Numbered from the stretch's first letter, positions 1-47,091 are shown. The stretch: DNA of 47,091 nt from a virus (IMGVR_UViG_2541047918_000004); one strand, 5' to 3'. Made by a program: numbers and translations. Notes: a model not told the origin generated them from the letters alone.

Positions 1-9500: not shown

Positions 9501-12500
9501 GTTCATCCCCCCTTTTGTTCCATATACAGAAGCCACCTTGTTAATTTCTATTCGTTTATCTGTTGCCTTCATGTGCACTGCCGACACCACCGGATCACCA
9601 TTTTTATCCACGGCATCAAGCAGCATCACAACCGCATTTCTTTCTGTCGCGGAACGGTAAATTGCATCCGGATCGTGCATCAGCTCAGGAAGTCTCTCGA
9701 TAACATCCATTGGCACCACATGTTTCACTCCATTGGTTGCCTTCCGCACAGTGTCGCGGGAGATAACCAGCGGCAAATCTGGTGCGCCAAGGTGGCGCAA
9801 TACCGGCGGCGTACGCCCGATGTTTGCAGTCATTGCACCAGAACGTAACGACTTCATCATTCTGGCAAGGTCATCACGATAACGCTCGCCCTCACCTTCC
9901 GGCACTTTGAACGGATCAGGTTTACCACTACGGGGGTACTGAGACGATGCGCCCGCGCCATCCTCACGCGGCGTGTAACCTTCCCGCACACGCTGGCCTA
10001 ACGTGCGAATAGTTTCGCGAACAAGTCTGATATCGTTCAGCTCTGTCGGCTTCAGTAACCCCGTGCGACGCAGTACCCCTTTGACCAGGGCAACAACACG
10101 CTCCCACGCCGCCACAAATTTATTCGGCTGTTTCTCCGCCATATGTGCCAGAAATTCACCCGCCTGCACTTCCGGTGATTCCTTACCATAAGACGCATCA
10201 ACCTTACGCCAGGCTTCACGGATGGTGGCGTTATCACTGTCACGGGTTTTCAGCACGGTCTTAATAATCGTCTGATATTCCGCTGGCGTGACTACATGCT
10301 CCATTGCATGGTGGATAATCTCGTGACGCAGCTTCTCGCGAACGGTCCGCCCGTCAGGAATGTTATCCGCCACCAGGACAATTTCACGTTTATCCGGACG
10401 ATAGAACGCATGCACCCTGCCGTAACCGTCGAACGATTCACCCGCCAGCGCTTCAGCCTCTTTCTGTGACTTCACCACGCGGACCTTCAGGTCACTGTCC
10501 TTAATGCCACTCATCACGCCACGGGCAACCGCTTCAACCTGCGGGACCGGGCTGCCTTTGGCTTCCGCACTGCGGTTAACATCCGAAATGAGATTGCCTT
10601 CAGGTGTGCGGGTCACGCCCTTACGGGAATAAAACGCAACGCCCTTGTCCGTCTCACGGGTTTTCAGCGTACTGAACAGGTGATCGAATGCATCACGAAT
10701 ACCGCCATCCAGTTCCGCATTCGTCGGATAAGCCCAGGTGTTATCTGTGTTGTGCTCAGGTGCCTTACGGATATTGACCAGATAATCATTCTCCACGCCA
10801 GCCGTACGCGCTTTATCCTGAACATAACGCTCAAAGGCACGCGCCGCCATTTCAACATCCGTTGACCAGTACGGTTTTGAGCGCACCTCATCGAGAAGCG
10901 CTGAACGACGCGGCATGTCACTGCTGTTGATCGCTTTCATCACGCCTTTAAACGCGTCGTAAACCTCCTGACGTACCGGATATTCCGCATCAACATATCT
11001 GCCGTCTTTAAATACGCGCCCGGCACGTTGTGCTTCCGTCATATAGTCGCCACCTGACGTGATCTTCCCGTCAGTGGAAACATCATAACGACCAAAATAA
11101 TTATCCAGTGAATGGAACCATTCGTGGGCCAGCGCCCCCGGTCCGTTACCTTTTGTCAGGTTGATTGCCACCTCACCCGGCTCATAGTGTGCCGCCGCCT
11201 TACCCTTACCACGGGCACCAAAAGCAAGCCCAAGACGACCATTCAGGGAAAGCGCTTTTGTCGGAACGTTCAGCACGTCAGCCAGGTCATGCAGCGAGTC
11301 ATAAGCCCGGTTCAAATCAGCCTGACGACGCGGACCTTCCACATAATTACCAAACTGCACACCACGGAAACCAAACGCATCACTGAACTGCTCCGGCGAA
11401 ACATCCCCTTTGCGGCGTTCTGGTCCGGTGCGGTCGCGGTTAGTGGCGTTACGCTGCTCCTCACGCGAAATCTCCCGCATCTCCTTCACATGACGAACAA
11501 GCTCATCACGATGTGAATCAATGTACTTACGCGCATCACTGGCTGACTTAAAACCACCTCTCACCCGCATTTTGTTTTTGCCGTAAGCGATAAAAATATC
11601 GCCACTACGGGTATTCCGGTAAACGTCAAAGCTGATTTTGTCATCTGGTGACGGTGCTGTTTTTTCATCACCTTTCGCCCGTGACTTTTCCTCCTGCTCT
11701 GCAAACCAGGCTTTCGCCTTTGTCAGTAATTCATCCCTGCTTTCCGAGAAAAAGAGGTTACTCCCCTTATTGTCCTTATTGCGCAGTGAATAAAGTTTCT
11801 GTGGCGGATCGTAACGCTTCCCTCCGGCCGCCTGATACACACCGGATACCACCCGATAAGCAGAAGCCTTGTCCATCTGTGAAGGTGGCAGCGTGCGTAA
11901 CAGTTGCCAGGTATCCGCATAACGGGAAGGCATTCTTCCCTCCATCCACTCAGCAAGCCGTCCGGCAGTCACTTTTCCTTCCAGCATTCCCGCCACGCTT
12001 GTGCGGATGCTCTTTACACTCTCCACCCACTTCACCGCATTGAGTTTCGTTTTCGCGGGAATATCACTGCGGTACAGCGCAATCATTGCCAGTGTGTCAG
12101 CGTCGGCCCCTTCGTTCGCCAGTTTTGCATAGTCCGGTTTCGGGAACACTTTGCTCAGCGGCTGCGTGAAATAATCCCTGTCTTCCAGCGTTTTACCCAG
12201 TGTTTCGGCAAGCTGTGCATAACGGTGTTTTGCCGCGCCCTTAATCTCCTCGCCAAAGTCTTCAATTTTTGCACCACGCGCCTGCTGGTGAGTGCTCGGT
12301 TTATCTACCGGCACCGGCACCTCAGTATCCGGAACATCGGTTATGGTCTGGCGATTATCCCCGGTCTGTCTGCGCGCTTCTGCCTGCTGTGCCAGTTCCG
12401 GAAGGGAGTCACGAACCATACGAGGGAGTGATTCAGGATGTGGCATATCAACCCCACGCTGTTCAGGTGCAGGAAGTCCTTCACGCACTGGTGCTGTGGC

Positions 12501-14957
12501 GTTCTGCTCATCCGGTGATGGCAGACCACGACGAACCGGTTCGCCCTCCAGTATTTCCCCCTGGCGACCAGCGGCATTTTCCGGTGCCTGCGCACGTCCT
12601 TTCTGGAAACTCTGGCCCTTCACCTCACCGGTTGTGGTAAAACGACCACCACGTCCGGCCTGATTTTCATCCGGCGTACGCGCCACTTCTCCTGGTAACG
12701 GATATCCCTGTCCGGGATGAATATCGCCGGGAGCGGGAAGGCGTGGACGCTCAGTTAACTCCTGTGCTGTCGGACCGGCATCACCTTCAGCCATCTGTGA
12801 ACGTACAAGCTCCTCTGCCGTCGGCGCGTTGCCACGGGCAAGGCGGGCCTGCACTTCTGTATCATCCCCCGTGAAACCACGGAATCGCGGGTCACGCATG
12901 AACGCGGGCTGCTCCATCGGTTCAGCATCAGCAATACGCTCTCCGTCAGCCAGGGTGTTAATGGTCTCCGTTGCCACATCTTCAGAGAACGCAGGATTAT
13001 CCATTTCAACGGCATACTGATTCTCGCCTTTCTTCACTACGGACGGTTTCAGGCCGGTGGCGCTGGCATTGCGGAAAACGTCGCTCCCCAGAGCACTTTT
13101 TTCATCCGTGAAATAACGGTTGTCCGGACGCACCTTTTCAATGCGTTCTGCTGGTCTGGACGCACCACTCCCGTTAATTTCAATACGAACTTCATCCGGA
13201 TCGCGGAACCGCACCGTCGGGTAAATACTCCCGTCGCCATCATCCGCATTTTCCGGCTGTGGCTGTGCCTCCGGTCTGGCCTCCTGCTGAGGGCGAAGCA
13301 CATCACGGATAGCCTGTAACTGCTGCTCTTCAGTATCAGTACGCCCTTCCTTCAGGCTGAGTTTTCGGTATTCCTCAAGCAGTTCAGGGCGCGGCTTCGC
13401 CTTCAGCTCATCCATCACCGCCTGTCGCTTCGCCTGTTCATCCAGTTCATTTAACAGCTGGCTGGCGGCTTCCCGGCGATGAACGGCAGACGTGTCTCCC
13501 TCAGGTGCCATATCCGCATCAGCATACTGTTCCAGAAGTTGCTCGCGATTCATGCCCTGCATGGATTCGCGATGCTGTGCCACCGGATCAGCCGGTTCGG
13601 GTTGCGGGGCTGCTTCACCCTGCTGTACGACTTCAGCCTCACGCATGGCGGTTTCTTCTGCGGCCTGACGTTTTCCACGATATCCGGCAACCGCACCGAA
13701 CGGTGCGCCCATCGCTGCACCAAGAGCGGCTCCTTCGATCGTTGCGTCAGCTACCCCCTCCCATGGTGATATATCCATTCCGGCAGTCTCACGCAACGTC
13801 ATATTTTCCTGGTAACGCGAATAGCCGCCCTGCGCCGCATTAATCGTCCCCTGTTCCGTGGCATTTCTGACAATGCCGCTTTTAACGGTCTTCGCCGTGC
13901 CCCGCATCGCCAGATTAAACAACTGAGCATCGCCCAGTTTTGCCGCCATGGCATTCACAGCCAGCAATTCAGGATCGGTTGCCAGCTGCGCGCGCACCTC
14001 ATCGGCAACACGCTCTTTTGCCAGATCCATTTTCTGGCGATCAGTAAGCTGTGCGTGCTGCGGATCTGCATCAATTGACAAAAACGTCTGCTGAAATTTC
14101 GGGGACTTCGCCAGCTCAGAGTAATCCGCGTTAAGAACAGAGTCTGCTGCTGCCATTGCACTCTGCCCCTGTGCGCTGGCTGAGGAATGGGTGATCAGGC
14201 CTGCCTGGAATAAATCCGGCATTTTTTTATCGACAGCTTCTGCTGCCAGTGCGGTAGCTCTTTCCGGCTGCATCCCTGCCGCAATGTATTTTTTCTCCAG
14301 CCCGGCGGTCAGCACTTTTCGCAGAGTGACTTCACCCAGCTTTTTAGTCACACCGCCTGCAACCATATCAGGTACAAGGGCACCAATCAGGTTTACGCCC
14401 TTCGCCACCCAGACCGCAGAATCATCATATCCTTCAGTCATCGGTGTATTCAGCGCCCGCTGCGCCCCCGGCGACATCTTGCCAGTCAGCCATTCATCCG
14501 AGGCTTTAGCGCCGCCACTGACTGCCTTGCCTGTGACCTTCAGACCTTTACCGACAGTATCAGTAACCGCATTTTTTCCATCAGGCAGAGTGTCGATGAC
14601 CTCATCCGCCCCCTTGCTGCCACCGACAAAAATATCCTGAACAGTTGCGACTCCCGGCAGCCCCATACGGCTGAACTCATTTAAAATACGCGCCCCTGTT
14701 TTTACCGGGTTCTGAATCATCGCATCACCGAGTCCACGGGCCATTTCCCCTGCCCCCCGGACGGACTGGGCGACACCTTTCCCCATAGTTGGCAATACAT
14801 CGCCCAGGCTGAACGACGTGCTGTTGTCCTTCCAGCGATTGGGATCGGAGAAAAACGCATCATAGCTGTCAGTCTCGCCCGGCAGCTGAATGTTCAGGCT
14901 GTTGCGGTTCTGGTTGCCAAATTGCGCTTCAGGGCGCTGTTCATCGGAATAAGCCAT
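6591..14957 (-). CDS. Giant protein (2788 aa), candidate virion-internal/ejection polyvalent protein with two HExxH zincin-like motifs
   Basis: Single uninterrupted ORF of 8.4 kb. Gly/Ala-rich N-terminus, long acidic Pro/Gln-rich linker, then motifs GALAHEWFHSLD and LRHEIIHHAMEH. Last gene of an operon of small proteins (15026..18163) in a phage with no tail tube or sheath genes, so not a tape measure. Function is inference only. Confidence 0.7.
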   Translation of the reverse strand: MAYSDEQRPEAQFGNQNRNSLNIQLPGETDSYDAFFSDPNRWKDNSTSFSLGDVLPTMGKGVAQSVRGAGEMARGLGDAMIQNPVKTGARILNEFSRMGLPGVATVQDIFVGGSKGADEVIDTLPDGKNAVTDTVGKGLKVTGKAVSGGAKASDEWLTGKMSPGAQRALNTPMTEGYDDSAVWVAKGVNLIGALVPDMVAGGVTKKLGEVTLRKVLTAGLEKKYIAAGMQPERATALAAEAVDKKMPDLFQAGLITHSSASAQGQSAMAAADSVLNADYSELAKSPKFQQTFLSIDADPQHAQLTDRQKMDLAKERVADEVRAQLATDPELLAVNAMAAKLGDAQLFNLAMRGTAKTVKSGIVRNATEQGTINAAQGGYSRYQENMTLRETAGMDISPWEGVADATIEGAALGAAMGAPFGAVAGYRGKRQAAEETAMREAEVVQQGEAAPQPEPADPVAQHRESMQGMNREQLLEQYADADMAPEGDTSAVHRREAASQLLNELDEQAKRQAVMDELKAKPRPELLEEYRKLSLKEGRTDTEEQQLQAIRDVLRPQQEARPEAQPQPENADDGDGSIYPTVRFRDPDEVRIEINGSGASRPAERIEKVRPDNRYFTDEKSALGSDVFRNASATGLKPSVVKKGENQYAVEMDNPAFSEDVATETINTLADGERIADAEPMEQPAFMRDPRFRGFTGDDTEVQARLARGNAPTAEELVRSQMAEGDAGPTAQELTERPRLPAPGDIHPGQGYPLPGEVARTPDENQAGRGGRFTTTGEVKGQSFQKGRAQAPENAAGRQGEILEGEPVRRGLPSPDEQNATAPVREGLPAPEQRGVDMPHPESLPRMVRDSLPELAQQAEARRQTGDNRQTITDVPDTEVPVPVDKPSTHQQARGAKIEDFGEEIKGAAKHRYAQLAETLGKTLEDRDYFTQPLSKVFPKPDYAKLANEGADADTLAMIALYRSDIPAKTKLNAVKWVESVKSIRTSVAGMLEGKVTAGRLAEWMEGRMPSRYADTWQLLRTLPPSQMDKASAYRVVSGVYQAAGGKRYDPPQKLYSLRNKDNKGSNLFFSESRDELLTKAKAWFAEQEEKSRAKGDEKTAPSPDDKISFDVYRNTRSGDIFIAYGKNKMRVRGGFKSASDARKYIDSHRDELVRHVKEMREISREEQRNATNRDRTGPERRKGDVSPEQFSDAFGFRGVQFGNYVEGPRRQADLNRAYDSLHDLADVLNVPTKALSLNGRLGLAFGARGKGKAAAHYEPGEVAINLTKGNGPGALAHEWFHSLDNYFGRYDVSTDGKITSGGDYMTEAQRAGRVFKDGRYVDAEYPVRQEVYDAFKGVMKAINSSDMPRRSALLDEVRSKPYWSTDVEMAARAFERYVQDKARTAGVENDYLVNIRKAPEHNTDNTWAYPTNAELDGGIRDAFDHLFSTLKTRETDKGVAFYSRKGVTRTPEGNLISDVNRSAEAKGSPVPQVEAVARGVMSGIKDSDLKVRVVKSQKEAEALAGESFDGYGRVHAFYRPDKREIVLVADNIPDGRTVREKLRHEIIHHAMEHVVTPAEYQTIIKTVLKTRDSDNATIREAWRKVDASYGKESPEVQAGEFLAHMAEKQPNKFVAAWERVVALVKGVLRRTGLLKPTELNDIRLVRETIRTLGQRVREGYTPREDGAGASSQYPRSGKPDPFKVPEGEGERYRDDLARMMKSLRSGAMTANIGRTPPVLRHLGAPDLPLVISRDTVRKATNGVKHVVPMDVIERLPELMHDPDAIYRSATERNAVVMLLDAVDKNGDPVVSAVHMKATDKRIEINKVASVYGTKGGMNKANSLDKAGLTLYRKEKLSRDNPQYSGLQLPKEERSYRGSVDKILYPEDIRKGPYYSRTSSLTPEETIASRFVRQMQDKFQVLKAVQENIRKTGGKIDDSNNAYMAEELFHGKAENDLNVMKERYVQPLAKLLADYKIAQADLDEYLYARHAPERNAHIAKINPKMPDGGSGMTNAEAAEIMQRVRNSGKQAQYDRLAGIIDDMLARRRELIREAGLEESGVVDAWQNAYRYYVPLKGQDIDGVVSLPRTGKGFTIGGRESRQAMGRASRAQSPSTQAIQDLSESLIRNRKNEVGNAFLKLVQDNPDKDYWQVFTDDKPDTMRAIAERVDPETGETRREVVERPVPMAMMADRYFTTKKDGKTYYIKLHDPRLMRAMKNMGPETSNAVIRTLGKVNRFLATVNTSYNPEFLVSNFIRDVQTAVMNLKAEQGRSDGKLKGLDNLSALAVVKDSRSAMSAVYASLRGKTLTGNGAQWQKVWKEFVEDGGKTGWFNMGDLEGQQKEMDRLVSLAKGGWKGQSIGAWNSFLNLVEDANGAVENALRLSAYKHARDAGLSRQQAASLAKNMTVNFNRRGEQGALMNSLYMFANASIQGTANLVRTLGHLNGDGPLPERLRWKNLNVPQKIALAAVGAGYLLGSLNRSVAGEDDDGVNWYDKVPSHVKERNLVIMKSVFGGKAGEYWSIPLPYGYNVFFLLGHTAEGVAAGDLTASRAAGNVVGGILGAFSPVGSETSETLSGALLKNAAPTILRPFANLAMNENFMGAQIYQENMPFGTPKPDSQLGRRSTPEAYKAFASWLNAFSGGSQYRPGAVDITPESLKFWIDYISGGTGRFISKTTDAAVKSLNGIDIPEQQVPFLGKISGEVMPYADQQKMYDRMTEVAQYHAELKSLTGAERTAFIDENNGKLSMNGLMQDTRKRLKDLRKQRDAIYADSTLSLAQQAAMVKSVERDMKIAVDRFNREYNKKVGVD

Positions 14958-15025
14958 ACAGACTCCATAAAAAAACCCGGCACAATGACCGGGTATCAGG
15001 AAATAGTATTAACGGGAATGGTGAA

Positions 15026-16291
15026 TTACTGCGCGTAATTCTGTTTCAGACCACGGATAAACTCAGATGCAGAGGCCGCACTATCATCTCTGGCCTGTTC
15101 CCCCCTGGCCTTTTGAATACGGAGAAAATTCGCATACCCGTTCTCCAGCAATTTCTGATTCTGAGGCTCCAGCATTTCTGGCTGACGGGAAGCAACTTCT
15201 CTGGCGAATGCCTGCTTATCCGGATCATCACCCGCCCAACTGGTAATCCCTTGTTGAATTTTTTGCTGCTGAATTTTCTGCTGATGTTGCGGTGAACCAG
15301 TTGCAGCATAATATTCATCCACCGCAGCCTGTGCATTACCGCCATTCTTGATCGCGTCCGCCGCTACGTTGCTGGCCCCCTTCTGAAGCTCTTTCAGAGA
15401 AAGTCCCTGCTGCTTCGGCATAAAATAACCATAATTTTTCGATATCTCTGCAAATTTGCTGCGATCCCTGACCTGAGCGATAGCCTTATCAACGGGTATC
15501 GCCAGCACGGTTTGATCATCAGGGTGCGCACTGCCGTATTCTGTTACAGGTTTATGCGCGGTGGAGCCATCGCTGTATGTGAGATCAAGGCCAATAAGTA
15601 CGTACCCTTCCTGCTGCGCCGGTACGATACTGCCAATCCTGGCCCCTTTTATCGTTTTTTCCCCGGTTGAATCAGGCATGCCAATACGCTGTTGTAGTTC
15701 CGGGGCAAACACGCCGGAAAGCACATCGAGATTTTCCGGGGTATTGAGTGAAGCGATCGCCCTGTCCGGCTTGTCATCAAAGATTTTTTGCAGGTTGTTC
15801 ACGGCCTGACCCGCTTTCGCTACATAGCCATCATTCGCCATCAGCCTCAGCGGATTACCCTCTGACAACTGGCCGTAAAGACGCATTGCTGCATCCCGAT
15901 CGCCAGCATCCACAGCCTTTCCAAGCGCCGCCATCACAGGCTGATCGCGCGCCAGCATATCGTTATACTCAAGCCGTCGCTGGTTGTATTTCTGCATCCG
16001 GAGTCGCTGCTGCTCCATACCCAGCGACGCATTCCGGTAATTCTGGTTGGCGTTAAACTCCCTTTCCTGCAGTGCATAATTACGGTCGTCGACTTTGGCT
16101 CTGTAATCAAAGTTCCGCTGATCAACGTCTTTATTATGTTCAAACTGCGACTGTGCAAATTCAAAATCGCGCTCGTTATTTTTCTGTTGTTGAGCAAGCT
16201 GTGCTTCTCGCAAACCAAGTTCCTTACGACGGGTCATTGCCTGGTCAACCGTGCTGAATCCGGCAAGTAAACCCTGTGCAAATCCGCTCAT
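15026..16291 (-). CDS. Hypothetical protein (421 aa), putative internal virion/ejection protein
   Basis: Long ORF, Gln-rich coiled-coil-like N-terminus, tightly linked upstream of the giant gene; no recognisable catalytic motif. Confidence 0.5.
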   Translation of the reverse strand: MSGFAQGLLAGFSTVDQAMTRRKELGLREAQLAQQQKNNERDFEFAQSQFEHNKDVDQRNFDYRAKVDDRNYALQEREFNANQNYRNASLGMEQQRLRMQKYNQRRLEYNDMLARDQPVMAALGKAVDAGDRDAAMRLYGQLSEGNPLRLMANDGYVAKAGQAVNNLQKIFDDKPDRAIASLNTPENLDVLSGVFAPELQQRIGMPDSTGEKTIKGARIGSIVPAQQEGYVLIGLDLTYSDGSTAHKPVTEYGSAHPDDQTVLAIPVDKAIAQVRDRSKFAEISKNYGYFMPKQQGLSLKELQKGASNVAADAIKNGGNAQAAVDEYYAATGSPQHQQKIQQQKIQQGITSWAGDDPDKQAFAREVASRQPEMLEPQNQKLLENGYANFLRIQKARGEQARDDSAASASEFIRGLKQNYAQ

Positions 16292-16301
16292 TCACCACTC
16301 C

Positions 16302-16553
16302 TTAAAACAAAGAACCAGCAATACCACCTATGACAGCACCAATAGCCGCACCGGGGAGACCACCAACAGCAGCGCCCATAGCTGCACCCGTACCAATTCC
16401 CGTGCCGATATTCTGTTTGTTCTGCGCTTTCTGTTGCGCCGCCATCTGTTTGTTCGCGGCCTCAATTTCTTCACGTCGTCTGTCGGCATCACTTATTCCC
16501 TGTAATGCCTCACGCCGCGACTGATTCGCAATATCCAGTAAACCGTATCCCAT
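16302..16553 (-). CDS. Small glycine-zipper membrane protein (83 aa)
   Basis: C-terminal GTGIGTGAAMGAAVGGLPGAAIGAVIGGIAGSLF glycine-zipper segment; 10-nt spacing to neighbours suggests a co-transcribed operon member. Confidence 0.5.
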   Translation of the reverse strand: MGYGLLDIANQSRREALQGISDADRRREEIEAANKQMAAQQKAQNKQNIGTGIGTGAAMGAAVGGLPGAAIGAVIGGIAGSLF

Positions 16554-16562
16554 ATTGCCCCC

Positions 16563-17009
16563 TTACGCTGACACCAGTTTTCCGCCAACACTCAGTTGTT
16601 GTCTTGCAGGTGCAGAAGCCCCCGTCAGTATGTTCATCTGGCGATCCTGCTCTGCTTCACGGATACCATTTTTCGCGCCAGCAATTGCCAGAGCATTACG
16701 CAAACCCAGTGTGTTACTGTTGGGATTATCCGGGCGGCTTACCCCGTATCTCGCCATCTGGTTATCCTGCGCCATCTGCGCTGTACGGAGACTGGAAGTG
16801 GCAAGGCCGCCCACCCGGGCAAGCTGCGCATTCATCAGGCTGTTGTTCTCGCCAAGGTCAGCCAGCCTTGCCACGCGGGGCAAATATCTGGTTCGCCAGT
16901 CGTCGTATTGTTGGCGTGTCAGCGCTGCTGACGTCTGCCAGTCACCCTGTGGGCGGGCTGCGCCTGAATAACCAGCCCTTGCGAGAGTTTCGTATTTGCC
17001 ATACTCCAT
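16563..17009 (-). CDS. Hypothetical protein (148 aa), putative virion protein
   Basis: ORF in the same operon, 3-nt gap to the upstream gene; no motif recognised. Confidence 0.45.
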   Translation of the reverse strand: MEYGKYETLARAGYSGAARPQGDWQTSAALTRQQYDDWRTRYLPRVARLADLGENNSLMNAQLARVGGLATSSLRTAQMAQDNQMARYGVSRPDNPNSNTLGLRNALAIAGAKNGIREAEQDRQMNILTGASAPARQQLSVGGKLVSA

Positions 17010-17011
17010 AA

Positions 17012-17668
17012 TTACAGTCTCCAGTTCTGAGCCTGATGCTGAATAGCATTAGCGCCGGTGCCTGGCGTTTTAGCGCCGCCACCACCTCCGTTACCGCCAG
17101 CCTTATGCATCGCGTACGCACCTACAGCTCCCAGACCAGCGCCAACAAGAGAAGCTCGCCCCTGTTGTTTCGTAAACGCCGCCTGTGCATCCGATTTGGC
17201 TTTTGCCAGACTGCTGTCAGCCAGGGAGTTAAAACTCTGTAACGCATCTGCCTTCTGACCGGAACCGAGAGCCGCAACATCCTGTAGCCCGGCAATATAT
17301 TTATCTGCCTGCGATACCTGCCCCCGTGTGGTCGTGTCAATCTGCCCGATCACCTGGTCGCTTTGATTTGCATCCATTACTGCATTAAAACGACCACTGG
17401 ATGGGTCAACGCCGGACTGAGCAAGATTACCCGCCAGCTCCCTTCGCGCTTCACCAAACTGTTTCTGATACCCAAGATTTGTTGTGCCTGCGATATTTTC
17501 GTACTGCTGCTCACTGTTAAGGTCATCGACCTTTTTCATGAAGTTATCTTCTGCCGGACGGAGAATATTTTTGTAATCCTGCCACCCTTTCCAGGCCACC
17601 TCTTCCTGTGCTATTTGCGCTGCTGTTGGTTTTACTTTGGTATCACCACCACCTTTACTTCCGCCCAT
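17012..17668 (-). CDS. Hypothetical Gly/Gln-rich protein (218 aa), putative virion protein
   Basis: ORF in the same operon; glycine-rich termini (MGGSKGGGD..., ...GGNGGGGGAKTPG); no motif recognised. Confidence 0.45.
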   Translation of the reverse strand: MGGSKGGGDTKVKPTAAQIAQEEVAWKGWQDYKNILRPAEDNFMKKVDDLNSEQQYENIAGTTNLGYQKQFGEARRELAGNLAQSGVDPSSGRFNAVMDANQSDQVIGQIDTTTRGQVSQADKYIAGLQDVAALGSGQKADALQSFNSLADSSLAKAKSDAQAAFTKQQGRASLVGAGLGAVGAYAMHKAGGNGGGGGAKTPGTGANAIQHQAQNWRL

Positions 17669-17761
17669 AATGGCTCCTCAGATAACAAAAAACCCTGCCG
17701 GAGCAGGGTCAGAATGTGAATTGCAATGTGGGTTTACGCTCGATGATGAATACAGTGGCAG

Positions 17762-18163
17762 TCAGACTGCTATCCTGAACACCATGAAGCCATCCTCATC
17801 ATCCGGCATTCGCTCAAAGCCCAGACGTTTTCCCAGCCGGATAAATCCTCGTCTTGCCGTATGAAATTCGGCCCAGCGTCCGCCAGCCAGGCGGGTTAAT
17901 GTCTTCACCTCCGGCAGATAACGCTCAACACTCTTACTCCCCGTACACACGCCCAGTAACACCAGAACATAAGGGATACCATCGTCACTGAGCACAGAAC
18001 GCAGCACCAGAAAACCATCCGGTGCCTCAAAGCAAAACGCCTGCTTTTTAAGGCCGGCGTCTTTAACTTCATTCATAAATTCAGGGTTGCGGGAATTTCT
18101 CACAACACGCTGCATATACCGGAGAATTGTGTCGTCCATTCTCTCACCAGAAACGGGTGCCAT
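17762..18163 (-). CDS. Hypothetical protein (133 aa), first gene of the operon leading to the giant gene
   Basis: ORF preceded by a 430-bp intergenic region containing a perfect 9-bp stem hairpin and the conserved 15-bp motif. A weak resemblance to an acetyltransferase motif (RRGFIRLGKRLGF) is too poor to call. Confidence 0.4.
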   Translation of the reverse strand: MAPVSGERMDDTILRYMQRVVRNSRNPEFMNEVKDAGLKKQAFCFEAPDGFLVLRSVLSDDGIPYVLVLLGVCTGSKSVERYLPEVKTLTRLAGGRWAEFHTARRGFIRLGKRLGFERMPDDEDGFMVFRIAV

Positions 18164-18188
18164 ATCGGCTGAACCTCAGCAACCAGTT

Positions 18189-18210
18189 GACGGGGACTTT
18201 CGTCCCCGTC
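18189..18210 (-). promoter_or_regulatory. Perfect 9-bp stem hairpin (GACGGGGAC-tttc-GTCCCCGTC) in the 5' leader of the 17762..18163 operon
   Basis: Read directly; about 25 nt upstream of the start codon; no T-run follows on the minus strand, so not a classical terminator. Confidence 0.35.
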
Positions 18211-18222
18211 GCGGTTTTCCTA

Positions 18223-18237
18223 CTGCTTACACTGTAA
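18223..18237. promoter_or_regulatory. Conserved 15-bp motif CTGCTTACACTGTAA upstream of the giant-protein operon
   Basis: Exact match to the motif at 6468 and 25889; about 60 nt upstream of the 17762..18163 start. Confidence 0.35.
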
Positions 18238-18542
18238 GAACGCCGCAAACTCCGCTCCCCACAAATTCAGCCGGAACTCACACAACGAGCCGTGTAACAT
18301 CCAGATGGTGAAGATTACCGTCATACAAATTGTGACGGTGATGAGCGATTTTTGCGACATAGCGCTTGCCTCCTGAGTGGAGAGGCGCTAACCTTCTACT
18401 TGCTTAAGGTATGATGGTTAGGGCCTCGGGTTAAACAAAATGTTTGACTCGGGGCCTTTCCACATCAGGCCTTCAGGTTCTCCCTCCAGCCATCAGCCGA
18501 AAGGCACCCGCGCATAATCTACGATTTTTGCCCTGCACGGGC

Positions 18543-18567
18543 AACAAAAAACCCGCCATCACAGCGG
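18543..18567 (-). terminator. Rho-independent terminator downstream of the lom-like gene
   Basis: Minus-strand hairpin cccgc-tgtgatg-gcggg followed by TTTTTT, 25-50 nt after the stop codon. Confidence 0.55.
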
Positions 18568-18592
18568 GTTATGACATGTTGTCGGGTATTAC

Positions 18593-19330
18593 TCAGAATT
18601 TCAGGCCAATGCCTGCAAATAAACCATCAGTTTTCCAGTCGCCAGAGCCTGAGCTTTCATAAGTGACGTCCATAGTAACACTTTCATTGAAGTTAAATTG
18701 CGCGCCGACAGACCATGCAATAGACGTTTTTTTGGTGCTGTTACTTTCAGAAAAACTACCGGCACCATGATTAAGATTGTCGTTAATTTTCAAGTCAGTG
18801 GTGACTTTTGCAACCCCCATGCCAGCCATTGCATACACACTGAGGTATTCGTTAAACCGCCACGAAGGACCGGATAGTAGACTCCAGTAATTAGCCCTGA
18901 TATCAGTTCTCGCTGAAGCTGCCGGGTTTTTTACCTCTCGTGATGGATCGGAAGGCTTAACATCAATAAATGCCTGCGCATTAGTCATGGAGCGCGCCCA
19001 TGTAAAAGAGGCTATAACACCCAGTTCATCAGTTATCTCGTAACGATACCTGATGCTCATCCCCAGGGGGCTTTTGGCTGTGCCGTCATGCCCCCGGGCA
19101 ATAGCATTTTCGTATTCAGCTGATGAATTAAAATGGTTTACGTTTACAACATTCCTGAACGTATCCCGGTTATAAACACCCGCGTCTCTAACAAAATCCT
19201 TCAGCCCGGGGAAGCGTATGTGTGCAAACCCGAGAGATACCGTACTATCGCCTGATGCTGCATTTACCTGTGCAGTTAAGCAACTCATCACCAGAACTGC
19301 ACACGCAAAAAATTTCATGATACTTTTCAT
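18593..19330 (-). CDS. lom: Lom/Ail/PagC-family outer-membrane beta-barrel protein
   Basis: Signal peptide; C-terminus DVTYESSGSGDWKTDGLFAGIGLKF closely parallels lambda Lom (...YEGSGSGDWRTDGFIVGVGYKF, recalled from memory); internal YRYEITDELGVIASF matches the family. AT-rich relative to flanking structural genes. Confidence 0.85.
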   Translation of the reverse strand: MKSIMKFFACAVLVMSCLTAQVNAASGDSTVSLGFAHIRFPGLKDFVRDAGVYNRDTFRNVVNVNHFNSSAEYENAIARGHDGTAKSPLGMSIRYRYEITDELGVIASFTWARSMTNAQAFIDVKPSDPSREVKNPAASARTDIRANYWSLLSGPSWRFNEYLSVYAMAGMGVAKVTTDLKINDNLNHGAGSFSESNSTKKTSIAWSVGAQFNFNESVTMDVTYESSGSGDWKTDGLFAGIGLKF

Positions 19331-19409
19331 TTTAAGTATTTCTCTGAATTAAAGGATGCGATGTCTGAAAGGAACGCTTTCGTTTTACACTATTAAAGTT
19401 TTTCTTACG

Positions 19410-20036
19410 CTAATCATATATTGAGGAATTAATAACCAGAACTTTATCTATATACGGCTTTCGGATATCCCATGTTGCACCACCGGAATAATGCTCACAG
19501 GAATATATTTTATTTCCTGTAGCACCAGTGGATGTGGTGTAAATCGGTCGGTCATAAGGTGTTCGTTTCCAGTTATAATATCCAACCAGTGCAGGCATAA
19601 TTGCGCATGGATATCCAAGGTCCTTCTCAAACTTGATATCAACTGGTATTAACTTCGCGTCAAGCAGCATCATTTCGCCATGGTAAATCATCTCACCCGA
19701 CGGGTTATACATGGCGATACCATACTCAGAAGGTTGAGTAACCATATTCGCAAAAGCATAAACAGTCGTAACACCGGGATTCGTTCCCCTGACAATTTGA
19801 TGAAGCCTTAAGGCATGATATCCATCAATTTGTTCATGCGTGTACATAACATCGGCCTTTTTCTCTGTTCTGATAAAGAAAAAACAACTTTTTCCTGACG
19901 GGATTGACGTTTTAAAAAAAGCCTTCTCAGTCGCCGGAATAGTTCCCTTATTGATCAGACACTGAGGCGTAAACCCCGGGCTTATCCACAAGCTGCCATC
20001 TGGTTTCGTAATGCTTAAACCATACATACAACTCAC
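19410..20036 (-). CDS. Hypothetical protein (208 aa), AT-rich moron or tail-tip accessory
   Basis: ORF overlapping the upstream gene by 4 nt (ATGA); no motif recognised. Confidence 0.45.
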   Translation of the reverse strand: MSCMYGLSITKPDGSLWISPGFTPQCLINKGTIPATEKAFFKTSIPSGKSCFFFIRTEKKADVMYTHEQIDGYHALRLHQIVRGTNPGVTTVYAFANMVTQPSEYGIAMYNPSGEMIYHGEMMLLDAKLIPVDIKFEKDLGYPCAIMPALVGYYNWKRTPYDRPIYTTSTGATGNKIYSCEHYSGGATWDIRKPYIDKVLVINSSIYD

Positions 20037-20314
20037 CCCCAGAATGTATAAATATATGACCCCATCCCCTGCTCAAGATTCGACCATGTCACCGTATTGC
20101 CATTAATGGTTATCTTCGGTACTTTCCGGTCCTTAAATACATTATTCCACGGAAATAATGAACAGACTGCCTGTAATGTTTTCCCTTCTGGTTTATTCGT
20201 ATACGTTTTTGATCCCGACTCCGCCGTAAACCTGTCCAGGAAAAATATGGGAGTAAGCACGCCCGTAACATTAACATTATTTCTGTTGTATATTGCAAAA
20301 CCATATTCTGCCAA
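20033..20314 (-). CDS. Hypothetical protein (93 aa)
   Basis: ORF immediately downstream of the J-like gene; no motif recognised. Confidence 0.4.
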   Translation of the reverse strand: MAEYGFAIYNRNNVNVTGVLTPIFFLDRFTAESGSKTYTNKPEGKTLQAVCSLFPWNNVFKDRKVPKITINGNTVTWSNLEQGMGSYIYTFWG

Positions 20315-20328
20315 TGTCAGCCTCCGGC

Positions 20329-21597
20329 TCAGCTTAACCTGCCTATGCGAACAGCCAGGCGTCCGTTCTGGTCATAAACTTCAATTTTATCATTGCGGAT
20401 CACCAGCCCCACATTCTGATTAGAGTAACGAATTGTCAGTTGCCCCTGCGACGTAACACTAAAAAGGCCACCAATATTCAGGTTACCCTGAGAATCAACC
20501 TGAAAGTTCCCGTTCTGAATAACAGCACTACGGATAACAGGCGACGTGATACTTGCCCCGGCTTTTACTTCATCTGCCACAACCTTCCGCGACACCAGTG
20601 TTTCAATCACCGCGTCATAAATCATCGCTTTGGGAATAACAACTTTTCCACCTGACACCGCAAAGGGATAGGCTGTGTTATCCGGGTTGTTCGGGTCAAA
20701 GACAAACAACTGCGATGCCGAAATTGCAACCTGGCTTACCGGCTTCCCTTCACCATCTTTTCCTGCAACAATTCCGATCCCCGCAGTAATTCCCTCAACG
20801 CCGGTCTTTTTTGACCACATGGCCAGGAAAGCTTCACCGCCTTCTTTATCCACCTTAGTGATGCGCTCATTTACCTTATTAAGCTCTTCACTGGTTGACT
20901 TATTCATCCCCGTAACACGGGTATCAATACCACCGATAGTTTTCAGTGTTTCTTCCCTGAGATTACCCACAACTTCCGTCGTCTCGATTGCCGCGTCCTT
21001 TACTGCCTGCCCCTGAGCATTCTTTATTTCCTTACGCAGCTCTTCCACCACCGGTGACTTTGCAGCCTCCTCCTTGATCTGGTCAATAATGGCCTGAACG
21101 CTTATCTGGGTTTGTGCGGGAGTGCCTTTTACCGCGTTCCATGGCCCTTTCACTCCCGCTGCATTAACAAAGCGTATCCAGTAGAATCCCGACCAGCCCG
21201 GATCAACCGGATCACCGTAAACCTGCCCCGGCGTCGTGGCAACCAGCACCGCATCCGAAAGGTCATCCTCCGTACCCCGCCAGATTTCAGTCAGTGAATG
21301 ACCGCGATAATTCGGCATATCCCATTCAAGAAGCACCGAACCAAATCCCCCGGTAGCCTTAAAATTCTGCGGCTTCGAGGGGAAATCAACGACCATCAGG
21401 CTACTGTCAATCTCGATCCCCGGATTCAGGGCGTATGAGACACCTCCTGAAGCCCGGCGACGGGCAAGCTTCAGACCAACCAGCTCTTCACGGGTTACAA
21501 AAGCATGACGACCATCTCCACGCTGCCCTGTGCCAATCTCCATATTTTCCACAACCGCAGATAAATCCTTTCCTGCGCGCCACGGTTTTTTTGTCAT
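20329..21597 (-). CDS. Tail fibre / host-specificity protein homologous to the C-terminal region of lambda J
   Basis: Segments such as EAFLAMWSKKTGVEGITAGIGIVAGKDGEGKPVSQVAISASQLFVFDPNN parallel the lambda J region ...[53 protein letters not shown] (from memory). Start overlaps the upstream gene stop (ATGA). Confidence 0.6.
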   Translation of the reverse strand: MTKKPWRAGKDLSAVVENMEIGTGQRGDGRHAFVTREELVGLKLARRRASGGVSYALNPGIEIDSSLMVVDFPSKPQNFKATGGFGSVLLEWDMPNYRGHSLTEIWRGTEDDLSDAVLVATTPGQVYGDPVDPGWSGFYWIRFVNAAGVKGPWNAVKGTPAQTQISVQAIIDQIKEEAAKSPVVEELRKEIKNAQGQAVKDAAIETTEVVGNLREETLKTIGGIDTRVTGMNKSTSEELNKVNERITKVDKEGGEAFLAMWSKKTGVEGITAGIGIVAGKDGEGKPVSQVAISASQLFVFDPNNPDNTAYPFAVSGGKVVIPKAMIYDAVIETLVSRKVVADEVKAGASITSPVIRSAVIQNGNFQVDSQGNLNIGGLFSVTSQGQLTIRYSNQNVGLVIRNDKIEVYDQNGRLAVRIGRLS

Positions 21598-23297
21598 ACC
21601 GGCAGCTCCGACATCGATGTACTGAGTGTGATACGTTCAACCTGACCAAAACCAGAAACCAGCATCTGCCAGTTTTGCCCGGTTGCAGCAGGTAACCTCA
21701 CAACGCGTCCTGAAAAGCTTCCTGGTGCAAGGTGAATCACCGGCACATCATCAGCCAGCACAGTAATTCCCACCCGCTCTGGCGTCGGAGACTTCACACT
21801 GAGACAGGAAAAAGAGGTTCTTTCCGGAAGGGAAAATACCTTTGAATGCCATCTGATTGTCGACGGCAAACTCCCTCCGGCAATCGCAGACATGTTTTGT
21901 CCTGATACCACCCGCATAACATCGTTAACCAGGTCAACACATGCGCAGTCAAACGGCGTACTGAGGTACCGGATATCCATGTTCGCCGGGCTGAAGACAA
22001 ACACATCCTGCTTACCATCCGGTTTCGTGTAACAGGCAATGTATTCACCACGCCAGGGATAAGCCACAATGGAGGCCGGATTAAACTGACTCTGCCACTG
22101 TTCCGGTGAAATAATCTGTTCCGTCGCCAGAGCGGCATTACCGTTTGCATCAACAGACACCAGGCCATTTGTTCCTGCATACAGCACAAAGCCCTCCATC
22201 GCGACCATACTCCGCCTGCTCAGACACGCCTGCATTGAAGGGATTCTGGAACCAGAAATTGTGGACGGTGAGACCCCACTGAACAAATAAGGCTCACCCT
22301 TTGTCGCCACCACCAGTGATGTTCCGAGCGGACAGATAGCCACAATATCTTCTGCCGTCGTGTGACGATTCACTTCCGGCCATGCATACGGCAGATACGC
22401 TTCCGAAAACATCACTTCATTACCGGCAAACCCGGCGGCAATACCGTTAGCCATCAGGCAAAGGCCTGTCATATTCTCTGGCGGCGGCAGGTAATCCCAT
22501 GTCGCCAGCGAAGGTCCAAGGTTTTTCGCCGGTATTTTGTCCGTGTAACTGAGCACGGATGCATCCAGTTCAGCCACAAGTAAAAAATCCGCCTCCCCTC
22601 CACCTGATGCAGAACGATAAATACGACGACGTTTAATACTGGCATTCTGCAATGGCACCGGAGCCAGCGTCAGTTGTACCGCAGTTCCCGGAGTACGGAG
22701 TGTTACCTCCAGAGACGCCGGACCTGGCGGACCTTCTTCACCATAATCTGAGACAAAGGTTTCCGTATAAAACCGGGTTTCATCATCATTCGGGTTATCG
22801 TCAGAAACATCACCGCCCTGCTGAACAGTACAGACAGGAGCTGTCGTCGGCGCGGGGATCCCCAGACGATACGATGATGTCGGGTGATTCCCGTCCCCTT
22901 TTGTGGCAATGGTCGCATCCGTCACTTTAGGAAAACGCCCGTCAGTGTAGTAAATACGCCCGTGGGGGTCCTGAGCGATCGGACTGCGGATCACATCCAC
23001 CACATCCGGCCATGCAAACCAGAAATCGTCACGGTAATGAAAAATTGTTTTTGGCTTAATTGTGAATGTTTTCTCAACCCCGGATATCTGACGTTCTGGT
23101 GTAATAACACCAAACCGGAAATGGCAGTCCTCCGCCAGTACAGCGGAATGCTCGGGCAGCATGGATGTCACAACGCGCGGCATCATCCCACGCATCGTGG
23201 TGATATCGATATAGGGCATAGAAATTCCTTTGACTGCTTCAGGCTTAAAAATCAGGGGATTTATGATGGAATTCGCTAAAATCGCGATCGGTATCAC
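21594..23297 (-). CDS. Putative tail-tip/tail-associated protein (567 aa)
   Basis: Long ORF translationally coupled to the J-like gene; assignment is by position only. Confidence 0.45.
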   Translation of the reverse strand: MIPIAILANSIINPLIFKPEAVKGISMPYIDITTMRGMMPRVVTSMLPEHSAVLAEDCHFRFGVITPERQISGVEKTFTIKPKTIFHYRDDFWFAWPDVVDVIRSPIAQDPHGRIYYTDGRFPKVTDATIATKGDGNHPTSSYRLGIPAPTTAPVCTVQQGGDVSDDNPNDDETRFYTETFVSDYGEEGPPGPASLEVTLRTPGTAVQLTLAPVPLQNASIKRRRIYRSASGGGEADFLLVAELDASVLSYTDKIPAKNLGPSLATWDYLPPPENMTGLCLMANGIAAGFAGNEVMFSEAYLPYAWPEVNRHTTAEDIVAICPLGTSLVVATKGEPYLFSGVSPSTISGSRIPSMQACLSRRSMVAMEGFVLYAGTNGLVSVDANGNAALATEQIISPEQWQSQFNPASIVAYPWRGEYIACYTKPDGKQDVFVFSPANMDIRYLSTPFDCACVDLVNDVMRVVSGQNMSAIAGGSLPSTIRWHSKVFSLPERTSFSCLSVKSPTPERVGITVLADDVPVIHLAPGSFSGRVVRLPAATGQNWQMLVSGFGQVERITLSTSMSELPV

Positions 23298-23371
23298 TGC
23301 AACAGAGTGTTGCTATGATATTCTGGACAAGACGTAACAACTCACTAATTGTTATCAAACGTCTTTCTTCT

Positions 23372-23400
23372 GGTCGGGGAGCATGTTGCTCCCCTTTTTT
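23372..23400 (+). terminator. Intrinsic-terminator-like hairpin plus T7 on the plus strand
   Basis: ggggagca-tgt-tgctcccc followed by TTTTTTT on the plus strand; no convincing plus-strand gene upstream, so the role is unclear. Confidence 0.3.
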
Positions 23401-23528
23401 TACTGCATTACCACCGCAGCTGTAGCAACAAGAGCCAGCACACCACCAAGCCACACAAACAGCATGAAGCACATTGCGCCTGTGGTGTAACGTTTTCTCC
23501 CGTATCTCCGGTCTCTGTCTTTGTTCAT
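23400..23528 (-). CDS. Small hydrophobic peptide (42 aa), paralogue of 4492..4617
   Basis: Within track ORF 23400..23582; start placed at the second of two adjacent Met codons with an AAGGTG-like ribosome-binding site 6 nt upstream. Sequence MNKDRDRRYGRKRYTTGAMCFMLFVWLGGVLALVATAAVVMQ. Confidence 0.4.
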   Translation of the reverse strand: MNKDRDRRYGRKRYTTGAMCFMLFVWLGGVLALVATAAVVMQ

Positions 23529-23581
23529 CATCTGCACCTTCTGAATCATCAGAAGATGCCGCGCATCCGGCAGGACCGCCA

Positions 23582-24052
23582 TCAGGCACCAACAAGCCGT
23601 CTGACGCTCACACCATACAGCCCGTTTTTCGCCATTCCCGTATACAGAAAGGTATTCACCGTCTTTGTGTTAATACCCATCTCACTGGCAAGGCGGCAGG
23701 GTCTCGACTGGCGGTAGACATAACCGAACATCACCACCATCTCTGACATCGTCAGCGGGCGGGCAGCACTGTTATACGTCCAGACGCCGTTGTGTATGGC
23801 ATCACTTATCTGCTCACCATCACGGAGCAACTCCGCATCCAGTTGCAGAAAATGACGCCCCTGGAACATACAGCGCATCAGCCTGCCCAGCAGGCCATCA
23901 CTGATTATCAGCCAGGATTCGTCAAAGTCCGGGATATAACGGCGGTTCTCCGGCAGGAAAAACTCCCTCGCCAGTATCACACTGTGCCCCTTCAGTAACG
24001 CCTGCAGACCATACTCCAGATAGCGGTTCCTGGTAGCCAGAATCACCTTCAT
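23582..24052 (-). CDS. LuxR/GerE-type HTH transcriptional regulator (about 156 aa), paralogue of 4671..5144
   Basis: Start inferred at MKVILATRNRYLEYGLQ; C-terminal LTMSEMVVMFGYVYRQSRPCRLASEMGINTKTVNTFLY is a LuxR-type HTH; roughly 75 percent identical to the copy at 4671..5144. Confidence 0.5.
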   Translation of the reverse strand: MKVILATRNRYLEYGLQALLKGHSVILAREFFLPENRRYIPDFDESWLIISDGLLGRLMRCMFQGRHFLQLDAELLRDGEQISDAIHNGVWTYNSAARPLTMSEMVVMFGYVYRQSRPCRLASEMGINTKTVNTFLYTGMAKNGLYGVSVRRLVGA

Positions 24053-24140
24053 CGCAGCACCTTCCTGTTTTTTATGCCCCATGAAAAACGGCAGACCAGA
24101 GTCCTGCGCCTGCCGCCATACTTCATGTCACTTTCAGCAA

Positions 24141-25652
24141 TTAAAACTCGAAGTTAACGCCCATGTTGTAGGACACATCGCCATCACTCGCTGCAATACC
24201 CGCTTTCGCTGCGGTCTGCTCGTTGAAACGGTAACCAACACCCACGGCAACAGCCTGTTTATCACTGTACCCCCCCAGGGCAGCAGTGGCGTTGAATTTC
24301 CCCACACTGTACGGCTGGAAAAGCCCCGCCAGCGCTGCACTCTGTGCTGCTGCACGCTTCATCTCTTCGTGATTCTCACGAATTTGACGCTGCTGACTGT
24401 TCAGGCGTGCATTATGCTCCTGCAACTGGCGAGTATTGGACTGAATAGCCTGTGTATTTTTAGTAACCCGGCGGTCAACGCTACCAACTGCATAATCAAT
24501 ACGGTCTGTTCTGCCAGACAGAGCAACGAGACCATCATTGACGGCGATAGTTTTAGTCGCACCTTCTGCACGGGTAAGTTTTCCGTCAGGGTTCACACCA
24601 ACTGTCGTTCTGGAGTCTGTATATTCACGAGACTTTTTCGCTTCGACTACAAGGCGGGTATTCGTATCCTGAGCCAGTTGCTCAACACTGTCTTTTACAC
24701 GGTCAACCTGACGAACGGTTGCAGCATCTGAGGGACGAGTACCGTCACTCAGACCACCAAGCACCCGGGTTTTATAAGCCTTACCCGGCTCTGCTTCATA
24801 ACCGATATAAACCTCATTGTCACGGGTTGTGCGTGAATTAGCTCCTAATGCAACACTGTTTTTATTTGTTACTGTTGCCTTTGCCCCTAACGCAGTACCT
24901 TCTGTTGCATTTTTATCCACTTTTGCTTTGGCTCCTAATGCAACACCTTCAGTTGCATTTTCATCCACTTTTGCGTAATTACCTATAGCGGTACCATAAA
25001 TAGCAGAACCATCAACATAAGCAGCTGTTCCGGCGGCTGTTGAAGCATCTGCATAGGCATATGCTCCCACTCCCAGAGCTGTACTTTGTTTACCGTCCGC
25101 AGCAGCCCATGAGCCCACTGCTGTTGCAAATTTTTTATCCGCTCTGGCCCCTGTACCAACAGCTACTGAGAACTCACCAGAGGCTTTCGCATCGCTACCC
25201 AGAGAAACCTTCCCATTCTCCCCATCTTCGACGCTGAAACCTGTAATTTTTGTTCTCTGCAGACTGTATACTTTGTTATATACATCACGAACAACGCTAT
25301 CAGTCATTCTGTGCGACTGAGACGGTCCATTCTTTTTTTTCTCAGCTGTTTGAGCAAAATCGTTCAGCGCACCGTCATGAATTGTGTACGTAATGCCACT
25401 GCCATTGATTATTACATCCCCATTTGAATCAAATGTGAAAAGTGTCCTCTTGCCGTTGTTCTTCTCTTTTACTTCGTATTTGAAGTTACCATTATCGCCT
25501 GTCTTTACAACTTCATAGGTATTCCCCCATTTATTGTTACCTGTGGCATACGGCACTGTGTATTTTTCTTCCTGCGCACTCACCCCACCACTCATCACCA
25601 GAAGCCCGGCCAGAGAAGATGACAGGAGTGTCATTGTAAACTTTTTACTCAT
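24141..25652 (-). CDS. Trimeric autotransporter adhesin, Eib-like (YadA-like head repeats, stalk and anchor)
   Basis: Signal peptide [27 protein letters not shown]; seven or more YadA-type head repeats ([58 protein letters not shown]); coiled-coil stalk; YadA-like C-terminal anchor. Size and prophage location resemble E. coli immunoglobulin-binding Eib proteins; the Eib assignment is from memory of the family. Confidence 0.8.
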
Positions 25653-25888
25653 TATGGATATCCTGTTAAATTATCTGTATACAAATCAGCCGCAACACCT
25701 CACACTCATAAAAAAGTCTGATTAATTACGGCTTTTTTCAGGATATTCCGAAAATAAATTTAAAAATTAATTTTATAAATTTAGGATTTGTCTTACATTA
25801 TTCTGGGCATACCTGCTCACGCATACGACCACACCGCCGGAACAGATATCAGAAAAAACTTACCCCAGTCAGACTTGCTGTTTCACAT

Positions 25889-25903
25889 CTGCTTACACTG
25901 TAA
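25889..25903. promoter_or_regulatory. Conserved 15-bp motif CTGCTTACACTGTAA upstream of the Eib-like gene
   Basis: Exact match to 6468..6482 and 18223..18237. Confidence 0.35.
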
Positions 25904-26015
25904 TTTGTGAACAAAATTACAACATCAGAAAAAATTAACTATTCAGTTAACATAAAATATTTACAGGAGGAATAGTTCATGAGGGAAAGAAATGTTTCCC
26001 CCATATTTTTATCTG

Positions 26016-26603
26016 TTATTCCTGTGCCCAGCCAACCCTGTATGCCAGTATCTCATCCGCACTGGTCAGCTTTTCCAGCTCTTTCTTCATGGTGCGCTGC
26101 CGGACGTGGATTTCCATCCCTTTGGTAAACATCGCCTGCTCTGCAGCAGCACTCAGAGCAATCAGTGTTTCAGCGTCCATCGGTACGTCATTATTGTCCG
26201 CATCCGTCCAGAAAAACGCCTCCGGCAGTTTCCCCGCTTTCGCTGCCGCCACCGACGGCTCAAGACGCGTCTGCGTTGACTTCCCGTAGTCCCATTTACG
26301 CCCATTGTGCTCAAACGTGTAGTTCGCCGCTTCCATCGCATTACGCCAGGCGTTGATCCCGGCGGTTTTGAGTTCTCTGGCTTTTTCCGGGCTGATGGAT
26401 GGCTGTACATATTCTGCAATTTCACCGGCCTCTCCTCTCAGACAAGCGGCATAAATATCCCGCCCGTATGCTTCGGTATCGCTGGCTGTTGCAGTGAAAG
26501 GAACCGCCTGCTCAATGTGCTCAAACTTCACCATGCAATTGACAGCAGTGTGCTCTTTATCTGCCCATTGCGGATTGCTTATTTTTTCCACATTCATGTT
26601 CAT
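26016..26603 (-). CDS. Hypothetical protein downstream of the tail fibre, possible fibre chaperone (about 195 aa)
   Basis: Track ORF 26016..26723 overlaps the tail fibre 3' end; start placed at the internal Met (MNMNVEKISNPQW) 11 nt after the fibre stop. Function is by position only. Confidence 0.4.
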   Translation of the reverse strand: MNMNVEKISNPQWADKEHTAVNCMVKFEHIEQAVPFTATASDTEAYGRDIYAACLRGEAGEIAEYVQPSISPEKARELKTAGINAWRNAMEAANYTFEHNGRKWDYGKSTQTRLEPSVAAAKAGKLPEAFFWTDADNNDVPMDAETLIALSAAAEQAMFTKGMEIHVRQRTMKKELEKLTSADEILAYRVGWAQE

Positions 26604-26613
26604 CTCCTGTCTG

Positions 26614-28548
26614 TCAGTATGCGCGCTGGAACAGCCCGATGCTTTCATTGTCATTTGTCGACGTAATTTCATTACACACCATCCATGAGCCCGGAACTGA
26701 GGATAGGTTGCCGTCAATGCCATCGGTGTTAGCTTTCATATAGTTTCCGTTTTCGTCTTTGATTAGGGCGCATCGCTTAAGGCGTGAACCCGATACAGTT
26801 TCTCCTGGCTGATAGGTTCTGCCGATGTCGGTTATATACGGGGCTAGTGCGGCAATAATGTATGTTCCGATGCTGTAAATTTCCCCGGGTACCAGCCTTC
26901 CGGTTGGCCCTTGTGGTCCCTGTGGTCCGGGTTCACCTGTCGGGCCCTGTGGACCTGTCGGGCCCTGTCTTCCTGTTTCTCCCTGCAAACCTCGTGGCCC
27001 CGTTTTACCCGCAGGACCTGCCGGACCAACCGGCCCCGGAACACCCTGTGCCCCCGCTGGACCCCTTTCACCTCGTGGCCCTGCCGGGCCTGCATCACCT
27101 TTGGGACCAGCTGCACCAGCCGGTCCCCGTGGGCCTGCGGGCCCCACTGCACCAGGTGCGCCAGGTTCCCCCCTGTCCCCCTTCGGTCCGGGGACTGCTG
27201 CCCGGGTTGCTGCCTCTTCTGCCTTCGTTTTTGCTGCCTGCACTTCTGCCATTACCGCTTTCACAGCCTTTGGGGTTGCCGCTTTTGTTTCATCATCGCT
27301 GTTGGTATCGCTGCTCAGCTGTACAACACCTTTCTGTGATGTGCTGGCATCCGGAACACTGGCGACACTGCCTGCGGGACCCGCAGGACCTGCGGGGCCG
27401 GTTTCTCCCCGAGGGCCTGCGGGACCTGCCGGACCTGTTGCGCCGGGTTCACCTTTATCCCCTTTCGGGCCGGTTTGCCCTGCCGGACCCTGTGGTCCGG
27501 GTGGTCCGGCCTCTCCACGTGGGCCGGTGTCACCTTTCGGCCCCGGCTCACCTCTCGGACCAGCATCCCCCTTTGGTCCCTGAGGCCCCCCCGGGTCTCC
27601 TTTTTCGCCTCTGGCCCCGGTTTCACCACGCGGCCCCATTGCTCCCTGTGGCCCGGTCGCACCACGTGGGCCAGATGGCCCTGTTGCGCCAGCTGGCCCC
27701 TGCACTCCCTGAGGTCCCCGTTCTCCTGTATCACCTTTCTGGCCCGGTATGCCCTGAGGTCCGCGCTCTCCCTGCTCACCTTTCTCCCCACGCGGACCCG
27801 CCGGACCTGTTTCACCACGAGGACCAGCATCACCTTTCGGCCCTGTATCGCCTTTAGGTCCTCGTGCATTCTCAGCCATACGTCTGGCTTCTTCAGCACT
27901 AACTGTAGCAGCCTCAGCACGTTTAAGAACGTCTCCGGCGGCCTCCTGAGCCACTCTGGCGGTTTCAGCATGTCGTCTGGCCTCTTTAGCGTCAGCTGCC
28001 GCTGCCTTTTCAGACTCACCTGCCCGGGTCGCCGCCTCTGCAGCCTCACTGGCTTTTTGTGCAGACTCCGTCGCTTTGCTGGTCGCAGCCTTCGCGCTTT
28101 CTGATGCAGTCTTCGCACTGGCAGCAGCGCTTTCCTTCGACTGTGAAGCCTGATTATTTTTCACCGCCGTGTCTTCGTTCAGACGACGAATCGTGGCAAG
28201 GTCATCCGCCACATTGTTCTGTATCTGCCGGAAATCTGTCAGCAGTTCTCCGGGTATGCTCACCTCAACAAGACTGCGGCGTAACAGCATATTGAGCGTC
28301 ACCGTACTTTCAGTCCCCTCAATACGCACACGTCCGTAGACAGCAGTCTTCCCTTTCACCGTCACAGAAACCGCATACTCCCCCGGCTCCAGCGTCATTC
28401 CGTAATACCCGCCGTCACGAGTCACTGCTGACGCACTGGTGCCGCTGAGCGCATCCGGTGAAACTGTCAGCGCCGTCAGGGTAATATTTGCGCCTGATAT
28501 CGCCTCACCATCAGGAGATTTCAGCGTCCCCGAAACAACAACACTCAC
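26614..28548 (-). CDS. Tail fibre protein with collagen-like Gly-X-Y repeats
   Basis: Two long uninterrupted G-X-Y tracts ([37 protein letters not shown]...) spanning roughly aa 225-540, flanked by non-collagenous N- and C-terminal domains. Start overlaps the upstream gene stop. Confidence 0.8.
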
Positions 28549-29195
28549 ATTCCACCTCCGTTAAACACCTTCTTGCGGGCAGACAATGCACTGTCTGCAC
28601 CCTGTTTAATCCCGAGCTGCTCAACAAAACTCTGATAATGTTGTGCTGCCAGTCCTGACTCTGCACCACCGGCTGCATCCTTGCTGAATGCACGAAACAA
28701 CATCCAGTCAACCAGCGGGTTAACATAAGCCTCTTCCAGCGGTACAGGCGTGTCATCATCCTGCGTCAGAACATACACCGCCTCCGGAATGCGGCTGACC
28801 ACAGCATCAACACTCACAGCCTCCTCCGGTGCCGGAAACAGCCAGAACACGCGCGGGGCAAGGTCACTGCTGATAAAGCATTCCGGTTTCCCCCTCAGCA
28901 TGTGCCAGTCGGGATACTGTGCATCAAGCACCTCACGGGATTGCGGTTTTATAGCACTGCCATCGCTGAGGCATATCACGTCAAGAAGCTGTATTGCGCC
29001 ATCAGGCAAAGTCTGACGTGCACCAGGAACACAATTCAGCGTCTCCAGACTTGCGCCTGCATCCGGCCTTGCCAGAATCACCGCCCGCACAGCATCATTG
29101 TAATAATCACACAGCTCAGCCAGAGGCCAGCGCACCATCATCGGGTCAACCAGTTGCGTGTTCACTCGTCCGATGATTTCAGTAATCGTCGTCAT
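28545..29195 (-). CDS. Hypothetical head/tail completion protein (216 aa)
   Basis: ORF translationally coupled (ATGA overlaps) to both neighbours in the structural operon. Confidence 0.5.
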
Positions 29196-29758
29196 CAGTA
29201 AAACCTTTGTCTGCGGACAGGATTGCGGTATGAGGAGTACGGACTTGTCGCCAGTGTGTCGCGATATGCCCGACGGATACCCTCAGAAAACAGCACAGAG
29301 AAATACTGTGCGCGCGACGGGTCTGACCATGAAACCCCGGTCTGCATGAACAACCGTTCAAGCGCCCCTGCAGCCACTTCTTCAGACCATGCCCGCAGTT
29401 CATCCTGCACCTGACGGCTCCCTGCTTTCGGAGCAACGGCATAAAGCACACTCACCTCTCCGGGCGAACAGGCAAAATGCATTACCCGCCCCGGGCGGAT
29501 TTCCACATCATGACCGGCAAAAAGCTCACGCCCGTCAGCGAGGATACGAATAATATGTACGCACTCTTCATTCTCCGCGTCATATGGCAGCACACAGTCC
29601 TCTCCGGCTGACGGTGACAGCGTGGCTTCACGGCGGCACAACAGGGACTGACGGCAGAATGCCACTGCCGACATGGATAATGCATCCGTCATCATAATGC
29701 TCAGCGGACCGCTGATATGGCGACGGACATACGGTAAAAAATCAGTCAGTTCCGCCAT
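29195..29758 (-). CDS. Hypothetical head/tail completion protein (about 187 aa)
   Basis: Track ORF 29195..29818; start probably the internal Met (MAELTDFLPYV) to limit overlap with the upstream gene. Confidence 0.45.
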   Translation of the reverse strand: MAELTDFLPYVRRHISGPLSIMMTDALSMSAVAFCRQSLLCRREATLSPSAGEDCVLPYDAENEECVHIIRILADGRELFAGHDVEIRPGRVMHFACSPGEVSVLYAVAPKAGSRQVQDELRAWSEEVAAGALERLFMQTGVSWSDPSRAQYFSVLFSEGIRRAYRDTLATSPYSSYRNPVRRQRFY

Positions 29759-30203
29759 GCTGTTCAGTCTCCGCAACACGACGGCGAAATGCCTCACGCA
29801 CACGGACACGAAATGCATCAGCCGTTTCTTTCGGGTCTTTGTGAATATTCAGCTCTTCTGCCTCACACAACGTTGCCAGCCGTGCGGACGTGAGTTTGCT
29901 CAAATCCACATCCTGACCACCAACGCTAACCACAAAACTGTTCTCCGCTTCTGTAAGAGCAACCTGTTCTCTTTCCTGCGCCTGCTGTGCCTGCCGCAAC
30001 TGCTCATCCTGTTGTTGCTTTTTGAGCACACCATCAAGCTCTTCATGACGAACCCAGACATCCGGAAAGGCCAGCAACTGCCAGGCAAGCGCGCTGTCAA
30101 CATGCACCGGCTCAAGACGCGGGAACAGTGTACGACTCCCGGTAAGGGTATCCTTTTTCACGGGTTTGGGGCCGATATAGACAACGGCAATTTTCTCGCT
30201 CAT
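29742..30203 (-). CDS. Hypothetical structural protein (153 aa)
   Basis: ORF in the structural operon with a Gln/Glu-rich central segment. Confidence 0.45.
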   Translation of the reverse strand: MSEKIAVVYIGPKPVKKDTLTGSRTLFPRLEPVHVDSALAWQLLAFPDVWVRHEELDGVLKKQQQDEQLRQAQQAQEREQVALTEAENSFVVSVGGQDVDLSKLTSARLATLCEAEELNIHKDPKETADAFRVRVREAFRRRVAETEQHGGTD

Positions 30204-30253
30204 ATAATTCCCCGGATAAAAAAGCCCGCATGACGCGGGCCGGAAGGTTTATA

Positions 30254-30646
30254 TCAGTATCCCACCACGGTATAACGCAGCAGAACATTCAGGGTACCGG
30301 TCGCAGCAGCTGTCTTAATGGTGACCGTAACCAGCTCTCCGTCACGCTGTGTGGTGTACGGCTCCACTGGCACATATTTAGCAAAGCTGGCAGTTACTGC
30401 ACCACTGTCACCAATGAGTTCATGTTCGCCAGATTTAACGCTGACAGTTGCTGTGCCGCCAAGTCCCTTGGTAGAAACCAGCTGTAACGCATTAATACGA
30501 ACACCGATCGGCAACGAAAAAAGATGAATAACACTGTCCGCTTCCGCAGCATTCACAGTAAACACACCTTCTGCCACCGACTCATTACCGTGCGTACCCG
30601 TATAGACCCGTTCACTCAGTGACGGGGCAAGGATGGTCTTTGCCAT
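30254..30646 (-). CDS. Hypothetical structural protein (130 aa), possibly capsid decoration or head-tail connector
   Basis: ORF directly downstream of the coat gene; predicted beta-rich; function by position only. Confidence 0.45.
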   Translation of the reverse strand: MAKTILAPSLSERVYTGTHGNESVAEGVFTVNAAEADSVIHLFSLPIGVRINALQLVSTKGLGGTATVSVKSGEHELIGDSGAVTASFAKYVPVEPYTTQRDGELVTVTIKTAAATGTLNVLLRYTVVGY

Positions 30647-30700
30647 AATTAATGACTCCTGAAAAAGCCGGGCGATAACCCGGCATGGGGAAAGGAAAAA

Positions 30701-31915
30701 TCAGAGCTTCACTGCGGTATCAACGGCAATAACACCGTGATCCTGCATCCTGCCGCTCTTCTCCGGGAAACGGATTTTTTTCAGACCGTTGATCCAGCTG
30801 ATTGCTATCTCAGTACGGTTATCCATATCCGTTTTCTTCTCAACCATGTTGAAGTGACCGCCGCCCTTCTGACCGTACGCATTCGCCAGTGCCTGAGCAC
30901 CCAGCAGCATGGCGCGGTCAATGTTGGTTGCGGCCTGCTTCTCTTCTGTGGTTGCCGTCAGGTCGTTTTTCGATACCAGAACCTTTGACCCCTGATAGAA
31001 ACGGATCGGCATCCCCGCATACTTGCGGACCAGGATATTGCGCCACATCGCACATTCGCCTTTGAACAGCGGATGGTTAAACCCTTTTGAGCGGTTTACG
31101 GCACGCGTCATCATCTGGTTCCAGTCCTTGCCGGACGTGGAGGTGTACCAGTCATTCCACTGACGCGGCGTGACGTAGAGGACGTAATACGGATCTTCGC
31201 CATACAGCTCATCACCGGACAGGCGTACCGGTTGTAACGGATGAGCCATCTCGTCAATAAACAGTGAGAGATTATCGACCAGCGCAAGAGTGAACAGGTC
31301 AGACTGATCAATACCTTCAAAACTCGTCGCATCCCCACCGAAAAAATGACGATCATGCGTCGGCGGCAGTACGTCGTTGATCATGATTTTTTTGAATTCA
31401 GGGTGATCTGCCGTTGGCAGAATGGTGTCATCAGCAACAAAATCACCGCGGGCACCGGCAAGATGCACTATCGCACACTGGTCCTGCAGGTCGTTAAAGT
31501 ACGTACCCAGCAGCGTTCTGGCAGAGGATGCCAGGTTGAACTTCGTACGCTGCTGGCTCATACGTCCGCCCGCATCCACCAGGTGACGGCCCTGATTAAT
31601 TTTCAGGGAAAAATCAGCATGGCTGAGGTCTTCACCACGGCCTTCAACGCGCTCATCCCCCATCGTCGGACGTTTAGAGAGTTTGTGCATGATGCTGAAT
31701 GTCACTTCATCACCGGCCTGTTTGTTGAGGTCCGTGATTCGCACAACCGGTGCACCGGCACTGGTCTGCTTCGTGCTTTTCTTGTCAGGCGAAACTGCTT
31801 TTGGTGCATCCTGCTGTTCAGTGAGTATATTCACCATTGAGCGGTTGCGGTTGGCAGCCGTGAAAAGCGCCACCTGATACAGCTTATTCGCCTGGGCTGT
31901 TGTTACTGTGGTCAT
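30701..31915 (-). CDS. Major capsid (coat) protein
   Basis: 404-aa ORF following the acidic scaffold gene in the canonical terminase-portal-scaffold-coat order; identity by synteny and size, not by a sequence signature. Confidence 0.6.
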   Translation of the reverse strand: MTTVTTAQANKLYQVALFTAANRNRSMVNILTEQQDAPKAVSPDKKSTKQTSAGAPVVRITDLNKQAGDEVTFSIMHKLSKRPTMGDERVEGRGEDLSHADFSLKINQGRHLVDAGGRMSQQRTKFNLASSARTLLGTYFNDLQDQCAIVHLAGARGDFVADDTILPTADHPEFKKIMINDVLPPTHDRHFFGGDATSFEGIDQSDLFTLALVDNLSLFIDEMAHPLQPVRLSGDELYGEDPYYVLYVTPRQWNDWYTSTSGKDWNQMMTRAVNRSKGFNHPLFKGECAMWRNILVRKYAGMPIRFYQGSKVLVSKNDLTATTEEKQAATNIDRAMLLGAQALANAYGQKGGGHFNMVEKKTDMDNRTEIAISWINGLKKIRFPEKSGRMQDHGVIAVDTAVKL

Positions 31916-31937
31916 TACGTCAGTACTCCTTCAGTGG

Positions 31938-32945
31938 TTACCCGAGTTTTTCCAGAATCGCGTCAATTTCAGCGTCCGTCATGCCTCGCATGGCGGCTTC
32001 AATTTCGGTATGGGAAGCACCAAGTAACCGTTCAAAATTATCACCGGTTCCGACGGAAGCCGTGTTGCCAAGCTCTGACGGGGAAGCAGGCACTGCCATC
32101 TCCCGTTCAGCGGCTTTCACTTTTTCTTCCGCCGTTTTCCGGATATCCGTGTTGTCTGCCTTGTCATCAGAAGGCGGCTCACTGGCTTCACCAAAAGCGA
32201 GCTGCGTACGGCGGGCCACTTCGGCGAAACGTTCAGTGAGCGGTTTGTCTTTCCATGCGGGGTCATTCTGGAGCTTCCCGTCGATGGATACGGCAACCGA
32301 GAAGCGATCCGGATCGGAGTTCTGCCACGTTTTCAGCACCGGCACGGCATTCATCGCATCAAGAACCGGTGATAAATCCTCACCACCATGACCTTCTGCC
32401 TGCTGTGCTGATTGCTGAACACGGGACTGGAGATAGTTATTTTTACGGATGAGCGAAGCCACCGCGTCACCAATTTCCGGATACATCTCCCTGATACGGG
32501 CAATCTTCTCATCAGAGATTTTTTCGTTTTCCGGTAACGGTGCGGGTTTCATACCGGCCTGGTGGATCTGAGACGTCAGCAGTTCAACCAGGCGTTTTTC
32601 TTCGGCTATCTGTCCCCGAAGAAGTGCGGCTTCCTGTTCGGCCCGCTGCTTACCGGAACGTTCAGCCTCAAGGACTTCATAGGGAATGACGTGTTTACCA
32701 TCGCGGGTGAGCACACCCTTCGCCTCCGGCTCCTTCACGTCCTGCGTCTGCTCAGCACTGGCATCCGGCGTCGGTGCCGCAGTGTTATCGCCCGTCTGTG
32801 TCTGTGCTGCCTCATCCGCATGATTTTCTGTGGCGGCCTCTGTCACGCCGTCCTGTTCGTGACCGTCAATATCCACATCCCCAAGCCCTTCCAGCATTTT
32901 TTCCAGTTGTTCCGGGGTTTCTTCACCCGTAAATTCAAAATCCAT
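31938..32945 (-). CDS. Scaffolding protein
   Basis: Highly acidic, helical-looking 335-aa protein between portal and coat genes. Confidence 0.55.
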   Translation of the reverse strand: MDFEFTGEETPEQLEKMLEGLGDVDIDGHEQDGVTEAATENHADEAAQTQTGDNTAAPTPDASAEQTQDVKEPEAKGVLTRDGKHVIPYEVLEAERSGKQRAEQEAALLRGQIAEEKRLVELLTSQIHQAGMKPAPLPENEKISDEKIARIREMYPEIGDAVASLIRKNNYLQSRVQQSAQQAEGHGGEDLSPVLDAMNAVPVLKTWQNSDPDRFSVAVSIDGKLQNDPAWKDKPLTERFAEVARRTQLAFGEASEPPSDDKADNTDIRKTAEEKVKAAEREMAVPASPSELGNTASVGTGDNFERLLGASHTEIEAAMRGMTDAEIDAILEKLG

Positions 32946-33102
32946 AAATAACTCCGCATGGTCTGTTTATCGGACAGATCCGAATGGTTGAGTAAATAAG
33001 GCTTATCGCTGCCCCCGCGAATAAGCGCACCGCTCCCGGAACGCTTATCTCCGGAAACAAAAAACCCCGTACGATGACGGGGTTCCGTTAAGTTCAGGAT
33101 TT

Positions 33103-35247
33103 TCAGAGCGGCATTTCATGCATCCGCTGTTGTAGTGTATGCAGCATCTGTTGCTGAAGAACTTCCTGCTCCTGTTCCATATTCTGTATGCCGGTAATGA
33201 TTTCTGCCGTATGTGCCTGGTTAAGCGCATCCACATAACGCTGTCCCTGTGCCACGGCGACATCCCGTTGTGCGCCAGCATTATCCCGTTGCGCAGCCGC
33301 GCGTGCCCTGGCAGCTTCTGCTTCCAGTTTAGCCACCCGGCCTGTCATTTCGCGCATCTGAAGTTCTGCCTGCTGTTGCTCCAGCGCCTGCTGTTGTGCT
33401 GCCGCTTCCTGCTCTTCCGGAGTCATCTCATCCGGTGATTTTGGCGTCCCCAGCGCCGCACGAATACGTTCGACAAATTCCTGTTTCTGCGGCACATCCA
33501 GAAGATTAACCCACAGATCGAGCACAACAGCCTGCACCTGAGGCGGCAGCCCCTGAATAACCTCTGACATTCTCTGTGCAAGCTGTGCCTTAAACGCCGG
33601 TGTCTGCTGAACAGGAGCCAGCGCAATATGTGTATTTAACCTTGAAATATCATTGGTCAGTTCACCATTATCACCTTCAGCATTGAGGACAATGGTCTGG
33701 CGACGCTGACGATCATCGCGATTAATCACCACCGCATGATTACGCCGCTTTTTCAGGTCATCAAGAAGATAAGCGAGCAACAGCCTTCCCACCTGCTGGC
33801 AGGCAAACTGGTAGTTATCGTTGATTTCGGCAAGGGTTGTGGCTCCCTGCTCCACCAGGTTGCTGATCGCCACACCGGACGATGCATTTGAATCCTGCCC
33901 GAGAAATGCGGAATAAACCCCCATCGTGTCCTGGATAAGTTTTTCCGACTCCTGCATGACCTGAAACTGCTGGCTGGCAACCTGAAAATCCTGTTCAACC
34001 CGGAAAACATCAGCAACGCTTTTCTGATTTTTTCGGGCCGGATTCAGTTTAATAATGCCATCCGGACGCTCGATCTGCTCCATCAGATCGTTGTCTGACA
34101 ACTGGGTGGCATCCTCGTCCATAATCACGCGTTTGGCCTGAAGCAACCACGTCAGTTTTATACGACGAAAATTCACCTCATCCTGTGCCGGAATGGCCCG
34201 GGAAATCAGCCCGTAAGGCTCCCCGGTTTTATCCTTCCGGTATCCCCAGAAGGGAACCAGCGGGAACATCCCCTGCGGCGCACTACAGGGGCGATCCACA
34301 ATAAAGTGCGGTCCCACAAACCAGGCTTCACGAATACGACTTACCCGCCCGACTCTCACCTGCACCCGCCCGGATGCCACAGCCACCGCATGCATCAGAT
34401 TATTTTTATCAAAGGCCACCACCCGTCCATTACTGAGTTCAATCACCGGAAGACGCTCGAATGTACGGTAATAAACCACCTGAAGCAGCACACGACGGCG
34501 TTCACGCTGAAGCCATTCGTTCTGCTGTCGATCCCATGACTGATACTCTTCCCATGCACTCATCAACGGACTGGGCTGGCCTTCAGTAACCGTGGTATCG
34601 ACAAAACCACGCCAGTCATCAATGGCATAATCGATAACCTGAGCCATTCCCGGAAATGTGGCTTTTGCCTCATCGGTATCCATCCAGCGGCGGCGCATCA
34701 GCCAGCGGCAGTCACTTAAATCAGCCTCCCGGCTGAGCCAGTCCCAGAACACTTCATTCCGGCTGACAGTAGACACCTTAAACTCAGGCCCGAACGGATC
34801 GCTGTTCCGTCTGACCTCCACCCAGCTGAGCCCCGCTTTGATTTGTTCCGCATAGGCATCAGAACGGGCTTTATTCATATTTCCAAGGCGGCAAGCATCG
34901 GCAAATTCAGCATTAATAGCTTCAGCCAGTTTTTCTGTTTCATCATCAGGATCATCTGATATCACCAACAGATCAGTCCGCGTTTTGGCCTCCATACCCA
35001 GAACACCATCAACGGTAGGCGCGATGAGGTTATGGATGGTCATCGGCTGACCGCGATCTTTCAACACCTGGAGAACTTCCGGTGGCAACTGGTCACCATC
35101 GTAATACGCACAGGCCTTGTTTGCGGCATCGCGCCATTTAGGCTGACTGTCAATATCAGAACAAAGCGCCTGTAACTGGCGCTGAGAAAAACGCGGCGTG
35201 GCTCCGTTGTCGTTTTTCGTCGCCATGGTATTAGTTTCATTTTTCAT
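33103..35247 (-). CDS. Portal protein
   Basis: 714-aa ORF immediately downstream of and abutting the large terminase gene; Gln-rich C-terminal helical region. Confidence 0.6.
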   Translation of the reverse strand: MKNETNTMATKNDNGATPRFSQRQLQALCSDIDSQPKWRDAANKACAYYDGDQLPPEVLQVLKDRGQPMTIHNLIAPTVDGVLGMEAKTRTDLLVISDDPDDETEKLAEAINAEFADACRLGNMNKARSDAYAEQIKAGLSWVEVRRNSDPFGPEFKVSTVSRNEVFWDWLSREADLSDCRWLMRRRWMDTDEAKATFPGMAQVIDYAIDDWRGFVDTTVTEGQPSPLMSAWEEYQSWDRQQNEWLQRERRRVLLQVVYYRTFERLPVIELSNGRVVAFDKNNLMHAVAVASGRVQVRVGRVSRIREAWFVGPHFIVDRPCSAPQGMFPLVPFWGYRKDKTGEPYGLISRAIPAQDEVNFRRIKLTWLLQAKRVIMDEDATQLSDNDLMEQIERPDGIIKLNPARKNQKSVADVFRVEQDFQVASQQFQVMQESEKLIQDTMGVYSAFLGQDSNASSGVAISNLVEQGATTLAEINDNYQFACQQVGRLLLAYLLDDLKKRRNHAVVINRDDRQRRQTIVLNAEGDNGELTNDISRLNTHIALAPVQQTPAFKAQLAQRMSEVIQGLPPQVQAVVLDLWVNLLDVPQKQEFVERIRAALGTPKSPDEMTPEEQEAAAQQQALEQQQAELQMREMTGRVAKLEAEAARARAAAQRDNAGAQRDVAVAQGQRYVDALNQAHTAEIITGIQNMEQEQEVLQQQMLHTLQQRMHEMPL

Positions 35248-36953
35248 CAGTGAGCCATCCAGTGTGTGGTTCTGCGTTTATCCGTTTTCTGTTTTACCCT
35301 CACCGGCATTCTGGCGCGCATCTCCTGGGCAATCATGTAGCTCATAAGCTGATCATCAAAACAGCCTTCCTGTGCATTCATGGAGCCTTTCGCGTCATAA
35401 ACGTAGGTGTTCATTTCTGATAATGTGCCCGACCAGCGGATCCCCGACAGGCCGTTATTCAGCAGCGTTTTCATTCCCTCTGTCAGGACCGGTTTACTCT
35501 GGCGGGTTGTCAGCCAGCCAAGACGGGGCGTATCGTCGTCATATGCCTGGTCAAGGTGCTGTTCGTTGTAGATATAACGCGTCGGATAGAGTTCCCTGAG
35601 TTTCAGGATAACGGCATGTCCGTGATTGTTACGCTCCGGCCCCACAAACGCATTGTTGTACATACGGCAGACCTGCGCAATGAGATGAGCGAAAAGCTCC
35701 GCATCGAGATGACCAAACCAGTGAGCCACCTGCTCACCATTACTGCATCTGATGATATCCAGCGATGAGCGGTCTCCGTGCTCCAGCCCCTCAGCGGTAT
35801 CCGCTCCGCATACATACTCTTCATCCGGATCCGGCAGCTCCCAGACCAGCAGATAATTCATCAGCGTCCGGTGCTGTTCGGCTTTATTCCCGTCACGCAG
35901 AGACTGCGCTTTGGTCTTCGTTCCTGTAACCGGTTCAATGTCATAAACAATCAGCGGTGGCGAACAGAATGACTCTGCCTGCAGCGTGCTTTCCGCACTG
36001 AACACCCGTCGTCCTGACGTCAGAAACGCCTCCTGTGGCGTTGAGGGAAATTCCTGCTTCATTTCCTCACGCTGTTCAGTTTCCTTGCAGATGTACCAGT
36101 GTTTCTGCTCATCGGTAAGCGTGATGTTCATTGCTTTTTCAACCGCAGAAAAATACGCTGTTTTTTCCTGTGACAGCTTAAGTCCGCTTTCCGGCACTCT
36201 GGCGCTGTATTTGAGATCCTGCCACCAGGCGTAAAAATGGAATTTATAATCCTGTGGCGTCAGCGCCAGCCCTGATGCAGTGATTTCCTGTGCCCGGTTA
36301 CTCATCTCGTAAAAATCGCCACCCACACCTTCAGCAGTGGATTCATCAAAAATAATGCACTCATCAGAGACGGCATTAAGTGTACCGGTTCGCAGTTCTT
36401 TCGCCTTAGCCGGATATTTTGCGCAAATTTTGCCGTGCTCTGAGATATGCAGGCGCTGCACCGTACCTGAACGGAATGAGGTTGCCACCTGGATACTCGA
36501 GCCGTGACCAAACAGGATATAGCCACCGCTGGCTCCGCTACGACGTTCAACGATGGTGAATGAGGCTCTCAGCCAGTCAGGAAGATGATCAAACGGTACA
36601 GCAATTTTGGTGCGGAAAATTTCACTGGCAGCCTGTTTATCCTGAGCGACAATCCCGCATTTGAGATGCGGTATGAATAATGCCTGGTCGAGAAGATAAA
36701 TATCAATGGCCGTGGAAAACCCCAGCTGGCGTGCTTTCAGGATAATATTTTTATTGTGCATGCTCCGGAACAACTGGCGCTGCGCCGGTCGCATTCTGAA
36801 GGTGACCAGCTCACCTTTTTCGTTCTGTATCTTGTAGAGATGATTGAGGCGCCACCAGGGATTGCTCAGTTTTGTCATAATGAACAGACGTTGTTCGGTC
36901 TCAGTCATTTCTGCAGATTCATCACATCGCGGTTTATTCTTCCGGAATGTCAT
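35247..36953 (-). CDS. Terminase large subunit
   Basis: 568-aa ORF overlapping the small-subunit gene by 20 nt and abutting the portal gene; size and position typical. Walker motif not confidently identified by eye. Confidence 0.65.
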   Translation of the reverse strand: MTFRKNKPRCDESAEMTETEQRLFIMTKLSNPWWRLNHLYKIQNEKGELVTFRMRPAQRQLFRSMHNKNIILKARQLGFSTAIDIYLLDQALFIPHLKCGIVAQDKQAASEIFRTKIAVPFDHLPDWLRASFTIVERRSGASGGYILFGHGSSIQVATSFRSGTVQRLHISEHGKICAKYPAKAKELRTGTLNAVSDECIIFDESTAEGVGGDFYEMSNRAQEITASGLALTPQDYKFHFYAWWQDLKYSARVPESGLKLSQEKTAYFSAVEKAMNITLTDEQKHWYICKETEQREEMKQEFPSTPQEAFLTSGRRVFSAESTLQAESFCSPPLIVYDIEPVTGTKTKAQSLRDGNKAEQHRTLMNYLLVWELPDPDEEYVCGADTAEGLEHGDRSSLDIIRCSNGEQVAHWFGHLDAELFAHLIAQVCRMYNNAFVGPERNNHGHAVILKLRELYPTRYIYNEQHLDQAYDDDTPRLGWLTTRQSKPVLTEGMKTLLNNGLSGIRWSGTLSEMNTYVYDAKGSMNAQEGCFDDQLMSYMIAQEMRARMPVRVKQKTDKRRTTHWMAH

Positions 36954-37740
36954 CCAGTCTCCCCGAATTACTCATTTCATGCAGCGATGACACGATGTCA
37001 CTGACAGGCGTAACAACGCCCCGACGCTGGCTGGTCAGAATATCGGTTTCCGCTCTGAGTTTATCTCTGGCAGCGTTGATTCTTTCCCGGTCAGCACGAA
37101 GTTTTGGTGCTGTTTCCGCCAGAACGTCCAGCGTCAGCAATGAGCGTTCAATTGACTCGATACGGGCAATATTCCGGTCAAGAGCCTGTTCGGCTTTAAG
37201 TATTTTGTCGTACAGGGCAACACGGGTTTCCACGTCAGCCGCCTCTTTCAGGTCGGCGAACATTTTTTTCAGTGTTCCTGTTACTGAAAGTGCGCGGGCA
37301 CGGGTGAACACCAGTTCATCGAACAGCACCATATCGGACGCATCATCCATGAGGTTATCTGCCTCAAGATACTTCGCATATCCACGGTGTCTCACGGCGT
37401 GGGTGTTACGGTCGCTAAACCGGGCAACGGGGTGAGGATTGCCCGATCTGCTGTTGCGTTTCGTTTCTGCCGAATTTGCGCAGTTTTTTTCAGAATTTTT
37501 TGCGCATTTTTCATCGTCGGAACCCGCGTCATTGCTGGGTTCTTCATCTGAGATGTCATGATCGATTTCATGATCGGTTTTATGATCGATTTCATGATCG
37601 ATTTTGCCCATTTTTATACGGGTTCTGGCGGTGTTGTAATTAATCTTTTTCTTACGGCACCACTCCAGTAATGTTATTCCCGTTTCGGCATGTTCGCGTC
37701 GGAATGCCTGCTCCAGTTTTTTCCAGTCCAGCTTTGCCAT
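36934..37740 (-). CDS. Terminase small subunit (putative), with internal 12-bp tandem repeat
   Basis: 268-aa ORF directly upstream of the large subunit; N-terminal HTH-like segment (ITLLEWCRKKKINYNTARTRIKMG); contains KIDHEIDHKTDHEIDHD encoded by four 12-bp repeats. Confidence 0.55.
   Translation of the reverse strand: MAKLDWKKLEQAFRREHAETGITLLEWCRKKKINYNTARTRIKMGKIDHEIDHKTDHEIDHDISDEEPSNDAGSDDEKCAKNSEKNCANSAETKRNSRSGNPHPVARFSDRNTHAVRHRGYAKYLEADNLMDDASDMVLFDELVFTRARALSVTGTLKKMFADLKEAADVETRVALYDKILKAEQALDRNIARIESIERSLLTLDVLAETAPKLRADRERINAARDKLRAETDILTSQRRGVVTPVSDIVSSLHEMSNSGRLDDIPEE
37557..37604. repeat. Tandem repeat, 4 x 12 bp (catgatcgattt and variants), inside the small-terminase gene
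   Basis: Read directly: catgatcgattt / catgatcggttt / tatgatcgattt / catgatcgattt; in frame, encoding a (DHEI)-type peptide repeat. Confidence 0.8.
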
Positions 37741-38039
37741 GTCACTTTCTGACGTCCTCTGTTAAAAACTGACGCATAATGACCGCTGTGATTTTTCAGA
37801 ATTCACACAGCAGCGTCTTGTTTGATTGATATTTACACAATATGGTTGTTTTATCCGGTTTCTTCCACCACCGCACCGGACAGGCGGCCATGCGGGAAAA
37901 CGCTCACGTTACCTGAAAACGTGGAAAGCCCGGTGTGCATCGTTTTTGATTATCCCCACACACTCGCGCAGGAGGTCCAGTGTCTGGCTGAGGTCTCTGT
38001 TAATGCGGGAATACTGCGACGATACGGCGCATGGCTATG

Positions 38040-38591
38040 TCAGGCTGAAATGCCTTTATCAAATCCGGGTAACGCAATCTGCCCCTGCTGCTCCAGCCTG
38101 TCCAGCCTTGCCAGCAACTGAGGCTTCTTCACCCTGCCCCAGCGATTGAGCAAACGACCTGACATACTGGCGACATCTTTCTCTTTCATGTACTCCAGCA
38201 TTACAGCGTTGCGCTCCGCCTCCAGATTCGCCAGACCTTGCTGAATAAGCTCAGCCATCCAGTTGAAAGCCTGAATGTACGCTTCCTTAAAGGTCATAGC
38301 AGCTTTCCCCGTAAAACCAAATACCAACATCGTCCAACCGTCTTTTGTCATTCGATATATGGGCTGGGGTTTACCGTTCTGTAACTCATTGTTTTCATAG
38401 CAAAGCGCAAAATTGCGCTCTGCAAATTCTTTTGAGCATTGTTGAACAACGGCTCTTGTTTTCCGCAATACATCTTTGTGTTCTTTGCCAAATGCTACGG
38501 CAACCTTTCGGGTATCCGTCACCGGCTCGTTGCCTGTCACAAAAACAAGATCGCGGAAATCAATACCGTTAACAATCGTCGGATAGTTCAT
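38040..38591 (-). CDS. Rha-family phage regulatory protein
   Basis: N-terminal segment VTDTRKVAVAFGKEHKDVLRKTRAV matches the Rha-family signature (...iA..fGK.H.nVLR...); 183 aa. Confidence 0.6.
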   Translation of the reverse strand: MNYPTIVNGIDFRDLVFVTGNEPVTDTRKVAVAFGKEHKDVLRKTRAVVQQCSKEFAERNFALCYENNELQNGKPQPIYRMTKDGWTMLVFGFTGKAAMTFKEAYIQAFNWMAELIQQGLANLEAERNAVMLEYMKEKDVASMSGRLLNRWGRVKKPQLLARLDRLEQQGQIALPGFDKGISA

Positions 38592-38600
38592 AGCGTCTTA

Positions 38601-38692
38601 CCTTTCAGAAAATTGAGCCTGTCTCACAGAAAAGCCGCCCCGAGATGGTCGCCACCATATACGGCAGTTCTCAGGCTCAACTTTCTGAAAGG
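38601..38692. promoter_or_regulatory. 21-bp inverted repeat pair abutting the start of the Rha-family gene
   Basis: cctttcagaaaattgagcctg (38601..38621) and caggctcaactttctgaaagg (38672..38692) are reverse complements with one mismatch, 50 bp apart; the left arm includes the Rha ribosome-binding region. Confidence 0.4.
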
Positions 38693-38740
38693 CTCGGGGA
38701 TGTGATATGCGCGTGAGATGCGCGATGAAATTCAGATATG

Positions 38741-38763
38741 AAAAAGCCAGCGATTAAGCTGGC
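38741..38763 (-). terminator. Rho-independent terminator downstream of Rz/Rz1
   Basis: Minus-strand hairpin gccagc-ttaatc-gctggc followed by TTTTT, within 30 nt of the Rz stop. Confidence 0.55.
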
Positions 38764-38767
38764 TCTG

Positions 38768-39235
38768 TTAATTCAGGCACTGAGTGCGGATATATTCCTG
38801 TGCCCCTTCCAGCTGCTTCTGCATTGTCATCAACCGTTCTCTGAGGATGAAATAATCCCGTTCAGCGGTGTCTGCCAGTCGGGGGCCGGTTGCATTATCC
38901 ATGCCGGAGGTGCCGGTGGCTTCACGCACGGTACCGGAGCAGGTGGCGTTGATCCGCAGGCGCTTACGACCAGCAGCAACATCAGCACGCAGAGTTTCAT
39001 TTTCAGCTCTCGCATCGGCTAATTCCCTCGAGTATTTTGCATCGAGCGCAGCAACATCGCGCTGGCGCACCTGCATATCAGTAATGGTGGCGTTTGCCAG
39101 CTCCAGCTCTCTGGCTTTTTTATCGCGCTGCACTTTGTAGGTGATGGCGTTATCGCGGTAATGGTCTGTTGCCAGCCACAGCGCACCACAGCCACCCGCC
39201 AGGACAATAATCACCACACACAGAACACGGCTCAT
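38768..39235 (-). CDS. Rz: Rz i-spanin
   Basis: Close match from memory to lambda Rz ([40 protein letters not shown]...[22 protein letters not shown]); N-terminal membrane anchor. Confidence 0.9.
38830..39015 (-). CDS. Rz1: Rz1 o-spanin lipoprotein, embedded in Rz in the +1 frame
   Basis: [22 protein letters not shown]...[32 protein letters not shown] parallels lambda Rz1 (lipobox, proline-rich); fully nested within Rz in a different frame. Confidence 0.85.
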
Positions 39236-39242
39236 CTCTCTT

Positions 39243-39374
39243 TCACCCCACCAGTCCCGATAACGTCAGGACTCGCCAGGCGGTGGAAAAGAAAATGGCA
39301 ACCAGCATTAGTGAAAATGAAATGCCGACAATTACACAGAGGATCTTCGCCAGCGTTATGAGTTTGTCTGACAT
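39243..39374 (-). CDS. Small membrane protein (43 aa), unknown function, in the lysis cassette
   Basis: ATG at 39374 with a GGGAGG ribosome-binding site 6-8 nt upstream; [43 protein letters not shown], one predicted transmembrane helix. Confidence 0.45.
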
Positions 39375-39388
39375 GCTTAATCCTCCCT

Positions 39389-47091: not shown

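Follow-up and report, generated by a model that had tools for sequence, protein, structure and literature searches.

A small predicted membrane protein encoded at the end of prophage-borne adhesin cassettes in Escherichia coli

Introduction

Trimeric autotransporters of the Eib/Cla type drive chain-like adherence and serum resistance in LEE-negative Escherichia coli that make Shiga toxin (STEC) (PMC13534694), and their expression is conditional and poorly understood (PMC5450701). In a viral DNA stretch of 47,091 nucleotides (IMGVR_UViG_2541047918_000004; "the window" hereafter means this whole stretch), two trimeric autotransporter genes are each followed by a gene for a LuxR-like protein and then by a tiny ORF. 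What is this ORF, and what might its product do? An earlier note, made from the DNA alone, had taken the two ORFs to be real because they share a core despite divergence elsewhere. It had suggested a membrane-active toxin-like peptide, a regulatory membrane partner of the LuxR-type protein or a leader peptide.

Two short ORFs with a common core in one prophage region

The window is an E. coli prophage region, 100% identical to RefSeq NZ_AP045169.1 (STEC O75:H5 JNEC-KY173). The genes of its two cassettes are as follows.

5231..6229, minus strand: first gene of cassette 1, a short trimeric autotransporter with a YadA anchor (332 aa)
4671..5144, minus strand: LuxR-like 157-aa protein gene of cassette 1 (PGAP start)
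4492..4617, minus strand: small ORF of cassette 1, a 41-aa paralogue of the cassette 2 product
24141..25652, minus strand: first gene of cassette 2, a YadA-like (Eib/Cla-type) trimeric autotransporter adhesin (503 aa)
23582..24052, minus strand: LuxR-like 156-aa protein gene of cassette 2 (phrog_6585; predicted pseudo-receiver plus helix-turn-helix)
23400..23528 including the stop codon, minus strand: small ORF of cassette 2, a 42-aa predicted single-pass membrane protein

Both small ORFs are where the earlier note had placed them, on the minus strand, and have the common core that it had described. The product of the cassette 2 ORF (23528..23400) is MNKDRDRRYGRKRYTTGAMCFMLFVWLGGVLALVATAAVVMQ (42 aa) and that of the cassette 1 ORF (4617..4492) is MEQKKIRCGKRKYTAGAMCFMLFVWLGGVVTFCVLAALIMR (41 aa). 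The two peptides are identical at 21 of 40 positions (53%; BLASTP E 9e-17) and share an identical core of 14 residues, GAMCFMLFVWLGGV, while the core DNA differs at five positions, all of them synonymous third positions. An identical core protein with synonymous DNA differences indicates homology under protein-level selection, rather than chance or simple DNA conservation. In both cassettes the small ORF starts 53 nt after the regulator stop codon, and the 156-aa and 157-aa regulators are 69% identical.

The conserved start of the cassette 2 ORF is the ATG at 23528, with a second ATG at 23531. PGAP starts the same ORF at 23549, and the resulting 49-aa form is present in RefSeq as the hypothetical protein WP_224197863.1 (100% identity). 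The cassette 1 ORF has no RefSeq annotation; an in-frame stop lies five codons upstream of its ATG, so that a long N-terminal extension is impossible there. Several GenBank entries have longer forms (49–62 aa), the N-terminal extension of which is unconserved. We rejected a 49–60-aa long form as the product on account of the cassette 1 stop codon and because the two closest lineages differ in the extension by four substitutions, each of them nonsynonymous. As a point of annotation, many RefSeq genomes either lack a call for the gene or have its start wrong.

Three side observations concern the surroundings of the two cassettes. An S6-family (SPATE) serine protease autotransporter gene (1,353 aa; 274..4335, minus strand) lies directly downstream of cassette 1 in the same prophage region, so that, with the two cassette adhesins, the number of autotransporter-type virulence genes in this prophage comes to three. 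In the window, the autotransporter gene of cassette 1 is intact (332 aa, 5231..6229), and its counterpart in NZ_AP045169.1 (4502..5592 of the fetched locus L002) is split by an ISAba1-family (IS4-like) insertion. Just downstream of cassette 2, a 541-aa protein (21594..23219, minus strand) corresponds to positions 319–859 only of the 862 in phrog_511 ('internal virion protein'); cassette 2 may lie at a module boundary or in a truncated gene.

The small ORF is under protein-level selection

We collected 25 distinct DNA versions of the small ORF. The substitution statistics were calculated on the nine versions retrieved via regulator homology, because pattern searches find intact cores only. In these nine, the core (codons 14–30) has a pS of 0.54 and a pN of 0.027 (pN/pS 0.05), and the flanking parts have pN/pS values of 0.54 (N-terminal) and 0.48 (C-terminal). 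Twelve variable sites sit in codons whose amino acid never changes. A core protein that is frozen while its synonymous sites are half saturated excludes conservation as a DNA or RNA element. In a six-frame test, low pN/pS was seen only in the ORF frame (+0; 0.05) and in antisense frame −1 (0.11), the latter of which shares its wobble positions with the ORF and contains stops in 17 of the 25 versions.

The limits of the ORF are conserved as well. Its length is fixed at 41–42 codons with one read-through exception, and the stop position is fixed. In the peptide family, basic N-termini of seven or more very different kinds combine in many ways with about six hydrophobic C-termini, and the ATG is kept across these N-terminal sequences. 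In most groups the ATG is preceded by Shine-Dalgarno-like duplexes of −6 to −8 kcal/mol.

Protein collections point the same way. A protein search returned 33 clusters, all from E. coli and all with an invariant RYT[TA]GAMCFMLFVWLGGV. The peptide also falls into PHROG family phrog_9340 ('unknown function'), with a match that spans the full length (E 1.3e-29, 102.7 bits; residues 1–42 on profile positions 2–43 of 43). Conservation had been offered as an argument that the ORFs are real, and it is strongly borne out by pN/pS, the fixed start and length, the frame test and the database matches. We are highly confident that the small ORF is a genuine protein-coding gene. The independent lineages are few, and the core invariance could partly reflect recent spread and recombination within the core; the pS of 0.54 argues against this.

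The family is catalogued (in PHROG and as hypothetical proteins) but uncharacterised; its predicted architecture places it among the small single-pass membrane proteins, a known class, and it is specific to Eib/Cla-type cassettes in E. coli prophages. One homologue is named 'putative ORF-60D' in an NCBI record, a name that we believe to derive from the original eib-locus GenBank entries of Sandt and Hill (Sandt and Hill 2000). We found no published work on the small ORF, and a literature search with the core motif was likewise empty.

The small ORF closes a mobile three-gene prophage cassette

We then compared the gene order of every fetched copy that had 1.3 kb or more of DNA upstream (77 copies; 54 distinct cassettes). 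In 77 of 77, the upstream order is a YadA-anchor gene, then the gene of a 156–181-aa LuxR-like protein, then the small ORF. The most divergent member (P0081, 39 aa) has the same three-gene order at a lambdoid prophage end beside the hya operon. The cassette adhesins conserve their signal peptide and C-terminal anchor. The mobile prophage cassette thus has three genes, for an adhesin, a LuxR-like regulator and, last, a small predicted membrane protein. Most cassettes have 53 nt between the regulator stop and the small-ORF ATG; the others have 43–49 nt, 5 nt or, in one lineage, a 1-nt overlap (overall −1 to 54 nt). This spacing leads us to infer co-transcription of the small ORF with the regulator and, for some lineages, translational coupling as well.

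Downstream of the small ORF, the DNA is unrelated or convergent (dinI, a mini-ORF, tail genes or a SPATE gene), and 27 distinct 120-nt sequences were counted there. Further copies lie at prophage ends beside dinI and smpB or beside a yehU-like kinase gene; in the window, one copy has tail and virion genes around it. Since the small ORF is last in every cassette and nothing is conserved downstream of it, a leader or attenuator role can be rejected.

Among 5,426 complete E. coli genomes, 62 carry the family, with up to seven copies per genome, and it was detected in E. coli only. With the peptide as tblastn query, neither 50,697 phage records nor 72,556 plasmids gave a match, and the back-translated core pattern is absent from 185,579 GTDB species representatives. 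When the GTDB representatives were searched with the regulator profile, a single Escherichia sp. contig was found, which lacks the small ORF. A profile search of 1.84 billion representative proteins yielded 11 matches, nine of which belong to the same E. coli family; P0084 and P0085 are spurious repeat proteins and were discarded.

The product is a predicted single-pass inner-membrane protein

The product is a predicted inner-membrane protein of 41–43 aa with a basic cytoplasmic N-terminal tail and one transmembrane helix. The tail has about 16 residues and a net charge of +3 to +5. The hydrophobic segment has a mean Kyte-Doolittle hydropathy of 2.1–2.3 over 25 residues, and one residue extends beyond the helix. 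In the AlphaFold2 model of the peptide, a single helix covers residues 4–41, with a block-mean pLDDT of 92–93 over residues 21–40. Hydropathy, charge and the AlphaFold2 model all support the basic N-terminus and the single transmembrane helix that had been proposed at first reading. By the positive-inside rule, the protein would be oriented N-in, as a tail-anchored type without a periplasmic domain. A lipoprotein or signal-peptide remnant was rejected, for there is no lipobox and the end point is the same in all lineages.

Across lineages, the invariant or near-invariant segment is YT[TA]GAMCFMLFVWLGG, which is predicted to occupy the juxtamembrane region and the inner leaflet. The constraint is concentrated in the membrane-embedded half, and the cytoplasmic tail keeps its charge only. 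The constraint in and next to the predicted membrane segment is sequence-specific and goes beyond mere hydrophobicity, as in small membrane-protein modulators. No match for the peptide was found in a PDB sequence search, nor did Pfam, NCBIfam or PADLOC return any for the peptide or the regulator.

The neighbouring gene encodes a LuxR-like protein

The neighbour had been called a LuxR-type regulator. The family corresponds to phrog_6585 (unknown function). The protein gave no match to Pfam or NCBIfam models, GerE/LuxR HTH included, at E values up to 1, and its hhalign comparison with K-12 DctR and GadE was not significant. In tblastn searches, it is related over its full length to proteins encoded on E. 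coli plasmids (31.8–43% identity, E about 1e-20 to 6e-31), which PGAP names mostly LuxR-family or LuxR C-terminal-related and in a few cases sigma factor-like HTH or hypothetical proteins. The AlphaFold2 model (pLDDT 82) shows a small α/β domain followed by a helical domain; it is globular and has no membrane segment. The best Foldseek matches of this model are full-length NarL/FixJ-type response regulators, at E values of 3e-3 to 5e-2 only. The acidic pocket of a receiver domain is missing, with T7-R8-N9 instead of DD. The LuxR-type label for this 156–181-aa protein is thus reasonable as a reading of sequence and model: homology to the LuxR-named plasmid proteins and, weakly, the fold speak for it, while a direct HMM match is lacking.

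The claim that the small ORF follows each LuxR-type regulator holds in the window but not in general. A lambdoid prophage, the hpa locus and a plasmid with autotransporter adhesins each have paralogous regulators (55–69% identity) that lack the small ORF. By neighbour, the ORF-less homologues lie beside an nleA-like effector gene in lambdoid prophages, at the hpaBC locus, beside a large plasmid-borne adhesin with an OmpA-like gene, or next to pap/fimbrial genes (2501..3043 of L046; L011–L016; L017–L022; L151; L152). The LuxR-like proteins look like an adhesin-associated regulator family confined to Escherichia.

Transcription and translation signals

The following hairpins were found in and around the two cassettes.

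5178..5207, minus strand: terminator-like hairpin (11-bp stem and T-run) between the cassette 1 adhesin gene and the regulator gene
24091..24107, minus strand: weaker terminator-like counterpart between the cassette 2 adhesin and regulator genes
23534..23559, minus strand: 11-bp hairpin whose 3' arm contains the Shine-Dalgarno (AGAAGGUG) of the cassette 2 small ORF
23376..23394 (terminator 23376..23401), T-run on the plus strand: GC-rich hairpin GGGGAGCA-nnn-TGCTCCCC, directly after the stop of the cassette 2 small ORF

The terminator-like hairpins after the adhesin genes suggest that the regulator and the small ORF are expressed below the adhesin level, via read-through or from an unrecognised promoter. 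At the other end of the cassette, the hairpin at 23376..23394 is preceded by an A-run when read on the cassette strand. GGGGAG...CTCCCC hairpins with different loops are found 3' of the small ORF in most contexts. The hairpin after the small ORF is a canonical terminator for convergent transcripts (of dinI or of a 24-codon mini-ORF), situated at the ORF end.

The pairing probability is 0.83 in cassette 2 and 0.31 in cassette 1; the Shine-Dalgarno hairpin is specific to the cassette 2 group and absent from cassette 1. We rejected a family-wide sequestration of the Shine-Dalgarno, as it is confined to the cassette 2 lineage. In cassette 2, the regulator TGA (23582..23584) overlaps an ATG (TGATG) that opens a 60-aa in-frame form; this overlap is absent in cassette 1. 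The hairpin and the TGATG possibly constitute a lineage-specific translational coupling in cassette 2.

A modulator of a membrane-embedded partner is the favoured mechanism

What could the small protein do? We favour an RmpD- or MgrB-like modulator of a membrane-embedded partner, to which we give a probability of roughly 0.4. The reason is that the constraint lies in the membrane-embedded half, out of reach of a soluble regulator. The regulator paralogues at other loci without the peptide also count for this model. The strict co-occurrence with the regulator and the abutting or overlapping starts suit a partner of the regulator equally well.

According to this model, the small protein would act inside the inner membrane, with the invariant YT[TA]GAMCFMLFVWLGG segment docking onto a conserved partner that is itself embedded in the membrane, most probably an inner-membrane protein of the host and, with less likelihood, the peptide itself. 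The pattern of constraint would best be accounted for by a helix that packs sequence-specifically against such a partner, in the manner of MgrB, SafA, YoaI and AcrZ (PMC12648545). Whenever the adhesin cassette is expressed, the envelope or signalling state would thereby be adjusted. The linkage to the regulator would then serve co-expression, as in rmpA-rmpD, rather than direct binding.

The closest precedent in architecture comes from hypervirulent Klebsiella pneumoniae, in which the gene of the LuxR-like RmpA is followed by that of RmpD; this small membrane protein of 58 aa binds Wzc, a tyrosine kinase, and determines the chain length of the capsule (PMC12648545). The likeness is that of a small single-pass protein with a positive cytoplasmic stretch, encoded directly downstream of a LuxR-like regulator gene. 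Both systems are horizontally acquired, surface-remodelling loci, and in the Klebsiella system RmpD is an effector and not a partner of the regulator. RmpD differs in having an N-terminal helix and a C-terminal basic tail, a polarity opposite to that of our peptide, so that the two are likened by architecture alone; the host (Klebsiella) and the surface structure (capsule vs adhesin) differ as well. Other small membrane modulators are MgrB and SafA, acting on PhoQ, YoaI on EnvZ and AcrZ on AcrB (PMC12648545). Like the peptide, these have fewer than 70 aa and one helix, and they act by contacting a larger inner-membrane protein. However, MgrB and SafA use periplasmic tails, which the peptide would lack, and neither Pfam nor NCBIfam shows a similarity between the peptide and any of these four proteins. 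The safA gene, too, is in an operon with a regulator gene, ydeO.

Pseudomonas phage D3 offers a prophage-borne example: its Iap, a hydrophobic peptide of 31 aa, is an inhibitor of the O-antigen polymerase of the host. It is likewise a tiny prophage membrane peptide of a lysogenic-conversion cassette, and it alters the surface via a host inner-membrane enzyme. Iap belongs to another host and has no known sequence relation to the peptide, and an effect on LPS or capsule is known for the Iap side only.

Every prophage adhesin-gene copy examined has two unstudied companions, one of which encodes a strongly constrained small predicted membrane protein. Should the peptide act as a modulator of the regulator, or of a host protein of the envelope or of signalling, it would offer a direct handle on the timing and action of the adhesin. 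A modulator of this kind would also be a prophage-borne addition to the short list of functionally understood small membrane proteins.

Alternative explanations

An unlikely reading, but the one that follows closest, is a membrane tether or co-regulator: the basic tail would bind the pseudo-receiver regulator, hold or release it and so set adhesin expression, in a two-piece module without a kinase. The position directly downstream of the regulator in all 77 copies fits this idea, as do the gaps of −1 to 54 nt, together with the TGATG and the Shine-Dalgarno hairpin that suggest translational coupling in cassette 2. A regulator without a phosphorylatable acidic pocket would need another input. 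Expression of Eib depends on static, stationary-phase growth, with a regulation that has been called highly complex (PMC5450701). Against the tether, the only part that the regulator could reach is the variable tail, while the invariant residues would be buried in the membrane, and the 55–69% identical regulator paralogues manage without such an ORF. Covariation between tail and regulator is uninformative here because the two genes are physically linked. Of the proposed membrane partnership with the regulator, the tight linkage stands, but the position of the constraint does not fit. A more elaborate version, which we consider quite improbable, would make the peptide and the pseudo-receiver regulator a prophage signalling module of two pieces without a kinase, in which the invariant half of the helix senses or docks onto a host inner-membrane component and relays to the regulator. 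If true, this would explain how Eib/Cla adhesins are switched on in static, host-like conditions, and with it their long-unexplained conditional expression in LEE-negative STEC.

We also think it doubtful that the product is a membrane-active toxin, a holin-like peptide or an abortive-infection peptide, which would oligomerise and depolarise the inner membrane for prophage maintenance, phage defence or an arrest of cells that express the adhesin. In size and build (fewer than 60 aa, with one helix and a polar or basic end) it matches type I toxins, which are frequently prophage-associated (PMC12648545). The family itself is prophage-borne and reaches up to seven copies per genome. The small residues G17, A18, G28 and G29 in the invariant helix could pack into an oligomer, and the invariance of the helix could alternatively reflect homo-oligomerisation into a pore. 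The likeness to the type I toxins ShoB, TisB, Ibs, Ldr, Hok and AapA1 lies in the length, the single helix and the short charged end. In ShoB and AapA1 the basic end is also at the N-terminus. The peptide differs from these toxins by its 14 consecutive invariant residues, which are more than generic hydrophobicity. Moreover, a consensus scan, which can miss weak promoters, found no promoter-like site antisense near the small ORF, and Rfam gave no match at E values up to 1 on either strand of either cassette. Convergent transcription ends at the stop codon of the small ORF, so that it would not overlap the coding region. The ORF is the distal gene of an operon-like unit with the regulator rather than a stand-alone locus, PADLOC gave no match, and the Shine-Dalgarno hairpin is found in one lineage only. 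Hence the shape would suit a toxin-like peptide, as the earlier note had suggested, but the trappings of a type I system (antisense promoter, Rfam match, stand-alone locus) were not found.

It is very improbable that the peptide is a biogenesis helper for the trimeric autotransporter, as SadB is for SadA and TpgA for Ata. The small ORF is always in a cassette with an Eib/Cla-type adhesin whose signal peptide and anchor are conserved. This idea is largely refuted by the finding that EibA, EibD and EibG are surface-displayed and functional in E. coli TOP10 from the coding sequence alone (PMC12511318). In addition, the peptide has no predicted periplasmic portion, only one residue past the helix, and a plasmid cassette of adhesin and regulator exists without the small ORF.

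There is next to no chance that the ORF is not a functional gene at all but a DNA or RNA element (a recombination junction, a leader or an attenuator) or a decaying signal-peptide remnant: the many combinations of N- and C-terminal variants do imply recombination within the conserved core, and many RefSeq genomes leave the ORF unannotated, but the core is conserved as protein (pN 0.027) and not as DNA (pS 0.54), start and stop are fixed, no conserved gene downstream could be attenuated, and neither a lipobox nor a mature domain after the hydrophobic segment is present.

Degraded cassettes and the convergent mini-ORF

Degraded cassettes were also seen. In IMG/VR prophage contigs (L058–L072), a deletion fuses the C-terminal coding region of the regulator to the last 14 codons of the small ORF, ...GVMLLVATAAMIMQ*. 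Two entries labelled E. coli O157:H7 EDL933 (H119 and H120) give the same truncated regulator match (residues 21–156). On the opposite strand, the convergent 24-codon mini-ORF MMEFAKIAIGITATECCYDILDKT (23263..23337, plus strand) is preceded by a Shine-Dalgarno-like AGGGGA and has no PHROG match. In 49 of the fetched copies, the mini-ORF module recurs 3' of the small ORF with a few amino-acid substitutions, and eight variants of its sequence were seen.
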